In this document: in pieces, positions 1 to 64,000 of the stretch | How the letters are laid out: every line of letters begins with the position of its first letter | Position numbering within the stretch: the first letter of the stretch is position 1 | Origin: Ignavibacteriota bacterium | GTDB taxonomy: Bacteria > Bacteroidota > Ignavibacteria > UBA10030 > UBA6906 | Assembly (NCBI GenBank): GCA_963843525.1 | Contig: CAWJKM010000002.1 | Coordinates: forward strand, 324,669-388,668 | Reading direction: 5' to 3' | DNA length: 64,000 nt | The notes under the pieces: generated by a model | Database searches by the model: none | What the model was told of the DNA's origin: nothing | The model's input: only the letters and a program-made list of their open reading frames with translations | Made by a program: the position numbers and the translations under genes

Positions 1-1
1 G

Positions 2-1042
2 GAGAGCGCGCCCTTTGTTGTCACAGGATATCTAGGAGGTCGTTTTCATGATTTCGAATCCTACCGGTTCGACCAGCTCTCGGAGGTGAACTATAGCTTC
101 GTGCGCCTCCACGGTGATCGTCTCGGGGGACGCGGAGAACGAGCCGGCACCGCAATCGCCCGGCTGGTCTCCCTGAAACAACAGTTCCCAGGGCTGAAGG
201 TCGTGGTGTCGTTCGGCGGATGGGGAGGATGCGAGAGCTGTTCGGAAATCTTTTCGACTGCGGCCGGCCGGACCGCGTTCGCCGACTCGACGAAAGAATT
301 CCTGGAGCGGTTCGGACTCGACGGGATCGATCTGGACTGGGAATTCCCCGCCATCGAAGGATATCCCGGGCACCGCTACGCACCCGAGGATCGCCATAAT
401 TTCACCCTCCTCGTTCGAGAACTCCGGCGGGTCCTGGGAAATCGCTACGAACTCACCTTTGCCGCCGGAGCGTTCGATCAATATCTCACACAATCCGTGG
501 AATGGGATCAGATAGTCCCGCTCGTCGACAGAATCAATCTGATGACCTATGATCTTGTCAACGGATTCAGCACCAGGACGGGACATCAGACCCCTCTCTA
601 TTCCACGAAGTCCCAGAATGCATCCACAGATCACGCTGTGAAAGTTCTCGACTCCATCGGCGTGCCAAGAGGAAAGATCGTTATTGGAGCAGCATTCTAC
701 GCCCGCGTCTGGAAGGACGTGCCGGGGGTGAATAACGGTCTCTACCAACCGGGCACGTTTGATAATTTTGTCACCTTCAGGGACATGGATTCATACTGGA
801 AATCTCATCCGGGATTCGTTTCGTACTGGGATTCAACTGCCCATGCGCCGTACGCGTACAACGCAGCGGAAAAACTCTTCGCGACGTTCGATGATCGCCG
901 GTCCGTTTCCGAAAAAACCGCTTATGCCCTCAGGGAAGGACTGGGCGGGATCATGTTCTGGGAACTTTCCGGCGATATTGCCAAAGATGGATTGCTCCAC
1001 TCGATTGACTCCACCCGGATCGCTGGTTCGCGTCCCCGCTGA
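2..1042 (+). CDS. Glycoside hydrolase family 18 chitinase, 5'-truncated by window edge
   Basis: The reading frame is open from nt 2. GH18 catalytic motif DGIDLDWEFP (DxxDxDxE) is present, with chitinase-like flanks VVSFGGWGG and LMTYDL. Confidence 0.85.
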   Translation, partial: ESAPFVVTGYLGGRFHDFESYRFDQLSEVNYSFVRLHGDRLGGRGERAGTAIARLVSLKQQFPGLKVVVSFGGWGGCESCSEIFSTAAGRTAFADSTKEFLERFGLDGIDLDWEFPAIEGYPGHRYAPEDRHNFTLLVRELRRVLGNRYELTFAAGAFDQYLTQSVEWDQIVPLVDRINLMTYDLVNGFSTRTGHQTPLYSTKSQNASTDHAVKVLDSIGVPRGKIVIGAAFYARVWKDVPGVNNGLYQPGTFDNFVTFRDMDSYWKSHPGFVSYWDSTAHAPYAYNAAEKLFATFDDRRSVSEKTAYALREGLGGIMFWELSGDIAKDGLLHSIDSTRIAGSRPR

Positions 1043-1365
1043 CAACGGTCTGGTCCACCTGTCGCGACCTCTGGAACCTTGCGGTAGAAATGCGGGAGAA
1101 TCCCCGAGAAGTGCGGGGGGAGACGATTCCGGCGTAACCCTTCTGTTTTCCCCTCCCCACACCTTCCAAACCCCTCGATGCAACTCTTTTTGGACGAATA
1201 TTTGTTCAAGAAGTGGCACGAGACTTGACCTCACCACACCGGCATCAACGGGGTGAGTCGAGGACAGAACGACCGGATCAGTGGGGTTGGGGCTGATGCG
1301 ATGGAACTGTTTTCGATTGCTCTCGATTGTCCACGCATCATTCATTTTAAGAGGGGATCTGTACG

Positions 1366-3351
1366 ATGAGGACACTATTCCGATTTGCATCGCTCCTGGG
1401 GTTCATGGCTGTTGTAGGTCTGACGTTTGCCCAGCCGTCAATGGTACCACCAACGCCGACCGGCCTTCAGGCGAACCTTGAGCTCCGGGGAATGTACTCG
1501 TTCGTCGAGCTGAAATGGACAGTTCCCATGGGCCCGCTGTTCTTCCGTGTGTACCGTTCAGTGGACGATTCGATGAAGTTCTCTCCGCTGACGGTTTCGA
1601 ACGAACGCTCGTTCAATGATTTTCTGGTGAGCCCCGGGCACACCTACTATTATTATGTCACCTCTCTCATGCTCACAAATGGAAGCACACTGGAGAGTTC
1701 TCCGAGCGAGACCGTGAAAATTGATTTCGGCCCCGGGACTTCGCGTCCCCACGGTCTGGTCGAAGGGACGGTCGTCGATAGTGTGACCGGGAGTCCCATC
1801 CCGTTTGTGCGGATAATCTTCTACCGGTACCTGCCGATGTCCATGAGGCCGATGATCCCCATTATTCCGATCCCGCTTGCCGCGTGGACAGATTCCTGGG
1901 GCACTATCAGGCGGTCCTGGATACCGGTCTCTATTATATTCATGCCGTCCCCTGGCTCAGCAGCTACCGTTACTCCACACTACCTCCCGGAATGGTACAA
2001 AGATGCGAGGACGCCGGCCACGGCAACTGCTGTCGATGTCGCTGAAAGCACCTCGGTCACGGCGAACTTCGACCTCGAGCAACCTGTTCCGCTGGTGAAA
2101 GTGCACCTGAGCGGAACCGTCCGCGATTCGTCGGGGAACCCGCTGAATCATACGCTTGTCGTCGTGCTCCGTTCGCTCCAGGATTTCCGTGCCGATGTCT
2201 CCATGGGCAATCTGCGGCCTGAAGATGCTGCCGGACTCGATGTTGATGATTGTGGATATATGCGCGGTGTCGTGTGGGCTGGATTGACCGACACGATGGG
2301 TCAGTATACGGCAAATGTCCTTTCGGGCAGGCCGTACGTTGTTGCCGCAATAAAGAAGTTCTACCTCCCGCAATTCTATAACGGGAAATCCACACCACAG
2401 GACGCGGACGTCCTGGTCCTGAGCGGGGACACCACGGGGATCGATTTCAGCCTGAGCCTGATCCCGGTGATCAACAACAGCGTGGCGGGGATGGTGAAAG
2501 ACTCGGCGGGAGCCGGCGTGCAATCGCGGGTCATGTTGATCCCTCTCCGACCGCACTCGGCGGGGCTCTCCGTCCGATTTACCAATACGGATTCGACGGG
2601 CATCTACACGTTCGGCCATGTGCCCGGCGGGAAGTATATCGCGTTGGCCATCCCGTACGACAACTTTGCCCCGGCGTTCTATAAGGCGGGCGAATTCGGT
2701 GTGATTCACTGGAAAGATGCCGATACGATCCAGGTGGCAGGGACAGTGGCAGGGATAGATATCGGTGTTGTGCCGGTCTCCTCCAACGGGATGATCACGG
2801 TCCACGGAAGAGTGCTTTCGAGCACCATGGCGCCGATCGAGGGTGCAAACGTGTTCCTGATCGACGCACAAGGAGCGATAGCCGGATATGGAGTATCCAC
2901 CTCTTCCGGCTCGTACGCCATTTCCATGGTGGCCTCCGGCTCGTACTCACTCGTCGCCGACGCCGACGGATACAATTCGTCAACGACGGACGTCCCGGTG
3001 AGCGGGAGCAGCTTCGATGTGCCGCTTTCCGACGTGACGATGAGTCCCGACGTGGCAACCGGCGTAGAGACCGGCGCAACTTCACCAACGTCGTTCCGTC
3101 TCGATCAAAACTATCCGAACCCGTTTAATCCGACCACCGTCATCCAGTACGCGCTCCCGAGCGCAGCCAGAGTAACCTTGAAGGTATACAATGTGCTCGG
3201 TCAGGAAGTCGCCACTCTGGCGAACGGAGTGCAAGCGGCGGGGACATATCATGCAGTTCTCGATGCAAAGGGGCTGGCTTCGGGCGTGTACATCTATCGG
3301 CTGGAAGCCGGTTCGTTCATGGCCACGAAGCAGATGGTGCTGTTGAAGTAA
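1366..3351 (+). CDS. Secreted T9SS cargo protein with repeated carboxypeptidase-regulatory-like (CarbopepD_reg) beta-sandwich domains and C-terminal Por/T9SS sorting domain
   Basis: N-terminal signal peptide [23 protein letters not shown]. Repeated G(T/R)VxDSxxGxP motifs. C-terminus [17 protein letters not shown]...[12 protein letters not shown]...[10 protein letters not shown] is a type-A T9SS CTD. Confidence 0.8.
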
Positions 3352-3446
3352 AGGTTCTTATTCGTTGTCGATGGTGGGACCAAGCGGGGCGGTCGCCTGT
3401 ACCTGGCGCCGCCCCGCCTTGCGATCTTCCCCACTCGCTTTCTCCC

Positions 3447-3532
3447 AGTCCCCAAGTCTCCCAGTCCCCGAGTCCCCGAGTCTCCCAGTCTCCCCTTCTC
3501 CCCTTCTCCTCTTCTCCCCCTCCCCCCACCCT
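3447..3532. repeat. Intergenic polypyrimidine (C/T-only) tract built from degenerate tandem CCCAGTCTC / CCCGAGTC / CCCCTTCTC units
   Basis: Read directly: tctcccagtccccaagtctcccagtccccgagtccccgagtctcccagtctccccttctccccttctcctcttctccccctcccccc. It lies about 80-160 nt upstream of the first htrA-like start (3611). Confidence 0.6.
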
Positions 3533-3610
3533 GGCCATTCGGCTGATGTCCACACTCGCCCGATGTCGTACATTGCCTTCCACATATATCAAATACCGGA
3601 GAAATACATC

Positions 3611-4531
3611 ATGACAGAAAAGGAATCCGCTCTTTCCGTGCTTTCGAACGATATCGCCGATCTGGTGGACAGGATCTCCCCGCACGTTGTGGCTGTCCAG
3701 GCGCGCCGGAGCTTCTACTCCAGCGGTGTTGTCTGGCGTGAAGGGATCATCGTGTCAGCTGCCCATACAATTCGCCGTGAGGAGGACATTTCCGTAACAT
3801 TCGGAGTCGCGGAACAAGCGAAGGCAAAACTTGTTGGAAAAGATGCAGGGACCGATCTTGCGGTCCTTGCGGTTGACCGTTCGGACATTCGACCGGTCAC
3901 AAGCGCAGGAAGTGAAAATCCCCGGTTGGGGGATATTGCACTCATTGTGGGCAGGTCACCCAATAGCGGCCCGAACGCGAGTTTTGGAATCGTGAGCGCC
4001 GTTTCCGGGCCATGGCGCACCTGGAGGGGGGGACAGATGGATCAATACATCCGACTGGATGCCGCGCTCTTTGCGGGATCGTCGGGTGGAGCGGTCGTCG
4101 ACCAGACCGGGCGGGTACTGGGTATTGCGACAAATGTGCTTTCGCGCGTTGCCGGACTCGCCATTCCAGCAGCAACGATCGACCGTGTTGTTGCTCTTGT
4201 TCTGAAGAAAGGGGGAGTCCCGACCGCATATCTGGGAATTGGATTGCATCCGGTGCCCATCCCGGAATCGATGCAGCAAAAACTCTCTGTGAAAGACTCC
4301 CGGGGGCTCATGATTCTGGCTGTGGAATCCGGAAGCCCCGCCGAACATGCCGCATTACTGATCGGCGATATTATTCTGGCATTGGACGGAGTGGGGATCG
4401 ATGACCTTGAAAACGTCCAGTCGCTTCTTGGTCCAGACCGGATCGGCTCACCGGTCCGCGCGAAGATTGTCCGGGGAGGCGAACTGAAGGAAATTACCGT
4501 TGTTCCCGCCGAACGGAGAAGCGTGCAATGA
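3611..4531 (+). CDS. Trypsin-like serine protease (S1C, HtrA/DegP-like) with C-terminal PDZ domain; no signal peptide
   Basis: Catalytic triad motifs AAHTI (His), TDLAVL (Asp) and GSSGGAV (Ser). PDZ-like segment LIGDIILALDGVGIDDLENVQSLL. ATG at 3611 is preceded by GGAGAAA. The ORF-track start at 3365 would add a low-complexity P/S-rich extension that overlaps the CT repeat. Confidence 0.85.
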   Translation: MTEKESALSVLSNDIADLVDRISPHVVAVQARRSFYSSGVVWREGIIVSAAHTIRREEDISVTFGVAEQAKAKLVGKDAGTDLAVLAVDRSDIRPVTSAGSENPRLGDIALIVGRSPNSGPNASFGIVSAVSGPWRTWRGGQMDQYIRLDAALFAGSSGGAVVDQTGRVLGIATNVLSRVAGLAIPAATIDRVVALVLKKGGVPTAYLGIGLHPVPIPESMQQKLSVKDSRGLMILAVESGSPAEHAALLIGDIILALDGVGIDDLENVQSLLGPDRIGSPVRAKIVRGGELKEITVVPAERRSVQ

Positions 4532-5382
4532 ATCCGAGAGAAGGGTTGGGTGAGGTCATTGAGCGGCTCCGCCGTTCGACAGTCGTGGTGCGTGAGTCAA
4601 AGAGAGGATCAGGCTCGGGTGTTGTGGTGGATTCCTCGGGACTGATTGTCACCAACGCCCATGTCGCCGTAAATGCAAATCCTCTGGTGGAACTGTGGGA
4701 TGGGTCGAAGGCGAAGGCGATCCTGAGGGCCCGGAACGCGGAACAGGACCTCGCGATATTACAGGTGGACGATGAAAATCTTCCCGCTGTGAAGTTTGGC
4801 GACCCGGGGGCTATTCGAAGCGGAGAACTCGTCATTGCGGTAGGAAACCCGTTTGGGTTCGTCGGCGCCGTGACAACCGGGGTCGTTCACGCCGTTGGAC
4901 CGATGAGAGGATTGGGAAAACGGAACTGGGTCCAAAGCGCCGTTCGATTGGCGCCGGGAAATTCCGGAGGACCGCTTGCGAATGCCCGCGGAGAGATTGT
5001 GGGCGTGAACACCATGCTCGCCGGCGGGCTCGCTCTCGCAATTCCTGCCCCCGAAGTCCTCGAATTCGTGACCGCCTGGAGCAGAGGTTCTTCTCTCGGC
5101 ATCATAGGACGTCAGGTACCCATCACCGTGAACGGCAAACTCCAGGCAGGTGTCGTGATTATGGAAATCGTCAAGGGGAGCTCTGCAGAACTCGCCGCAC
5201 TCCTTCCGGGGGACATCATCGTGGGTCTCGACGGTCAACCGCTGTATTCGAAAGAACATCTCGAGCAACACGTGCAGGGCTCCGAGGGACAGATTTTGCG
5301 GCTGCAGTTTGTCCGGGGAGACCGGTGCCATATCCGAAGTGTCGCAGTTGTACCACGATCCCGGAGGAGCCGGGCCGCATGA
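4528..5382 (+). CDS. Second trypsin-like serine protease (S1C) with PDZ domain; no signal peptide
   Basis: Motifs TNAHV, DLAILQVD, GNSGGPL. PDZ-like segment LLPGDIIVGLDGQPL. ATGA start/stop overlap with the upstream paralog indicates translational coupling. Confidence 0.85.
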   Translation: MNPREGLGEVIERLRRSTVVVRESKRGSGSGVVVDSSGLIVTNAHVAVNANPLVELWDGSKAKAILRARNAEQDLAILQVDDENLPAVKFGDPGAIRSGELVIAVGNPFGFVGAVTTGVVHAVGPMRGLGKRNWVQSAVRLAPGNSGGPLANARGEIVGVNTMLAGGLALAIPAPEVLEFVTAWSRGSSLGIIGRQVPITVNGKLQAGVVIMEIVKGSSAELAALLPGDIIVGLDGQPLYSKEHLEQHVQGSEGQILRLQFVRGDRCHIRSVAVVPRSRRSRAA

Positions 5383-5496
5383 TCCGTGTTGCCATCGAAA
5401 CGAAATCCCCATTTGCGAAAGCTGCAATCACGCGATTGCTCTCCGGCGCTGCCGGGATCGAAATAGTCTGCTTCGGCCAGGGGACATCAGGAGGAG

Positions 5497-6006
5497 ATGA
5501 GTTTCGGGGGAGAATCAGAAGAAGCGGACGTCATCGTAGCGGGAGTAGAGGAGGATGCGGGATGGGAGACAGTCCTCGACATGGCCGGACGGTTGCCCGT
5601 CATCCTCCTTATGGAGGGACTCTCTCTTCTGGAAATCGATGAGGCCCTGCGCAGCGGAGCCGGTGCGATTCTTCCGCTCACCGTGGACGGTGAATCGCTC
5701 ATTGCCGCGATCGTCGCCGTGAATGCAGGATTGATTGTGCTCCCCCGCGGGATGGTGGAAACTGAGAGCATTGGCCAGCACAACGCGCCCTTTTCAAGGG
5801 AGACCGTAGAGGCGCTCACAACCCGCGAACGGGAAGTGTTGGGGATTATCGCAGAAGGATTGTCCAATAAACAAATTGCCGACCGGCTGCAAATATCCGA
5901 TCACACCGTCAAGTTCCATGTGGCGTCGATACTGGGAAAACTCGGTGTCTCGAGCCGGACAGAAGCGGTCACGGCGGCGATTAAGCAGGGTATCCTGATG
6001 CTCTGA
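5497..6006 (+). CDS. LuxR/NarL-family transcriptional regulator (C-terminal HTH); N-terminal degenerate receiver. Probably a longer gene starting at 5379 that is interrupted by a frameshift
   Basis: C-terminal TTREREVLGIIAEGLSNKQIADRLQISDHTVKFHVASILGKLGVSSRTEA is a canonical LuxR HTH. Upstream in another frame, ATG 5379 (RBS GGAGGAG, ATGA overlap with the protease stop) encodes MIRVAIETKSPFAKAAITRLLSGAAGIEIVCFGQ, a receiver-like N-terminus. Removing one G from the G5 run at 5506-5510 fuses the two frames. Confidence 0.7.
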   Translation: MSFGGESEEADVIVAGVEEDAGWETVLDMAGRLPVILLMEGLSLLEIDEALRSGAGAILPLTVDGESLIAAIVAVNAGLIVLPRGMVETESIGQHNAPFSRETVEALTTREREVLGIIAEGLSNKQIADRLQISDHTVKFHVASILGKLGVSSRTEAVTAAIKQGILML

Positions 6007-6065
6007 CGTCTCGCGGCGTTCCTCAGGAAAGCGCAGTCTCGGAAGAGTTCTCTCCCAACCCCTCG

Positions 6066-7484
6066 TTATCGTATCAGGACCAGCGGATGAACGGTCGATG
6101 AAAGTCTTTCTCCCGATGGGCCCTCATTCTTTGCGGTTACCTTGCAGAAGTAGACGCCGCTGGCGTGCCCAGCCGCGTTCCAGGTCACCGCGTGCACACC
6201 TGCCTCCACGAATCCCTCCGACAGCGTTTCGATCTCCCTCCCGAGAACGTCGTACACGCGGACAGTGACATAGGCGGTCCCTTGCAGGATATAGCGCACC
6301 GTTGTTGAGGGATTGAACGGATTAGGATAGTTGCTGACGACGGGTGAACCTCCGGGGTTGGCCCCCGATCCCGGGGCTGCCGCTATCGCAGTAATAAAAT
6401 AGGCTCTCTTGAGATCTAGGATCCGGTTGTAAGCCTCGTCAATACGTGCTTCCGCGATAGCGCCGCTGTGGACACCCGTTTCGATCGTGTCGATGAGCTG
6501 GCGGCAGAGAGACATCCCGTTCTTTATGTCACTGACAAAGAGAAGAATGTCGACTCCCGCATTGACGGCCAGGATCGCCGTTTGTCCAAAGCCGAAATTG
6601 TCGGTGATGGCCTTCATGTTGTAAAAGTCATCCGAGATCACTACCCCACTGTAGCCGATGGAGTCGCGCAGAAGTCCGGTTACGGTGTTTTTCGAAAGGG
6701 AGGATGGATAGACACTGTCCCGATGCGCATTGAACAGATGTCCTACCATGACCATGTCCAGACTGTTCGACGCCAGCAACGTCCGGTAAGGGAGCAGCTC
6801 CGAATCGGCCCATGTGTTTGTGATGTCAGGGAGGGTAAGGTGCGAATCGGTTCCGGCACTTCCGTGGCCGGGGAAATGCTTCACACACGTAATGAGCTTG
6901 CGCTCGTGGAATGCGTCCAGAAAGCGCTGGGCATGCGCTGCGACCACAGCGGGGTTGGAAGAAAAACTTCTTCCCAGAGCGCCGATCGCCGGACTTGAAG
7001 GGTTCACGTCGACATCCACGACGGGAGCAAGATCCACCGACATTCCTGCATCGCTCATCCACCCGGCCATCCTTGTGGCCTGGGCCGAGGTCGAATCCAG
7101 TGAGGCGAAGTATGATCCCAGTTGATACTCGGTATAGGTCTTCGCGTATCCGTTATTCAGGTTCAGTCGCGCAACAAGTCCGCCCTCCTGATCGGTGGCA
7201 ATGAACGGGGGTGTCGTTGCCGCACTGTTGATGGAAGCCGTGAGCTGGCGGATTTGCTGTGGAGACAGGCAATTGCCACCCATCAAAATAACCCCACCGA
7301 GGTTTCGGGTTGCGAGATCGGTCCGGATCGTGTCGTCGAGCGTCGAGCCGGAAAACCCCAACATGAGCATCTGCCCGATCTTGTCCCGAAGGGAGACCTG
7401 ACCATACAGTATTGAAGGCGGTGTGCCTGCAAGATATGCGATAAGAAAAAGAAGGCGGAAAAAAACGGTAGATCGTCGGCTCAT
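6066..7484 (-). CDS. Glycoside hydrolase family 3 beta-N-acetylhexosaminidase (NagZ-like) with C-terminal T9SS sorting domain
   Basis: GH3 motifs KHFPGHG and VMVGH. Signal peptide MSRRSTVFFRLLFLIAYLAG. C-terminal [16 protein letters not shown]...VYDVLGREIETL...GVYFCKV is a T9SS CTD. Start chosen at ATG 7484; the ORF-track 7577 start adds 31 aa before the signal peptide. Confidence 0.85.
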   Translation of the reverse strand: MSRRSTVFFRLLFLIAYLAGTPPSILYGQVSLRDKIGQMLMLGFSGSTLDDTIRTDLATRNLGGVILMGGNCLSPQQIRQLTASINSAATTPPFIATDQEGGLVARLNLNNGYAKTYTEYQLGSYFASLDSTSAQATRMAGWMSDAGMSVDLAPVVDVDVNPSSPAIGALGRSFSSNPAVVAAHAQRFLDAFHERKLITCVKHFPGHGSAGTDSHLTLPDITNTWADSELLPYRTLLASNSLDMVMVGHLFNAHRDSVYPSSLSKNTVTGLLRDSIGYSGVVISDDFYNMKAITDNFGFGQTAILAVNAGVDILLFVSDIKNGMSLCRQLIDTIETGVHSGAIAEARIDEAYNRILDLKRAYFITAIAAAPGSGANPGGSPVVSNYPNPFNPSTTVRYILQGTAYVTVRVYDVLGREIETLSEGFVEAGVHAVTWNAAGHASGVYFCKVTAKNEGPSGERLSSTVHPLVLIR

Positions 7485-7643
7485 GGGATCCAAAGGGAAC
7501 GATTCGGAAAGGATGGTCTGGATGGGGATGTATTCAACATACGTCAGGATGGCGACTAAGTCAACCCATGGATTCAACGCAGATTTTCTCTACATTGCAG
7601 AACCATATCCTGTCGACCCCTCACGTCTCTTGATTACACGGCC

Positions 7644-9689
7644 ATGCGAACCTTCACAGTTAGTGCCACGATTTGCATCCTTTGCCTGATGTCCTTCACT
7701 GCAAACGCGCAGGAGATACTCGCTCGCCCGCCCGCCGTCCCGTTGATTACCACGGATCCGTATTTCAGCCTCTGGTCGTTTGCAGACCATCCCGGGGATG
7801 ATTACACCCGACACTGGACAGGCCGGACGATGTCCCTCTGCTCGATGGCACGGATTGACGGAAAAACGTACCGACTGGTCGGGAGAAATGTCTCAGAGAT
7901 ACCCGTCCTGCCACTCGTCGCCACGACAATCACGCCGACACAGACCAAATATGCGTTCAGCGGTGGAGGGGTTCACGTCACTCTGACCTTCACCGTGCCG
8001 CTACTTCCCGATTCGCTTGATCTTGTTTCCAGTTCAGTCGGGTATCTTACGTGGAAGGTCGCGTCGTCGGATCGGAAGGAGCACCACGTCCAGGTTTATG
8101 TCGACCATTCTGCCGAGTTGTGTTTGGACACACCGGGTGAAGAGGTGACCTGGGGGAGGGTGCAGATGAGTGGTCTGGATGTCCTCCGGATGGGGTCGGC
8201 GGCACAACCCGTGTTGAAGAGAAAGGGGGATGATCTCCGGATCGACTGGGGTTACTGCTATTGTGTTTCTCCGGCAACCCAGCATGCGGTCAGTGTTATC
8301 GGACCTGCGGAAAAGGTACGGCAGGAATTTCTCGCGAATGGAGGGCTTCCCCACGGCGATGATCTCAATGCGCCACGACCGGGGAATGAACGGTGGCCTG
8401 TGTCAGCCTATGTGCTGGGATTCACCCCTGTCGGTGATGCAGCACAGGAGGCCTTCGTCATGGTCGCATACGATGATATCTACAGTATTGAGTATTTCCA
8501 TCGGGCACTCCCGGCGTACTGGAAACGGGATGGACTCTCGACGAGCGACTTCCTCGTCCGGATGACAGGCGCGCACGGACGGATCCTTTCCGCCTGCGAT
8601 GAATTCGACCAGCGGCTGACGTCGGAGCTCACGCGCACGGGCGGGTCGACCTACGCTTCCATCGGCGCGCTTCTCTATCGCCAGGTTTTTGCTGCGCACA
8701 GGCTTGTTGCAGATATCGACGGGACGCCGATGCTCTTTCCGAAGGAAAACTTCAGCAACGGTTGCATCAGTACCGTCGATGTCATCTACCCTTCCGCTCC
8801 ATTCTTTCTCGCGCTGAATCCCAGGCTCCTTGAAGCCCTGATGACGCCGGTCCTCGAATATGCGAAAATGCCCCGATGGAAATTCCCTTTTGCTCCTCAT
8901 GACCTCGGCACCTATCCGAAAGCGAACGGGCAAGTGTACGGAGGAGGTGAACGCGACGAGCGGGATCAAATGCCGGTGGAAGAATCCGGGAACATGCTCA
9001 TCCTGACGTATGCCCTTTCCAGGAAGGAGGGGAGTGCGGCGTTTGCGCTGAAATACTGGGCCAGCCTTGAACAGTGGGCTCGATATCTGAAGGAAAAAGG
9101 TCTTGACCCGGAGAACCAGCTTTGCACGGATGACTTCACCGGTCATCTGGCACATAATACGAATCTTTCGATCAAAGCCATTGTGGCTCTGGGGAGTTAC
9201 GCTCGTCTCTGCGAGATGACAGGGAAGGGGGAAGAGGGGCGAGAATATCGCGAGCTTGCGAAGAAGTATGCCGCGCAATGGGAAAAGATGGCCGGGGATG
9301 GCGACCATTACCGATTGGCTTTTGATCGCCCGGGTACCTGGAGTATGAAGTACAACCTGATCTGGGATTCCCTTCTGGAGCTCGGGCTCTTTTCCCCGGG
9401 CGTCAGTGCCCGTGAACTTGCATATTATCGCACGAAGATGCAGAAATACGGGTTGCCGTTGGACAACCGTGCGGACTTCACCAAACCGGAGTGGATGATC
9501 TGGGTGGCGTCGATGTCGACCGACAGGGAGGAATTCTCAGCCTACGTCAATACGATCATGGCGTATCTCAATACAACACCCGACCGTGTTCCATTCAGCG
9601 ATTGGTACGATACAAAAACTGCGCGGAAGGAAGGATTCCAGGCGCGCAGCGTCGTTGGGGGAATGTTTATAAGACTGCTTATGAAGTAG
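7644..9689 (+). CDS. Secreted glutaminase-A-like multi-domain protein (DUF4965/DUF1793/DUF5127 family; putative glycoside hydrolase)
   Basis: Signal peptide ending ANAQE. The 681-aa length and composition match the fungal/bacterial glutaminase A-like family. Family assignment is from memory of the architecture, not from a search. Confidence 0.65.
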   Translation: MRTFTVSATICILCLMSFTANAQEILARPPAVPLITTDPYFSLWSFADHPGDDYTRHWTGRTMSLCSMARIDGKTYRLVGRNVSEIPVLPLVATTITPTQTKYAFSGGGVHVTLTFTVPLLPDSLDLVSSSVGYLTWKVASSDRKEHHVQVYVDHSAELCLDTPGEEVTWGRVQMSGLDVLRMGSAAQPVLKRKGDDLRIDWGYCYCVSPATQHAVSVIGPAEKVRQEFLANGGLPHGDDLNAPRPGNERWPVSAYVLGFTPVGDAAQEAFVMVAYDDIYSIEYFHRALPAYWKRDGLSTSDFLVRMTGAHGRILSACDEFDQRLTSELTRTGGSTYASIGALLYRQVFAAHRLVADIDGTPMLFPKENFSNGCISTVDVIYPSAPFFLALNPRLLEALMTPVLEYAKMPRWKFPFAPHDLGTYPKANGQVYGGGERDERDQMPVEESGNMLILTYALSRKEGSAAFALKYWASLEQWARYLKEKGLDPENQLCTDDFTGHLAHNTNLSIKAIVALGSYARLCEMTGKGEEGREYRELAKKYAAQWEKMAGDGDHYRLAFDRPGTWSMKYNLIWDSLLELGLFSPGVSARELAYYRTKMQKYGLPLDNRADFTKPEWMIWVASMSTDREEFSAYVNTIMAYLNTTPDRVPFSDWYDTKTARKEGFQARSVVGGMFIRLLMK

Positions 9690-9765
9690 ACAGGGGACAG
9701 GGGACAGCATCGAGTGGCAGGAGATCTTTTGGCCACTCGCGGCTGGCTGACAGCACCGGCCGCTC

Positions 9766-10224
9766 TTAGAACCACTGTTTCTTTTGCACGACGTACGTCT
9801 GGTAGAACTCTGAATCGCTCTTGGTCAGATAGATAATCCCTTCGACAAATGCGATCACCCCCAGAATAATATTGGGAATGAACAGCATGATCCAGGTAAC
9901 CAGGAACCCAATTGTGTTGACGAGGAGGAAGACCAACGCCGGTCCGGTATAGCCAAGGTAGAACTTGTGGATGCCGATTCCTCCGAGGAATATTGCCAGG
10001 AGGCCGGCGACCGTTTTGTCCTTGGCTGCCGGTGTGGCGACACCCGGCGCGAAGTAAAGGTTGTGCGCCGAGGCACCCTGTGCCTCAAAATCGACCCACG
10101 TGCCCTTCAACGGGACACCGTCGCTCTTCCAGTCGGCGCCGGCGAAAGTATACCGGTTGCCGTCACTCCCCGAAATCGCTCCGCTGTTGCTCTGAATGGA
10201 GAAATCAAGGATTTGGCCACGCAT
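9766..10224 (-). CDS. TM2 domain-containing small membrane protein
   Basis: KDKTVAGLLAIFLGGIGIHKFYLGYTGPALVFLL followed by a second TM helix, typical of the TM2 (PF05154) family. Soluble N-terminal about 65 aa. Confidence 0.65.
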   Translation of the reverse strand: MRGQILDFSIQSNSGAISGSDGNRYTFAGADWKSDGVPLKGTWVDFEAQGASAHNLYFAPGVATPAAKDKTVAGLLAIFLGGIGIHKFYLGYTGPALVFLLVNTIGFLVTWIMLFIPNIILGVIAFVEGIIYLTKSDSEFYQTYVVQKKQWF

Positions 10225-10494
10225 GGATCATTCCTCCTGGATAGTGGGAAATCGCTGACGGGACGCAGCAGAATATACCCCAGCTTTCGGAGAAACGCAA
10301 TCGCACCCAGGCCAATCCATTACGTCGTGGTGCCTGCATTCCCGCCGGCCGCTATCGAATTCCCGACGGTTGTTCCAGATGCGCGGCGTGAGGACTTCAG
10401 TGCCAATGGCGTGTTGAAAAGGAGGAGCGATCTTCCTATTTTTGCTGTCGTTGGTGTGCATTCCTCATCAAAGGAGGATTGGTAACAACCAGCA

Positions 10495-13400
10495 ATGATC
10501 CGACCTCTTCGACGCCTGTTCCGTTCCAGATCCCTCCGAGCCCTCGGACTGGCTTTTTTATTCGGTTTGTGTTCCGTCACGGTGATCGCCGTCGGCCTCA
10601 CCCTCCATATCCCGGGCACCCCCATCTCGACGGACGTTGGCGGTGTGTTTTCAACGATCGGGTCAGCCCTCACGGGACCACTGGGGGGTGCGCTCATTGG
10701 CTTGATGACCGGGTTGATGGAGCCGGCCTCCGAGCTCCGGTTGTACGTCATCGTGGATCATATGCTGGCCGGCATATGGATGGGATCTCTGTACTGGATC
10801 ATCTTGCGACGCTATCGAACGACCGCGCAATTTCTCATTGCCTGGGTGGTGCTCGTCTTCGGGTTCTACTTTGTCGCACGCATTCCCGCATTGATCGGCC
10901 TCAAATTCCTTTCTTCTTCCACCTTTGCGCTGATTTCCGGTTCGTCGCATTCGATCCTCAGGACTCTCTACACGATTGACAGGGAGTTGCTTCCCGAGGC
11001 CGCTGTGGTTGCCGGCCTGACCGGCATTGCCCTGCTGGTGTTCCCGTCGGCGTTCCGGATGCCTGCATGGCGCAGCGCGCAGGACTATCGCCGCTATCTT
11101 GCCTACCGGATACGGACTGCCGGATCCGCGAGTTTCCCCAGATCGCTCTCAGTCCGCCTCACCGTGTGGCTCCTCCTGCTATCACTCCTGCCGGTCATGG
11201 TTCTGAGCGTGTTTGTCTGGGACGATGTAACCAATCTCGTCCAACGGCAGGCGAATCTGCGCGATGCGGAACTTGCGGAACAGCTGTCGGCGATCATTGC
11301 GGCGAGGGGGGACGCAGACGTGCTCTCGGTAGTGAAGCCTTTTAATTTGTCCCATACCAAGACGGTCTGGATCATCGACCGCGATGGATACATACTCTAT
11401 CATCCCGACTCAGTGTATGTCGGCATGTCGGCGTACCGGTTCCTCGATTCTGCGTCGGTACAGCGCGCCACAACGAGCAGGAGCGGTTCACTCGTGGATG
11501 AAAAGTTCCGGGCAACCGTCGGCTTCCATCGCCTGAAAGCCAGCAATTCCACCCTCATCGTCGTGGACCCCCAGGAATTTCTCGGGCTGATCCTCCATGA
11601 ATTCCACCGGAGTTCCTATGTCCGGCTCGGTGCAAGCATGATTCTGATCAGCATCATCGGGGGAGTCATCGTCTGGATTCTCGTCGAAATACCCATGAAG
11701 AGGCTCACGAAGGCGACCACTCAGGTCGGCAGGGGGAATTTCTCCGTGGAGGTCCGGGCTTCGGACCTCGATGATGACATCGCCGTACTGGGCGACCGGT
11801 TCAATGTCATGGTCCGGAATCTCCGGTCCCTGCGCGACGGCCTGGAAAAGGAAATCAAAGTACGGAAAGATATCGAGCAACAACTTCGGGAGAGCGAGGC
11901 AAAGTACAGAACGATCATCGAGCAATCATCGGAAGGGATTCTGCTCGTTGACAGCGAGGGGACCGTCATAGAATGCAATCGCGCCGATGAGCTGATTCTG
12001 GGCATCCCGCGGGAGGAGATCATCGGGAAGAGAACCTGGGAGATCTTTCAACCCTTTCAGCATGGAAATCGGGAAGCCGAAAACGCTGCCGATGCGCCCC
12101 GGATGGTTACGCTGGATTCCCGGAGGAACCGCTCGCTCGGGTTCGGGAATTCGACGGAAGTGGTTGTGACCAGGAACGATCGCAAAACGCTCGTTCTCCA
12201 GCAGAGTGTTTTCCCGATCAGGACGGAGGGGGGGTTGCGTATCGGAGTGATTCTGCAGGATGTCACCCGCCGGAAGGAAAACGAGGAAGCGCTGAGGAGA
12301 TCGGAGGAAAAATTCTCCCGGGTTTTCCATACATCACCCGACTCGATTACCATCACCGGACTCCTTGACGGGAAATATCTTGACGTGAACGAGGGATTCA
12401 CGCGGATCACCGGTTACCGGCCCGACGAGGTCATCGGGCGGACTTCGGGCGATCTCGATATATGGGTGGACCATACGGAGAGAGAGAACCTCGTCCTCGG
12501 GCTGAAGCAGAGCGGAGAGGTGACGGGGTTGGATGGATCGTTCAGAAGGAAGGACGGGTCAGAGGTCTACGCCCTGCTGTCCGCAAGAATCATTTCCATC
12601 GAACATCAGGATTGTCTCCTCCTGATCGCCCGGGATGTCACCGAACGGCGGCGGGCCCAGGAGGCGCTGCGGGAGAGTGAAGAGCGATTCCGAAGCGTAT
12701 TTGAACATGCAGCTGTCGGAATCTGTTATGCCTCGCTGGACGGAAACCTGTTGCGGGTCAATAACGCATTGTGTAAGATCACCGGCTACTCTGACACCGA
12801 GCTCACCACGATGAGCTTTCGCGATTTGACGACCGATGACGGGTCTGTGGCGGGCATCGACCCGATCGGTACCATGCTGGGAGAGGGGATTCCGAGTTTT
12901 ACTCTGATGCGGCAGTATAAACATAAGACCGGCCGGGCTATCTGGGTGAACATGACAATCTCCCTCATCAGAAATGCCGCCGGTCAACCGACTTCATTCA
13001 TCGGGATCATCGAAAACATCACGGAACGCAAAAAGGCGGAAGAAGAAATAGAAAAATCGCTGCACGAAAAGGAACTCCTTCTCAAAGAAATCCATCACCG
13101 GGTGAAGAATAATCTTCAAATCATCTCCAGTTTGCTGAACCTGCAATCCGAAGCGATCCGCGACTCCAACGATCGCTCGCTCTTCCGAGACAGCCAGGAC
13201 CGGATCCGTTCCATGGCGTTGATCCATGAGAAACTCTATCAGACGGAAGACTTCTCGCACGTCGATTTTCAACAGTACCTGCGAAGTCTCCTTGCTTCAT
13301 TATTCCGATCCTACCAGACGCCGTCGGTTGTCTGCGTGGAACAAATCGAAGATATCCGTCTCAACATCGACGCTGCGATCCCCTGCGGATTGATCGTGAA

Positions 13401-13665
13401 TGAACTTGTCACGAACGCGTTGAAATATGCCTTCCCCGATGGCCGGGCGGGGGAAGTGAGTGTTTCGTTCTACCGCCTCGAGGACAACCAGCTGGTGCTG
13501 GAAGTGAGCGACAACGGCATTGGCATGCCAGTCCTCGATCCCTCCAAAACCAAAGATCATCTCGGTCTGGAACTCGTCTCCATTCTCGTCAACCAGATCG
13601 GTGGGAAGCAGACTGTGCACCAGGACCAGGGAACAACCTTCCGAATCACCTTCGCTGCTCAATAG
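10495..13665 (+). CDS. Multi-PAS sensor histidine kinase, HisKA_2-type (HHRVKNNLQ) with HATPase_c; N-terminal polytopic membrane sensor plus HAMP
   Basis: Several N-terminal TM segments. HAMP-like segment TQVGRGNFSVEVRASDLDDDIAVLGDRFNVMVRNLRSL. At least 4 PAS/PAC repeats (several RESEEKF/RESEERF linkers). Phosphoacceptor HHRVKNNLQIISSLLNLQ. ATP-binding NELVTNALKYAF...DNGIGMP...GLELV. RBS AAAGGAGGA upstream of ATG 10495. Confidence 0.85.
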   Translation: MIRPLRRLFRSRSLRALGLAFLFGLCSVTVIAVGLTLHIPGTPISTDVGGVFSTIGSALTGPLGGALIGLMTGLMEPASELRLYVIVDHMLAGIWMGSLYWIILRRYRTTAQFLIAWVVLVFGFYFVARIPALIGLKFLSSSTFALISGSSHSILRTLYTIDRELLPEAAVVAGLTGIALLVFPSAFRMPAWRSAQDYRRYLAYRIRTAGSASFPRSLSVRLTVWLLLLSLLPVMVLSVFVWDDVTNLVQRQANLRDAELAEQLSAIIAARGDADVLSVVKPFNLSHTKTVWIIDRDGYILYHPDSVYVGMSAYRFLDSASVQRATTSRSGSLVDEKFRATVGFHRLKASNSTLIVVDPQEFLGLILHEFHRSSYVRLGASMILISIIGGVIVWILVEIPMKRLTKATTQVGRGNFSVEVRASDLDDDIAVLGDRFNVMVRNLRSLRDGLEKEIKVRKDIEQQLRESEAKYRTIIEQSSEGILLVDSEGTVIECNRADELILGIPREEIIGKRTWEIFQPFQHGNREAENAADAPRMVTLDSRRNRSLGFGNSTEVVVTRNDRKTLVLQQSVFPIRTEGGLRIGVILQDVTRRKENEEALRRSEEKFSRVFHTSPDSITITGLLDGKYLDVNEGFTRITGYRPDEVIGRTSGDLDIWVDHTERENLVLGLKQSGEVTGLDGSFRRKDGSEVYALLSARIISIEHQDCLLLIARDVTERRRAQEALRESEERFRSVFEHAAVGICYASLDGNLLRVNNALCKITGYSDTELTTMSFRDLTTDDGSVAGIDPIGTMLGEGIPSFTLMRQYKHKTGRAIWVNMTISLIRNAAGQPTSFIGIIENITERKKAEEEIEKSLHEKELLLKEIHHRVKNNLQIISSLLNLQSEAIRDSNDRSLFRDSQDRIRSMALIHEKLYQTEDFSHVDFQQYLRSLLASLFRSYQTPSVVCVEQIEDIRLNIDAAIPCGLIVNELVTNALKYAFPDGRAGEVSVSFYRLEDNQLVLEVSDNGIGMPVLDPSKTKDHLGLELVSILVNQIGGKQTVHQDQGTTFRITFAAQ

Positions 13666-14321
13666 TCTCATCGGTTCCGGCCCTCGGTGCCCCTCGTTCA
13701 TGCATGCGATCCTCTTCTTGAAATGCATCCGCTGTGCGGGTCGGCGGGGGTGCGAAGAAAGCCCCTGAGCCGTGTTTCCAAAAATTGAGGAAATTCAGTC
13801 CCCGAGGAACTTTTCCGCCGGGAAATTCGTAGATTGGATACCCAGAACGAGACCTACTCATACTCTATGCTTCACTTGCCCCGACGTAAATCCCTTGGTT
13901 GGGCCTTTTTTTCGTGGCTCGTGCTCTTTGCGCTGGTTGCCGACGGGGCAAACCTCGACGACTTGATGCCCGGGATGTACGTCATCCACGAATTTGGCGA
14001 TGGATTCCAATATCCGCCGCAATCGCATCGAAGCGCGGGAGGCACGTGTGCCTGTCGCCGGCTTCCGGAAGGTACCAACCACCCTTTGCGCGTGGTGTCT
14101 GATGAGGATAGCCCGTCAGAGCCGACCGAAGCATTTTTGTGCGATTTCCTCACTACCATGGTGGAGTCCAACGAAGGGATTTGCATTCAGGATAACCTCC
14201 AGGCGTCGGATTCCCTTCACCTTCTGCACCGTACGCTGCTGATTTGACCCTGCTGTTTCTCCAGTCCCCGGTTCTGCCTTCAGTTTCAGCGTCTTCACTC
14301 TTTTTCGTCGGAGCGGTTCTC

Positions 14322-15233
14322 ATGGACCTGCGCAGGATTGTTCTTGTGCTTGCGGTTCTCCACCCATTGCATGTCCGGTGCAGCGCGTACCCGCAAGACT
14401 CCGCCATCTTCTCCACGAAGTCTCTGGCGGGGTGTCCGGTTACTCTCCGGGATTCCTCCCGGGTGGATCCCGGCCGACTGGCCTGCGTGGGAACGCTGAC
14501 CCTGGCGACAGTTGTCGGAGTTCATCTCTATCAGCAGCATGCCTGGTGGCAGGGCCCGAGAGCGCCGTTCCGATTCGAAAACGATTGGGATTACGCCCTG
14601 AACATTGACAAGCTCGGACATGCCTACGGGGCCTATCTTCTTTCGCACCTCTTCGGGTATGCGTTGCAGTGGAGCGGAGTCCGTCGGGCCCCGAGTATTC
14701 TCTACGGATCGCTCCTCGGCCTCGGCTATCAATTGTATGTCGAAGTCGAGGATGGATTCCACAAAGAGTACGGGTTCAGTCCCGGTGACGCGATCGCAGA
14801 TGTGTCGGGTGCAATGGTTCCGCTTCTGCAGGAGACGTTTCCTGTCCTGAAGAGTTTCGCGTTGAAATGGAGTTACTTCCCGAGTCAGGAATATCTTGAT
14901 GCCCTCAAGCAACAACAGTCACGCGTGTTCATCGACGATTATGAGGGACAGATCTACTGGATCGCATGGACTCCCCGCGGGGCGATCGATGGTCAGAAGA
15001 TCCCCTGGTGCCCTGATTGGCTGGGAGTGTCCGTTGGTCTGGGCGCGCGTCGGTTGGATGATCCGGTGTTACGCCACCGTCTGGTCGCCGTATCGTTCGA
15101 TGTAAACCTCTCCAGAATTCACACGGGAATTGGATTCCTGGACGGACTTCTTGTCGCACTCAATCATATCCACGTCCCATCGCCCGGTTTCCGCATCGAA
15201 CAGAATAAAGTCATCTGGGGATTGGTTTACTAA
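14322..15233 (+). CDS. DUF2279-family predicted periplasmic/lipoprotein
   Basis: HAWWQG...FRFENDWDYALNIDKLGHAYGAY is characteristic of DUF2279. Start chosen at ATG 14322 (MDLRRIVLVLAVL signal-like); ORF-track start 14244. Confidence 0.6.
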   Translation: MDLRRIVLVLAVLHPLHVRCSAYPQDSAIFSTKSLAGCPVTLRDSSRVDPGRLACVGTLTLATVVGVHLYQQHAWWQGPRAPFRFENDWDYALNIDKLGHAYGAYLLSHLFGYALQWSGVRRAPSILYGSLLGLGYQLYVEVEDGFHKEYGFSPGDAIADVSGAMVPLLQETFPVLKSFALKWSYFPSQEYLDALKQQQSRVFIDDYEGQIYWIAWTPRGAIDGQKIPWCPDWLGVSVGLGARRLDDPVLRHRLVAVSFDVNLSRIHTGIGFLDGLLVALNHIHVPSPGFRIEQNKVIWGLVY

Positions 15234-15835
15234 TGAACGCACGATCATTGCGACCATTCCTCCTCGTCCTTCTGATGTTTCCCCGGTGCGCGCGGGCGGG
15301 AGGGGCTGATTCTTCATCTGTCTGGGTGCCCGGCATCTTCTTTTCCGTTGACGCTGCGGATGGTTCACTCCTCCGCAATGGGAACACGATGTTGTTCACT
15401 ATGGCACCGGGGTATGACTTCTCGCCGGTCTGTCGCATCTTGCTCTCCTTTACGACGGGTCGTCAAAATCTCAGCGCAACGTCACAACTTCCGGTGTCCG
15501 GTGCTCTTCTCTTCGGGGGGGCAGGGTTGGAAGGGAATTACCTGTTCCAAAATTCGTCAGGTTTGGATCCTTATCTTGCCGGTGGCATCGGCATATCCAC
15601 AATCCTGAATACGGAGGGCGCAGGGTATAACGGATGGTTTCTGCATTTCGGGATCGGCATTGAGCATTCGTTCGAAAGCGTTCTGGCTGTGGACGCTAAT
15701 CTTCGACTGACAGTGTGGAAGTGGCCAAACGGTGTCAGCGAGAGCCTCGGGCCGTTTGCACCGTTTCATGCAGTCTCTCTCTCTGCGGGGGTCAGAATAA
15801 TCTTCCATCCGGAATTCCACCTCTGGACCAACTAA
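15233..15835 (+). CDS. Small outer-membrane beta-barrel protein (OmpW/PagL-size, about 8 strands)
   Basis: Signal peptide MNARSLRPFLLVLLMFPRCARA. Alternating hydrophobic beta-strand pattern with glycine-rich turns. TAATG overlap with the upstream gene. Confidence 0.5.
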   Translation: MNARSLRPFLLVLLMFPRCARAGGADSSSVWVPGIFFSVDAADGSLLRNGNTMLFTMAPGYDFSPVCRILLSFTTGRQNLSATSQLPVSGALLFGGAGLEGNYLFQNSSGLDPYLAGGIGISTILNTEGAGYNGWFLHFGIGIEHSFESVLAVDANLRLTVWKWPNGVSESLGPFAPFHAVSLSAGVRIIFHPEFHLWTN

Positions 15836-15980
15836 TATGAAGATGATGCACCATCATCGGCCGCGCAGCCGGGGCAAAGAGGTCCCCTCTCTTGCAATTT
15901 CGCAGAGTTTTTTCGATCATGTGCCTTTCTCAGGGCAGAAGGCGGCTTCCTGTGATCCATCTCTCTTAGAAGACCATTCG

Positions 15981-16901
15981 ATGCACAACAGATATTCCAT
16001 GGTTCCCCGCTTGACCCTTGTGGCACTTGCGCTCCTCGTCGTTGGTTCAATGAATGTCAGGGCAGCCGTCGTCGACGACTCGTTGGGCGTTCCTTCTGCG
16101 GCCACCCAGAGTGATACCAGCACCTCCTCCCTTCGCTGGTATACGATGTTTACAAACATCCCCAGTGATTGGGTGCGATTTGCAGGCTCGACGTTCAGGA
16201 AGGAAAACATTCCCGGTTTCATCGGGATGACAATTCTGACAATAGGTCTCGTCGCGTCCGATGATGAAACGTGGACGCTTTCAAACCGGTGGTACAAAGC
16301 GCATGGTCCCACGCGCGCGCTCAGTGATTTCTTCGAGTACCTGGGAGACGGACGTCCTCAATTCACCCTCTCCGCGGCTTTCGGTGCATACGGCTTTGTC
16401 TTCGGAGACCGGAGGGCGTTGAGGACCGGAAGCCAGCTTGTTGAAGTGATTCTCTCTTGTGGATTGGTGGTCCAGGTCCTGAAGCACGTTACCGGCAGGG
16501 AGAGCCCGTTTGTTTCGACAGTTCCGGCTGGCCGTTGGGACTTATTTCCGAACCAGATTGAATATCATAAACATGTCCCTCGGTTCGATGCGTACCCGTC
16601 GGGACACATCGCAACTGCGATGGCAACAGTCACCGTAATCGCTGAGAACTACCCGGAATGGAAATGGGTCCGGCCGGTCGGATACTCAGTCTGTGCTTTG
16701 ATCGGTTTTAGCATGGCGAATACCGGGATTCACTGGTACAGTGACTATCCTCTTGGACTCTTTCTCGGTTATGCATTCGGAATAATCGTCTCGCATCCAG
16801 CGGGAGAGAAAAGGAAAGAAGAGAGTACAGGTCAGGGGTTGGTTGTTGAGCCAACGATGACCCTCAGCGGACCCGGCATCGGGATCATGTATCATTTTTG
16901 A
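15981..16901 (+). CDS. PAP2-superfamily membrane phosphatase (acid phosphatase / lipid phosphatase family)
   Basis: Three PAP2 motifs: KHVTGRESP (KxxxxxxRP), PSGHIATA (PSGH), and GIHWYSDYPLG (SRxxxxxHxxxD-like, HxxxD). Internal start 15981 chosen before the signal-like MVPRLTLVALALLVVG; the ORF-track start is 15837. Confidence 0.75.
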   Translation: MHNRYSMVPRLTLVALALLVVGSMNVRAAVVDDSLGVPSAATQSDTSTSSLRWYTMFTNIPSDWVRFAGSTFRKENIPGFIGMTILTIGLVASDDETWTLSNRWYKAHGPTRALSDFFEYLGDGRPQFTLSAAFGAYGFVFGDRRALRTGSQLVEVILSCGLVVQVLKHVTGRESPFVSTVPAGRWDLFPNQIEYHKHVPRFDAYPSGHIATAMATVTVIAENYPEWKWVRPVGYSVCALIGFSMANTGIHWYSDYPLGLFLGYAFGIIVSHPAGEKRKEESTGQGLVVEPTMTLSGPGIGIMYHF

Positions 16902-16993
16902 TCGGCCGGCGACAGATGATGATAGACACCGGGGGATCAGATGCGGGGAGATTGGGGAGTTGCCAGAGGAGAGGAGGTATCGGACAGCACCCT

Positions 16994-17974
16994 ATGCGAC
17001 ATTTGACCGTGGCAGGGATACTGCAACGCTCTTCGGGGGCCCTCGTCGTTGCATTCATCTGCGTTGCATTCCTTCGGATGATTGCAGTTGCTCAGGAGAA
17101 CGCACCGCAACAGGAGTACAGTTTTGACTCCACTCTCCAGCATGTAGCGGATTTCGATACTCTCGCCTTCGCCCATGAGGAATTGTCGACCCCGGGCCAC
17201 CACCTTGAGTGGTATGACCCGATCGTACTGCTCCCGGAGGACTGGGTATCAGCCGGCGGGATGGTGATCCAGGACAAAAGCCTGCCCGTCCTCGGCATTG
17301 TGGGCGCGACCACCGGCGCACTCCTCCTCACCGACCGGTTGACATTTCACGCTACGAGAACTTTTTACGGAAATCATTCGTTTGTTCAAAATGTAAGCAG
17401 CGTCTTTGTTCATCTCGGCGAAGGCACCACCCATATGGGTATCGCCGCCGGATTCGGGTTGTATGGTTTGCTGGGAAAAGACGAGCGGGCTCTGAGAACC
17501 GCAAGCGAGATCACCGAGGCCCTGTTGTCGACCGGCATTGCCGTTCAGGTTCTGAAAAGGATCAGTGGACGGGAAAGTCCGCAGATGGCGATCGGCGGGA
17601 CCAGCAGGTGGCGGCCTCTCCCGGGACTGGCGGTCTATCAGAAGAACCAGCCACGGTATTACTCCTTCCCGTCTGGGCACATTGCGACCGCTATGGCAAC
17701 ATTGACCGTCATCGAAGAGAACTATCCGGAATTGCACTGGCTCAGACCTGCGGGGTATGGAATTTTGGCGGGGCTCGGCATAAGCCTGGTGAACATTCGA
17801 TATCACTGGTTCAGCGATCTTCCCCTGGGGATGCTTCTCGGGTACACTTTCGGAGAGATTGCCTCTCATCATGACGGGGGAGCGGAACACGAGACTCCCG
17901 CCCATGCACGGATGTTTCTGACCCCAATGTTGGAGCGGAGCGGGGCCGGGGTGTCTTTCGCGTTGGTGTACTAA
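16994..17974 (+). CDS. Second PAP2-superfamily membrane phosphatase (tandem paralog)
   Basis: KRISGRESP, PSGHIATAMATL and RYHWFSDLPLG motifs. About 45% identical to the upstream PAP2 over the catalytic region. Confidence 0.75.
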   Translation: MRHLTVAGILQRSSGALVVAFICVAFLRMIAVAQENAPQQEYSFDSTLQHVADFDTLAFAHEELSTPGHHLEWYDPIVLLPEDWVSAGGMVIQDKSLPVLGIVGATTGALLLTDRLTFHATRTFYGNHSFVQNVSSVFVHLGEGTTHMGIAAGFGLYGLLGKDERALRTASEITEALLSTGIAVQVLKRISGRESPQMAIGGTSRWRPLPGLAVYQKNQPRYYSFPSGHIATAMATLTVIEENYPELHWLRPAGYGILAGLGISLVNIRYHWFSDLPLGMLLGYTFGEIASHHDGGAEHETPAHARMFLTPMLERSGAGVSFALVY

Positions 17975-18053
17975 GTGTGCCGGGAAGAACCACTCTCCGC
18001 GCTCTTGCTGAGACGATACGAACACACAAGACAGAAGAAAGGATGCAAAGCAA

Positions 18054-18623
18054 ATGAATCGACGTTCAGTGCTGGCAATAATCGTCATCACCGCCGCGAT
18101 GGTGATTGTCGGATGCAATAAGAAGAACGCGGGTGGTGCCAACAGCGCATTGCTCGGACAGAGCAGCGGCTCGGTGGCGGGATTGACGTGGGGGGTTCCG
18201 AGTGCATGGTTAGCCCAGGGGCAGAGGCCGATGCGTGCCGCGACCTATGGCGTCCCTGCCGCCGAGGGAGACACGGAGGGAGGGGAGTGCGCCGTGTTTT
18301 ATTTCGGCAACGATCAGGGGGGGACTGTTGACGCAAATATCGATCGGTGGGTCGGCCAGTTTGAACAGGCTGCCGCGCCCACGCGCGGCACAAAGGAAGT
18401 GAACGGCATGAAAGTCACGACGGTCGAAATCGCAGGCTCCTACCTTGCGCCCAGCGGACCGATGATGATGCCTTCCGGAAAGAAAGACAATTTCAAGTTG
18501 CTCGGTGCGATAGTCGAAGGGGCTGAAGGCTCGGTATTCTTCAAATTTACCGGTCCAGCCAAGACCATCGACACCTCCACACCGGAATTCAATGCGATGA
18601 TCGAATCAATCCGGAAGCAGTGA
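18054..18623 (+). CDS. Hypothetical lipoprotein
   Basis: Lipobox IVGC after a hydrophobic signal (MNRRSVLAIIVITAAMVIVGC). No recognisable catalytic motif. Confidence 0.55.
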   Translation: MNRRSVLAIIVITAAMVIVGCNKKNAGGANSALLGQSSGSVAGLTWGVPSAWLAQGQRPMRAATYGVPAAEGDTEGGECAVFYFGNDQGGTVDANIDRWVGQFEQAAAPTRGTKEVNGMKVTTVEIAGSYLAPSGPMMMPSGKKDNFKLLGAIVEGAEGSVFFKFTGPAKTIDTSTPEFNAMIESIRKQ

Positions 18624-18700
18624 CCGTATGTCGGGCGATGGGCAGGAAGCAAGGAGATCGGAACGCGCACGCGCCTTTACGATCTCTTCGCTCCCTGCTC

Positions 18701-18994
18701 TCATTCCCTCTTTTTTGCGGCCCCTTCAATCCTCTCGAGCAGCGTGAAGTCCAGGTCCGTTATACCCCCGGCGGAATGAGTTGAAAGGTCAACGGTGACC
18801 CTATTGTACACATTCGACCATTCTGGATGATGGTTCATCCCCTCGGCGATGACGGCCACACTGGCCATAAACCCGAAAGCTCCCGAAAAATCGTCGAACA
18901 GGAATTCCCTATGCAGCTTGCCATTCACCACTGTCCATCCTGGATGGGACTCCAGTTTTCCGCCCACCGTATCCGCGTCTAGCCGTTGAGGCAT
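18701..18994 (-). CDS. Pterin-4a-carbinolamine dehydratase (PCD/DCoH, PhhB-like)
   Basis: 97 aa. WTVVNGKLHREFLFDDFSGAFGFMASVAVIAEGMNHHPEWSNVYNRVTVDLSTH matches the PCD/DCoH fold motifs (E-x-HHP-x5-Y). Confidence 0.8.
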   Translation of the reverse strand: MPQRLDADTVGGKLESHPGWTVVNGKLHREFLFDDFSGAFGFMASVAVIAEGMNHHPEWSNVYNRVTVDLSTHSAGGITDLDFTLLERIEGAAKKRE

Positions 18995-19155
18995 TGTCCA
19001 TTCCCTCCCTTTCCCACACCAACCTCCCGAAGGCGCTGGAGGTTCCCCTGGCCTCCGGTTGATTCTCGCTGAAAGAAACCGTACAATTTCACACCTTCCG
19101 TATGTACTACCTGCATATCCGATCGGACACCACTACGACAGCCAAAGGAGAAACT

Positions 19156-19875
19156 ATGACGGAAGAAGCTGCTAAGGCTCAACTCCAGGCACCACCACAG
19201 GCAAGAAAATGGGTCGACAATATTGCGGCAGTATCGACCGCCCTCATTGCGCTGGCAACTCTTCTCAACTGGTTCTTCGGGCGAGAACGGTCCTTCCCGG
19301 CCTGGTTTTTCTATGTGCTGACGATTCTCATCGTCGTCATCCTGTTCAAGTACTTCGAGGAATCCATCAGGCGATTTTTCCAGAGCCTGGCACTGCGAAG
19401 CTACATTCGCGAAGCGCACTTCAAACTTCTGGATAACCTTCAGCGGTTCAACGAGCTTGTCGGCCAACGGAATGATGAATCAATTATCCATGTGATCGAG
19501 ACCATCGCGACCCGGAGAGGAAAACCGGTCGTCGACCGTGACCTGTACCCCTATGCAGACATGCTGGTGCAGAACATTCTCCTGAAATTGTCTGAATCGG
19601 GGAAGTCGCTCTCGGCCGGAGAGTTCAAGGGGGTCATGAACGACCTGACGACGCTCATAAAGTTCTGCACATATTTTTACTACAAGAAGCCGTTTCACCT
19701 CGATCGTGCCATCGATCTTACCAAGGAGGAAATCAAGGAATTTGAATTTGCCCGGGAGAATTTCGCGGACTTCCTCCGGCGTTTCCAGATCTTCTTTGAT
19801 GAAGTGAACGGGAGGTTTGGCACTACAACCCGGGGGCATTTCGAGATCCCGAAGCCGCTTTCCCCCGGAGCCTGA
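19156..19875 (+). CDS. Hypothetical membrane protein (2 N-terminal TM helices plus about 170-aa cytoplasmic domain of unknown function)
   Basis: ATG 19156 has RBS AAAGGAG 7 nt upstream. TM segments IAAVSTALIALATLLNWFF and FFYVLTILIVVILF. No recognisable domain. Confidence 0.5.
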   Translation: MTEEAAKAQLQAPPQARKWVDNIAAVSTALIALATLLNWFFGRERSFPAWFFYVLTILIVVILFKYFEESIRRFFQSLALRSYIREAHFKLLDNLQRFNELVGQRNDESIIHVIETIATRRGKPVVDRDLYPYADMLVQNILLKLSESGKSLSAGEFKGVMNDLTTLIKFCTYFYYKKPFHLDRAIDLTKEEIKEFEFARENFADFLRRFQIFFDEVNGRFGTTTRGHFEIPKPLSPGA

Positions 19876-19906
19876 GCGCGCAAGAACGGGAGCGTAAACG
19901 AAACCC

Positions 19907-20653
19907 ATGGATACGCGGATCCAGGTCTTCCCGACGACCGCTGCATTGACCTATGGCGCCGCGGAAAAAATATCGGCTGTTCTGTCGGCCGCTCAAGTGA
20001 ACCGGGGGGTCGTCTCGCTGGCCCTGTCGGGAGGGTCAACTCCCCGGGCGGTCTATGAGCTTCTTGCATCGCCCGTCTACAGGAACAGGATCGACTGGCA
20101 GCATCTGCAGATCTTCTGGGGGGACGAACGGTGTGTTCCACCCGAATCGTCGGAGAGCAATTACCGGATGGGATACCAGGCTCTTCTCCGGCATGTTCCC
20201 GTCCCCTCCCGCCACATCCATCGAATTCGGGGGGAGCTTCCGCCCGCCGAAGCGGCCCGTGCATATGAAATAGAGCTGCATAATGCATTCGGGATTGCTC
20301 CCGCCGAAATTCCGCAACTCTCGCTTGTCCTCCTCGGCCTCGGCGACGACGGGCATACTGCCTCCCTCTTCCCCGGGTCCAGCGCTGCCCGTGAGTCGCG
20401 CCGCCTGGTTGCGGAAACATTTGTCGAGCGTTTGTCGACCTGGCGAGTGACCATGACGTACCCGTTGCTGAAAAATGCCGGGGCGATACTGTTTCTGGTG
20501 TCAGGCACCTCAAAATCGGAAATTGTCCGATCCGTTGTTCAGGAGTTGCGTCCGGAACTTCCCGCGTCGGCGTTCGTACGCTTTGCGGACACCGTGACGT
20601 GGTACCTTGATCACGATGCGGCATCCTCTCTCGACCAGGCGGAGAGCATATGA
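19907..20653 (+). CDS. pgl: 6-phosphogluconolactonase
   Basis: SGGSTP, WGDERCVP and LLGLGDDGHTASLFPG motifs of the DevB/Pgl family. Confidence 0.85.
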   Translation: MDTRIQVFPTTAALTYGAAEKISAVLSAAQVNRGVVSLALSGGSTPRAVYELLASPVYRNRIDWQHLQIFWGDERCVPPESSESNYRMGYQALLRHVPVPSRHIHRIRGELPPAEAARAYEIELHNAFGIAPAEIPQLSLVLLGLGDDGHTASLFPGSSAARESRRLVAETFVERLSTWRVTMTYPLLKNAGAILFLVSGTSKSEIVRSVVQELRPELPASAFVRFADTVTWYLDHDAASSLDQAESI

Positions 20654-21633
20654 TTCTTGCCGGAGATATCGGCGGTACGAAAACGAACCTTGCGCTTTTT
20701 GAAGTTCTCCAGGGGAAGCTGATGATGCGGGAAACACGGAGCTATCCGAGCCACGAATTCACCTCCCTGAGCGCTGTCCTTGAGTCCTTTCGGAAAGACT
20801 GTCCGGAGAAGTATACCGCTGCGGCATTCGGGATTGCAGGCCCGGTGGTGAATGGGCATTGCCACCTCACTAACCTCGGGTGGGAAATGGATGCCAAGGA
20901 TATTCAGACCCAGCTGGGTATTCGTGAAGTGGAGCTCATGAACGATCTTCAGGCGATGTCGTACGGGACGCTTCATCTTGGGGAAAACGAAAAGGTCCGG
21001 CTGCAGGAGGGCGAAGTGCAACTGCATGGTTCGATCGCGGTCATCGCGGCCGGCACCGGACTCGGTGAAGGTGCGCTGGTGTGGGATGGCCGGCAGTACC
21101 GCGCAATTGCGTCGGAAGGAGGTCATAGCGATTTCTCGCCGCGCAACGTGCTCGAGAGCGACCTCCTGAAGTTTCTCGCGGAGAAATTCGGGCACGTCAG
21201 CTGGGAACGCATTCTCTCCGGTCCCGGGATTTTCTCGCTCTATGAATTCTTCCGGAGAAGATCGGCAGATCCCGAGCCGACGTGGTTGAGGGATGCCATC
21301 CGGAGCGGCGATCCGGCCGCGGCCGTCTCCCGCGCAGGGATGGAGGGAAAAGACCGGGTCTGCTCCGATGCCCTTGATCTCTTTGTCTCCCTGTATGGCG
21401 CCGAAGCAGGGAACCTCGCGTTGAAGTTCCTCGGCAACGGCGGTGTATTCATTGGAGGAGGTATTGCGCCGAAGATCCTGGCGAAGATGCGATCAGGGCG
21501 GTTCATGGAAAGCTTTTCCGGGAAAGGCAGGTTCAACAGCATGCTGCAGCGGATCTCTGTGTCTGTTATACTGAACGACCGGATTGCATTGTTCGGGGCC
21601 GCGCACGTCGCTCAACTTCTTGCAGCGGATTGA
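20650..21633 (+). CDS. glk: Glucokinase (Glk family, non-ROK)
   Basis: N-terminus MILAGDIGGTKTNLALFE, plus GIAGPV...LTN and FIGGGIAPK. ATGA overlap with pgl. Confidence 0.85.
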   Translation: MILAGDIGGTKTNLALFEVLQGKLMMRETRSYPSHEFTSLSAVLESFRKDCPEKYTAAAFGIAGPVVNGHCHLTNLGWEMDAKDIQTQLGIREVELMNDLQAMSYGTLHLGENEKVRLQEGEVQLHGSIAVIAAGTGLGEGALVWDGRQYRAIASEGGHSDFSPRNVLESDLLKFLAEKFGHVSWERILSGPGIFSLYEFFRRRSADPEPTWLRDAIRSGDPAAAVSRAGMEGKDRVCSDALDLFVSLYGAEAGNLALKFLGNGGVFIGGGIAPKILAKMRSGRFMESFSGKGRFNSMLQRISVSVILNDRIALFGAAHVAQLLAAD

Positions 21634-21640
21634 GCGATCC

Positions 21641-23152
21641 ATGCCCACCCTTGGAGCAATCGATGTTGGTTCGAATGCCATCCGGCTCGCGATCGCCGAA
21701 GTCGGTCCCGACCGGGCCATTGCGGTCTCGTCCACCTTCCGCGAGGCCGTGCGTCTCGGGCAGGATGTCTTTACCCGCGGCGTCCTCGCTGAAGAGACCA
21801 TCGATGCGGCGGTGGCGGCATTCGGCCGGTTTCGCGAAATCGCCGCGCAACAGGGAGCGACCCGGATCCGTGCCGTGGCAACAAGCGCAGCACGGGAGGC
21901 GCTGAACCGCGATCTCTTTGTTGACAGGATCGCGGGATCGACCGGCATCGAAATCGAAATCATCAGTCCCGAAGAAGAAGCCCGCCTGATTCACCTCGCG
22001 GTGGCACACAAGATCAATCTGAAGAACAAACTTGCCTTGCTGATCGACATCGGCGGCGGTAGCACGGAGATCACGTTTGCCTCCGGGGAGACCATCCTGT
22101 CGGCGGAGAGTTTCCGGATCGGTGCCGTCCGGTTGCTGCAGGTCCTCGAGGAGAAGAAACGCGGCGAAACACAATTCCATGCCCTCCTCAGCGAATACAT
22201 GGAAGCGGTGCGGAAGAGAATCGCCCGGGATATCGGGTCCCGGACCTTTGATCTCTGCGTCGGCACGGGGGGCAATATCGAGACGCTGACCGATTTACGG
22301 ACACAGGTGCTCGGAAAGGACCGTGATGATATTCTCTTCGCCGATGAGCTCGATGATCTCCTCAAGCGGCTGAGGAGTCTGAGTTACGAAGAGCGGGTCG
22401 CCGAGCTCGGCCTCCGTCCTGATCGGGCCGACGTCATCGTCCCGGCCGCGCTCGCGTTTCGCACGATCTTGAAGGCGGCCCGTATCGACCAAGTCGCGGT
22501 CCCGAGGGTCGGACTCAAGGACGGCTTGCTGATCGACATGGTGGACGAGCTGTATGGAGAACGTCGAAGTGCACGACGGGATCAGGTTGTCGCGGCGGCG
22601 TTGCAGCTTGGACGGAAATACCAGTTCGACGAGCAGCATGCAATGACCGTAGCGCGGTACGCGGTGCAACTCTTCGACCAGATGAAGTCGATTCACAACC
22701 TGGGACTCGATCACCGGCTTCTCCTTGAAGTCGCCGCCATGCTTCACGATATCGGGTCATTTGTCAATGCCGCGGAACATCACAAACATGCCTATTACCT
22801 GCTCACGAATTCGCCGGTCGTCGGGCTCGGCCAGCCGCAAATGATGCTGGTGGCAAACATCGCCCGCTATCACCGGAAATCGATGCCAAAGGTCCAGCAC
22901 GATGGGTACCGGATCCTCTCGGCGAAAGACAGGGTCGTCGTGTCGAAACTCGCGGCACTGCTCCGTCTTGCCGACGCCATGGACAACGAACATGCCTCGC
23001 GAGTAACGGAGATCAGTGTCGAATTCAAGCGCCCGAAAGTCGCCATCCGGCTCAAGGGGACCGGCGATCTCCTCCTCGAAAAATGGGCTCTGGTAAAGAA
23101 GTCCGAAATGTTTGAGGAGGTATTCAGCGTCAAACTGGCCATCGAGGAGTGA
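21641..23152 (+). CDS. ppx: Exopolyphosphatase / guanosine pentaphosphate phosphohydrolase (Ppx/GppA) with C-terminal HD domain
   Basis: N-terminal ASKH-fold motifs GAIDVGSNAIRLAI, DIGGGSTE and LCVGTGGN. C-terminal HD region LHDIGSFVN...HHKHAYYL. Start ATG 21641 lies just after the glk stop; the ORF-track start is 21584. Confidence 0.85.
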   Translation: MPTLGAIDVGSNAIRLAIAEVGPDRAIAVSSTFREAVRLGQDVFTRGVLAEETIDAAVAAFGRFREIAAQQGATRIRAVATSAAREALNRDLFVDRIAGSTGIEIEIISPEEEARLIHLAVAHKINLKNKLALLIDIGGGSTEITFASGETILSAESFRIGAVRLLQVLEEKKRGETQFHALLSEYMEAVRKRIARDIGSRTFDLCVGTGGNIETLTDLRTQVLGKDRDDILFADELDDLLKRLRSLSYEERVAELGLRPDRADVIVPAALAFRTILKAARIDQVAVPRVGLKDGLLIDMVDELYGERRSARRDQVVAAALQLGRKYQFDEQHAMTVARYAVQLFDQMKSIHNLGLDHRLLLEVAAMLHDIGSFVNAAEHHKHAYYLLTNSPVVGLGQPQMMLVANIARYHRKSMPKVQHDGYRILSAKDRVVVSKLAALLRLADAMDNEHASRVTEISVEFKRPKVAIRLKGTGDLLLEKWALVKKSEMFEEVFSVKLAIEE

Positions 23153-23156
23153 TCGC

Positions 23157-24086
23157 GTGGCACGTCAGCCGCGAAGAAGGTCGAAGAACAACTTGCACGC
23201 CCGTCGTCGCGTTCGGAAGACCGGACCGCCGTCCGCGCTCCCGGTGCCGAGCCTCGTGCTCGCACGCGCGCTGCAGGAACGGACGCAGAAATTCGCTGTT
23301 CTTGCTGCTCAGCTTCCGTCGCACCGCTCGTCCGGAACGGTCCACGATCTCCGCGTCGCGACGCGGAGACTGATTGCCGCAATCGACCTTGTCCGGCCCG
23401 TGCTCTCACAGGTGCAGGTGGATCGGATGCGGCGCCGTTTGCGCCGCCTTCTGCGTTCCTTCGGTCCGTTGCGCGATCTCGAGATCCAAAAAGCACTTCT
23501 CGGGGAGCTCGTCCGCGATGCTCCCGCCCTTCGCCCCGTTCTCCGGCGACTCACCGCAGCGGAAAGACAGCTTCTGACCGCAAGCGTCACACGCATCCGG
23601 CAATTTGACCGGACCCACCTCGAACAGATCATCGCCGATGTCCTCGAACGACTCAGAACATTTGAAAGGATCCGGTCGGGAGAAATTGCCTTGCTTGCAT
23701 CGGCGCGGTCGGAGCGGGCACACTTCTTCCTCGATGTACTCCGGGCCCGATCCCAATTGGATCGCGACAATGTTCGATCGGTACACGCGCTGCGGATCGC
23801 GATGAAGAAGTTTCGCTACGCAACGGAAATCCTTGCGCCGTTCGAGGCCGGCATATCAAGGAGGGATCTCAAGGCGATGAATGCCTTGCAGCTCCTGCTT
23901 GGCGAGGTTCAGGATTGGACCATAACGATCGATTTTCTGGCGGGGAAACCGATCGCAGGCACAATCACGAAACCGGGGGCACTCATCGGTATCCTCGAAT
24001 CGGCTACCCTGCGCCGTACGTCGATTCTGGAGCGGGCGTTGCCGGCTGCGGAACAAATCCCGGCGTTCTGGGACGGGAGGGTGTGA
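23157..24086 (+). CDS. CHAD domain protein (polyphosphate-granule associated helical domain)
   Basis: VHDLRVATRRL...LGxLRDLEI and LRIAMKKFRYATE are CHAD signatures. GTG 23157 is the first start after the ppx stop; an alternative start 23112 overlaps ppx. Confidence 0.7.
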   Translation: MARQPRRRSKNNLHARRRVRKTGPPSALPVPSLVLARALQERTQKFAVLAAQLPSHRSSGTVHDLRVATRRLIAAIDLVRPVLSQVQVDRMRRRLRRLLRSFGPLRDLEIQKALLGELVRDAPALRPVLRRLTAAERQLLTASVTRIRQFDRTHLEQIIADVLERLRTFERIRSGEIALLASARSERAHFFLDVLRARSQLDRDNVRSVHALRIAMKKFRYATEILAPFEAGISRRDLKAMNALQLLLGEVQDWTITIDFLAGKPIAGTITKPGALIGILESATLRRTSILERALPAAEQIPAFWDGRV

Positions 24087-24580
24087 TGGAGCTCTTTCTT
24101 ATGAGGCATGGAATCGCCGGACCCGGCACCCCTCCGGCAATGGTCGACGAAGACCGCCGCCTTACCCCTGAAGGAAAGAGGAGAATCCGTCTCATTGCGA
24201 TGCGCCTGCGGTCATTGCGGATCACTTTCGATCTGATCCTGTCAAGTCCGCTCGTGCGGGCGAGACAAACGGCTGCGATCGTGGCAAAGGAACTCGGGAT
24301 GGACGCCGTCGAAACAACCCCAAGCCTTGCCCCTGACCGGTCTCCGGACGACATTCTCCGGTTTCTCCGTACCCTGACCCCTTGTCCTGATGCGCTGCTC
24401 CTCATCGGACATGAGCCCCTGTTGCATGAAAGCGCCTCTTTTCTTCTCTCCGGGAAAAAGGATCTGCAGATTGTGCTGAAGAAGGGAGGATTGATCAAAA
24501 TCGTCATGGAGCCTCCTTTCGAACCTCCAGGGGCGGCACTTGACCTGCTCCTGTCACCCAGGGTTCTTCTTCGAAAATAG
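24086..24580 (+). CDS. sixA: Phosphohistidine phosphatase SixA-like (histidine phosphatase superfamily)
   Basis: MELFLMRHGIA (RHG motif) and GHEP. About 165 aa. TGATG overlap with the CHAD gene. Confidence 0.8.
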   Translation: MELFLMRHGIAGPGTPPAMVDEDRRLTPEGKRRIRLIAMRLRSLRITFDLILSSPLVRARQTAAIVAKELGMDAVETTPSLAPDRSPDDILRFLRTLTPCPDALLLIGHEPLLHESASFLLSGKKDLQIVLKKGGLIKIVMEPPFEPPGAALDLLLSPRVLLRK

Positions 24581-24841
24581 CCCCCAAAAGACCTGGCTCA
24601 TCACAGGGCAGAATTCCCCCCTGCTCTCCATCATGTTCCCCCCGGGAACCCATTCTCCTCCCCAAGAAACTCTGCGACGAGGTTTCGATGTTCTTTACAG
24701 TACCTGCCAAAACGTTCGCGATTGAGAGTCGTGGGGGGGGCACGTCAAGGTGGGGGCAATGTTTCCACTACCTACCATGAACGGTAGCTAACGGTGTCTG
24801 GACATGCTGTCGTGTGACAACTCCTAGCGAAAGGGTGGATC

Positions 24842-27055
24842 ATGGGTACACTGCTACGATTTGGTGGGATTGTTTCTCTTCTCCTTTGTGCATACCTGCC
24901 GGGGGTGGGCCAACAGAAGGTGTCCTCCGCTGCGAGAACCCGTTCATGGACCGAGATGCTCAGAGCCGACGCTGTTCCGACTGTTCAGGCTTCTCAGAGG
25001 ATAATGATTCTTCCCCGCGGAACGCATCAACAATCGATCGGGCTTCCGGGCGTAAAAGGCGTCCTCCCCGGCCCCGTCATATTGGAGTCTCCTGCGGGAT
25101 CAAGCAATCCTCTTATGACCACACCGTTACCTGTTGTGGACTTCGATGGACTGCTGGATAACACGCACGTCATTCCTCCGGACACGTACGGGGGTGTCGG
25201 TCCGGATCACGTCGTCACCATGCTCAACAGTGAGGTGCAGATCCAAAACAAGAGCGGGACTGCACTGAGCAAGGTCAGCCTTTCGGCTTTCTGGTCGGGG
25301 GGCGTCGGGAGCTCTAATCTTTCCGATCCTCACGTGTTATACGACGCACTGAGCGGCAGGTGGTTCGCTTCGATCACGATAGACCCTGACACGGCCACGT
25401 CGAGGATCGGCGTGGCGATCAGCGCGAATAGCAACCCGTTGGGAAGCTGGCGGTTTCTGACCTACTTCTCGCCTGACACGACGATATTCCCCGACTACCC
25501 GACGCTGGGGTTTAACAATAAGTGGATCGTCGTCACGGCGAACATGTTCAAGACCACTGTGCATGGAGGAAGTGATCGGGGACCGGCCTTCTGGGCGATC
25601 GACAAGGCCGCCGCAATGCAGAGTTCGGGATCAGTCTCCGCTGTGCGATTCGATCCGGGGTACGATGGAAAGTACCCGGGGTTCACCGAGCAACCGATGA
25701 TTTGCTATACCCCTTGTGACACACTCTGGATGGTTCAATCCGGGAAGTGGTTGGACGGGTCGGCGCCGTTGATCAGGATTTCGAGTATTGCGGGACCAGT
25801 GGGTTCCCCCACCTTCAGCCTTTCAGCAGGCAGTCCCTTCCCCGGCACCGGCTTCTTCTACGTGCCGAACAATTTCCAACAACTTTCTAATGGGGCACCA
25901 CAACAAGGCAGCACGCATACGCTTGATAACGGAGATGCGCGTGCTCTCAGTGCGGTCTACCGAACCGGACGCCTTTGGTTCGTGCACAGCGGCGGCTTGC
26001 CTTCGTCCGGTACGGTGAATCGGACCGCGACGTTTTGGTATGAACTCGACCCGCGGTCAACTTCCCCGATTGTGCAGTCCGGAATAATCGATCCCGGCGC
26101 GAATTCGCATCTCCTGTACCCCTCGATCTCTGTGAATGCTCTGAATAGCGCCTGCATTGGATTTACCAGGACGGATGCGACCAGGTACGCGGAAGCGGCA
26201 TATGCCATCCGGCAGGCAGGTGACCTCGCCGGGACGACACAAGGAATCGCAGTGCTGCAGGCCGGTCAGGGTGTGTATTTCAAAACCTTCGGAGGGGGAC
26301 GCAACAGATGGGGAGATTTCAGCAACACCGTTGTGGATCCTTCCGATAGCTTGACCTTCTGGACCATTCAAGAATATGCGGGGACGCCGGTGGGGAATGT
26401 GGCGGTTGACGGGAGCGGGCGGTGGGCAACGCATTGGGGAAAGATTGTGGTGGACGTCCCGCTCGCGGTGCAGTTGACTGGTCTCAGCGGGACAATGAAG
26501 GCGGACGGAAGTGTCCGGATTGCGTGGACAACTGCCAGTGAAGTGGCCTGCTACGGCTTCAGGATTGAACGGAGTGCCATGGTGCCGGACAATTATCAGT
26601 CCCTTCCCGACGGCTTCGTCGCGGGACATGGAACGACTCTGGAGCTCCACACGTATTCCTTCGACGATTTTCCGGGGGCATCCGGGAAATATTTCTATCG
26701 CCTCACGGAGGTCGATCTTGATGGCTCGACGCATCCCTACGAGCCGATCTCTGTGGACGTGTTGACCGCGGTCCAGCAGAGCGACCTCCCCACGCAGACA
26801 TCGTTGCGCCAGAACTATCCCAATCCCTTCAACCCCTCAACCACAATTGAATACTCCCTTGCGAATGCGACCAGGGTAAAGCTGTCAGTCTATGATCTTG
26901 TCGGCCGGGAAGTTGCAGTGGTGGTCGAAGGGGTGATGCCGGCGGGGAATCATTCAGCCGTGTTTGCGCCGAAGGGGCTGTCGAGCGGGGTGTATTTTTA
27001 TCGATTCCGGGCGGGCACTTTCGTTGATATGAAACGTCTCGTCCTCGTAAAATAG
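24842..27055 (+). CDS. Secreted T9SS cargo protein of unknown function (beta-propeller-like body, FN3-like domain, T9SS CTD)
   Basis: Signal peptide MGTLLRFGGIVSLLLCAYLPG. RWGDFS...DP.D..FW-type repeats. FN3-like segment VRIAWTTASEVACYGFRIER. C-terminus [16 protein letters not shown]...VYDLVGREVAVV...GVYFYRF. Confidence 0.75.
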   Translation: MGTLLRFGGIVSLLLCAYLPGVGQQKVSSAARTRSWTEMLRADAVPTVQASQRIMILPRGTHQQSIGLPGVKGVLPGPVILESPAGSSNPLMTTPLPVVDFDGLLDNTHVIPPDTYGGVGPDHVVTMLNSEVQIQNKSGTALSKVSLSAFWSGGVGSSNLSDPHVLYDALSGRWFASITIDPDTATSRIGVAISANSNPLGSWRFLTYFSPDTTIFPDYPTLGFNNKWIVVTANMFKTTVHGGSDRGPAFWAIDKAAAMQSSGSVSAVRFDPGYDGKYPGFTEQPMICYTPCDTLWMVQSGKWLDGSAPLIRISSIAGPVGSPTFSLSAGSPFPGTGFFYVPNNFQQLSNGAPQQGSTHTLDNGDARALSAVYRTGRLWFVHSGGLPSSGTVNRTATFWYELDPRSTSPIVQSGIIDPGANSHLLYPSISVNALNSACIGFTRTDATRYAEAAYAIRQAGDLAGTTQGIAVLQAGQGVYFKTFGGGRNRWGDFSNTVVDPSDSLTFWTIQEYAGTPVGNVAVDGSGRWATHWGKIVVDVPLAVQLTGLSGTMKADGSVRIAWTTASEVACYGFRIERSAMVPDNYQSLPDGFVAGHGTTLELHTYSFDDFPGASGKYFYRLTEVDLDGSTHPYEPISVDVLTAVQQSDLPTQTSLRQNYPNPFNPSTTIEYSLANATRVKLSVYDLVGREVAVVVEGVMPAGNHSAVFAPKGLSSGVYFYRFRAGTFVDMKRLVLVK

Positions 27056-27076
27056 GGACATCGATTAGCCTCCGGC

Positions 27077-27108
27077 AAAAAAAAAGCCCGGCGACGTTCT
27101 CACCGGGC
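27077..27108 (-). terminator. Rho-independent terminator for the minus-strand DUF2914 gene
   Basis: Minus-strand read: gcccgg-(11 nt loop)-ccgggc followed by T9, which is the plus-strand A9 at 27077-27085. It lies 20 nt downstream of the stop at 27128. Confidence 0.6.
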
Positions 27109-27127
27109 TTCACGTTCGAGATGAGAG

Positions 27128-27556
27128 TTATTTGCCGGTCGATTCACCCACGGTGAAGTTCAATTGCTTCAGTTCATTCCCAGCCGCATCTGTCACGGAG
27201 ACCGTCCAGGGACCGGCCATCGCGGCCGTTTTGTACGCCCAGGTGTGGTAGGTCGGACCTCCGACTTTTAACATTGTCGGGTAGCTCATCTCCCCGTGTT
27301 TCCACGTTACGGTGACGCTGTCGGTCGGGCCACCTTTGAGTTCAAGCCAGAGATAGACTTTCTGACCGACTGCAAAGGTTTCCCCTTCACCGACGATCTG
27401 CCTGTTTTCCACAGCCGTTCCGAGCTTGGCCTCAGAAACCTCAAGTACCCCTTTCATTTTCTCCTGGGGTGCCTGTGAAGCCTTCTCTTGCGCCGTCGCC
27501 GTCGAAAAGGCGAGTACCAACGTAGTGAGTGCAAATCCTATGATGGTTCGTATCAT
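27128..27556 (-). CDS. DUF2914-family secreted small protein
   Basis: Signal MIRTIIGFALTTLVLAFSTATAQE with RBS AAAGGAGGA upstream. C-terminal beta-rich region (VYLWLELKGGPTDSVTVTW) resembles DUF2914. Confidence 0.6.
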   Translation of the reverse strand: MIRTIIGFALTTLVLAFSTATAQEKASQAPQEKMKGVLEVSEAKLGTAVENRQIVGEGETFAVGQKVYLWLELKGGPTDSVTVTWKHGEMSYPTMLKVGGPTYHTWAYKTAAMAGPWTVSVTDAAGNELKQLNFTVGESTGK

Positions 27557-27738
27557 GATGGTCCTCCTTTCGGAGAAAGAATGTAGCGATTTATCGTCAA
27601 ATAGCAAGTGGTAGGGCGGGATCTACGCCGGAGCCGGAGATGAGTGAAGAAGCTGTCGGAGAGGTGCGGCTTCGGTCAATATTCCTTATATTCAAGATCG
27701 TATCTTTTACAGGCAATCACCTCTTTCTCCAGCACTCC

Positions 27739-30633
27739 ATGCGAAATCGTCTCGTTTATCGGCTTGTCGGATTGGGCGTCTTTATCCTGTCGCTCATCCA
27801 GTTTCTCCTCACGGTTCAGCCCTCGGTTTCCTTCTGGGACCCCGGTGAGATATCTGCGGCGGCATACATGCTCCAGGTTCCCCATCCGCCGGGCGGTCCG
27901 CTGTTCCTCCTCATGGGAAAGTTCTTCTATCTTCTGCCCTTCCCGGGAGATCTTGGTCTGCGGATGAATATGGTTTCCGTGTTTTCAAGCGCCTTTGCCG
28001 TTCTCTTCCTGTACCTGATTGCGGTAAAGCTCATCCAGCTTTCGCGGGGGGGAGAATTCAAAAACGTCGTCGATGAAATCGGTGCTTTCTCGGCGGCGGC
28101 CATCGGTGCCCTTTCCCTTTCTGTGTGCGACACCTTCTGGTTCAACGGTGCCGAATCGAATTATTTCGCGGCCAGCACGCTTCTGTATTCTGCCATGGTC
28201 TGGCTGGTACTGGTGTGGGATGAGAAATCAACGGAACGCGGCAGCGGCAGATATCTCTTGATGATCGCCTTCCTGGCAGGGCTGTCTCCCGGGATTCATC
28301 TCATGAGCGTTGTCGCCGTCATGCCGATCGTAATGATCATTGCGTTTCGTTGGAATGCTCCCGAGGAGGGAATGCTCAAGAAGTCCGGGTACGTATTTGC
28401 CGGACACATGGCTCTCTTGGTGGTCGTGGCGCTGGTGATGTGGGGGTCGCAGCAATCCGCAGTCCCGCCGGACGCCGATGCTGCGCATGCATACGATATC
28501 CAGTTCATATGGATCATGATCGGCCTCAGCGCTGTGTACGTGGCGTTGTTCCGCCGCTATGTTTTTACGAGAGATTCTTTTTATCTCCCTGTTGTCGCAG
28601 GCGGTGCCGGACTTGCGCTCGTCTACCCCGGAGTGGTCAAAGAGCTGCCGGCACTGCTCCGTCGTCTTGCGGGCGACAATGCGGAAGCCGGTCTGCTCGT
28701 TCTTATCGCAATTATCGTTCTTCTGGGGTATCTCGCCTGGTGGGCTGGGCGAAACAAGCACCTGATTACGCACTATGCTTCCCTTGCGGCGGTGTTTGCG
28801 ATCCTGGGCTTCTCCGTTTACGCAATCATCATCATCCGCGCGAATGACCATCCCCCGATGAACGAAAATGCTCCCACGACGTTCAGCGGGCTCCTGACCT
28901 ATCTGAACCGTGAGCAGTATGGCGACTTCCCGATTTTCAAGCGGCGCTGGAACGGGGATGGGATGCACGATCCCACCTTCAGAAACTACTCGAGCGACCT
29001 CGATTTCTTCCTCCGCTACCAGATGAACCACATGTACCACCGGTATATTCTCTTCAATTATATGGGGAGAACATCCGAGGATCAGGATTCGAGCGCGGAT
29101 TTCTCGGGATACTTTGCGATACCGCTCCTCATCGCCCTCTTCGGGCTGTACTCCCATTTTCGCAATGATTGGAAACGGGCGTCAGTGATCCTGATCTTGT
29201 TCCTGCTCATGGGACATATGATTGCCTTTTATCAGAATCAGCAGGAGCCACAGCCGCGAGAACGGGATTATTTTTATGCCGGCGCATATTTTATCATTTC
29301 GTTGTGGATAGCGCTCGGTCTCAAGGGGCTGATCGACATAGTGACAGAAAAACTTCCGGCCTCTTCGAAGCCGGCGATGGCAACGATTCTCGTCCTGGGC
29401 GTCCTGTTCATCCCCGTACGAATGTTCCAGGTCAACCTGCCGACCCACGACCGTTCGCACGATTGGGTCCCCTGGGATCTGGCGTACAACATGCTTCAGA
29501 CCTGTGAAAAAGACGCCATTCTGTTCACCTATGGAGACAACGATACATTTCCGCTCTGGTATCTCCAGGACGTCGAGGCGGTGCGGAGGGATGTCCGCGT
29601 TGTCAATCTCAGCCTGGGAAACACTCCCTGGTATATCCAGCAGATGAAGGACAAACCCTATTATCCGGAGGCGAAGGCCGTTCCCCTCAGCTTTTCGAAC
29701 CGGGTCATTCAGAGTTTCAGCCGGGGGGTCGAACAATGGAACCCACGGACGATTGACCTTCCTGTTCCGCGGGACGTCTTTGAACGGTACGGGGTGACCG
29801 ACACTGCGGCGATCAATGCCGGCAAGATCTCCTTTGTCATGCGGAATACGCTCCAGTTCGGTCAGACGGGCGCTGTCCGTGTACAGGACTTGCTGGTCCT
29901 CAACATTGTCCAGACAACACGCTGGACACGACCGATCTATTTTGCCTGTACGTGTGCGCCCGACAGCCGGATCGGGCTCGACAATTATCTGTGGTATGAG
30001 GGGATGGCCTGGAAGCTCGAGCCGAAGAAGACTTCGTCGGCCAATATGGGGACGAACGGCGCGTACCTGGATGCGGAGCTGTTCAACGAACCGCAGGGCT
30101 TTTCGCGGACGCCGCAAGCGGGATACAAGTTCCGCGGCCTTGCCGATCCAAAGGTCTTTCTCGATGAAAATGCGCGAAGGATGATTCAGAATTACCGGTC
30201 CGCGTTCATGCAGCTTGCCATGTACTATTCCGGCCCCGGAGGCAATTCTGTCCGGAGCAACCTTGTGCTGGACAGGATGATGCAACTCATGCCGGAAGCG
30301 AAATACCCGCTTCCCTTTGAGATGGTCTCGCAAATTGCTTTCCTGTATGATCGGCTGGGCAATACGGAGGCTTTCCGGCGGATCGCCGACGAAGTGGAAC
30401 AGAGAGCCCGGGAAAGAATCCAGGCAGGTCAGGTCGATATGAATTCGATGATGTACAACCCCTATTCGATCCTCCTCCAATTGTATGACATGGAGAAGGA
30501 CCACCAGAAAACCCTCGGGGTTTTAAAAGAGCTTGAGGCGCTCTACCCCAACGACCAGGGGTTGAAGAACCGGATCAAGGAAGTGGAGGCGCAGGTGAAG
30601 GGATCGGTCGACAGCGTGGCGCGCAAGCCGTAA
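27739..30633 (+). CDS. DUF2723-family polytopic membrane protein (PMT/ArnT-like glycosyltransferase-fold) with C-terminal TPR-like domain
   Basis: FWDPGE(I/L)SAAAY...PHPPGGPLF motif typical of DUF2723. More than 10 TM helices. About 960 aa. Confidence 0.7.
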   Translation: MRNRLVYRLVGLGVFILSLIQFLLTVQPSVSFWDPGEISAAAYMLQVPHPPGGPLFLLMGKFFYLLPFPGDLGLRMNMVSVFSSAFAVLFLYLIAVKLIQLSRGGEFKNVVDEIGAFSAAAIGALSLSVCDTFWFNGAESNYFAASTLLYSAMVWLVLVWDEKSTERGSGRYLLMIAFLAGLSPGIHLMSVVAVMPIVMIIAFRWNAPEEGMLKKSGYVFAGHMALLVVVALVMWGSQQSAVPPDADAAHAYDIQFIWIMIGLSAVYVALFRRYVFTRDSFYLPVVAGGAGLALVYPGVVKELPALLRRLAGDNAEAGLLVLIAIIVLLGYLAWWAGRNKHLITHYASLAAVFAILGFSVYAIIIIRANDHPPMNENAPTTFSGLLTYLNREQYGDFPIFKRRWNGDGMHDPTFRNYSSDLDFFLRYQMNHMYHRYILFNYMGRTSEDQDSSADFSGYFAIPLLIALFGLYSHFRNDWKRASVILILFLLMGHMIAFYQNQQEPQPRERDYFYAGAYFIISLWIALGLKGLIDIVTEKLPASSKPAMATILVLGVLFIPVRMFQVNLPTHDRSHDWVPWDLAYNMLQTCEKDAILFTYGDNDTFPLWYLQDVEAVRRDVRVVNLSLGNTPWYIQQMKDKPYYPEAKAVPLSFSNRVIQSFSRGVEQWNPRTIDLPVPRDVFERYGVTDTAAINAGKISFVMRNTLQFGQTGAVRVQDLLVLNIVQTTRWTRPIYFACTCAPDSRIGLDNYLWYEGMAWKLEPKKTSSANMGTNGAYLDAELFNEPQGFSRTPQAGYKFRGLADPKVFLDENARRMIQNYRSAFMQLAMYYSGPGGNSVRSNLVLDRMMQLMPEAKYPLPFEMVSQIAFLYDRLGNTEAFRRIADEVEQRARERIQAGQVDMNSMMYNPYSILLQLYDMEKDHQKTLGVLKELEALYPNDQGLKNRIKEVEAQVKGSVDSVARKP

Positions 30634-30691
30634 AGCGGTTTTCGCCGGAGACCCGGGAGGACGGGCCACCCCCGGCGAGCCTCGATATCTT

Positions 30692-30735
30692 CGGGCGCGC
30701 TTAGGGCGGACTGCCGTAAGCGCGCCCGGCGTTTT
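30692..30735 (+). terminator. Strong intrinsic terminator after the DUF2723 gene
   Basis: Perfect 12-bp stem cgggcgcgctta / taagcgcgcccg (30692-30703 / 30717-30728), 13-nt loop, then gcgtttt. Confidence 0.6.
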
Positions 30736-30983
30736 CTCCCGGGGGGCGAACGAACTTGAGGCCCCCCGAAAAAAAACGCATCCACGCCGTTCCGATGTAA
30801 ACTGTTCCCCTGGAACTGTTGTCTAATATAGCTGAGGAGTTTGCGGGCATTATCGAGCGAGAGGTCCGGCTTCACGATCCTGCGGACACATGCGTGAAGG
30901 AGCGGCGATGGGGAAATTGATTTTCCTCCCCGGGTTACATACCTTATAAATTCTGGTTTTTGCTGCAAATACCTGGAGGCTGA

Positions 30984-31973
30984 ATGACGTACGATATCAA
31001 GGCAATCAACGAGAAAATCCAACGCGAGAGTGCGTTTATCGATCTCCTCCTTCTGGAAATGGGAAAAGTGATCGTCGGCCAGAAGCAAATGGTCGAACGT
31101 TTGCTCGTCGGTCTGCTGGCGAACGGGCACATCCTGCTGGAAGGGGTCCCGGGCCTTGCGAAAACTCTTGCGATCAAGACGCTCGCCTCTGCCGTGCACG
31201 CGAAGTTCCAACGGATCCAGTTTACGCCCGATCTTCTCCCGGCCGATCTCGTCGGCACCATGATTTACAATCAAAAGGACGGCTCCTTCCAGACCAAACG
31301 GGGACCGATCTTTGCCAACTTTATCCTGGCAGATGAGATCAACCGATCGCCGGCGAAAGTCCAGAGTGCCTTGCTGGAAGCCATGCAGGAGCGCCAGGTA
31401 ACGATCGGTGAAGAGACTTTCAAACTTCCCGAACCATTTTTGGTTCTTGCGACGCAGAACCCGATTGAGCAGGAGGGTACCTATCCCCTCCCCGAAGCCC
31501 AGGTCGATCGGTTCATGCTCAAAGTGAAAATCGGCTATCCCTCGAAGGACGAAGAACTGCAGATCATGCGTGCGAATGTGAAAGACGGAATGCCCGCCGT
31601 CCGCAGCGTGATCAGCGGTGCAGACATTGTCCATGCCCGGTCCGCCATCAATGAAATCTATATGGATGAGAAGATCGAGCGCTATATTCTCGACATCGTC
31701 TTCGCAACCCGGGCGCCGAAGCAGTACAATCTGAACAACCTGGCATCGCTGATCAGCTACGGCGCATCCCCCCGCGCGTCCATCAATCTTGCGCTGGGAG
31801 CCAAAGCGTATGCGTTTATCAAGCGACGGGGGTATGTCGTCCCGGAAGATGTCCGGGCGATCAGCCTCGATGTGCTGCGCCATCGGGTGGCGGTCACCTA
31901 CGAAGCCGAAGCAGAAGAGGTCACGGCGGAACAGGTGGTGCAGGAAGTGCTGAACAAGATAGAAGTACCTTGA
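30984..31973 (+). CDS. MoxR-like AAA+ ATPase
   Basis: IVGQKQMVERLLVGLLANGHILLEGVPGLAKT (Walker A), ILADEINR (Walker B) and VLATQNP. Confidence 0.9.
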   Translation: MTYDIKAINEKIQRESAFIDLLLLEMGKVIVGQKQMVERLLVGLLANGHILLEGVPGLAKTLAIKTLASAVHAKFQRIQFTPDLLPADLVGTMIYNQKDGSFQTKRGPIFANFILADEINRSPAKVQSALLEAMQERQVTIGEETFKLPEPFLVLATQNPIEQEGTYPLPEAQVDRFMLKVKIGYPSKDEELQIMRANVKDGMPAVRSVISGADIVHARSAINEIYMDEKIERYILDIVFATRAPKQYNLNNLASLISYGASPRASINLALGAKAYAFIKRRGYVVPEDVRAISLDVLRHRVAVTYEAEAEEVTAEQVVQEVLNKIEVP

Positions 31974-32050
31974 CCGGATATTAAGGTTTGGAGTCTGGAT
32001 TTTAGAGTTGGTTTTGGCGAAGCGATCAGGAAACGGCCAATCGTCGGATA

Positions 32051-32926
32051 ATGGAAACAAGAGACCTTCTCAAAAAAGTCCGCCAGGTCGAGATTAAGAC
32101 CCGGGGGCTCGTCAATCAGATATTCTCGGGAGAGTATCATTCCGTGTTCAAAGGACGCGGGATGGAATTCTCCGAGGTGCGGGAGTATCAGTTTGGCGAC
32201 GACATTCGCACCATCGACTGGAATGTCTCGGCGCGGTTTGACAAGCCGTTCGTCAAGGTGTTCGAAGAAGAGCGGGAATTGACGGTGATGCTCCTCGTGG
32301 ACCTGAGTGCCTCCGGCGATTTCGGATCCTCCGAACAGCTGAAAAACGAAATTGCGGCGGAGATTTGCGCAGTGCTGGCGTTCTCCGCGATCAAGAATAA
32401 TGACAAGGTCGGATTGATCATGTTCACCGACCGCATCGAAAAGTTTGTCCCGCCGAAAAAAGGACGTGCGCATATTCTCCGCATCATCCGTGAGCTTCTC
32501 TCTCCGTCGATGCAGGGAACGGGCACGAACATTCGCGGCGCTCTTGAATACTTCAACCACGTAAGCAAGAAGCGGACCATTGCGTTTCTGATTTCCGATT
32601 TTATCGACGACGGGTACGACAAAATCCTGAGCATTGTCGGACGAAAGCACGATCTCATTGCCGTGCATGTGACCGATCCGCGTGAAGAGCTCCTCCCCGA
32701 CGCGGGACTCATGTTCATCAGAGATGCGGAGACGGGAGTGCGCCGGTGGGTGGACACGGGGAACCGGGCCGTGCGCGCGGAGTTTGTGCGTTACTGGGGA
32801 GAGCGCCGGGCCCTGCAGAAAAGCCTTTTCGTGCGGTCGCGTGTTGATGCCATCCCCATCCGGGCGGATCGTCCGTACATCAAGCCGATCGTGGATTTTT
32901 TCCGACTTCGAGAGAAACGGATGTGA
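32051..32926 (+). CDS. DUF58 (vWA-like) protein, partner of the MoxR ATPase
   Basis: SGEYHSVFKGRGMEFSEVREYQFGDDIRTIDW signature of DUF58. Confidence 0.85.
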   Translation: METRDLLKKVRQVEIKTRGLVNQIFSGEYHSVFKGRGMEFSEVREYQFGDDIRTIDWNVSARFDKPFVKVFEEERELTVMLLVDLSASGDFGSSEQLKNEIAAEICAVLAFSAIKNNDKVGLIMFTDRIEKFVPPKKGRAHILRIIRELLSPSMQGTGTNIRGALEYFNHVSKKRTIAFLISDFIDDGYDKILSIVGRKHDLIAVHVTDPREELLPDAGLMFIRDAETGVRRWVDTGNRAVRAEFVRYWGERRALQKSLFVRSRVDAIPIRADRPYIKPIVDFFRLREKRM

Positions 32927-33876
32927 TGGAGCACCGATTCATCAGCAGCATTCTGGCTCTTCTGCTTTCCTCGGCTGCACTGGGGCAAACAGGCGATGTG
33001 ACAGCGCGCGCCTGGGTCGACTCGACGAGCTATCAGGTGGGTGATGCGATCGCCGTTCACGTTCTTGTGACCCACCCGCGCGGCGTTGCCATCCAACCGC
33101 CCGCCGGCGATTCCCTCGGTTCGCTCGTCATCCTCCAGCATCTTCCGGTCACCGCGCAGAACGACACGGTGGCGCTTACGGGACTCGTGGTTTCGTACTA
33201 TGATTCCGGCACGGTTTCCACGCCGCCGGTTCTCATCCCGTATGCGGTCCCGGGCGATACGGTGGGCAGAATTGCGCAAACCAATCCCCTGGTCATCACC
33301 GTTCACACGATCGCCGTCGATACCAGCAAAGCGTACCGGGACCTCAAGCCGCCGTTATCGATCCCGATCAGCGCGGCGGAAATCGCAATGTACGCCGGCA
33401 TCATTCTCGCCATTGCGGCCCTTGGGTATTTCGGCTACCGGTACTGGAAAAAACGGAGGGAACGTCTGGCCGGCATCAAACCGGATGAGCCGGCGCGGCC
33501 CGCTGACGTTCTTGCCCTGGAAGAACTGAGCGCGCTGAAGGAACGGAAGCTCTGGCAAAAGGGGATGGTAAAAGAGTATTACTCCGAGGTGACGGAGATT
33601 ATCCGGCGGTACTTTGAGCGGCGGTACGGCCTGCGGGCACTCGAAGAAACGACCGAAGAAATCCTCGCCGCGCTCCGCGGAGTTCCGGTAACGCCGGAAG
33701 CGATGGACCTTTCGGGAAAGATGCTCCGCCTCGCGGATCTCGTGAAATTTGCCAAGTTCACGCCGGGCATTCCCGATCACGAAGAAATGCTCACGTTCGC
33801 GTACGATATTGTAGAAAGAACCAAACCGGTCGTCATGTCGCCGGTGGTCAATGCCGATGTTACTCCTGGGTCATAA
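32926..33876 (+). CDS. Bat-operon membrane-anchored hypothetical protein (DUF4381-like)
   Basis: Signal peptide MEHRFISSILALLLSSAALGQ and a central TM helix IAMYAGIILAIAALGYFGY. Sits between DUF58 and batA, as in Bacteroides aerotolerance operons. Confidence 0.6.
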   Translation: MEHRFISSILALLLSSAALGQTGDVTARAWVDSTSYQVGDAIAVHVLVTHPRGVAIQPPAGDSLGSLVILQHLPVTAQNDTVALTGLVVSYYDSGTVSTPPVLIPYAVPGDTVGRIAQTNPLVITVHTIAVDTSKAYRDLKPPLSIPISAAEIAMYAGIILAIAALGYFGYRYWKKRRERLAGIKPDEPARPADVLALEELSALKERKLWQKGMVKEYYSEVTEIIRRYFERRYGLRALEETTEEILAALRGVPVTPEAMDLSGKMLRLADLVKFAKFTPGIPDHEEMLTFAYDIVERTKPVVMSPVVNADVTPGS

Positions 33877-34861
33877 CGTCACATTCGCCAGCCCGATTTT
33901 TCTTTACGGGCTGATCATTATCCCTCTTCTCATCCTCTGGTACCTGCGGAGGAACAATGAGGAGACCGCGGATCTCCGCTATTCCACGCTTCGTCCCTTC
34001 GGTGCCCTCCGTCCGACATTGAAGGAGCGCCTTCATCTCCTCCCGTTCATTCTCAGGCTTGCGGTGGTCGCCTTTCTCATTGTGGCACTGGCGAGGCCGC
34101 AGACGTCCGCATCGTCTGAAAACGTGTATACGGAGGGGATCGATATTGTCCTGCTCCTGGACATTTCGGGGAGTATGCTCGCAGAGGACTTCACGCCAAA
34201 CCGCATCGAGGCGGCGAAGGCGGTTGCCCAGGAGTTCGTCGATGCGCGGGAGCATGACCGCATCGGACTCGTCATCTTCGCCGGCCAGAGTTTTACGCAG
34301 TGTCCGATGACACTCGACTACCACGTCCTGAAGAACCTCCTCCGGCAGGTGAAGCCGGGAATGGTGGAGGACGGGACCGCCATTGGTATGGCGATCGCGC
34401 AGGGCGTCAATCGACTGAAGGACAGCAAAGCGAAGAGCAAGGTGATGATTCTTCTCACCGACGGCGTGAACAACCGGGGGGAGATCGACCCCATCACTGC
34501 GGCGCAAATCGCACAGACGTTCGGGATCCGCATTTATACGATCGGGGTCGGGACGATCGGCACCGCCCCGTACCCCGTCCAGACCCCGTTCGGCATCCGG
34601 TATCAAAACATGCCCGTCGATGTCGATGAGAAAACCCTCCAGACGATCGCGTCGATGACCGGCGGACAGTACTTCCGTGCGACGAACAACCGCGCCTTAC
34701 GGCAGATCTATAACGAAATCGACAAACTTGAGAAGACAAAAATCGAAGTGAAACAGTACCGCTCCTATACCGAGTTGTATCCGATCTGGGCGGGGCTGGG
34801 GCTGCTGCTCGCCGTGTCAGAGTTCGCTCTGCGCGGAACGCTGTTGCGGAAAATACCCTAA
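33851..34861 (+). CDS. batA: BatA: vWA domain membrane protein
   Basis: N-terminal TM helix, vWA MIDAS DxSxS (DISGSM) and TDGVNN. Confidence 0.85.
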   Translation: MPMLLLGHNVTFASPIFLYGLIIIPLLILWYLRRNNEETADLRYSTLRPFGALRPTLKERLHLLPFILRLAVVAFLIVALARPQTSASSENVYTEGIDIVLLLDISGSMLAEDFTPNRIEAAKAVAQEFVDAREHDRIGLVIFAGQSFTQCPMTLDYHVLKNLLRQVKPGMVEDGTAIGMAIAQGVNRLKDSKAKSKVMILLTDGVNNRGEIDPITAAQIAQTFGIRIYTIGVGTIGTAPYPVQTPFGIRYQNMPVDVDEKTLQTIASMTGGQYFRATNNRALRQIYNEIDKLEKTKIEVKQYRSYTELYPIWAGLGLLLAVSEFALRGTLLRKIP

Positions 34862-34865
34862 GAAA

Positions 34866-35915
34866 ATGATCCGGTTCGCTCATCCAGAATATCTCTACCT
34901 GCTGGTGCTGCTGCCCGCAATGGTTGCCGCGTTCCTGCTGTTCAGCAGGATGCGATCGAATGCGTCCAGGCGTTTCAGCACCTCGACGCTGTTTCAGCGT
35001 CTGGCAGAGAGGGCGAGCGGGTCCCGTCGTCTCTGGAAGTTCGTCCTGCTCGCCGGTGCGACCGGTCTCCTCATTGTGGCTCTCGCGAACCCCCAGATCG
35101 GGACGCGCCTCGAAGATGTCAAGCAGGAAGGCGTGGACATCTATATTGCGCTCGACGTCTCCCTGAGCATGAAAGCCGAGGACATCAAGCCGAACAGGCT
35201 TGAAAAGGCGAAGCTGGAGTTGAGAAATCTCATCAGCCGCCTGGCGGGAGACCGTGTAGGGCTGGTGATATTCGCGGGTGAGGCATTCACCCAATTTCCC
35301 CTGACGACGGACTACAGCGCCGCGAATCTGTTCATCGACGTGGTTGATGTGAACGATGTTCCTGTTCCGGGTACTGCCATCGGCGACGCGATCAATCGCG
35401 CGGTCGAATCTTTTGACTACAAAGATCCGACCACGAAGGTCATCGTCATCATGACCGACGGTGAGAATACGGAAGGCGACGCGATTGAAGCCGCTCAGGA
35501 CGCCGCAAAGAAGGGGATCCTCCTCTATACAATAGGCCTCGGTTCTCCCACGGGCGCCCCGATCCCGGTGTACAACGGCTCCGGGCAACAGGTCGATTTC
35601 AAGCGCGACAAATCCGGAAACGTCGTCGTCTCCAAGCTCGACGAAGAGGGATTGCAGCGGATCGCCGACATCGGCAACGGAAAATACTTCCGCGGGACAA
35701 ACTCCCAGGACGAGCTCGACGAAATCTATAAGAACATCAACTCTCTCCAGAAGAGGGAGTTCGGGGTGAAACAGTTCACGGACTATGAATCGCGCTACCA
35801 GTGGTTTCTGTTCCCCGCGATAGTGTTTCTGCTGGCGGAGGTGTTCATTTCGGAGAAGGCGGCCCTCTGGCTGCAACGGTGGAATCCGCTCCGGAGAGAG
35901 GAGGAGGCGGCATGA
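34866..35915 (+). CDS. batB: BatB: vWA domain membrane protein
   Basis: ALDVSLSM (DxSxS) and MTDGENT. N- and C-terminal TM helices. Confidence 0.85.
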   Translation: MIRFAHPEYLYLLVLLPAMVAAFLLFSRMRSNASRRFSTSTLFQRLAERASGSRRLWKFVLLAGATGLLIVALANPQIGTRLEDVKQEGVDIYIALDVSLSMKAEDIKPNRLEKAKLELRNLISRLAGDRVGLVIFAGEAFTQFPLTTDYSAANLFIDVVDVNDVPVPGTAIGDAINRAVESFDYKDPTTKVIVIMTDGENTEGDAIEAAQDAAKKGILLYTIGLGSPTGAPIPVYNGSGQQVDFKRDKSGNVVVSKLDEEGLQRIADIGNGKYFRGTNSQDELDEIYKNINSLQKREFGVKQFTDYESRYQWFLFPAIVFLLAEVFISEKAALWLQRWNPLRREEEAA

Positions 35916-36616
35916 AGAACATCGTTCTGGTCCTGTTCCTGGTGACGGCGGTCCAATCAGGCTTCGGACAATCCATTCGTTCCCTGGTGAACGGGGGCAA
36001 CGACCTGTATCATGACAAGAAGTTTACCGATGCGGAGGTGAACTACCGGAAGGCTCTCCAGAAGGAGAAGGATCTTGTCCAGGGTCATTTTGATCTCGGG
36101 AATGCCCTTGCAAAGCAGGGAAAGAGGGATGAAGCGGCAAAGGAATTCGCAATCGCCGCGGAGAAGGCCGAGCACAAGGATACGAAGGCTTCGGCATACT
36201 ACAACATCGGGAATACCCAGATGGGCGGGCAACAGTACGCCGATGCAGTCCGATCCTACGTGGAAGCCCTGAAGATCAATCCCGACGATGCGGAAGCGAA
36301 ATACAATCTCTCCTATGCCCTCGAGAAACTCCGGCAGCAACAACAGCAAAACCAGCAAAAGAAAAACGACAAGAATCAGGACAAGCAAAAGAACAAGCAG
36401 CAGAACCAGGATCAGAACAAAAACCAGGACAAAAAGCAAAACGACCAGAAGAAGCAGCAGCAGAACAACCAGCAACAGAATGCCCAGCAGCAAAAACGCA
36501 TGTCGAAGTCGGATGCGGAAAGGATTCTCGAGGTGCTGAGGAACAGCGAAAAGGATGTGCAAAAGAAACTCCATGTGCGCCCCGCCGAACGGGCGACGAC
36601 GGATAAGGATTGGTGA
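35912..36616 (+). CDS. batC: BatC: TPR protein with Q/N/K-rich low-complexity tail
   Basis: ATGA overlap with batB. TPR repeats (YNIGNTQMGGQQYADAVRSYVEALKINPDDAEAKYNLSYALE) followed by about 70 aa of QQQNQQKKNDKNQDK. Confidence 0.75.
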   Translation: MKNIVLVLFLVTAVQSGFGQSIRSLVNGGNDLYHDKKFTDAEVNYRKALQKEKDLVQGHFDLGNALAKQGKRDEAAKEFAIAAEKAEHKDTKASAYYNIGNTQMGGQQYADAVRSYVEALKINPDDAEAKYNLSYALEKLRQQQQQNQQKKNDKNQDKQKNKQQNQDQNKNQDKKQNDQKKQQQNNQQQNAQQQKRMSKSDAERILEVLRNSEKDVQKKLHVRPAERATTDKDW

Positions 36617-36621
36617 TCCGC

Positions 36622-38469
36622 ATGAACGCTGTGAAACTCCCTCTCCTGGTGGCGGTATGTCTCCTTGCGCTCTTGCCGGCGGCCATCGTCCGGGCGCAAG
36701 AGCCGGCATTGCGGGCGAGTGTCGACAAGAACCCGGTCGGTCTGGGAGATGAATTCACTCTCACGTTCGTCCTGAACAATGCCGGGATGAACGGCGGGAA
36801 GGACATGCGGCTGCCCGACCTGAATAGATTCCGGATGCTCTCCGGACCGAATCAGTCGTCCAGTGTCCAGTTTGTGAATGGAAGCATGTCCTCCTCCGTG
36901 AGCTACAGCTATGTCCTTCAACCCAAGGAAATCGGCAAGACGACAATCGGCTCCGCCACCATCGAGGCGGCGGGAAAGACGCTGCATTCCGATCCGATCA
37001 TCCTGGAGGTGGTCAAGGGAGCACCGGCACCGAAACAAAGCGCGCCGCAGGAGGTCACCACCAATATCGGCGACAATCTCTTCGTGAAAGCGGCGGTCAG
37101 CAGAACCCATGTTCTTCAGGGCGAACAGATCACTCTGACGTTCAAACTCTACACCCGTCTGACCGTGATGAATTATGCGGTGGAGAAGACGCCGACGATG
37201 ATCGGCTTCTGGGGGGAGGACGTCGAGACCCCGAAGGATATTCAATTGTCGACCGAGACGATCAACGGGAAGCAATACCGCGTCGGCATCATCAAGAAGA
37301 TGGCGCTGTTCCCGACGCAGTCGGGAACGCTGGAAATCAGTCCCATGGTTGTCCAGACGCAGATCCAGGTCCCCGCACCCCGTTCCCTGGATCCCTTCGA
37401 TGCGTTTTTCCGCGATCCCTTCGGACGAACCAGCAATTACACCGCCCAGAGTGAGCCGGTCAAGATCATCGTCGACCCGCTCCCGCCGGGCGCGCCGCCC
37501 GATTTCAAGGGGGCGATCGGACAGTTCGCAATGAGTACGTCACTCGACAAGAAGTCGACGCGCACAAACGAACCGGTCTCCTTCAAAGTCACCGTATCGG
37601 GCACGGGGAATATCAAACTCCTTGAGGCACCGACTCTGGAGCTCCCTTCGGATTTTGAACAGTACAGTCCGAAAATCACGGAGAACATCAACCGCCAGGG
37701 AGAACGGGTCAGCGGGAGCAAGGTCTTCGAGTACCTTCTGATCCCCCGCTACCCCGGCTTAAAGATTATCAAGCCCCTGACCTTCTCCTATTTCGACCTC
37801 GCAAAAAGGGAGTACGTGCGGCTCCGTTCGCCGGAAATCGATCTCAATGTAGAGCAAGGAACAGCACCCGCGCTGCCGGTTGTCGCGGGAGGGAACCGCG
37901 AAGATGTCCGTCTGCTGAGCCAGGACATCCGCTTCATCAAAGTCCGGGAGGCAGGGTTCCGGAGGGAGGGGGAGTATTTGTACAATACGCCTCTGTTTGT
38001 CGTCCTCTTGATTCTTCCCTTTGTGGGTGTCGCAGGCTCGGTGGTGTACGCCCGCAACCGTCGCGCAATTCTTACCGACGCCGCCGGCTATCGCAACCGG
38101 AAGGCGATCGGGATCGCGCGAAAGCGCTTGAAGGTTGCAGAACGGCTGTTGAAAGAAACATCGCCGAAAGCAGGAGCGATGGCGACAGTCGGTCCCCGTT
38201 TCTACTCTGAAGTCGCAGGGGCACTCTGGCAATACCTGGGTGACAAACTTGCGATCCCGCAGGCTGAATTCTCCGTGGATCGGGCGACACGGGCACTGGA
38301 AGATCACGGTGCCCCGTCGGAATCCATCGCCTCCCTGAGATCGCTCCTTGAAACCTGCGACCTGATCCGATTTGCTCCGACATCGATAGACCGGATCGGA
38401 ATGCAGCAGACCTACGATGAGGCCAGTCGCATTATTGTGGAACTTGAACAGACTCTCAGGCCGAAATGA
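36622..38469 (+). CDS. batD: BatD-like oxygen-tolerance protein
   Basis: Signal peptide MNAVKLPLLVAVCLLALLPAAIVRAQE, large extracytoplasmic beta-rich domain and a C-terminal TM helix. The ORF-track start 36610 is a TTG overlapping batC; ATG 36622 is preferred. Confidence 0.8.
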   Translation: MNAVKLPLLVAVCLLALLPAAIVRAQEPALRASVDKNPVGLGDEFTLTFVLNNAGMNGGKDMRLPDLNRFRMLSGPNQSSSVQFVNGSMSSSVSYSYVLQPKEIGKTTIGSATIEAAGKTLHSDPIILEVVKGAPAPKQSAPQEVTTNIGDNLFVKAAVSRTHVLQGEQITLTFKLYTRLTVMNYAVEKTPTMIGFWGEDVETPKDIQLSTETINGKQYRVGIIKKMALFPTQSGTLEISPMVVQTQIQVPAPRSLDPFDAFFRDPFGRTSNYTAQSEPVKIIVDPLPPGAPPDFKGAIGQFAMSTSLDKKSTRTNEPVSFKVTVSGTGNIKLLEAPTLELPSDFEQYSPKITENINRQGERVSGSKVFEYLLIPRYPGLKIIKPLTFSYFDLAKREYVRLRSPEIDLNVEQGTAPALPVVAGGNREDVRLLSQDIRFIKVREAGFRREGEYLYNTPLFVVLLILPFVGVAGSVVYARNRRAILTDAAGYRNRKAIGIARKRLKVAERLLKETSPKAGAMATVGPRFYSEVAGALWQYLGDKLAIPQAEFSVDRATRALEDHGAPSESIASLRSLLETCDLIRFAPTSIDRIGMQQTYDEASRIIVELEQTLRPK

Positions 38470-39224
38470 ACCGGGTCCTTTTCCTTTTCGTTGGCGTATT
38501 CCTTATTCCCGGCGGACTGTTCGCCCAATCACCGGATCAGTTGTTTGCAGAAGGAAACGCGGCCTATCAAAAAGGAGATCTCGCAAAAGCGACGGAACTG
38601 TACGAATCGATCCTTCACAACGGATACGCCAGCAGTGATCTCTATTACAATCTCGGAAACGCCTACTATAAACTGGGGAACCTCCCCAAATCAGTTCTGA
38701 ATTACGAACGCGCCCTCCGCCTCACACCCGGGGATGATGATCTGCGGCATAATCTCCAGCTTGCAAATCAGATGATCACCGACCGGATTGAACCAACCCC
38801 CCGGTTGTTCATCTGGGATTGGTGGAACTCCATAAAGAACTGGTTTTCCTTTGAAACCTTGACATGGATCTTCTACGCTGCGTTCCTCGTCGAGATGGGC
38901 GCGGTGGCGGCGGTGATCGTCGGCAGGGCCTACCGCTTTCGCAGAATTGCCCTGTTGTCAGCAGCCGGGGAATTGGCGGTTCTGATCTTCTTCGGCACCA
39001 TCTTTTTTACACGGCTGACGGATGCCCACAGGACTGACGAAGCAATTGTGGTGGCACCGGTGGTGAACGTGAAGAACTCTCCCGATGATCGCGGCAGCGA
39101 TGCGTTTGTCATTCACGGCGGGCTCAAAGTGCAGATCGTCGACCAATTCGGTTCGTGGACGAAGATACGGCTGGCGGACGGCAAGGTGGGGTGGGTGGAG
39201 AGCAACGAGTTCGAAGTCATCTGA
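38466..39224 (+). CDS. batE: BatE: TPR + SH3b-like domain protein
   Basis: TPR repeats (AEGNAAYQKGDLAKATELYESIL, YYNLGNAYYKLGNLPKS), a TM segment and a C-terminal SH3b-like segment (WTKIRLADGKVGWVESNEFEVI). ATGA overlap with batD. Confidence 0.75.
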   Translation: MNRVLFLFVGVFLIPGGLFAQSPDQLFAEGNAAYQKGDLAKATELYESILHNGYASSDLYYNLGNAYYKLGNLPKSVLNYERALRLTPGDDDLRHNLQLANQMITDRIEPTPRLFIWDWWNSIKNWFSFETLTWIFYAAFLVEMGAVAAVIVGRAYRFRRIALLSAAGELAVLIFFGTIFFTRLTDAHRTDEAIVVAPVVNVKNSPDDRGSDAFVIHGGLKVQIVDQFGSWTKIRLADGKVGWVESNEFEVI

Positions 39225-39256
39225 ATGAACCACTCCGGGTCCGATTTCAGTTGCAG

Positions 39257-39293
39257 GGCCTCTTTGCCTCTCATGGTAAAGAGGCCTTTTTTT
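39257..39293 (+). terminator. Rho-independent terminator ending the Bat operon
   Basis: ggcctcttt-(12 nt)-aaagaggcc followed by T7. Confidence 0.6.
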
Positions 39294-39390
39294 GAGGGGT
39301 ATTGCGTCGAATTTTCCGGCCTGGAATGGTGTTATCTAGTATGATGAGAGGGGTGGTGCGGAGGAGCCGGAAATGTGGGGAAATCGGGGA

Positions 39391-40125
39391 TCAGCGCTTG
39401 AAAATCCAAGTTTCTTGCTTATACTTTGAATCAACAAGTTGCCGGATTTCCTCCGTGGGAAGGGACACATCGCCGGGGACTACGCCCCAGGCTTCTTCAA
39501 GGACGTGCTTGAGTTCCTGAACGGAAATCCTCAGGTTGGTGAGAAAATCGGTGTGAGAACGGTTTTGTCGGTAGAGGGGTTGGCGTGATGGCATCTGCAA
39601 CAGGCGCGGGATCAGACTCAGATTTGCGTCGTTGAGGATGACCCCATGAAACAGCAGGAAGTGTTTCCCCCGCCGTTGGGCATTTCCGGCGAACTTCAAA
39701 CCGTCCAGGGCGAGATCGGAAATCCCTTCGACGGAGACTGAAGACAGACTCCTGAGAGTGCGGAGCGCGTCTCGAAGGGTGGTCATGATCGTCCGGTTTG
39801 TGGATGCGATGGTGTCGAACTGATCGGTGCGGAGAAGCGGGAGGACCAGGGCATAATTCAGGCATCCTTCCATCTGGACCACCGCGCCGCCCCCGGTGCA
39901 GCGCCGGAAGATTGGAACCCCCAGCGCCAGGCATTCGTCTTCTCGAACTTCTTGTCTGATGCTGTTGGTATAACCGACAACAACAAAGCAGCGGTCCGGC
40001 TCCCAGAACCGGAGGATACCGTTCCCACCGTGTCGCTCACTCTCGAGGAATAGCGCTTCATCACACGCGAGATTCTCTTCCGGCGTCTGAAAAGTGTGAT
40101 CGAGTGTAAGAACCGGTTCTGTCAT
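39391..40125 (-). CDS. Lipoate-protein ligase / octanoyltransferase family protein (BPL_LplA_LipB catalytic domain)
   Basis: LKFAGNAQRRGKHFLLFHGVIL contains the conserved catalytic lysine motif (KxxGxAQ...K). 244 aa. Divergently adjacent to the PDH E1-E2-E3 genes. Confidence 0.7.
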   Translation of the reverse strand: MTEPVLTLDHTFQTPEENLACDEALFLESERHGGNGILRFWEPDRCFVVVGYTNSIRQEVREDECLALGVPIFRRCTGGGAVVQMEGCLNYALVLPLLRTDQFDTIASTNRTIMTTLRDALRTLRSLSSVSVEGISDLALDGLKFAGNAQRRGKHFLLFHGVILNDANLSLIPRLLQMPSRQPLYRQNRSHTDFLTNLRISVQELKHVLEEAWGVVPGDVSLPTEEIRQLVDSKYKQETWIFKR

Positions 40126-40292
40126 CGGACACGCTCCGGTATCACTCTCCGCTGAACGCCTTGCAGTGCTCCGGCGGCTCTGAACGAGCCCGGAGAGGTT
40201 GACAGAGAACCGGGTGAGAGTATCATTAACGTCTTCTCTTCTCTTCTCTTTTTAGAGGCAACGTGGAAAAGGAACATACTGAAGATCTGACT

Positions 40293-42953
40293 ATGTCGCA
40301 AGACGGTGAGACCAAGGACCGTTGGATAGAATCGCTCGAGTTCGTTATCGAGACCGTTCTCCGCGACCGGGAAACATCGCAGGTCCCCATTCTCCTGGAA
40401 CGGCTGGTGTCCCGTCTCCGTGATTCGGGCGTTCCCATCCCTCATACCGTCAGCACACCGTATGTGAATACGATTCCTCCGGCCAGCGAACCTCCGTATC
40501 CCGGAAACCGGGAAGTTGAGCGCCGGATCAAAAGTTACATGCGATGGAACGCGATGGCGATGGTCGTGGCGGCCAACCGGCTGCACAGCGGACTGGGCGG
40601 ACATATCTCGACCTTTGCCTCCGCGGCAACGCTCTACGATGTTGCGTTCAACCATTTCCTTCGTGGGGCCGATCACGGAAACACGGCCGACCTCGTGTAC
40701 TTCCAGGGACATGCCGTTCCGGGGATTTACGCCCGTGCGTTTCTGGAAGGGAGGCTCGACGTTCAGCGTCTGCACAATTTCCGCCAGGAGCTTGCGGAGG
40801 GTGGAGGCCTCTCATCCTATCCCCATCCGTATCTGATGCCGGAATTCTGGCAGTTCCCGACGGTGTCGATGGGGCTGGGTCCGATCATGTCGATTTATCA
40901 GGCACGCTTCAGCCGGTATCTTAAAGCCAGAGGATTTACGAAAGATCCGGAACCGAAAATATGGGCGTTCCTGGGGGACGGGGAGTCCGATGAGCCGGAG
41001 ACCCTCGGCGCCCTGACGGTCGCGAGCCGGGAAGGTCTGGACAATCTGATCTGGGTGGTGAACTGCAACCTGCAACGGCTCGACGGACCTGTGCGTGGCA
41101 ACGGGAAGATCATCCAGGAACTGGAAATGTTGTTCCGCGGAGCAGGCTGGAATGTCATCAAAGTCATCTGGGGTTCCGACTGGGATCCGCTCTTTGCCGC
41201 AGACTCGAAGGGACTGCTACTGAAGCGAATGGAGGAGGCGGTCGATGGGGACTTCCAGAAATACTCCGTGTCCCCGGGGAGCTATACCCGCAAACACTTC
41301 TTCGGGAAGTATCCGGAGCTGAATGAGCTGGTCAACCATCTCAGCGATGAACAAATCGCCAAGATGCTTCGCGGCGGACATGATCCGAAGAAAGTCTATG
41401 CGGCGTACAAAGCGGCTGTGGAGCATGCCGGCTCTCCCACGGTGATTCTCGCAAAGACTATCAAAGGATACGGACTCGGTGAGGGAGGGGAAGGAAGAAA
41501 CGTCACTCACCAGCAGAAAAAGCTCAACGAAAAGGAGTTGCGGGAATTCCGCAGGCGATTCGGCATCCCGATCAGCGATGAAGAAATCGCCGAGACGCCC
41601 TTTTACCGTCCGGCACCCGACAGTGAGGAAACACGTTACTTGCTTGATCGCCGGAAGGAGCTGGGCGGGTTCCTTCCCCGGCGTAAGCCCACTCTGGAAC
41701 GACTTTCCGTCCCACCGCTGACCGCCTTCAGTGAATTTTTGAAGGGATCGGAACGCTTCGAAGTGTCGACTACCATGGTGTTTGTGCGGCTCCTGAGCAT
41801 GCTGCTCCGCAACAAGGAAATCGGGCGACGGATTGTTCCGATAATTCCCGACGAGGCGCGCACCTTCGGCATGGACCCGCTCTTCCGCGAGATCGGGATC
41901 TACTCTTCGAAGGGCCAGTTGTATGAACCGGTCGACAGGGAGACGCTGCTCTACTACAATGAGACAAAGGACGGACAGATTCTCGAAGAAGGCATCACCG
42001 AATCGGGGGCAATGTCCTCCTGGATCGCAGCGGCCACTTCGTATGCGACGCACGGCCTTCACATGGTGCCATTCTACATCTATTATTCCATGTTCGGATT
42101 CCAGCGCACCGGCGATCTCATGTGGGCGGCGGGCGACATCAAAGCCAAGGGGTTCCTGCTGGGCGGCACAGCGGGAAGAACCACGCTCAACGGGGAAGGG
42201 CTGCAGCACGAAGATGGACACAGTCTTCTCCTTGCCAGCACAATTCCGACATTGCTCACCTACGATCCGGCGTGGGCGTATGAAGTTGCCGTCATCATTC
42301 AGGACGGCATGCGACGGATGTACGTGGACGGGGAAGATATCTTCTATTATCTCACCCTGTACAATGAAAACTACGCAATGCCTGCAATGCCCAAAGGCGC
42401 TGAAGAAGGGATCCTGAAAGGGCTGTACCGGTTCTCTGAAGGCCCTGCCGGGACAAAGCTGAAGGCGCATATTTTCGGCAGCGGACCGATTCTCCGCTTT
42501 GCTCTTGCGGCACAAAAAATCCTGGCGGAACGCTACAACGTGTCTGCGGATGTATGGAGCGCGACGAACTATAAGTCGCTCCGTGCCGATGCCTTGAACG
42601 CACGCCGGTGGAATATGTTCCATCCGGAAGGACCGCCCCGTGTTTCCTACGTCGAACAATTGCTCGCGAAGGAACACGGCGCATTTGTGGCGGTGTCCGA
42701 CTACATGAAGATTGTCCCGGAACAAATTGCTCCGTGGGTGCCGGGTGGACTGATGACCCTGGGCACCGACGGATTCGGGCGCAGCGATACGCGTCCCCAG
42801 CTCAGGCGGTTCTTCGAAATCGACACCGAGTCGATTGTGATTGCCACGCTGTACGCCCTTGCAGGGAAGGGGCAGGTGAAAAGACAGGCTGTGCAGAAGG
42901 CGATCAAGGAACTCGGCGTCGACCCCGAAAAACCGTATCCACAGATTCTCTAG
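40293..42953 (+). CDS. aceE: Pyruvate dehydrogenase E1 component, homodimeric type
   Basis: About 890 aa. The N-terminus aligns with E. coli AceE (D..WIESLEFVI vs DWLQAIESVI). ThDP motif GDGESDEPE...NLIWVVNCNLQRLDGPV. Alternative GTG start at 40263. Confidence 0.9.
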   Translation: MSQDGETKDRWIESLEFVIETVLRDRETSQVPILLERLVSRLRDSGVPIPHTVSTPYVNTIPPASEPPYPGNREVERRIKSYMRWNAMAMVVAANRLHSGLGGHISTFASAATLYDVAFNHFLRGADHGNTADLVYFQGHAVPGIYARAFLEGRLDVQRLHNFRQELAEGGGLSSYPHPYLMPEFWQFPTVSMGLGPIMSIYQARFSRYLKARGFTKDPEPKIWAFLGDGESDEPETLGALTVASREGLDNLIWVVNCNLQRLDGPVRGNGKIIQELEMLFRGAGWNVIKVIWGSDWDPLFAADSKGLLLKRMEEAVDGDFQKYSVSPGSYTRKHFFGKYPELNELVNHLSDEQIAKMLRGGHDPKKVYAAYKAAVEHAGSPTVILAKTIKGYGLGEGGEGRNVTHQQKKLNEKELREFRRRFGIPISDEEIAETPFYRPAPDSEETRYLLDRRKELGGFLPRRKPTLERLSVPPLTAFSEFLKGSERFEVSTTMVFVRLLSMLLRNKEIGRRIVPIIPDEARTFGMDPLFREIGIYSSKGQLYEPVDRETLLYYNETKDGQILEEGITESGAMSSWIAAATSYATHGLHMVPFYIYYSMFGFQRTGDLMWAAGDIKAKGFLLGGTAGRTTLNGEGLQHEDGHSLLLASTIPTLLTYDPAWAYEVAVIIQDGMRRMYVDGEDIFYYLTLYNENYAMPAMPKGAEEGILKGLYRFSEGPAGTKLKAHIFGSGPILRFALAAQKILAERYNVSADVWSATNYKSLRADALNARRWNMFHPEGPPRVSYVEQLLAKEHGAFVAVSDYMKIVPEQIAPWVPGGLMTLGTDGFGRSDTRPQLRRFFEIDTESIVIATLYALAGKGQVKRQAVQKAIKELGVDPEKPYPQIL

Positions 42954-42992
42954 GGGTTTTTCCCATTTGACTGCTCAAGGAGACATGTACCC

Positions 42993-44309
42993 ATGGATGT
43001 GAAGTTGCCCAGACTCGGCGAAGGCGCGGATTCCGGCACTGTTGCGAGTGTCTTTGTCCACGTCGGCGACAAGGTAAACAAGGACCAGCCCGTCCTCGAG
43101 CTTGAAAGCGACAAAGCCGTTGCGTCCATTCCTTCGCCTGCGGCGGGGACAGTGACAAAGCTCCATGTGAAAGAAGGGGACCAGATCAAAGTCGGCCAAT
43201 TGATCGTCACCCTCGACGAAGGGAAGGGTCCGGAGCCGATCGTGAGCCACAAGCGGGAGGAGATTGAAGAACCGGAAATCTCCGTTGCCCCCTCCGGCGA
43301 TCTCGTGGGGATGGGGAAAGAGGACTCGGCGCCGCTTGCCGGCGTTCTTCCTTCTCCGAGCACTCTTCCCCCGGCGGCGTCGCCGACCATTCGCAAGATG
43401 GCGAGAGAGCTTGGAATCGACCTCAGCCGTGTACGCGGAAGCGAGCGGGGAGGGCGCATCGTCGTCAAAGACCTCCGGGCGTATGTTATGCTTCTCCAGG
43501 AGATTGCCGGAAGGGTACAACGGGGGACGTCGACTGCCGCGGAAGTGTCCGAAACAGCTTCCCGTGAACGGACTGCGGTGCCCCAGGCGGTCGATTTTTC
43601 AAAGTGGGGGCCTGTTCACACAGAGAAGCTTTCCACGTTGAGACGGACGATCAGCACCAGGATGGTGGATTCCTGGACAGCAGTTCCCCACGTGACGCAG
43701 TTCGATCAGGCGGATATTACGGACCTGGTCAAGCTTCAGAAAAAGCACGCGGCGGCCTACGAACGGAAAAAGGCTCGGCTTACCCTTACCCCCCTGCTCC
43801 TGAAAGCTCTCGTGCGAACGCTGGTGAAACATCCCAAATTCAATTCCAGCCTTGATGAGCTCAACGGTCTCCTGGTGTACAAGGATTACTACCATATCGG
43901 CATCGCAGTGGATACGGAACAAGGGCTTATCGTTCCCGTCCTCAGGGATGTGGACAAAAAATCGCTGCTGGATCTTGCGCTGCAGCTGCAGGATCTCGCC
44001 GTGCGCACCCGTGAACGGAAGGTGGGATTGAATGAAATGGCCGGCGGAACGTTTACGGTGTCCAACCAGGGGGGGATCGGGAGCGGTCACTTCACCCCGA
44101 TCATCAACAAACCCGAAGTGGCAATTCTCGGTGTCGCGCGGGCAACGGAGCAAATGGTGTTGAAAAAGGCGAAGTTCGTCGGGCGCAGCGTCCTTCCGGT
44201 GAGCCTTTCGTATGATCACCGTGTGATTGACGGGGCGGATGCAGCCCGCTTCATGGTCGATTTCGTCCTGGCCATTGAAGGGATGAGTGAGAAAGATCTG
44301 AAACTCTGA
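42993..44309 (+). CDS. aceF: Dihydrolipoamide acetyltransferase E2 (one lipoyl domain, E3-binding domain, catalytic domain)
   Basis: Lipoyl domain LELESDKAVASIPSPAAG. Peripheral subunit-binding domain SPTIRKMARELGIDLSRVRGS. Catalytic SLSYDHRVIDGADAARF. Confidence 0.9.
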   Translation: MDVKLPRLGEGADSGTVASVFVHVGDKVNKDQPVLELESDKAVASIPSPAAGTVTKLHVKEGDQIKVGQLIVTLDEGKGPEPIVSHKREEIEEPEISVAPSGDLVGMGKEDSAPLAGVLPSPSTLPPAASPTIRKMARELGIDLSRVRGSERGGRIVVKDLRAYVMLLQEIAGRVQRGTSTAAEVSETASRERTAVPQAVDFSKWGPVHTEKLSTLRRTISTRMVDSWTAVPHVTQFDQADITDLVKLQKKHAAAYERKKARLTLTPLLLKALVRTLVKHPKFNSSLDELNGLLVYKDYYHIGIAVDTEQGLIVPVLRDVDKKSLLDLALQLQDLAVRTRERKVGLNEMAGGTFTVSNQGGIGSGHFTPIINKPEVAILGVARATEQMVLKKAKFVGRSVLPVSLSYDHRVIDGADAARFMVDFVLAIEGMSEKDLKL

Positions 44310-44377
44310 ACGCGACAGAAAAGGAAAACCTCCACCGGTCACCGGCGCGCGATCGCGCCCGGAGGCCGCACGAGGAC

Positions 44378-45850
44378 ATGACGTCAATCAAGGAAAGTCT
44401 GCAGGAGAGGCATCAAGTGAAATCGACAAAGACAGATATCGTAGTTCTCGGTGCCGGGCCGGGCGGGTATGCCGCGGCGTTCTATGCGGCTGAGCTGGGG
44501 AAAAAAGTGGTCATGGTGGAAATGGACCCACGGCTCGGGGGAGTATGCCTGAACCGCGGGTGCATTCCGTCGAAAGCCCTGCTCCACGCCTCGAAACTCA
44601 TACAGGAAGCGGAGGACTCGGGCTTCCGCGGGATTCACTTTTCGAAACCGGAAATCGATCTCAAACAGATGCGGGCATGGAAGGAGTCGATCCTCGATAA
44701 ACTCGCACAGGGGATCGTGGGGCTCGCAGCAAAGCGCGGCGTGACGGTCGTACAGGGCAGAGGCTACCTCGAAGACCCCCGGACGTTGAGGGTGGAGACG
44801 GCCACCGGCCAGACGTATTTCAACTTTGATCAGGCGATCATCGCCACAGGCTCGCTTTCGGCTATGCCCGCAGCATTCGATCTCGGCAACCCGCGGATCA
44901 TGACCTCAACCGAAGCACTGGAAATCGAAGACGTTCCCGGGCGACTCTTGATCGTCGGCGGAGGATATATCGGGATGGAACTGGGAACCGTGTACCGGAC
45001 ACTCGGGAGCTCGATCGTTCTTGTTGAAGCGCTCGACTCCATCCTGCAGGGGGCCGATGCAGATCTTGTCAGGCCGATCCTTCGCTATGCGGAGAAGAAT
45101 TTCGATGAAGTACGTACGGGCGCGAAAGTCCTGAAGATGGCGACGAGTGGAAAGCAAATCAAGGTGACCACCGAACACGGCGGAAAATCCCAGGACGAAT
45201 TGTTCGACCGTGTGCTGGTGTCGGTCGGTCGCACCCCGAACAGCAAGAATCTCGGGCTGGAGAACACCAAAGTGAAGCTCGATGAGAAGGGTTTCATCAG
45301 AGTGAACGATCGCCAGCAGACCGATGAGCCGACGATCTACGCGATTGGAGACGTTGCCGGGGGTGTCCTGCTTGCACACAAAGCGTCGAAGGAAGCACGC
45401 ATCGCGGTGGAGGTCATCTGCGGAGAAATGAGTGAGTTCAAGGACATCATCATCCCTGCAGTGGTGTTTACCGATCCGGAACTTGCGTGGTGCGGTCTCA
45501 CCGAGACGGAAGCACGTGAGAAGGGGATCGAGGTGCAAGTCGCAAAGTTTCCGTGGTCTGCCTCCGGCCGGGCGCTGAGCTTTGACCGCACGGAAGGTAT
45601 GACGAAGTTGATCGTCGATCCTCAGACGGAAAGAGTGCTTGGAGTCGGGATCGTCGGGGTGGGAGCGGGGGATCTCATCAGTGAAGCGGTGGTGGCCATC
45701 GAACTGGGGGCGACCGCGCGCGACCTCGCGGAATCCGTCCATCCTCATCCAACGCTTTCCGAAACACTCAGCGAAGCAGCGGAGATGTACTACGGTGTTG
45801 CAACGAACGTGTTTTCCCGGCGGAAAACAAAACAAGAACCGGCGGTGTGA
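44378..45850 (+). CDS. lpd: Dihydrolipoyl dehydrogenase E3
   Basis: FAD-binding motif IVVLGAGPGGYAAA and redox-disulfide motif GGVCLNRGCIPSKALL. Confidence 0.9.
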   Translation: MTSIKESLQERHQVKSTKTDIVVLGAGPGGYAAAFYAAELGKKVVMVEMDPRLGGVCLNRGCIPSKALLHASKLIQEAEDSGFRGIHFSKPEIDLKQMRAWKESILDKLAQGIVGLAAKRGVTVVQGRGYLEDPRTLRVETATGQTYFNFDQAIIATGSLSAMPAAFDLGNPRIMTSTEALEIEDVPGRLLIVGGGYIGMELGTVYRTLGSSIVLVEALDSILQGADADLVRPILRYAEKNFDEVRTGAKVLKMATSGKQIKVTTEHGGKSQDELFDRVLVSVGRTPNSKNLGLENTKVKLDEKGFIRVNDRQQTDEPTIYAIGDVAGGVLLAHKASKEARIAVEVICGEMSEFKDIIIPAVVFTDPELAWCGLTETEAREKGIEVQVAKFPWSASGRALSFDRTEGMTKLIVDPQTERVLGVGIVGVGAGDLISEAVVAIELGATARDLAESVHPHPTLSETLSEAAEMYYGVATNVFSRRKTKQEPAV

Positions 45851-45878
45851 CTCCTCATCCTTCGTCCGTGGTCAGCGC

Positions 45879-46466
45879 TCAATGCTCTCCGAGAGCTTTC
45901 TCAATAGCCGCCGTGACTTCTGCCGACAAGGGATCCGTCCCCGGATCGAATCTCCCGATGATCGACCCGTTTCTGTCCAGAAGAAACTTCTGAAAATTCC
46001 ACGTGATTGGTCCCGCGAACTCCGGATCGGTTTCTTTTGACGTGAGGAACCGGTAGAGAGGATGAATATCCTTTCCCCGCACGGAGATCTTTGAGAACAT
46101 TTCGAAATTGACGCCGTACGTTGTTGTACAGAATTCTTTGATCTCGGCGTCACTCCCGGGTTCCTGGGCAAGGAAGTTGTTTGCAGGGAATCCCAGGATC
46201 GTGAACCCCCGGTCTTTGTATTTCATGTACAAAGCCTCCAGACCCTTATACTGTGGCGTATGTCCGCACTTTGATGCGACATTCACAATGAGGATGACCA
46301 TCCCCTTGTATGTCGCCAGGTGAACATCCCTCCCGTCAATGTCTTTCATCGTAAAGTCGAGAACGCTCTTTTGTGTGATCGGCGTCCCCCCCAGTGCGGG
46401 GGAAAACGTGTTGACCATCACAGCAGGAAGGAGGAGGAGATGGCGAAAAATCTTCTTGAGGCTCAT
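45879..46466 (-). CDS. Glutathione peroxidase (Cys-type), secreted
   Basis: VNVASKCGHT, LGFPANNF and WNFQKFL Gpx signatures. N-terminal signal peptide. ATG at 46466 preferred over the TTG at 46481. Confidence 0.85.
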   Translation of the reverse strand: MSLKKIFRHLLLLPAVMVNTFSPALGGTPITQKSVLDFTMKDIDGRDVHLATYKGMVILIVNVASKCGHTPQYKGLEALYMKYKDRGFTILGFPANNFLAQEPGSDAEIKEFCTTTYGVNFEMFSKISVRGKDIHPLYRFLTSKETDPEFAGPITWNFQKFLLDRNGSIIGRFDPGTDPLSAEVTAAIEKALGEH

Positions 46467-46660
46467 TTTGGCTGCCTGCAATCAATGATAAATGAAAGGG
46501 TTACCGTCTCTTGAAAAACATTTCATGAAATCTGGAAGTTCCACTTGACTTTCTGCATTCTGTTTATAAACTTATTTTTGCGAAGCGCATTGAGGTCGCA
46601 TCCTACGGTTTTTGCCGGGCGATGTTACCCCTTATTGTCATCAATAAGGAGGAGAAGGCG

Positions 46661-47020
46661 ATGCAAGGAACTAAGCGATCAATGCGGCGGGTTGTATTGT
46701 CTAAGCTCTTTGAACATCTGAAAGAGAATTACGGTCTCGATTGGTCCGAAGAGATCTTTGACGAGAATCGTGTTTCCGTTCATCAGCTCGATGCAGTCCT
46801 TGCCTTCAAGAGTGATTTCGTGCTGGACGAACTCTGTTCGGCACTGAATCGCCTGGAAGAGGGGACGTACGGAGTATGTATCCGGTGCAAATCGCCGATG
46901 GGGGAAGAGATTCTGGACGATGATCCCACCAGGAGGCTTTGTCCGTCCTGTGCGCGCAGCTTCACGCACGTCCATCCGGACATTCGGGATACGCAATTTC
47001 ATACCTTTCATCATGTGTAG
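46661..47020 (+). CDS. DksA/TraR-family C4 zinc-finger protein
   Basis: CIRCKSPMGEEILDDDPTRRLCPSC (CxxC-x17-CxxC). RBS AAGGAGGAG upstream of ATG 46661. Confidence 0.65.
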   Translation: MQGTKRSMRRVVLSKLFEHLKENYGLDWSEEIFDENRVSVHQLDAVLAFKSDFVLDELCSALNRLEEGTYGVCIRCKSPMGEEILDDDPTRRLCPSCARSFTHVHPDIRDTQFHTFHHV

Positions 47021-47417
47021 GAGAAGTGCCGTCTCGTTCCAGCACCAGGAGCTTTCGGGGAAGGTGACGAGGCGGCACGTGAGCCGGCCGCAGGGAAACA
47101 CATGAAACAGGAGGTCCAGCGAGGGTGGAGTGTATTGCACCCGCGCAAAGGGCAAAGCATTCATCCCTGACGAAAACGCCACACCAGCCCACCCCTTGGT
47201 ATTCTCACCCCTTGAGATCGCGTCAGTAAAAGTGAGTCCACGAGCTGTTCCGGTGAAGGATCACGCGCACTGTTTGGTTTTCTGTGCAGTCGACCTTATG
47301 ACTAGACGGTTGCGTACCGGCAGGTCTTCCTTTTTCATCAGTTTTCCTTTAAATTTGTGGCATAATGATTGGAGAAGTAGTGAGAGGTAATAGTTTCGAC
47401 CTCCCAAAAGGTGAATC

Positions 47418-48620
47418 ATGAGACGACTCTCTATTCTTCTCTCGCTGGTGGTGCTCACGAGTGCTCTTGCTTCCGCACAACCCGGAGCGGCAGGAGTTTC
47501 GTTCGGCGTTTTCTACTCTTCTCTCGGATCGTATGGCGAGTGGCTCCACGTCAGTGGAGGCGTCTACGCCTGGCACCCCGAAGGGGTGCACGCGGGGTGG
47601 AGACCGTATCTCGACGGACGATGGCTTTGGACAGACGACGGTTGGTTCTGGTCATCGGAGGAGCCGTGGGGATGGGCGACGTACCACTACGGCAGATGGT
47701 ATTTCGACGATTACTATGGCTGGGTCTGGGTCCCGGGCTATGAGTGGGCGCCCGCCTGGGTGGAGTGGAGATATGGTGGAGGGTGTGTTGGATGGGCACC
47801 GCTCAGTCCCTATGCTCTGTTTTCTGCCGGGTGGGGGATTCACTATACCGCACATTGGAACACTCCCTTCTCCTACTGGACGTTCGTCGATTGCAGGTAT
47901 ATCAATCGTCCCTTCATCAACGATTACGCATATCGGGGGGAGGACAATTCACGATGGATCGGTCGGACGCGCGGAGCCGGAAGCATCGGCTTTGACGGAG
48001 GGCGGATCATCACGCGCGGACCGGGTCGTGACTACGTCGAGAGGACAGGAAACATCCGCGTTCAAAGAACGGACCTGGTTCCTGTCGATGACCATCGGGG
48101 AGAGCGCCTCGTTCGCGGGCCCAACGGGAGAGAACAGATTCACGTGTATCGTCCTCCCATCGACGGGAGAGCGAACCGCGAAGGCGAATTGCGTCCGTCG
48201 CGCGTCCGCGCCACCGATCATCCCTTCTCTCTTGATTTCCGTCAGACGGATATCGGCCGTCGGGATGTTGCCCGTGACCAGGGACGGGACCTCCGCCGGG
48301 CAGAGGAATATCGGCGCCGGCAATTTGAGACCACCTCGCCGGGGGCTGCAAGGCCTGAAGAACATCGTCTCTCTCCTGCCCCTGCGCCCGGCGGAAGAAA
48401 TACGACCCGCGGCTGGATGGACAATCGCCAGCGAAACCCGGGGAAAGAAGTCCTGCGCGCTCCGGATCAGCGGCGCGAGCCGATCGAACGATCTCCGCGG
48501 ATCGAGCGGAAAGAAGTGAAACCGGAACGAACAGTCCGACCGCCGGCGGAGCACCGGTCGCAGCCGTCTCGTGACGGCGACCGCACAACCGGTCACGGAC
48601 GGGGTGGAAACAGGCGCTAG
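47418..48620 (+). CDS. Secreted YXWGXW-repeat protein with long R/E/D-rich disordered C-terminal tail
   Basis: Signal peptide MRRLSILLSLVVLTSALASAQ. Trp/Tyr/Gly-rich repeats (YGRWYFDDYYGWVWVPGYEWAPAWVEWRY), consistent with the YXWGXW repeat family. The last 200 aa are RDxR low complexity. Confidence 0.6.
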   Translation: MRRLSILLSLVVLTSALASAQPGAAGVSFGVFYSSLGSYGEWLHVSGGVYAWHPEGVHAGWRPYLDGRWLWTDDGWFWSSEEPWGWATYHYGRWYFDDYYGWVWVPGYEWAPAWVEWRYGGGCVGWAPLSPYALFSAGWGIHYTAHWNTPFSYWTFVDCRYINRPFINDYAYRGEDNSRWIGRTRGAGSIGFDGGRIITRGPGRDYVERTGNIRVQRTDLVPVDDHRGERLVRGPNGREQIHVYRPPIDGRANREGELRPSRVRATDHPFSLDFRQTDIGRRDVARDQGRDLRRAEEYRRRQFETTSPGAARPEEHRLSPAPAPGGRNTTRGWMDNRQRNPGKEVLRAPDQRREPIERSPRIERKEVKPERTVRPPAEHRSQPSRDGDRTTGHGRGGNRR

Positions 48621-48725
48621 TGCCATACCAGCCAATGACGGTTGGAGTGACCGTGCAAACGATCATCGGTGGGGCACCGGTCGTGCAGGGTTTTTCGCAG
48701 TGCGCTCAGCCAAGGTGGTTCTCGC

Positions 48726-49094
48726 ATGCAAATTCGGAAGCAGCTGCACGTCATCGGCGACCGGATTCTTCTCCAGCTGGATGACGAGAGCGACAAGACA
48801 AAGTCCGGCCTTTATCTTCCCGTCTCCGTGCGAGAAAAGGAAAAGGTCGCAACGGGAAAAGTGATCAAGGTGGGTCCGGGTTTCGCCATCCCCAATCCGA
48901 ACTACACTGATGACGAACCCTGGTCCTCTCCGAAGGATCCCATCCGATACATTCCCCTCCAGGTCAGAGAAGGGGATTATGCGATCTTTCTTCGCGAACA
49001 GGCCATCGAAGTCGAATTTGAAGAGAACAAATACTTCATCGTGAATCAGGCGGCAGTTCTGATGATCGAACGGAACGAGCTGAAAGAAGAATAG
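48726..49094 (+). CDS. GroES/Cpn10-like co-chaperonin-fold protein (orphan; no groEL nearby; insertion in roof hairpin)
   Basis: MQIRKQLHVIGDRILLQLDDESDKTKSGLYLPVSVREKEKVATGKVIKVGPG aligns with GroES [46 protein letters not shown]. 122 aa, versus about 95 for GroES. Confidence 0.5.
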   Translation: MQIRKQLHVIGDRILLQLDDESDKTKSGLYLPVSVREKEKVATGKVIKVGPGFAIPNPNYTDDEPWSSPKDPIRYIPLQVREGDYAIFLREQAIEVEFEENKYFIVNQAAVLMIERNELKEE

Positions 49095-49184
49095 AGGGTG
49101 GGAGATCGTGGGGAGACAAGACGGGGAAGAAAGCACCGCAAGGACTTTCTTCCCCGTTTCCTTTTCGCAGAATCACCGGAGGGC

Positions 49185-50243
49185 TTACGCCACAGTGATT
49201 TCTTTCGTGAGATACACATCCTGAATCGCATTCAGCAGCTTCGCACCCTCCGCCATCGGACGTTGGAAAGCTTTTCGACCGCTGATGAGACCAGTCCCCC
49301 CGGCGCGTTTGTTAATAACCGCAGTCTTCACCGCCTCTGCAAGATCGCTCTCGCCCGACGATGCGCCGCCTGAATTGATCAAACCGGCGCGTCCCATATA
49401 GCAATTGGCGACCTGGTACCGGGTGAGGTCGATGGGATGATCGGATGTGAGCTCTGAATAGACTTTCTTGTGGGTCTTGCCAAAATTCAACGCGGTGAAC
49501 CCGCCGTTGTTCTCCGGAAGCTTCTGCTTGATAATGTCGGCCTCGATCGTTACCCCGAGGTGGTTCGCCTGTCCTGTCAGGTCAGCCGACACATGATAAT
49601 CCTTCTCCTTCGTCTTGAAGGCGTTGTTCCGGGTGTAGCACCAGAGAACGGTTGCCATCCCCCTCTCATGCGCGTAGGCGAACGCCTTGCTTACCTCCTG
49701 AATCTGTCGTTTCGACTCGGCTGATCCGAAATAGATTGTTGCGCCGACTGCGACGGCACCCATGTCCCATGCCTGGTCAATGGTTCCGAACAGAATCTGA
49801 TCGTAGGTATTGGGATACGAAAGAAACTCGTTGTGGTTGATCTTCACGATGAAGGGAATCTTGTGCGCGTACTTGCGCGCGACGGATCCGAGAACTCCGA
49901 ACGTGGAGGCCACCGCATTGCATCCCCCCTGGATCGCCAATTTCACAATGTTTTCGGGATCAAAATACATCGGGTTGGGGGCAAACGACGCGCCCGCCGA
50001 ATGTTCAATACCCTGGTCAACAGGGAGAATCGAGAGATACCCTGTACCGGAGAGCCGCCCGGTCGAAAAAAGCGAATGAAGACTTCGCAGCACCATGGGC
50101 TTGCGGTCTGATTGGATGAAAATGCGGTCAACAAAATCTGGTCCGGGGAGGTGGAGGGTCTCTTTGGGTATCCCCTTGCACTGGTGATCGAGAAGAGTCC
50201 TGGCATCAGTGCCTAGCAGGGACTCGATTTCCTTCATGGTCAT
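49185..50243 (-). CDS. fbaB: Class I fructose-bisphosphate aldolase (FbaB/DhnA type)
   Basis: Near-colinear high identity to E. coli FbaB across the protein ([46 protein letters not shown] with the Schiff-base Lys region, [15 protein letters not shown]). Confidence 0.9.
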
Positions 50244-50666
50244 TGCGCTTCTCCTGGTGAGATGTAATTATTCGATTGCGATGGAAAAGACTCAACGTAA
50301 AATATACTGAAATTGCACAGAAAGGGAAAGGATTTCTCCGACGCAGGGGTCTCCGACTGAAAGAAGATATCATTTTCGACTCAAGCTCGCAAATATTCGC
50401 TCTTCTCAACGAAGGGGCAAATCGCTCTTGATTTTCTTCTTGAGGGAACCTATCTTTTTGCGTAGTCCATGTACACCGCTTCTTTTGCCCTTAATGGTTC
50501 CGTTGCTGAAGAGAGAAGTTCCCTGACGGTGAACACTCGCATCAACGGTGGGTGCTGGAGGACTTTGCGCAGTCGGTTGCCTATTAAGTCGCAATGAACT
50601 CGGTGCCCCCTGCGGGCGGCATTGCCGTACGAGTCCAGGAACATCTCACAGCGAAGGAACAGTCCC

Positions 50667-50867
50667 ATGGAGACGGGAGTGGTAAAATGGTTTAATGCCA
50701 CAAAAGGCTTTGGCTTCATTCAACGCTCTTCGGGAGAGGATGTTTTCGTGCACTACAAAGCGATCAATGGTGAAGGCTATCGGACTCTCAACGAAGGTGA
50801 CAAGGTACAATTTGAAGTAGAAAACGGACCGAAAGGGCTTCAGGCGCACAACGTCAGCAAGGTGTAG
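50667..50867 (+). CDS. Cold-shock protein (CspA family)
   Basis: [18 protein letters not shown] (RNP1) and DVFVHY (RNP2). 66 aa. A roughly 420-nt AT-richer 5' leader separates it from fbaB. Confidence 0.9.
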
Positions 50868-51108
50868 ACCGGCGTACCTTTGCGCCTGACACCTCTCTCT
50901 CCCCGGGCAGCTCCGGGGGCAGTTCATCTTCGAACACCGGGAGTTGCGTCCCGGCGTAATGATGTCGGGAACGCAGGGTGTTCGCTGTTCGTCCTCCGCC
51001 AAGGGAAGACCTTCACCTTAAGGTTCGAATATTACGGAGTGTGAGTTGATTGTCAGGTAAGTTGCGCATCTCGCACCGTATCTCTGAGTGATAGCGTCCG
51101 TTGTGGAC

Positions 51109-51139
51109 GGCCCCGGCTCTCAACCGGGGTATTTTTTTT
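51109..51139 (+). terminator. Intrinsic terminator hairpin 12 nt upstream of the CN-hydrolase start codon
   Basis: ccccgg-ctctcaa-ccgggg followed by TATTTTTTTT. It is either the cspA terminator or part of an attenuator/leader for the downstream gene. Confidence 0.6.
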
Positions 51140-51151
51140 GTCAAGGTCGGC

Positions 51152-51895
51152 ATGAAAATTCGCATCGCCCTGCGTCACCATCCAAGGATTCTGGAGGAAG
51201 AGAGTCGACCTTCCGCCGACGTCATCGTTTTCCCCGAACTCGTCGATGGCGGGTATGCGGCACTCGCAAACGGGAATCCACCACATACGATTGATGATGA
51301 ATACTTGAAACGGTTTGCCGCCGCTTCGAGCGAGCTTTCCACCGTAATAGTCGCGGGGTCGGTCCGGCTCAAGAATGGCCGTCGCGGGTGCACCAACTCG
51401 TCGCTGATGTTTTCCCGGGGGAAGTGTGTGCATCGGTACGACAAGATCCACCTCTTTCATCCCACGGGCGACCATACGTATTTTACTCCCGGTCGGAGAG
51501 CCGATACGGTGCGCGTTGCGATTGGGGGAAAGAATATCCGTATTGGAGTGGTTATCTGTTTCGACCTCCGTTTTCCGGAGTTGATGCGTTCTCTTGCCTT
51601 CCGGGGGATGGACCTGCTGGTTGTCCCTGCCCGTTGGCCTGCTCAACGGGCGGAAGCATGGAAAACGCTGCTCCGTGCGCGGGCAATTGAGAATCAAGTG
51701 TTTGTCGCGGGATGCAATGCTTCCGGTCCGGAAGGGGGACCTTCGTTCGTCTTCGGCCCCACCGGGGTCCCGGTTCCGCAGGTACGCCCGGCCCAATCGG
51801 GTGCCGGCTACTTCACGCTCGACTTTGATGCGATCCGCAGCGCGAAGAAGCTCTATAATACTCTCCGCGAAGCGCGCTGGCACGGAAGGAAATGA
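51152..51895 (+). CDS. Carbon-nitrogen hydrolase (nitrilase superfamily)
   Basis: Catalytic E-K-C triad context: VFPE (Glu), RYDKIHLF (Lys), VVICFDLRFPE (Cys). Confidence 0.8.
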   Translation: MKIRIALRHHPRILEEESRPSADVIVFPELVDGGYAALANGNPPHTIDDEYLKRFAAASSELSTVIVAGSVRLKNGRRGCTNSSLMFSRGKCVHRYDKIHLFHPTGDHTYFTPGRRADTVRVAIGGKNIRIGVVICFDLRFPELMRSLAFRGMDLLVVPARWPAQRAEAWKTLLRARAIENQVFVAGCNASGPEGGPSFVFGPTGVPVPQVRPAQSGAGYFTLDFDAIRSAKKLYNTLREARWHGRK

Positions 51896-51931
51896 GAAGA
51901 GGGTGCGGTGGTGGGGGAGCGCACGGTGCGA

Positions 51932-52378
51932 TCATTGTTGTCGGGTGTATTCCCGTGAGGCCACCGTGTGGATACCGCCGCGGATTTTGTAGTCGGTGAC
52001 CACTTTCATCCACTTGGGGTTCGCGCAGCGGACAAGATCCTCAAGGAGACGGTTTACCAGGTGTTCTTGGTAGATGCCGACATTGCGGAAGGAAAAGAGA
52101 TAGTACTTCAAAGAGCGGAGTTCAATAATGGACTTGTCCGGGATATAGTGAATTCGAATGAGCGCAAAATCGGGAAGACCGGAGTAGGGACAAACCGATG
52201 TGAACTCGTCTGTATCAATGTCAATGACGATATCCTTCCCCGGATACTCGTACGGGAATGTCTCAAGGACCTTCACATCGATCGACGAGAGATCTTGTGT
52301 GTCATAGCGCCGGTCGAGTGCCTCAACCATATCGGGGACTCCGCTCTCATGAGAACTAGAGGAAAGGTATTTCGTCAT
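51932..52378 (-). CDS. queF: NADPH-dependent 7-cyano-7-deazaguanine reductase (preQ0 reductase), YkvM-type
   Basis: ETFPYEYPGKD (E(S/T)FP), TSVCPYSGLPDFALIRIHYIP (catalytic Cys) and SLKYYLFSFRN match QueF. Alternative start at ATG 52330. Confidence 0.85.
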   Translation of the reverse strand: MTKYLSSSSHESGVPDMVEALDRRYDTQDLSSIDVKVLETFPYEYPGKDIVIDIDTDEFTSVCPYSGLPDFALIRIHYIPDKSIIELRSLKYYLFSFRNVGIYQEHLVNRLLEDLVRCANPKWMKVVTDYKIRGGIHTVASREYTRQQ

Positions 52379-52916
52379 GGCAATATATAAGCTTGGGAAG
52401 GAAAATCAACCGGCGTGGCGATTCTTCCTGCTGGCTGTGGCGACCGCGGGAATACTCGCGGGGTGCGCCCACCGCCCCATCTCCGGGAACGAACCCATCG
52501 AAACAGGGTGGATCGATCGAGCCGAGCTGGAACGTCCTGTCCATGCAGAGTTCAAGATCGGCTACGATACCGCTGCTGTCCAGACCCCGTTCATCCCGAT
52601 GCTTCGATCCGTTGATCAGGGGGTGAAAGTCATCGTTTTCCTCGGAACCTGGTGTCCGGACAGCCGGCGATATGTTCCCCATTTTCTCAAGGTCGCGGAC
52701 CTTGCAGGCATCCCGGAAGAGAACGTCAAGCTCTACTGTGTGGACAGGTCAAAGAAATCCAATGACGGCTTGACGGCGTCATACAAGATCGAGCTGGTGC
52801 CGACATTCATTTTTCTGAAAGGCGGGATGGAAATCGGTCGGATTGTTGAAAGCCCTCAGCTCTCGATTGAACAGGATATGCTGACGATTTTGGCTAAAAA
52901 TTCAGCGAATCCGTAG
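52377..52916 (+). CDS. Thioredoxin-fold lipoprotein (TlpA/thiol-disulfide oxidoreductase-like)
   Basis: Lipobox LAGC, then VFLGTWCPDSRRY (WCxxS/C thioredoxin motif; the second Cys is replaced by Ser). Confidence 0.65.
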   Translation: MAIYKLGKENQPAWRFFLLAVATAGILAGCAHRPISGNEPIETGWIDRAELERPVHAEFKIGYDTAAVQTPFIPMLRSVDQGVKVIVFLGTWCPDSRRYVPHFLKVADLAGIPEENVKLYCVDRSKKSNDGLTASYKIELVPTFIFLKGGMEIGRIVESPQLSIEQDMLTILAKNSANP

Positions 52917-52997
52917 GCTTGAAGCGTTGACATTCGTCACATTTTTGGATATATTTTCGTTCATCGACCACAATCTCGAACCAGGCGATAGAGTCGT

Positions 52998-55928
52998 ATG
53001 GCCCCGGACGACGGCGCGAGGCAAATCGACGAGGCACGACAGAAGCTGCTTGAGGAGATCAAGAGGCGTGCCGAGGAAGCCGAGCTTCGGCGCCTCGAAG
53101 AAGAGAATTCACCCCCGACGAAGTCTACCCGGCGCCAACGGCAGGAACGCAAACGTCGGGAGTCTGCACAACCTTCGCAACCCCCCGCGCCAGAAGCCTC
53201 CCGGCAGGACAAGGCAGAGAACGAACAATCTCCTGTCGAACCACCTGTTTCCACTTCGCCGGTCACGGGGTCTTTTGTCCCCGAGCCACCTTCAAGCGGG
53301 ATCCCTTCGATTAATTTTTCAGGTTCCGACCTCCTTGGACCTGTAACCCCTTCCCATGAGACGCCCGAATCCGGATCATTCACTGGAGACCCGGGAAAAA
53401 TTGACTCATTTGAGCCGAAACTACCTCCGGTCGAACCGCCGGCGCGCCAGGATTTTGATCGGAGCTCCTTTTTCCAGGATACTCCTCTGTCCGGGCTGAA
53501 GGAAACCGAACCACAGGTTCCCGGGCCTTTTTCGTCTGAAGATTCAGTGGCGAGACCCTCCGGCGAAGAATCGGGGGGCAGCAACCTTCCACCGATCGAT
53601 CTCTCCATTCCTTCGCCTCACGAGGAAACAAGCTCCGACGTGGATGCGCGGATAGCAGAGCTGCGAGTGGAGTTCTCCCGATCGATCGACCTTGGAAACC
53701 GTGATGCAGCCCGACAGATTCTTGACGAGTGCATGACGCTGGACATGGAGCGGAGCGAAATCACTTCGATGCAGCTGATTCTCGAGCGTCTTGAAGATGA
53801 TCTGCTCGCCACGCACCCTCCATCGACCGATGAAGGCGTTGCAGGGTTAACTGAGCCCGAGCTGCCTGTGGAGGCGGAACCTCCCGGAGTCTCTGTGTCG
53901 TCAGAACCTGAACCGCCTGCTGAACCGGCTGCAGACCCGCAGCAGATGATAGAACTCCTGCATCAGGCGGAATTCAACTATCAGCACGAGCGTTACGCTG
54001 CTGCGATGGAAACGCTCGCTTCCATTCTCAGCGTCGACCCGGGCAACGCGGACGCGCAAACTCTGATGCACGAAGTGCAGAGGGCGAATGATTTGACAGA
54101 ACGGATCGCCCAGGAAGACGCTCGCTCGCGGGAATCCCTGAGCGCTTCTCCTGCAGAGACGCCCAAACAAAAGGAGGCCCCCTCAGAGGCGGATGTGTGG
54201 GGAGCATCGGTCAGACCGTTCGACTCGACGGCCATTGAGACCCTGCCGGGACAAGAAGGACCGATGCCGGTCCGCAGACCCGCTCTGGGATCCGGCCTGT
54301 TCCCCAGACTGGCAAACTTTGCCCGTTTTCTCAGGCCGCTCGCGATCGTTGTCGGCGTCGCGGTGGTTGTCGCAGTGGGATACTATCTTGTCCGGGGTGT
54401 TTCTTCCTCCGTCGTCCCTTCGCGGGCATCGATTGTGATTCTTCCCGGCATCACGATGGGTGGCGATCCCTCTCTGGCGCAGCTTGCAGATGGATTTTCC
54501 GATGATGTCATCAGGAAACTCGGAATGGTGGCCGATCTCCAGGTGATCGCTCCCGTGTCCTCGTACGCTGCGGGCGCGTCCTCCTGGTCGCCTCCGCAAA
54601 CCGCGCGCGCTGTCGGTGCGAGCATGTGCCTGACGTGGAATTTTTCCGACGGCCCCTCGGGCTTCCAGATTCAGCAATCACTTTTCGACTCCTCCTCGTC
54701 GACGCCCATTTGGACGAAGACGATGAGTTTTCCCGATAGCAGTCTGAATGTCGAGCGGTCGGAGATATTGGACGGCTTGTTGACGGCAATCGGCGTCCAT
54801 GCCGGTGAAGAAGAGCAGGTCGCGTTGCATAAGATCCCTACGACTCGTGTCGAGGCGTACAGATCGTATCTTCGCGGACGGGCGATCGTGGGTCATCCGG
54901 ATGTCTATCCGCTCACAAATGCGATCGAGGAATTTGGACGGGCGATCGCGTTCGATTCGTTGTTTGCCGAGGCCTATGCTGCGCTCGGGTGGACGCGGAT
55001 TCTCGCTTATGAGCGTGGGGACACATCAGGGGCACAGTTGTCGGATGCCGTGGCGTGCGTCCAGCGTGCGGTCTCGCTCGGCTTCAGGAATGCAGAGACC
55101 TTCCGTGCCTGGGGCGCGATCGAACGCATTCAGGGTCATTTTGAGAAAGCGGCAGAGCGATTCGACCAGGCGACGCAAATTGCCCCCAGCGATGCGGAGG
55201 CCCGTCGACGCCTCGCGCTGGTACAGAGTATCAGGGGGCAAATCGAACAGTCGATTGCATCCGCGCAACGGGCGCGAAAAGACGATCCCCTGAATCCCGA
55301 CTCGTACATTCTCCTCGGACTCCTGCAAAAATATTCTGCGATTGCGAACGGTGACAATGCGGAGGATTTTGCCCGGGCACTGGCGACATTCCAGGCCGGA
55401 GAGCAGTATGCGAAAGACCGGAGCGACTACGCCAGCCGGTACATCGCCGTTCTTCAGTGGTATCTTCAGAGTCCCGATGACGCAGTGGCCATACTTTCCG
55501 ATCATCTTGCGAGAAGCCGCCAGAGTTACGAAAGCCTGTACATGCTCGGCCGCGTCCAGCAAGCCGCAGGTCATCCGAAACAGGAATGGCAGGACGTACT
55601 TTCGCGCTCCAAGGCGGCCCTCCAGGCAGAATTGCGGACGAAACCGGGGGACCCTGTGCTCCTTTCGTGGTTAGGACTGGTTGAAACCAGGCTCGGCGAA
55701 TTCAAAGAGGCACTCGCCGCCTCGCAACGCGCGTTGGCTACCGCTCCGCAAAATGCAAACGTGCTCTACAATACCGCCCGGTTGTACGCGCTGCAGCGAA
55801 ATTTCAATCAGGCCGTCGACTATCTTCGGAAAGCGGTTGATAGAAAATACGATCTGATTACAGTTCTTGACATGGATTTTTTCAATCTTCATGGGGATCA
55901 AGCCTACCTCAAGGCGATTGTGCGCTAA
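52998..55928 (+). CDS. Large membrane-anchored protein: about 440-aa disordered acidic/Pro-rich N-terminus, single TM, TolB-N-like module, C-terminal TPR domain
   Basis: TM helix LRPLAIVVGVAVVVAVGYYLV. Post-TM segment IVILPGITMGGDPSLAQLADGFSDDVIRKLGMVADLQVIAPVSS resembles the TolB-N-like module of CadC/adenylate-cyclase/STK-associated TPR proteins. Multiple TPR-like repeats to the C-terminus. Confidence 0.6.
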   Translation: MAPDDGARQIDEARQKLLEEIKRRAEEAELRRLEEENSPPTKSTRRQRQERKRRESAQPSQPPAPEASRQDKAENEQSPVEPPVSTSPVTGSFVPEPPSSGIPSINFSGSDLLGPVTPSHETPESGSFTGDPGKIDSFEPKLPPVEPPARQDFDRSSFFQDTPLSGLKETEPQVPGPFSSEDSVARPSGEESGGSNLPPIDLSIPSPHEETSSDVDARIAELRVEFSRSIDLGNRDAARQILDECMTLDMERSEITSMQLILERLEDDLLATHPPSTDEGVAGLTEPELPVEAEPPGVSVSSEPEPPAEPAADPQQMIELLHQAEFNYQHERYAAAMETLASILSVDPGNADAQTLMHEVQRANDLTERIAQEDARSRESLSASPAETPKQKEAPSEADVWGASVRPFDSTAIETLPGQEGPMPVRRPALGSGLFPRLANFARFLRPLAIVVGVAVVVAVGYYLVRGVSSSVVPSRASIVILPGITMGGDPSLAQLADGFSDDVIRKLGMVADLQVIAPVSSYAAGASSWSPPQTARAVGASMCLTWNFSDGPSGFQIQQSLFDSSSSTPIWTKTMSFPDSSLNVERSEILDGLLTAIGVHAGEEEQVALHKIPTTRVEAYRSYLRGRAIVGHPDVYPLTNAIEEFGRAIAFDSLFAEAYAALGWTRILAYERGDTSGAQLSDAVACVQRAVSLGFRNAETFRAWGAIERIQGHFEKAAERFDQATQIAPSDAEARRRLALVQSIRGQIEQSIASAQRARKDDPLNPDSYILLGLLQKYSAIANGDNAEDFARALATFQAGEQYAKDRSDYASRYIAVLQWYLQSPDDAVAILSDHLARSRQSYESLYMLGRVQQAAGHPKQEWQDVLSRSKAALQAELRTKPGDPVLLSWLGLVETRLGEFKEALAASQRALATAPQNANVLYNTARLYALQRNFNQAVDYLRKAVDRKYDLITVLDMDFFNLHGDQAYLKAIVR

Positions 55929-56062
55929 TCCTCCCGATTTTCCATGCCGGAGTGAGCTTTTTCCACCATTCGTTGACTTAGTATCCCTCAATGGATATAT
56001 TCCGAATGCTGAATTCTGTCTTGAATGCCCGCATCTTATCACTTCACTGACGGGAGAGGGGA

Positions 56063-58342
56063 TTGTCTGTGGCTGAACTCGACGAAGCGACCCGGCAAGA
56101 GCAACGAAAGAAGGCCGGTGACTATTTAAAGATGGCCGACAAGCTGTTCAAGGGTGGGGATCTCAACGGTGCCACCCGGCTTGTACAGATGGCCATGGCG
56201 GTCGACCCACAGAACCCGTACGTCAATGCGTATGCAGAACGGTTGAAGATCGCCGCCTCTCAAAAGGCGAGTCAATCGTTGGATGCTCCTCCGACCCCTG
56301 CTCCCCCGGCGCCTTCAGGGAGATCCTCTGGAACCGCCCCCGTGACTGCTTCAGGGACACGCCCTCCCGGCGAAAAGCCGGCAGCGCCCCCGCCGACTCC
56401 CCTGACGGCGTCCCAGCAACGTTCCATACCTCCCGACGCGCACGGCCGTGCGTTGGAACAGGAGATGCGCCGGAACGCTGAAGTCGAAGCCCGGAAGATG
56501 GCACACGATGACCAGGTCCGCAAATCTGTGGAAGATGAATACCGGCCCAAACTGGAAGAGGCGGTGCGAGTCATCGAGGACTATCGCCGCCGTCTCGAGG
56601 AAGAGAAGCGGCGGCGGACCGAGCTGGAGACGGAATACCGGGAGCTTTCGACCGCGAGGGAGGGGCAATTCCAGGAGGAATTGGACCAACGGATCGACAG
56701 CGAACAGAAACGCCTGGAGGCGGAATTCGCCGCCCGTCTGCGGGTTGAGAAGGCTGCAGTGGAGGAGGTGACGGGAAAACGGAAAGCGCAGGAGGAGCGC
56801 TCGCGTGCGCTCGAAGAAAGCCGGCGCATCATTGAAGCGGAGAAAATCCGCATTCAGCGGGAGATGGAGACGCGGCTCACGGAAGAGCGGGCACAACTCC
56901 AGAATTTGCGGGTTCAGGAGGAGGCGGCGTTGGCCGAACGGAGGAAAACCGCAGAGCTGCAGCTCAGGCAGCTTCAGGAGGACCTCCACCGGAAAATGCA
57001 GGAAGAATTAAGCGCGACGCGGGACCGTCTGGAAGAGGACGCGCGCCGGCAACTCGCCGCGGAACATCGCCGGCTCGAGGAAACGCGTGCACGCGAATCT
57101 GCCGAAGCAAAAGAGGCCCATCGTCATTTTGAAGAGGAGACGCGGCGTCGGATGGAAGAGGAACTCGCGAAACGGCTTGCGAAAGAACGCGCGAACCTCG
57201 AAGCCGAAACGCGCCGTCAATTGGACATCGAACGCGTTCGCATTGAGGAAGACGCATACCGGAGAGCAGAGGAGGCGGGGAAGGCCCAACGGGATGAGCA
57301 GGAACGTGTGGCCGCGGAATTACGCGCAAAAGCTGAGGAAGAACGGCGAAGAAAGGAAGAAGAGCAGGAACGGCAGCTGCGATCGGAGGCCGAAGAAACG
57401 CGACGGTACGAGGAGGCGGTCCGGCAGGCAATTGATGAGGGAAGGCGTGTCGCGCAGGCGAAAACGGTCCGGGGGTACCTCGACCAGGCGGCGATCGCTC
57501 TCGAGAACCAGCGTTTCGACGAAGCACTTCAGGATATTACCAGGGCTCTCCGTCTTGAACCTTCGAACCCCGAAGGCCAGGAACTTGAAAAACGGGTCTA
57601 CGCGGTCCGCGATGAAACCTCCCGCCAGAAGGAACAGCAGGAGCGCAGAACCGAACAGCGTCGTCGTCTCGAGGAACTCCAGCGACGTCTCGAGGAACAG
57701 ACCAAACGCGATGCCGAAGAACAGAAGGCGCGGGCGATCCGTGAGGCAAAACTCGCCGCACTTCTTCGCCGGACCAAGGAGCTTCAACGGTCAGGGCAGT
57801 TTGAAGCCGCACTGAAGGAGCTCAATAACCTCTATCAGATCGATCCGGGGAGTCCCGCGGGCCGCGAAATTGAAATCGGCATAATTGCGACGCAGCAATC
57901 GCGGGTGGACGCGGAGGCAATCTCCGCCCGGAGATCTGCGGAGAGCGAAACGTGGCGAAGAGAGGAAGAAGGTCGTGAACTGGAGCGTCAGGCAGATCGC
58001 GAACGATTGAAGCAAGATGCGTTCGAGTCCTACCGGAGCATGCTCAAGCAGTCCTGGGTCAACGGAATTCCCGCGAGCGACGAGCGCGCAATGATTGAAG
58101 TAATCCGGCTTTCGCTCGGAATCTCGGATGAGGACCGCGACTCGCTGGAAAAAGAGATTCGGGCGGAATGCTATGCAGACGCTTTCCGGTCGGCGCAACG
58201 CAACGGTATTGTTGTCGCAGACGACGAACACGCGCTCGCGCCCCTGCGGCAGGTCTTCGACCTCCAGACAGACGAGGCACGACAGATCGAGGCGGACGTC
58301 CTTCGTGAAACCGAGACGCGCACCTCCTCGGCGGTCGAGTAG
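56063..58342 (+). CDS. Large coiled-coil protein: TPR-like ends flanking about 450 aa of E/R/A/K-rich (ER-repeat, single-alpha-helix-like) sequence
   Basis: No ATG until 56132; the ORF-track start is a TTG at 56063 and a GTG follows at 56069. The central region is an extremely charged heptad-like run (EEEKRRRTELETEYRE...), with TPR-like helices at both ends. Confidence 0.55.
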   Translation: MSVAELDEATRQEQRKKAGDYLKMADKLFKGGDLNGATRLVQMAMAVDPQNPYVNAYAERLKIAASQKASQSLDAPPTPAPPAPSGRSSGTAPVTASGTRPPGEKPAAPPPTPLTASQQRSIPPDAHGRALEQEMRRNAEVEARKMAHDDQVRKSVEDEYRPKLEEAVRVIEDYRRRLEEEKRRRTELETEYRELSTAREGQFQEELDQRIDSEQKRLEAEFAARLRVEKAAVEEVTGKRKAQEERSRALEESRRIIEAEKIRIQREMETRLTEERAQLQNLRVQEEAALAERRKTAELQLRQLQEDLHRKMQEELSATRDRLEEDARRQLAAEHRRLEETRARESAEAKEAHRHFEEETRRRMEEELAKRLAKERANLEAETRRQLDIERVRIEEDAYRRAEEAGKAQRDEQERVAAELRAKAEEERRRKEEEQERQLRSEAEETRRYEEAVRQAIDEGRRVAQAKTVRGYLDQAAIALENQRFDEALQDITRALRLEPSNPEGQELEKRVYAVRDETSRQKEQQERRTEQRRRLEELQRRLEEQTKRDAEEQKARAIREAKLAALLRRTKELQRSGQFEAALKELNNLYQIDPGSPAGREIEIGIIATQQSRVDAEAISARRSAESETWRREEEGRELERQADRERLKQDAFESYRSMLKQSWVNGIPASDERAMIEVIRLSLGISDEDRDSLEKEIRAECYADAFRSAQRNGIVVADDEHALAPLRQVFDLQTDEARQIEADVLRETETRTSSAVE

Positions 58343-58406
58343 AACCCCCCATCGTCCGCAGCCCCTGCCGGCCTTCCTGCAGCGGGTGCGGGCCTCCGCC
58401 CTCCAT

Positions 58407-59270
58407 TCACGGCGCGCGCTTCGCGAGCCGTCCCGCAAGTGACCTTCTGTACAGAACGCACGTCCACCACACAAGATTCATGAATACAAGGTTGAACAGC
58501 AGGTACTGCGGAAGGGCGTCGAAGAGCGAGAAGAGCACGAGCACGATGTTCTCTGTGCCAAGTCCGAGGAACCCCGACCACCGTATGCCCACCCGATCCC
58601 CATACCAGGCCTCGTCACTCCCCCGCAGTCCTCGTTTTGCCCAGCGATCGAGCCGGACCATCATTGCATCCTGCCAGCCGTAAAGAAACAGAAAGATGCG
58701 TTGGAGCCGCCGGGTCCAGGGATCCTCGTTCAAATCCTCGGGCCGGATCTCCTCTGTTGTCCTGTTGATGGTATAGGAATTTTCGAGATGGAGGAACGAG
58801 GTGTGGTACAGCACGTGATAGGAGATGTGCAGGACGACCGAAAGAAATGCGAAGAGGGCCAGAAGAAGATACAGGTACGAACCTTCGTGCCTGCTCACAG
58901 AGATGCCGATGGAAACGAATATCGAAAGGCTGACAAAGAAATCGCCGATCGAATCGAGAAACCTTCCTTTTCTGCTGTATTGTTCCCGCGCACGCGCCAG
59001 CTGGCCGTCGGCTGCGTCGAGTGCGTCCTTTGCCAGGAGAAGGACCCCTGCGACTTGCGTCGTTGTCGTGGTGCCACCGGAGTAGACCCATGCACTCAGA
59101 AAACCGACAAGGATTGCCGCGACGGTGACCTGGTTCGGCGTCGCCGGGGTCGGGTACAGGATTCTTACCAGCACGCCGGCGATCGGCCGGACAAAGTACA
59201 CGTTGATCAATTCATCGGATTGATCGGATTTCTTTGACCGGCTGTAGGAATAGGGCTTCCGTGTTTTCAT
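58407..59270 (-). CDS. CDP-alcohol phosphatidyltransferase family membrane protein
   Basis: Conserved motif D-G-x2-A-R-x8-G-x3-D-x3-D: DAADGQLARAREQYSRKGRFLDSIGDFFVS. Polytopic membrane protein. ATGA overlap with the upstream nucleotidyltransferase. Confidence 0.8.
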   Translation of the reverse strand: MKTRKPYSYSRSKKSDQSDELINVYFVRPIAGVLVRILYPTPATPNQVTVAAILVGFLSAWVYSGGTTTTTQVAGVLLLAKDALDAADGQLARAREQYSRKGRFLDSIGDFFVSLSIFVSIGISVSRHEGSYLYLLLALFAFLSVVLHISYHVLYHTSFLHLENSYTINRTTEEIRPEDLNEDPWTRRLQRIFLFLYGWQDAMMVRLDRWAKRGLRGSDEAWYGDRVGIRWSGFLGLGTENIVLVLFSLFDALPQYLLFNLVFMNLVWWTCVLYRRSLAGRLAKRAP

Positions 59271-59986
59271 AATCCCAGGGTCAAAGCAAGTGCCGAGGCC
59301 ACCCGCAGGTCGTCGGGCGTATCGATTTCCATGCAGGGGAGTCCTTGCGTCGAAACCGCCGCGATTCGCGCCCCCCTGTCGATGATCTCCTGAAATGATG
59401 CCTCATAGAATTCGTCCTGTTCCTTGCGCCGGTCGAGGACGCGGAAGAGCTGCCGTGCAGTCTCCCGGCTGAACATCTCGATCCCGATCGATTCGCCTGC
59501 CGCCCGTGAAGGTGTAATTGCCTTGCCAATCTGGCGGACATACGGCCCGTCGAGTGCCACCTTGATTTCTTCTGCGCCCAGCCGGTCGTCTTCTCTCATG
59601 AGAAGTGCATCGGGAACCGGGCTGGCAAGGAGGAGGTGAAGGAGGTGAGGATCAAAGAGGATATCGGCGTCAAGGAGAAGGATGCTGTTGTCGCCGGTCT
59701 CCCGGCCCGCCAACCAGAGAGAATAGTTGTTGTTGGTGGTTGCGTACTTCTCATTGTGGACAAAACGCACGGGCATCGCAAGCCCGAGCGAGCGAACAGC
59801 TTCCTCGACAAGCGGTTGAAGATATCCGGTGACGAGAACGCACTCGGCAAGTCCCGCCGATTGAAGCGCAGAGAGGGTTCGTGGAAGAAGAGATTGGTGC
59901 CCGACGGGGAGAAGGCATTTCGGCAGGTGATCGGTAAGAGGGCGCATCCGGGAACCAACACCCGCTGCCAGAAGTATGCCGGTCAT
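59267..59986 (-). CDS. Sugar/alcohol-phosphate nucleotidyltransferase (NTP_transferase fold; LicC / IPCT-like cytidylyltransferase)
   Basis: N-terminal MTGILLAAGVGSRMRPLT (GxGxR(x)nP NTP-binding motif). 239 aa. Sits between the aminotransferase and a CDP-alcohol phosphatidyltransferase. Confidence 0.8.
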   Translation of the reverse strand: MTGILLAAGVGSRMRPLTDHLPKCLLPVGHQSLLPRTLSALQSAGLAECVLVTGYLQPLVEEAVRSLGLAMPVRFVHNEKYATTNNNYSLWLAGRETGDNSILLLDADILFDPHLLHLLLASPVPDALLMREDDRLGAEEIKVALDGPYVRQIGKAITPSRAAGESIGIEMFSRETARQLFRVLDRRKEQDEFYEASFQEIIDRGARIAAVSTQGLPCMEIDTPDDLRVASALALTLGL

Positions 59987-59991
59987 GGATC

Positions 59992-61059
59992 CTACGCATT
60001 CTCCGGATTCATGACGGACAGATGAAGCCGCCGCGCGGCGACCTCTTTGAACGCGTCGATGACCCGTGTATTCTGTTCGGAAGTGCCAATCGTGATCCGG
60101 ATGCAGTCTTCCAATCCCGGGTCGTCAAGGAATTTCACGATGATTCCGGCCCGCTCCAATCCCTCTTTCATCTCCCGTTTTCTGTCGACCGGATAGCGCA
60201 CCAGAAGGAAATTTGCATCGGAGCGAAATGGTGTGAACCCTTCAATGGTCGCAAGTTCCCGGGTGTACCTGAGCATGTCCTGGTGCATCGCCGTTGCCAT
60301 CGAAGTGTAATAGTCAGGCTCATCAAGTGCGGCAAGGGCAATCTTTTCGGAAAGCTGGTTGTACCCGAGATACCGCGCGCTGAACGTCACAAGCTGCTCA
60401 AGGTCTTCGCCGGCGCACGCATAGCCGATCCTCAATCCCGCGAGGGCATAATATTTCGAAAACGTTCGCAGAACCAGGAGACGGTCGTAACGCGCGAGAA
60501 GCTTGCCCGGGTGGCTGGTGCCATTGCCGGCGAACCCATGGTACGCTTCATCGAGGACGATGATCGAGGAGGCGCAATGATCCACAATATGGTCAAGGGC
60601 CTCCGGGGAGAGGCTGTTGCCCGTGGGATTATTGGGGGATGCGATGAGGATCACGCGCGGACGGTGGAGGTCATAGAGGCGAAGGATCTCCTCTTCGTCA
60701 TGTTCGAACCGGCCGTTTCGCTCCCTGATCGAATAGTGTTCTTCGCGCCCGAAGACTTCTTTTGCCACCGATTTGTAGTACCACCATGACTGGTTGGGAA
60801 GAAGAATTACCTCGTCCCGGTGAAGATAGCAGTGGACGACCTGTTTCAGCATATCCTCGCTGCCGTAGCTGAGGAGGATTTGTTTCTCCGGAATGCCCAG
60901 GTCGGTGCTCAATCGTTCCGAGAGCTCGCTCTTCTTCCCGCGCATATAGGAGCGGGAATAAAGACTGAGCTGTTCCAGCCGCGCTTCCCGCAGGACCCGA
61001 TAGCACGAGGGTGCTGGCCCGTACTGGTTCTCGTTTCTGTCAAGATAGAGGGTAGTCAT
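59992..61059 (-). CDS. HisC/CobD-family PLP-dependent aminotransferase or decarboxylase (class I/II aminotransferase fold)
   Basis: LDRNENQYGP N-terminus is typical of histidinol-phosphate aminotransferase / threonine-phosphate decarboxylase. PLP lysine in RTFSKYYALAGLRIGY. Start ATG 61059; the ORF-track start is 61200. Confidence 0.8.
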   Translation of the reverse strand: MTTLYLDRNENQYGPAPSCYRVLREARLEQLSLYSRSYMRGKKSELSERLSTDLGIPEKQILLSYGSEDMLKQVVHCYLHRDEVILLPNQSWWYYKSVAKEVFGREEHYSIRERNGRFEHDEEEILRLYDLHRPRVILIASPNNPTGNSLSPEALDHIVDHCASSIIVLDEAYHGFAGNGTSHPGKLLARYDRLLVLRTFSKYYALAGLRIGYACAGEDLEQLVTFSARYLGYNQLSEKIALAALDEPDYYTSMATAMHQDMLRYTRELATIEGFTPFRSDANFLLVRYPVDRKREMKEGLERAGIIVKFLDDPGLEDCIRITIGTSEQNTRVIDAFKEVAARRLHLSVMNPENA

Positions 61060-61096
61060 AGACCGATGCCCATTGGAAGGAAACCGACGATTTCTT

Positions 61097-61309
61097 TCAA
61101 GCAGAGATTTGTTCTTCTTGCGCGCTGACCGTCTCCAGCGCGAGATCCAGACGGTGTTGAACGGCCCGTTGCCAGAGCTGCATGCCGATGAGGTACACAT
61201 TTCCGGCGGTTGCGACGATCCAGCAAAACACTCCCGGATCCCCCGCCAGCGCCGCCAGGATCAGCCCGGTCCGGTTTGTGGTGGCGCCGAGAATAGTCCA
61301 CCATCGCAT
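61097..61309 (-). CDS. Possible small two-TM membrane protein within the operon gap (low confidence)
   Basis: MRWWTILGATTNRTGLILAALAG...VFCWIVATAGNVYLIGMQLW. It fits the gap between the CDP-alcohol transferase stop and the aminotransferase start. No homology is recognised. Confidence 0.3.
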   Translation of the reverse strand: MRWWTILGATTNRTGLILAALAGDPGVFCWIVATAGNVYLIGMQLWQRAVQHRLDLALETVSAQEEQISA

Positions 61310-61319
61310 GGGTTTTGCA

Positions 61320-61997
61320 TTATACGTCCTGAACAACTCCGGCGGGACGAGGCGTTTCTCTCCGGAGTCGTTCGGACCGGGCCTGAAGTGCCATGTATCT
61401 CAGGTAGATCTGGAGGGCAAGCCGTTTTCCGATCCATACCCCCGATTCTTCACTGCGCTGCAACTCTTTTTCCGCTCTTGCGAATTCGTCGGCGAGAAAA
61501 TTCGCTTTCCCCTTGATGGCCGCGATATACGCCTGCTGGCGATAATCAAATACGATGGCATGAAGGGCCGAGGTAAAGCCCCCTGCGGCGGCCAGCCACC
61601 ACATGGACGGGTCGCTCGTGTATTTCGTGAGGCCTACTCCTACACCAACGAAGATTGCCACGCTGAGTGCCCAGTCGGCAACGCCGTCGACGAGCCGGCC
61701 GAAAGGACTGCCGCTATTCTGAAGTCTGGCGAGCATTCCGTCGGCGCAGTCGAGAACGTTCGCGATTGCATACCACATTCCTGCAAATGCAAAACCGGAA
61801 ACCGTTCCCTGTGCGAAACACCACGCAGATGCAAAACCCGCGAGAAGGGAAAGAAACGTTACCTGGTTCGGCGTGACTGGAAGACGATAAATGGTCTTCA
61901 CAAAGACGAAGGCAATGGGTCTGTAGAAGAAGAGGTCTAAGACCTCCTCAGCTTCGGCCATCTTGAGAGAAATCCGGTATTCTGATAGGAGAGACAT
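61320..61997 (-). CDS. Second CDP-alcohol phosphatidyltransferase family membrane protein (paralog)
   Basis: DCADGMLARLQNSGSPFGRLVDGVADWA matches DG-x2-AR-x8-G-x3-D-x3-D. The N-terminus RPIAFVFVKTIYRLPVTPNQVT parallels the other paralog. Start is uncertain (ATG 61997 or 61961). Confidence 0.75.
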   Translation of the reverse strand: MSLLSEYRISLKMAEAEEVLDLFFYRPIAFVFVKTIYRLPVTPNQVTFLSLLAGFASAWCFAQGTVSGFAFAGMWYAIANVLDCADGMLARLQNSGSPFGRLVDGVADWALSVAIFVGVGVGLTKYTSDPSMWWLAAAGGFTSALHAIVFDYRQQAYIAAIKGKANFLADEFARAEKELQRSEESGVWIGKRLALQIYLRYMALQARSERLRRETPRPAGVVQDV

Positions 61998-62135
61998 TAT
62001 TGATCCCGTGTGCAATTTACAGGTTTTTCCTAAATACGCAAGGAACCGTATTTACTACGTCTTGAAAATTGGCTATATTGAGGAGAGTTTGGGAAAACAA
62101 CGAACAAACTGAGAAAGGGTTTTTGACAACTTACC

Positions 62136-63230
62136 ATGGCATCGAATAAACTACGCAGAATCGGAATACTGACAGGTGGTGGAGATTGCCCGGGCCTGAA
62201 CGCGGTCATTCGCAGCGTTGCAAAGCCCGCTATGGCGCACTTTGGAACGAAGGTTATCGGCATTCAGGATGGATATGAAGGTTTTGTTGAGGGGCGTGCA
62301 CACGAGCTCACGCCGATTGATGTGTTGGGAATCATCAACCAGGGCGGGACCATTTTAGGGACCTCGAACAAAGGTGATCCTTTTCACTTCCCGATGGGAG
62401 AACGAGGGAATATCCGGATTGTCGACGCTTCCGACCAGGTGATTTCCCATTATCGGAACTGGCAACTGGATTGCCTGATCGCGATTGGAGGGGATGGAAC
62501 GATGACCATCGCGCACAAGCTCTCGGAGATGGGCTTGAACGTCATCGGGGTTCCCAAAACCATCGACAACGATCTCGATGCAACGGATATTACCTTCGGT
62601 CACGATTCAGCACGCGCCGTGGCGACTGAAGCAATTGACAGGCTTCAGACAACGGCGTCGGCGCACCACCGGGTCATCGTCGTGGAAACCATGGGGAGAT
62701 ATGCGGGGTGGATTGCCCTCGGAGCCGGGGTTGCGGGAGGATCGGACATCATTCTCATTCCGGAAATCCCATTTTCATGGGACAAGATTTTTGACTCCGT
62801 TCTCAAACGGAGCAAAGGGGCGAAATTCAGCATCGTCTGTGTTGCCGAAGGCGCAAAACCCAAAGATGGCCAGATATCGGTCAAAGAGATGGACATTAAG
62901 CGGACTGATCCTGTTCGGCTGGGGGGGATCGGTGAACTGGTGGCAAAGCGGATCGAAGATGAGACGGGGCTGGAAACACGCGTGACAGTCCTCGGCCACG
63001 TCCAGCGCGGTGGTAGCCCGACGCCCTATGACCGTATTCTTGCCACCCGATTCGGCACGGTGGCTCTCCAGGCCGCCTCCAATGGAGAATTTGGGGTCAT
63101 GACCAGCCTGCAGCGCGACCAGGTGGGTACTGTCCCATTGAAGGACGCCATAGGCAAGCAGCGGATCGTCCCTATGGATCACCAGCTTCTCTTTGCTGCC
63201 CGGGCGGTCGGCACCTGCATGGGTGATTAG
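62136..63230 (+). CDS. pfkA: 6-phosphofructokinase (PfkA family)
   Basis: GILTGGGDCPGLNAVIR, GGDGT and MGR motifs. The GDG(T) Gly is ATP-PFK-like, but the Lys in PKTIDNDL is at the position associated with PPi-PFKs. Confidence 0.9.
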   Translation: MASNKLRRIGILTGGGDCPGLNAVIRSVAKPAMAHFGTKVIGIQDGYEGFVEGRAHELTPIDVLGIINQGGTILGTSNKGDPFHFPMGERGNIRIVDASDQVISHYRNWQLDCLIAIGGDGTMTIAHKLSEMGLNVIGVPKTIDNDLDATDITFGHDSARAVATEAIDRLQTTASAHHRVIVVETMGRYAGWIALGAGVAGGSDIILIPEIPFSWDKIFDSVLKRSKGAKFSIVCVAEGAKPKDGQISVKEMDIKRTDPVRLGGIGELVAKRIEDETGLETRVTVLGHVQRGGSPTPYDRILATRFGTVALQAASNGEFGVMTSLQRDQVGTVPLKDAIGKQRIVPMDHQLLFAARAVGTCMGD

Positions 63231-63356
63231 GAAGACTGCTTTCCTGTCAGAGATGAAAAGAAGAACGGCGGCCGGGTTTCCGGGCGCCGTTCGTATTATC
63301 CACCGGTGGTCCCACCGGTCGTAGCGGGCCGGCCGCAGGTCGCGTGTATCGTCCCG

Positions 63357-64000
63357 CTACCGCACCTCGACGCGCACGAGCGTCATGTCATCCCGGGGTT
63401 CCTGATCAAGGGCAAATTTCCTGACCTTCTCAAAGAGGGAGGAGATTTGCGTCGTCGCATTCCGCCGTGTCTCCATCACATCAGACATGAAACGGTCCAC
63501 GCCGTACTCCTCATCCCGGCGGTTCACGGTTTCGGTGATTCCATCTGTATAGATGATGTAGATATCTCCCGGGATAAGCGGCCGGTCCACCTCGATGAAC
63601 TCGATGGACTGTTTTACCCCCAGGGGAAGTCCGGGGGTTCTCAGCACCTCGCATGCAGCATCTCCCGCACGGATGATCCCCGGATGACCCGCCGTCGTCA
63701 TGTGGACCATCTTCGTCCCCGCATCAAAAAACAGGCATGCCATACTCACAAACATATTCTTCTCCGTCAGGTCCGTCAACGTCCGGTTGAGTTTTCCGAG
63801 CAGGTGGGAGGGAGAATGGGCCTCCGTGAGATGGGCATGCAGGGCGCTCTTCGTCATGACCGACACCATCCCGGCTCCTGTCCCGTGGCCGGTAACGTCC
63901 GCGACAATGACCACGATCGATTCGTCGGGAAGAGCAATCACATCGAAAAAATCCCCCGCCACTTCAGATGCGGTGACGGTCTTCCCGTCGACGGAACAGA
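63357..64000 (-). CDS. SpoIIE/PP2C-family serine phosphatase (RsbU-like), 5' end beyond window
   Basis: AGDFFDV...VADVTGHGTGAG...IYTDGITE are PPM/SpoIIE motifs. The frame stays open upstream through the window end (…SVDGKTVTASE-VAGDFFD). The ORF-track start at 63962 is a GTG. Confidence 0.75.
   Translation of the reverse strand, partial: CSVDGKTVTASEVAGDFFDVIALPDESIVVIVADVTGHGTGAGMVSVMTKSALHAHLTEAHSPSHLLGKLNRTLTDLTEKNMFVSMACLFFDAGTKMVHMTTAGHPGIIRAGDAACEVLRTPGLPLGVKQSIEFIEVDRPLIPGDIYIIYTDGITETVNRRDEEYGVDRFMSDVMETRRNATTQISSLFEKVRKFALDQEPRDDMTLVRVEVR

Follow-up and report, generated by a model that had tools for sequence, protein, structure and literature searches.

Pseudo-receivers (PsRs) are defined by receiver homology and a receiver fold that lack the residues needed for phosphotransfer, and they are estimated to account for about 6% of bacterial receiver domains (PMC12632262). 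How they are switched on and off is described as largely unknown, evidence on how they are neutralized is sparse, and the words “protease,” “trypsin,” and “HtrA” have no occurrence in the main text of the same article (PMC12632262). The described PsR and ALR regulators (VpsT, CsgD, RitR, HP1043, ChxR, and BldM/WhiI) combine a receiver fold devoid of phosphotransfer residues with a DNA-binding output (PMC12632262, PMC4395418), as does the regulator that is predicted here. A second group for comparison is formed by the NarL/FixJ regulators (VraR/LiaR, NarL, DesR, and ChrA), with which our regulator shares the two-domain architecture, the size, the predicted fold, and the GerE helix-turn-helix (HTH), whereas it lacks all five phospho-site residues and an adjacent kinase and has a disordered loop in place of helix alpha2. 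HtrA-family proteases are also linked to a response-regulator-type factor in CssRS-HtrA/HtrB of Bacillus and Streptomyces and in MprAB-PepD of Mycobacterium. The CssRS and MprAB circuits have extracytoplasmic proteases and canonical regulators that are phosphorylated by a cognate kinase.

We analyzed a stretch of 64,000 nucleotides from an Ignavibacteriota bacterium (here, the window), in which the regulator gene comes third in a conserved operon, protease-protease-regulator, on the forward strand. Gene 1 (3611..4531) encodes a leaderless HtrA-like serine protease of 306 aa with Trypsin_2 and PDZ domains and with the His, Asp, and Ser residues kept (Pfam Trypsin_2, 1e-25; PDZ_2, 1.5e-12). Its score against the NCBIfam Do family, 173 bits, is below the cut-off of 416, and the same 306-aa gene was called in L003 and L004, two contigs with near-identical sequence (see below). 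Gene 2 (4528..5382) encodes a second leaderless HtrA-like Trypsin_2 and PDZ protease of 284 aa with an intact triad, and its stop overlaps the regulator start. Like HtrA/DegP (S1C), both window proteases are thus trypsin-like, with a catalytic His-Asp-Ser triad and a PDZ domain, but they differ from it by having no extracytoplasmic signal and by NCBIfam scores below the curated cut-offs; their alignments begin at about position 55-59 of the DegP model profile. NCBIfam gave no match above cut-off, and all scores of the regulator were far below. Scans of the window for Rfam families and tRNAs gave no hits. PADLOC gave generic domain-level matches only (RT-Protease, CARF-HTH), and therefore the module is not a catalogued defense system. 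No histidine kinase gene is adjacent to the regulator gene; a HAMP-PAS-HisKA_2-HATPase_c kinase is encoded 4.5 kb downstream in the window and is present also in L001 and L002, two syntenic loci with about 50% identity in the regulator.

The regulator gene starts with the ATG at 5379, which forms an ATGA overlap with the stop of the protease open reading frame (4528..5382) and is preceded, 9 nt upstream, by the Shine-Dalgarno-like GGAGGAG at 5363..5369. These three elements had been described in an earlier note on this DNA, and all were found in the sequence. Shine-Dalgarno-like 4-mers precede 14 of 30 approximate gene starts, against a background of 14%. The native frame extends over 5379..5467 on the forward strand and comprises codons 1-29 and the first two bases of V30, encoding MIRVAIETKSPFAKAAITRLLSGAAGIEIV, which corresponds to beta1-alpha1-beta2 of the pseudo-receiver. 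The remainder, residues 30/31-208 and the stop, now lies in the +1 frame (5469..6006, forward strand) and comprises the rest of the pseudo-receiver, the linker helix, and the GerE/LuxR HTH (residues 145-199; 5812..5976; Pfam PF00196, E=4.4e-22). Over 5469..6006 it is identical in protein to P0121 (NCBI MGA9119831.1). As read from the sequence, the +1 frame is open from 5467, after a TAG at 5464-5466, and the shifted frame 0 is closed by a premature TGA at 5640..5642; the earlier note was accurate on both boundaries. The frame-0 product would have 87 aa, 30 of them as in the native protein and 57 out of frame. Gene callers reported a 169-aa open reading frame instead (P0001; 5497..6006, forward strand), the ATG of which is the codon of native Met40.

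For locating the lesion, the window was compared with L003 (NCBI MAG GCA_049587695.1; 5.2 kb) and L004 (Logan assembly of SRR28023524; 3.1 kb), which show 98.65% and 99.3% identity to it. In both contigs an intact 208-aa regulator gene is located directly downstream of the protease gene, and the flanking 284-aa protease is identical in L003, L004, and a third Logan contig. Over 3093 nt, L003 shows no difference from L004 (100% identity), and the two were counted as one independent dataset, processed by two assembly pipelines. In the three-way DNA alignment, the G-run reads GGGGG in the window, L003, and L004. The pairwise differences include a single indel in the regulator gene, an extra C at window position 5468 (5468..5468, forward strand; ATAGT[C]TGCTT), where the window has ATAGTCTGCTT and the other two have ATAGT-TGCTT. 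This position is not part of a homopolymer, and the extra C is the only in-gene indel across the compared 3.1-5.2 kb, barring one at the L003 contig edge. The intact protein is deposited as P0121 (MGA9119831.1, [quoted passage not shown]). The intact allele encodes ...GIEIV ASARGHQEEMSFGG ESEEADV..., and the related P0003 has VEIVASS at the place of IEIVAS. On this alignment, C5468 is almost certainly the lesion that throws the gene out of frame behind codon 30, and an intact allele is carried by a sister strain.

The earlier note had placed the indel in the G5 run at 5506..5510 (forward strand). The run is indeed there, and deletion of one base from it does join the frames (208 aa; 209 codons with the stop), but the five G residues are native and are the same in the intact allele, and the only length difference is the non-homopolymer C5468 (AGT[C]TGC). 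Repair at the G-run yields CFGQGTSGGDEFRG in place of ASARGHQEEMSFGG and is wrong over residues 31-44 (13 residues). Wherever a +1 shift occurs from 5467 to 5642, the changes would be confined to a poorly conserved loop, disordered in the structural model, and this is why such a repair looked plausible. We had also considered it, since the junction “RGES” matched P0002; the match arose by chance in the variable loop, and the repair was ruled out by the near-identical intact allele. The literal string “GGDEF” in the protein repaired in this way is an out-of-frame accident.

Two other readings were considered. According to the one, the genuine gene is the short 169-aa open reading frame (5497..6006), as annotated by the gene callers, and the upstream frame from 5379 is fortuitous; a Shine-Dalgarno-like GGAGGAG also precedes the ATG at 5497. 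However, this GGAGGAG abuts the ATG with zero spacing and represents codons Q-E-E of the intact protein, the 169-aa product would be without beta1-alpha1-beta2, and the upstream frame carries the most conserved N-terminal motif of the family (M1, I2, R3, and V4, each at least 90% conserved in the family alignment, as is L21). When the joined protein was used as query in a database search, thousands of relatives were retrieved, the closest of which have 197-212 aa in a single frame at 100% query coverage, and full-length relatives all have 190-230 aa. The syntenic orthologues in L001 and L002 are 208-aa genes that share with the window the overlap of their start with the stop of the protease gene. 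Among the relatives examined (100+), none was seen to start near 5497 or at Met40. Because no orthologue starts there and the conserved N-terminus is encoded in the upstream frame, P0001 is a truncated call of the 208-aa protein, and we regard a genuine short gene as hardly credible. As judged from these comparisons, 5379..6006 is a single gene, predicted to encode a 208-aa NarL/LuxR-class regulator with a pseudo-receiver domain; the claim of the earlier note that the two pieces belong to one split gene is borne out, and its proposed check on orthologues gave full-length, single-frame genes only. According to the other reading, full-length protein is restored at the G5 run (CGG GGG AGA) by programmed +1 ribosomal frameshifting, by slippage, or by phase variation. 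The GGAGGAG upstream of the run, the tandem AGA codons, and the formally slippery re-pairing from GGG to GGA before AGA are in favor of it. Moreover, frame 0 is open to 5642 and the +1 frame from 5467, and a shift in between gives a near-native protein in which the changed residues, 31-44, are within the low-confidence, poorly conserved loop (residues 31-50). Nevertheless, the gene is in a single frame both in the sister strain, with its 99% identical allele, and in all of the 100+ relatives that were examined, so that no frameshift of the prfB or dnaX type is conserved among these orthologues. A phase-variable homopolymer tract that differs between the strains was not found either; the only tract is G5, which has the same length in both. 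Known contingency loci have tracts much longer than five bases. The true lesion lies 38 nt upstream of the run and is an insertion outside any repeat. Because G5 is shared with the intact allele, both a homopolymer error and a slippage-regulated gene, as considered in the earlier note, lose their basis, and we judge frameshifting, slippage, or phase variation very improbable.

Two explanations for C5468 remain live, as the earlier note had anticipated, although for this position and not for the G-run. C5468 may be a consensus error of the assembly, probably a long-read MAG, in which case the organism would make the intact protein, or the strain of the window truly carries the insertion as a very recent pseudogenization or null allele. 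Besides C5468, the regulator gene differs from the intact allele by 4 synonymous and 0 nonsynonymous substitutions, and the N-terminal fragment, the ribosome binding site, and the ATGA coupling are untouched; the lack of other damage therefore indicates one of these two origins. The lesion, if real, arose later than the split of the two strains, which differ by 0.7-1.3%. The source contig of 525 kb was counted toward a long-read source, and the derivation of all close relatives from “MFD ... contig_N” long-read MAGs was counted toward an artifact. The probable data source has frame anomalies elsewhere: within 12.6 kb of the sibling contig L001, one kinase gene, intact in L002, has three frame switches in 1 kb of its length, and both proteases run together in one frame. 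The intact allele in L003, by comparison, is on a 5-kb contig from the accession series of a “MFD..._ilm_asm” Illumina bin. Searches of genome contigs and metagenome contigs with exact DNA patterns of either allele found nothing, relatives in a protein-seeded scan of JGI metagenomes did not exceed 48% identity, and the frameshifted allele was found in no other dataset. The strong conservation of gene and operon across phyla also speaks against a null allele, as does the lack of secondary damage. In its favor, C5468 is outside any homopolymer, whereas long-read consensus indels concentrate in homopolymers, and the window represents a distinct strain, diverged by 0.7-1.3% from the intact allele with mostly synonymous substitutions. 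Elsewhere the window shows 92.5% ORF coverage over 64 kb and no further mid-gene frame break, which speaks for a good assembly with errors a priori rare, about as rare as a natural pseudogene. One broken gene in about 53 is within the usual pseudogene load of bacteria. A codon-score frameshift scan of the window was noisy, with antisense frames scoring well, and is blind to short N-terminal truncations; two further frameshift candidates from it turned out to be ordinary gene boundaries. With a true insertion, the strain would make no more than an 87-aa nonsense peptide, possibly together with a 169-aa product from Met40 that is unlikely to fold as a receiver. We consider a consensus error the most likely origin of C5468, at about an even chance, and a null allele almost as likely. 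Either way, the broken gene as originally posed is a matter of annotation and assembly quality or an ordinary young pseudogene.

The degenerate receiver is a different matter. A family profile matches VraR (E=1.2e-35) and NarL (1.3e-34) in the PDB from end to end, as well as the isolated receivers of DesR (2e-11) and CheY (4e-7). The AlphaFold2 model built on the family alignment (mean pLDDT 85.9) has a NarL-class fold, in which b1-a1-b2 (E2-8, H11-21, and E27-30) is followed by a disordered loop (residues 31-50), b3-a3-b4-a4-b5-a5, the linker helix, and the HTH. In both the model and the alignment, helix alpha2 is missing or disordered and its place is taken by a length-variable loop. Foldseek returned ChrA, LiaR, VraR, DesR, and NarL at a probability of 1.00, with the DesR receiver at a TMt of about 0.75 and an rmsd of 3.6 A. 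Pfam Response_reg was not detected in this protein alone, and it was detected in 16 of 32 relatives. Residues D8, D9, D54, T82, and K104 of VraR correspond to T8, K9, G55, M78, and L100, and thus all five phospho-site positions are replaced. The picture drawn in the earlier note, that of a NarL-sized LuxR regulator with a degenerate receiver and complete loss of the phospho-site, is therefore confirmed by the GerE HTH, the receiver fold, and the alignment with NarL/FixJ receivers that it had asked for. Since a receiver fold is present and phosphotransfer residues are absent, the regulator falls under the PsR definition.

The loss is shared throughout the family. Among 118 relatives, Ala occupies the first acidic position in 100, and Asp or Glu is never found there; the second is Ala in 78 and Asp in 1, the active-site Lys is found in one member, and the acceptor position is Glu in 59 and Asp in 44. 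Glu is also the commonest ALR substitution at the acceptor (PMC12632262), so that the family matches the known ALRs in this respect. It is nevertheless a separate, uncharacterized family, and the window's own clade, which alone has G, F, or V at this position, is without even an acidic acceptor. Because the same phospho-site loss extends across the 118 relatives, the degeneracy is unrelated to the frameshift; as far as the alignment tells, it is an old, conserved trait of a large multiphylum family and not decay. The missing phospho-site residues suggest that the intact protein would be a phosphorylation-independent DNA-binding regulator.

The family is further distinguished from known PsR and ALR regulators by its near-constant linkage to leaderless HtrA-like genes. 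The three-gene unit exists in the window, in L001-L004, and in the distant loci L005, L007, and L008/L009, which show 41-45% identity and have unrelated neighborhoods; no kinase gene was found near these distant members. In this module the regulator is in last position, behind a Trypsin_2 and PDZ protease of about 305 aa and a Trypsin_2 protease, with or without PDZ, that has about 285-293 aa. We surveyed 80 species-representative genomes of Ignavibacteriota, Acidobacteriota, Nostocales and other cyanobacteria, Chloroflexota, Verrucomicrobiia, Armatimonadota, Burkholderia, and others, and counted the 70 loci for which 2 kb or more of sequence was available upstream. Immediately in front of the regulator gene, and in the same orientation, there are two HtrA-like genes in 42 of these loci, one in 17, and none in 11; the regulator gene is thus directly behind one or two HtrA-like protease genes in 59/70. 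The carriers include the culturable Nostoc sp. FACHB-152 and FACHB-110 and Burkholderia sp. Ac-20353 (L024, L033, and L043). A degenerate phospho-site is common to all protease-linked regulators, and the only relative with a canonical DD-D-T-K set is without a protease. The regulator start and the protease stop overlap by exactly 4 nt at 39 of 64 loci. The triad of the proximal protease is kept (H, 60/64; D, 64/64; S, 63/64), while across the family the distal protease has lost Ser in 27/39 and His in 14/39; the distal copy of the window keeps both. With a crude Kyte-Doolittle test, no N-terminal hydrophobic segment was found in any of 39 distal or 64 proximal copies, and therefore, by this crude test, the module proteases are probably cytoplasmic, unlike classical HtrA/DegP. 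Compared with the CssRS and MprAB circuits, the module proteases carry neither a signal peptide nor a membrane anchor (0/39, 0/64), and the regulator is a pseudo-receiver whose gene overlaps that of the protease by 4 nt at 39/64 loci. A search of the literature found no description of this protease-regulator module.

Gene order is what points to a function for this arrangement: the tight, translationally coupled, and phylogenetically broad linkage suggests control of the regulator by the co-encoded proteases. In such a scheme, the regulator would bind DNA via its HTH independently of phosphorylation, its amount or activity would be set by the co-translated cytoplasmic HtrA-like proteases and not by a kinase, and the often-dead distal paralogue would be an adaptor or sensor. 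Autoregulation of the operon in place of protease control is an equally simple explanation of the same linkage. In the family, the C-terminus lies 12 residues after an RTEA motif in 118/118 proteins, with three LIVMF residues at the end in 116/118, and this hydrophobic C-terminus of invariant length (…GLVLL, …GILML) could be a PDZ ligand. We rejected the terminal hydrophobic tripeptide as a protease-specific PDZ ligand, since it also occurs in about half of the relatives without a protease; it is a weak hint. We offer only tentatively the proposal that, in this multiphylum module, of which no prior description was found, PDZ-gated proteolysis or sequestration, not phosphorylation, may set regulator activity.

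The protease-pseudo-receiver module is of more interest than the broken gene by which it came to attention. A large family of predicted pseudo-receivers in soil and freshwater lineages (Acidobacteriota, Nostocales, Chloroflexota, Ignavibacteriota, and others) is encoded nearly always directly behind genes for HtrA-like proteases that are probably cytoplasmic, and this linkage points to a specific regulatory partner. If the proposal is true, the module would be a concrete answer to the question of how bacterial pseudo-receivers are switched.

HtrA-like (Trypsin_2 plus PDZ) leaderless protease genes, one or two in number, lie directly 5' of a pseudo-receiver LuxR regulator gene in the window (3611-6006) and in the related loci L001 to L009. 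The same arrangement was found in 59 of 70 loci among those taken from 80 species-representative genomes (L010 to L089), which belong to many phyla, and the regulator start overlaps the protease stop by 4 nt in 39 of 64 loci. The protease-regulator module is conserved; no description of it was found in the curated libraries and literature that we searched.

Among the upstream ORFs of L010 to L089, the distal protease paralogue has Ala, Val, or Ile instead of the catalytic Ser in 27 of 39 cases, and Glu instead of the catalytic His in 14 of the 39. Judged by these residue replacements, the distal paralogue is frequently a predicted pseudo-protease, while the proximal protease of the module keeps its triad. 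In the window's distal copy (3611-4531), His, Asp, and Ser are still present. Upstream of this copy, the intergenic region at about 3440-3500 holds a short tandem-like repeat that is rich in G and C (…GAGTCCCCGAGTCTCC…). The window and L003, an assembly of a near-identical strain (GCA_049587695.1), differ in the copy content of this repeat by 7 nt (indel at 3478). The repeat could be part of the operon's promoter or leader.

Downstream in the window, a gene for a GH3 glycosidase carrying a T9SS sorting tail (6066-7577, minus strand) is inserted between the regulator and a DUF4964/DUF5127/GtaA gene. The near-identical strain (L003 and L004) shares this arrangement; in the orthologous loci L001 and L002, the glycosidase gene is missing from that position. 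An intact histidine kinase of 1,056 aa (HAMP-PAS[x3]-HisKA_2-HATPase_c; 10495-13665, plus strand) is encoded 4.5 kb 3' of the regulator and is syntenic in L001 and L002. Because a counterpart is absent near distant members of the regulator family, this kinase is probably not a dedicated partner of the regulator. Across the whole 64 kb (1-64000), neither tRNA genes nor Rfam families at the gathering threshold were detected; a low-coding stretch lies at about 50270-51050.

The sibling long-read contig L001 contains a PAS histidine kinase gene with three frame switches in about 1 kb (L001:9038-12214; the L002 counterpart has 1,057 aa), and both of its protease genes are fused in a single frame (L001:4232-6004, a 590-aa call). 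These anomalies reflect either assembly indel errors or decay, and they bear on the trust to be placed in frameshifts from the same data source. Short-read assembly is likewise not error-free: at about position 32, 32 nt from its contig end, L003 has one G fewer than the window at 1963, inside a CarboxypepD_reg/T9SS gene, and since the window ORF is intact there, the deletion is probably a contig-end error.

The regulator's own frameshift falls at the start of a loop (residues 31-50; about 5469-5529) that is modelled at very low confidence and takes the place of receiver helix alpha2. Loop length varies across the family, five related proteins (P0004 to P0008) being 11 residues shorter at this point. 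At the other end (5995-6003), the regulator and all 118 database relatives terminate exactly 12 residues past an RTEA motif, and the final three residues are all L, I, V, M, or F in 116 of the 118 (VLL, VML, ILL, IMI, LML, and others). The hydrophobic C terminus is possibly a PDZ-binding end, but roughly half of those relatives that have no linked protease gene share it.

What the first reader, a model, noticed from the sequence alone, without database searches (positions are those of the whole stretch)
58407..61997. Candidate operon for an unusual polar head group: two CDP-alcohol phosphatidyltransferases bracketing a HisC/CobD-like PLP enzyme and a LicC-like nucleotidyltransferase
Five tightly packed minus-strand genes, with 5-nt gaps or ATGA overlaps, read as CDP-OH transferase, small 2-TM ORF, HisC-family PLP enzyme, NTP-transferase, CDP-OH transferase. 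From established enzymology, the HisC/CobD family makes amino-alcohol phosphates (histidinol-P; aminopropanol-P from Thr-P). LicC/IPCT-type enzymes convert X-phosphate plus CTP to CDP-X. CDP-alcohol phosphatidyltransferases either move X-phosphate onto diacylglycerol or ceramide, or move a phosphatidyl group onto an alcohol. Together this predicts synthesis of a CDP-activated amino-alcohol and its incorporation into a phospholipid or sphingolipid. The logic resembles LicC plus CPT for phosphatidylcholine, or IPCT plus DIPPS, but with an aminotransferase-derived head group. Two transferase paralogs suggest either two acceptors or a two-step route through a phosphorylated intermediate. I do not recognise this exact gene combination as a described pathway.
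Basis: partly seen in the sequence, partly recalled or inferred. Interest (0 to 1): 0.72.

Follow-up and report, generated by a model that had tools for sequence, protein, structure and literature searches.

The report
Uncharacterised amino-alcohol lipid head-group operon
A conserved, never-characterised four-gene operon of Ignavibacteria/Bacteroidota most likely makes a small amino-alcohol phosphate, activates it with CTP and attaches it to membrane lipids, which would be either a new lipid head group or a new bacterial route to a known one.

Summary
The cluster is real, but it has four genes, not five. The "small 2-TM ORF" is the C-terminus of the first CDP-alcohol transferase, cut off by a 1-base indel in this assembly. 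An independent assembly and all relatives have one ORF of about 290-300 aa.

The PLP enzyme is not HisC. It keeps the PLP residues and most of the phosphate site, lacks the N-terminal lid and has a rebuilt, invariant side-chain pocket (E68, SWWYY, RYLG). The nucleotidyltransferase has the LicC fold but has lost the choline aromatic box. Both transferases have an intact catalytic motif. They are closest to AF2299/DIPPS and far from PgsA/PssA.

The trio of PLP enzyme, NTP-transferase and one or two transferases is syntenic in most of about 150 loci, down to about 30% identity. A sister subfamily occurs as NTP-transferase-aminotransferase fusions, one of them next to LicD. In Bacteroidales-type loci the trio directly follows serine palmitoyltransferase.

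Best reading: a Kennedy-type pathway (X-phosphate, then CDP-X, then lipid-P-X) acting on diacylglycerol and/or ceramide. X is unresolved: serinol phosphate from DHAP, or phosphoethanolamine from phosphoserine. I found no published description. Everything about function is inferred.

The parts
61097..61997 (-). Transferase A: CDP-alcohol phosphatidyltransferase paralog 1 (about 299 aa once repaired).
   Evidence: PF01066 E=3.8e-13. The motif DCADGMLAR-x8-G-x3-D-x3-D is read directly from the sequence. Relatives have one ORF of 287-304 aa. An independent assembly has one 287-aa ORF. It is 39% identical to E over the catalytic 120 residues.
61346..61383 (-). Interval containing a 1-base indel that splits transferase A into two reading frames.
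   Evidence: The A frame matches relatives up to ...YMALQ. The B frame matches from VPPELFRTYN...MRWWT. The ATG-to-stop span is 865 nt in the window and 864 nt in the Logan contig. Removing one base, for example in the AAA run at 61357-61355, gives ...LQARSERLRRERLVPPELF...
59992..61059 (-). Gene C: HisC-like fold-type I PLP enzyme (355 aa), the founding member here of a distinct 'SWWYY/RYLG' subfamily. Proposed maker of the amino-alcohol phosphate.
   Evidence: PF00155 E=7e-38. TIGR01141 hisC 235.6 bits is below the 276.55 cutoff, and TIGR01140 CobD 133 bits is below 290.55. Invariant K202, D170, Y173, N144, R210 and R321 are kept. The lid Tyr is absent, and E68, S91-W-W-Y-Y95 and R229-Y-L-G232 are invariant in 120 clusters. 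AF2 model pLDDT 83; the fold matches HisC and CobD about equally (TM 0.81-0.84).
59267..59986 (-). Gene D: LicC-fold nucleotidyltransferase (239 aa). Proposed CTP:X-phosphate cytidylyltransferase.
   Evidence: PF12804/PF00483. LicC 1JYK E=9.4e-17 over the full length. LicC D105, D107, E216 and D218 are conserved, but the choline box is lost in 68 orthologs: F88 to N/A/S, W136 to a gap, Y190 to S/A, D192 to Q/E. The marker residues come from PMC6697681.
58407..59270 (-). Transferase E: CDP-alcohol phosphatidyltransferase paralog 2 (287 aa). It is the transferase found in most C-D-E loci.
   Evidence: PF01066 E=5.9e-13. The motif DAADGQLAR-x8-G-x3-D-x3-D is read directly. The closest solved proteins are AF2299 and IPCT/DIPPS, by sequence and by fold (AF2 pLDDT 88.6). 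Best NCBIfam hits are all far below cutoff. Homologs carry only generic names.

Best explanation
This is a self-contained, Kennedy-type head-group pathway.

- Step 1 (inferred): the PLP enzyme C converts a central phospho-metabolite into a small amino-alcohol phosphate X-P. My leading candidate is dihydroxyacetone phosphate + glutamate giving serinol phosphate by transamination (about 35%). Next is O-phosphoserine giving phosphoethanolamine by decarboxylation (about 30%). Another 2-oxoalkyl phosphate accounts for the remainder.
- Step 2 (inferred, the best supported step): the LicC-fold enzyme D makes CDP-X from CTP and X-P.
- Step 3 (inferred): the membrane transferases E and A move X-phosphate from CDP-X onto a lipid alcohol and release CMP.

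E and A are old paralogs that each suffice alone in other lineages. I therefore read them as serving two acceptors: E-type probably diacylglycerol, and A-type probably (dihydro)ceramide. None of the steps has been shown experimentally.
For: (1) Anatomy: four co-directional genes with 37-nt, 5-nt and overlapping junctions, isolated by divergent and convergent neighbours.

(2) Conservation: the C family was found at 527 places in one-genome-per-species GTDB contigs. C, D and an A/E transferase are adjacent in 56/71 and 32/41 loci with flank, down to about 30% identity of C. Gene order varies (C-D-E, C-A-D, A-C-D-E, C-A-D-E) while the other neighbours change.

(3) Fusions: P0179, P0180, P0202 and P0259 are NTP-transferase + HisC-like fusions from the sister subfamily, and P0180 sits next to a LicD phospho-alcohol transferase. 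This indicates that the PLP step and the cytidylyl step are consecutive.

(4) C is an active PLP enzyme with the phosphate-binding Arg of RITIG and a Lys in place of the second Arg. The HisC imidazole determinants named in PMC4703992 are replaced (Tyr25 lid absent, Asn103 to E68, Tyr127 to W92, Met129 to Y94, Tyr261* to L231), and it scores below the NCBIfam HisC and CobD cutoffs.

(5) No kinase is present in the module, so the substrate should already be phosphorylated. Precedents exist in this enzyme family: Cj1437 (DHAP to serinol-P) and Cj1436 (Ser-P to ethanolamine-P) (PMC12409886).

(6) D keeps LicC's catalytic residues but not its choline box.

(7) A and E have the complete CDP-alcohol motif and are nearest to AF2299 and IPCT-DIPPS (DIPPS uses soluble CDP-inositol as donor), ahead of CDP-DAG-dependent PIP/PGP synthases.

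(8) The A-type module directly follows a serine palmitoyltransferase (NF047600 699 bits, cutoff 640), GNAT-like genes and an SDR in 8 loci. The E-type never does.

(9) Precedent for CDP-activated sphingolipid head groups in bacteria: Caulobacter CpgD/CpgA (PMC13228409).
Against: There are no experimental data for any member.
- Sequence and fold cannot separate a transaminase from a decarboxylase here. HisC and CobD structures match equally well, and SMUL_1544 (a Ser-P decarboxylase) scores within the HisC range.
- The nearest characterised transferase, DIPPS, makes a soluble product, so a lipid acceptor is not proven.
- The spt linkage covers only 8 of about 150 loci, and no spt, bCerS-like or CerR-like gene lies in the window or near the Ignavibacteria-type loci.
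- The sister subfamily is linked to LicD, i.e. glycan decoration, so CDP-X could have non-lipid destinations.
- In the window one of the two transferases is frameshifted.
- The assignment of E to DAG and A to ceramide rests only on neighbourhood.
Confidence: 0.58

Rival explanations
1. Same pathway architecture, but C is an O-phosphoserine decarboxylase (like Cj1436 or SMUL_1544). The module would then be a de novo bacterial CDP-ethanolamine route: P-Ser to P-Etn to CDP-Etn to phosphatidylethanolamine (E-type) and phosphoethanolamine-dihydroceramide (A-type). That is a known lipid made by an undescribed bacterial route.
For: Decarboxylases of this fold exist and are as close structurally as HisC (PMC12409886). 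Phosphoserine is a central metabolite and needs no kinase. PE-DHC is the common sphingophospholipid of Bacteroides, and the review read names no enzyme for its head-group attachment (PMC10191378). The Spt-GNAT-SDR-C-A-D run would form a complete operon for it. The bulky invariant W/W/Y/Y pocket fits a substrate with almost no side chain. From my own knowledge, Drosophila CPE synthase is a CDP-alcohol-family enzyme that uses CDP-ethanolamine and ceramide.
Against: C scores much higher on the HisC model than on the CobD model (235.6 against 133 bits) and has the HisC-type N-E-N motif. No cultured gut Bacteroides species appeared among the 120 closest protein clusters or the best 80 of the 527 genome loci, yet all tested Bacteroides make PE-DHC, so this module is not the general route. 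D's pocket is rich in polar N/S/Q residues and does not have the two-Glu arrangement that PntC uses for a bare primary amine.
Confidence: 0.3
2. The transferases act like DIPPS. CDP-X is coupled to a soluble phospho-alcohol to give a phosphodiester compatible solute, not a membrane lipid.
For: The best NCBIfam, sequence and fold neighbours include IPCT/DIPPS, and D also hits the IPCT domain (1.8e-19).
Against: All scores are far below family cutoffs. No inositol-phosphate synthase or phosphatase is in the module. The carriers are MAGs from fen, soil, groundwater and lake samples (record titles), not the hyperthermophiles in which, to my knowledge, such phosphodiester solutes are known. The A-type lies next to spt, a LysE-like membrane protein and DedA, which points to membrane lipid chemistry.
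Confidence: 0.07
3. CDP-X is used to decorate a cell-surface glycan or lipopolysaccharide (a Lic- or Pnt-type tailoring pathway) rather than bulk membrane lipid.
For: The sister subfamily fusion P0180 sits next to a LicD-family transferase. LicC and PntC pathways use the same activation logic (PMC6697681).
Against: In the C-type loci the partner transferase is always of the CDP-OH_P_transf family. Its characterised members listed are phospholipid-synthesis enzymes, apart from DIPPS, which makes a solute. No glycosyltransferase, flippase or LicD recurs in about 150 loci.
Confidence: 0.04
4. There is no special pathway: a housekeeping HisC and housekeeping phospholipid synthases (PgsA/PssA) merely lie next to each other.
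For: Annotation pipelines call C 'histidinol-phosphate aminotransferase' and E 'phosphatidylglycerophosphate synthase'.
Against: HisC membership fails on the score cutoff, the lid and the pocket residues. PgsA/PssA models score about 22 bits against cutoffs of 107-109. No his genes are adjacent. The trio is co-inherited across deep divergence while all other neighbours change.
Confidence: 0.01

Closest known systems
Kennedy-type CDP-alcohol pathways (eukaryotic ECT/EPT and CCT/CPT; bacterial LicC plus choline phosphotransferase as in Treponema; Drosophila CPE synthase)
   Same: Same two-step logic: X-phosphate + CTP gives CDP-X, then a CDP-alcohol-family membrane enzyme moves X-phosphate onto diacylglycerol or ceramide. 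D has the LicC fold. A and E have the family motif.
   Different: The head-group phosphate is not salvaged by a kinase. It appears to be made de novo by a dedicated PLP enzyme encoded in the operon. D lacks the choline box. A and E are not close to CPT/EPT (xlCHPT1 ranks 18th by fold).
IPCT/DIPPS and AF2299 (archaeal CDP-alcohol phosphotransferases that act on soluble CDP-alcohols)
   Same: These are the closest solved relatives of E by sequence and by fold. D also resembles the IPCT domain. The pairing of a nucleotidyltransferase with a transferase is the same.
   Different: Scores are far below family cutoffs (35-70 bits against 580). D and the transferase are not fused. No inositol-phosphate synthase is present. 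E and A carry about 100 extra residues, including a C-terminal hairpin. The DIPPS product is a solute.
Bacteroides vulgatus-type putative alternative inositol-lipid cluster (MIPS + NTP-transferase + CDP-alcohol transferase + HAD; Heaver et al. 2022, PMC9246714)
   Same: A Bacteroidota cluster with the same proposed Kennedy-like logic. It is itself still unconfirmed, and it is linked to sphingolipid head groups.
   Different: The head-group-forming enzyme there is inositol-phosphate synthase, whereas here it is a HisC-like PLP enzyme. There is no HAD gene here. L061 and L090 carry a second NTP-transferase/CDP-OH transferase/LPG_synthase_TM set next to the C-A-D module, so the two systems appear to be distinct and can co-occur.
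Campylobacter jejuni Cj1437 (DHAP to serinol phosphate) and Cj1436 (serine phosphate to ethanolamine phosphate)
   Same: They are PLP-dependent enzymes; from my own recollection, not stated in the passages read, they belong to the HisC/CobD family. They make exactly the kind of small amino-alcohol phosphate proposed here from central metabolites (PMC12409886).
   Different: Their products are amide-linked to capsular glucuronic acid and are not CDP-activated. I could not obtain their sequences, so the relationship to the SWWYY subfamily is untested.
Caulobacter ceramide diphosphoglycerate pathway (CpgD cytidylyltransferase plus CpgA)
   Same: A bacterial sphingolipid head group built from a central phospho-metabolite that is CDP-activated. 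CpgD shares structural homology with choline-phosphate cytidylyltransferase (PMC13228409).
   Different: The head group is phosphoglycerate, no PLP enzyme is involved, and the acceptor is ceramide phosphoglycerate.
PntC-AepX (Treponema denticola Tde1415) phosphonate tailoring fusion
   Same: A natural fusion of a LicC-like cytidylyltransferase with an aminotransferase that makes the amino head group (PMC6697681). It is analogous to fusions P0179, P0180, P0202 and P0259.
   Different: The aminotransferase there is class V and acts on a phosphonate. PEP mutase is required, and none is present here.

Membership tests
Histidinol-phosphate aminotransferase HisC (TIGR01141) | Score at or above NCBIfam's curated equivalog cutoff | tested here: not met
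   235.6 bits against a cutoff of 276.55.
Histidinol-phosphate aminotransferase HisC (TIGR01141) | N-terminal lid carrying the substrate-contacting Tyr (Mtb Tyr25 / E. coli Tyr20) | tested here: not met
   There are only about 8 residues before the N-E-N motif in 120 family clusters, against about 29 in HisC-range representatives.
Histidinol-phosphate aminotransferase HisC (TIGR01141) | Imidazole-pocket residues (Asn/Asp after G-[SA], Tyr/Phe stacking on PLP, Met, and Pro-Tyr from the partner subunit) | tested here: not met
   These are replaced by invariant E68, W92, Y94 and Y230-L231. HisC domains fused to HisG or HAD read D, F-x-[LM]-F and P-[YF].
Histidinol-phosphate aminotransferase HisC (TIGR01141) | Fold-type I PLP chemistry residues (Schiff-base Lys, Asp to N1, Tyr/Asn to O3', Arg to the PLP phosphate) and the substrate phosphate/carboxylate Arg | tested here: met
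   K202, D170, Y173, N144, R210 and R321 are invariant. The second phosphate Arg is K309. The fold matches at TM 0.82-0.84.
Histidinol-phosphate aminotransferase HisC (TIGR01141) | Genomic association with his genes | tested here: not met
   The neighbours are D, A/E, PfkA, UvrD, acetate kinase, Rho and similar genes. No his genes occur in about 150 loci.
Threonine-phosphate decarboxylase CobD (TIGR01140) / serine-phosphate decarboxylases | Score at or above the curated cutoff, and a cobamide-gene context | tested here: not met
   133 bits against a cutoff of 290.55. No cob genes are nearby. Decarboxylase chemistry itself cannot be excluded from sequence or fold.
LicC, CTP:phosphocholine cytidylyltransferase | Nucleotidyltransferase fold with the N-terminal G-x-G-[ST]-R...P-K signature and the metal/catalytic acids (D105, D107, E216, D218) | tested here: met
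   1JYK E=9.4e-17 over residues 3-228. All four acids are conserved in at least 64 of 68 orthologs.
LicC, CTP:phosphocholine cytidylyltransferase | Aromatic box and small Asp (D192) that accommodate the quaternary amine of choline | tested here: not met
   F88 to N/A/S, W136 to a gap, Y190 to S/A, W191 to F and D192 to Q/E across 68 orthologs. The markers come from PMC6697681.
CDP-alcohol phosphatidyltransferase superfamily (PF01066) | D-x2-D-G-x2-A-R-x8-G-x3-D-x3-D motif and a Pfam score above the gathering threshold | tested here: met
   A: DCADGMLAR..G..D...D, 50.6 bits. E: DAADGQLAR..G..D...D, 49.9 bits. The cutoff is 22.
Housekeeping PgsA / PssA | Equivalog-level score (TIGR00560 109 bits, TIGR00473 107 bits) | tested here: not met
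   21-23 bits for both A and E.
IPCT/DIPPS and archaetidylinositol-/phosphatidylinositol-phosphate synthases | Equivalog-level score, and co-occurrence with inositol-1-phosphate synthase | tested here: not met
   The best scores are 35-58 bits against cutoffs of 170-580. No inositol-phosphate synthase turned up among the neighbours that were annotated; the full gene sets of the loci were not screened for it.
Kennedy-type pathway (functional class, not a sequence family) | CDP-X formed from X-phosphate and CTP, then X-phosphate transferred to diacylglycerol or ceramide | not testable with these tools
   Only gene content, synteny and fusions support it. It needs enzyme assays and lipidomics.
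Bacterial sphingolipid synthesis cluster (Spt, bCerS, CerR) | Serine palmitoyltransferase at equivalog level adjacent to the module | tested here: inconclusive
   Met in Bacteroidales-type loci: L030 Spt 699 bits against a cutoff of 640, plus L029, L031-33, L061, L090 and L122. Not met in the window or in the flanks of Ignavibacteria-type loci. Orthology of the GNAT-like and SDR genes to bCerS and CerR was not tested; only their family class is consistent.

The most novel reading that the evidence does not exclude
The module makes a head group not yet known on any natural membrane lipid: serinol phosphate, or another 2-amino-polyol phosphate made by transaminating a ketose-1-phosphate-type metabolite. 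It would place that head group on both glycerolipids (E-type) and dihydroceramides (A-type). That would define a new class of aminophospholipids and sphingophospholipids spread across hundreds of Ignavibacteriota and Bacteroidota species, together with a new substrate-specific branch of the HisC family (the SWWYY/RYLG signature).
Probability: 0.3. Interest if true: 0.82.

Novelty: new variant of a known kind. Interest (0 to 1): 0.64.

Why it matters
If the reading is right, hundreds of environmental FCB-group species carry a compact, transferable three-enzyme cassette that builds a lipid head group de novo from central metabolism. It would do this without the CDP-diacylglycerol route that textbooks give for bacteria.

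Either outcome is useful. One is a previously unseen amino-alcohol head group, with consequences for membrane charge, environmental lipid biomarkers and possibly host signalling by Bacteroidota sphingolipids. The other is the first de novo bacterial CDP-ethanolamine pathway and a candidate for head-group attachment on bacterial phosphoethanolamine ceramides.

It also corrects systematic mis-annotation. Thousands of database entries are labelled 'histidinol-phosphate aminotransferase' or 'phosphatidylglycerophosphate synthase'. Finally, the work gives a simple sequence signature for recognising the PLP subfamily.

Tried and rejected
- Small ORF as a separate gene: rejected.
- Bona fide HisC, and PgsA/PssA: rejected by cutoffs and residues.
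- Informative conserved neighbours in Ignavibacteria-type loci: only synteny noise was found (PfkA, UvrD split ORFs, acetate kinase, Rho, DUF192, PPK1).
- Spt, GNAT-like or SDR homologs in the window or Ignavibacteria loci: none.
- A second HisC-like gene or another CDP-OH transferase paralog in the window: none.
- Literature searches for the gene combination, CDP-serinol, phosphatidylserinol, aminopentanetetrol biosynthesis, Ignavibacteria polar lipids, a bacterial CDP-ethanolamine route and a PE-ceramide synthase: no description was found. The library covers open-access papers only.
- Aminopentanetetrol as the head group: considered and set aside. From memory its amine is terminal, which does not fit HisC-type chemistry, and no carrier lineage is known for it.
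- The primary Cj1436/Cj1437 paper (PMC8524856) is not held, so no sequence comparison with those enzymes was possible.
- Fold search of C: it cannot separate HisC from CobD.
- Fold search of E: only modest TM-scores (0.39-0.54), which gives an order of relatives rather than a substrate call.
- Two context look-ups of distant representatives landed on contigs under 2 kb and were uninformative.
- The sigma-70 promoter scan gave nothing on the operon strand; that consensus may not apply to this phylum.
- Rfam and tRNA scans of the window found nothing.

Full report
**1. What is in the sequence**

ORF listing, Pfam and NCBIfam scans and direct reading confirm a compact minus-strand cluster between 58407 and 61997:
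- a CDP-alcohol phosphatidyltransferase (A, ATG at 61997);
- a HisC-like class I/II PLP enzyme (C, 61059-59992, 355 aa);
- an NTP-transferase (D, 59986-59267, 239 aa);
- a second CDP-alcohol phosphatidyltransferase (E, 59270-58407, 287 aa).

The junctions are 37 nt, 5 nt and an ATGA overlap. A divergent PfkA-like gene and a convergent coiled-coil gene bound the cluster, so it is a self-contained operon. NCBI labels the source a Bacteroidota MAG, and the closest relatives are Ignavibacteriota/Bacteroidota MAGs.

**2. The fifth gene is an artefact**

In the nearest relatives (L001-L004, L012) and in distant ones (L030, L074), the residues of the 'small 2-TM ORF' are the C-terminus of a single 287-304 aa transferase. 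In the window the frame of A agrees with relatives up to ...YMALQ. The frame of the small ORF agrees from VPPELFRTYN...MRWWT onwards. An independent short-read assembly (Logan, ERR12037368) that encodes the identical C protein has one 287-aa CDP-OH transferase ORF ending 37 nt before C. Its ATG-to-stop distance is 864 nt, against 865 nt in the window. A 1-base indel between 61383 and 61346 therefore splits gene A here. This is most likely an assembly error, or otherwise a strain-level pseudogene.

**3. The PLP enzyme is a distinct subfamily, not HisC**

C is below the curated cutoffs of both HisC (235.6 against 276.55) and CobD (133 against 290.55). I aligned 120 family clusters and 150 representatives from an exhaustive profile search and used the specificity residues described for M. 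tuberculosis HspAT (PMC4703992) and the HISN6 alignment.

- The PLP-chemistry residues are invariant: K202, D170, Y173, N144 and R210.
- The phosphate/carboxylate Arg (R321) is invariant, and the second phosphate Arg is a Lys (K309).
- The N-terminal lid with its Tyr is missing.
- The imidazole pocket is replaced by invariant E68, S-W-W-Y-Y (91-95) and R-Y-L-G (229-232).
- True HisC domains, recognisable because they are fused to HisG or to a HAD phosphatase, read D, F-x-[LM]-F and P-[YF] at these positions.

The signature persists down to about 29-35% identity, so this is an old and large subfamily. An AlphaFold model (pLDDT 83) matches HisC and CobD structures about equally well (TM 0.81-0.84). 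Fold therefore does not tell transaminase from decarboxylase.

**4. The nucleotidyltransferase and the transferases**

D aligns over its full length with LicC (1JYK, E=9.4e-17). It keeps LicC's D105, D107, E216 and D218. It has lost the aromatic choline box and D192 in all 68 orthologs examined (markers from PMC6697681). So it has the LicC fold but is probably not specific for phosphocholine.

A and E both carry the complete D-x2-DG-x2-AR-x8-G-x3-D-x3-D motif. They are paralogs (39% identity over the catalytic 120 residues, and the same length and C-terminal hairpin). They score only about 22 bits on the PgsA/PssA models and 35-58 bits on the inositol-phosphate-type synthases, far below all cutoffs. 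By sequence and by fold (model pLDDT 88.6) the nearest solved proteins are AF2299 and IPCT-DIPPS, ahead of CDP-DAG-dependent PIP and PGP synthases and CHPT1. Database names are generic or pipeline guesses.

**5. The association is conserved far beyond chance**

The C family was found at 527 places in one-genome-per-species contigs. In the best 80 of these, and in 80 metagenome loci retrieved with a divergent alignment (28-36% identity), C is flanked by D and an A- or E-type transferase in 56/71 and 32/41 loci with enough flank. The order varies (C-D-E; C-A-D; A-C-D-E as in the window; C-A-D-E) while all other neighbours change.

Most lineages have only one transferase: 42 loci have E only, 39 have A only and 17 have both. 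This argues against an obligatory two-transferase route and for two acceptors. A locus at 33% identity has DedA-C-transferase-D.

**6. Two kinds of guilt by association**

(a) A sister subfamily (G-W-x-Y-Y / P-L-F-G) occurs as natural NTP-transferase + HisC-like fusions (P0179, P0180, P0202, P0259). P0180 lies next to a LicD-family phospho-alcohol transferase. This indicates that the PLP and cytidylyl steps are consecutive and that the product is a CDP-activated phospho-alcohol.

(b) In Bacteroidales-type loci the A-type module directly follows a serine palmitoyltransferase that passes NCBI's equivalog cutoff (699 against 640 bits), two paralogous GNAT-like genes and an SDR. Two further metagenome loci show the same arrangement (L090, L122). 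Bacterial ceramide synthesis uses Spt, an acyltransferase (bCerS) and an NDUFA9-like reductase (CerR) (PMC11087976), so the class of genes fits, although I did not test orthology. Spt and a recurrent LysE-like membrane protein accompany only A-type loci, never E-type. Neither the window nor the flanks of Ignavibacteria-type loci contain these sphingolipid genes.

**7. Mechanism proposed**

C makes an amino-alcohol phosphate from an already phosphorylated central metabolite, since no kinase is in the module. D converts it to CDP-X. E and A transfer X-phosphate to a lipid alcohol, with E probably acting on diacylglycerol and A probably on dihydroceramide. All three steps are inferred.

For X there are two precedented options among PLP-dependent enzymes: DHAP to serinol phosphate (Cj1437) and phosphoserine to phosphoethanolamine (Cj1436) (PMC12409886).
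- I weight transamination slightly higher. C is much closer to the HisC model than to the CobD model and has the N-E-N motif. D's pocket is polar (N/S/Q) rather than the two-Glu site PntC uses for a bare amine. No cultured gut Bacteroides species, all of which make PE-dihydroceramide (PMC10191378), appeared among the closest family members listed.
- The decarboxylase/CDP-ethanolamine variant remains a strong rival, because it would yield known lipids and makes the Spt-...-C-A-D run a complete operon.

**8. Comparison with what is known**

The logic is that of the Kennedy pathway. It also matches three other systems:
- the still-unconfirmed B. vulgatus-type inositol-lipid cluster (PMC9246714);
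- IPCT/DIPPS;
- Caulobacter CpgD/CpgA, where a cytidylyltransferase that shares structural homology with choline-phosphate cytidylyltransferase activates phosphoglycerate for a sphingolipid head group (PMC13228409).

What differs is the dedicated HisC-derived PLP enzyme as head-group source, the non-choline LicC-fold enzyme, and a separate clade of ~290-aa CDP-alcohol transferases with a conserved C-terminal hairpin. Nine literature searches found no description of this module, and no NCBIfam model claims any of its proteins.

**9. Verdict**

The head group and the acceptor are unresolved. I classify it as a new variant of a known kind: a Kennedy-type pathway fed by a new PLP subfamily. There is roughly a 30% chance that it makes a truly new lipid head group.

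Noticed in passing
window 61346-61383 (minus strand): A single-base indel splits CDP-alcohol transferase A into two frames. An independent Logan assembly of run ERR12037368 has the gene intact. It suggests this long contig (525 kb) may carry other indel errors.
   Followed up: yes
L030:10643-11464, and similar genes in L029, L031-33, L061, L090, L093, L101, L108, L113, L116, L122, L125, L126, L130, L135, L136, L141, L145, L148, L154: A LysE/RhtB-like membrane protein of about 270 aa (PF01810 on its N-terminal half) recurs immediately before C or after D. It occurs only in loci with the A-type transferase and never with the E-type. Its role is unknown; it could be an exporter of the free amino alcohol or a lipid flippase.
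   Followed up: partly
L061:11604-15753 and L090 (downstream of the C-A-D-LysE run): A second, different head-group-like set lies right next to the module: NTP-transferase (231 aa), TetR, a RimK/ATP-grasp-like protein (283 aa), another CDP-OH transferase (309 aa) and an LPG_synthase_TM protein (331 aa). This recalls the BT_1521-type neighbour of the Bacteroides inositol-lipid clusters.
   Followed up: partly
L081:6306-15395 (GCA_054273275.1): The NTP-transferase-aminotransferase fusion P0180 sits between a LicD-family gene and what looks like a complete 2-oxoacid-dehydrogenase-like set: a fused E1, a lipoyl-domain protein carrying a PglD/hexapeptide acyltransferase domain instead of a normal E2 core, a lipoate-protein ligase and E3. 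This is an unusual combination.
   Followed up: no
L065, L067, L070, L074, L077, L079; metagenome loci L109, L115, L123, L127, L134: In Ignavibacterium-type genomes (AWWYY variant of C) a DUF192 gene and polyphosphate kinase PPK1 are inserted between C and the A-D pair. A few relatives (L066, L072, L073) have C without A or D nearby.
   Followed up: partly
P0155 (595 aa, from the representative search): A C-like PLP domain (SWGYY / VYLGNN) is fused to an N-terminal hydrophobic region with hexapeptide-repeat transferase motifs. This may be a variant that N-acylates the amino alcohol.
   Followed up: no
L084:5911-11326: The DedA-C-transferase-D module of this MAG is followed directly by bacterial-microcompartment genes: PTAC, BMC shell proteins, EutN, an aldehyde dehydrogenase and an RnfC-like protein.
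   Followed up: no
window 56063-58342 (+) and 52998-55928 (+): There are two very large ORFs (759 and 976 aa) rich in E/R/K/A that look like coiled-coil or TPR-like proteins. The 56-58 kb stretch has the window's highest GC (0.607) and a strong AT skew (+0.318). Relatives keep a long ORF with no Pfam hit at the same convergent position (for example L001:10657-13944).
   Followed up: no
window 1-64000: No tRNA gene and no Rfam family at gathering threshold occur anywhere in the 64 kb.
   Followed up: yes
P0121 (479 aa representative): The top-scoring representative of the C family contains an internal tandem duplication of about 125 residues (...ELCFYTRIYDEGKK... appears twice). It is probably an assembly artefact in a low-GC relative.
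   Followed up: no
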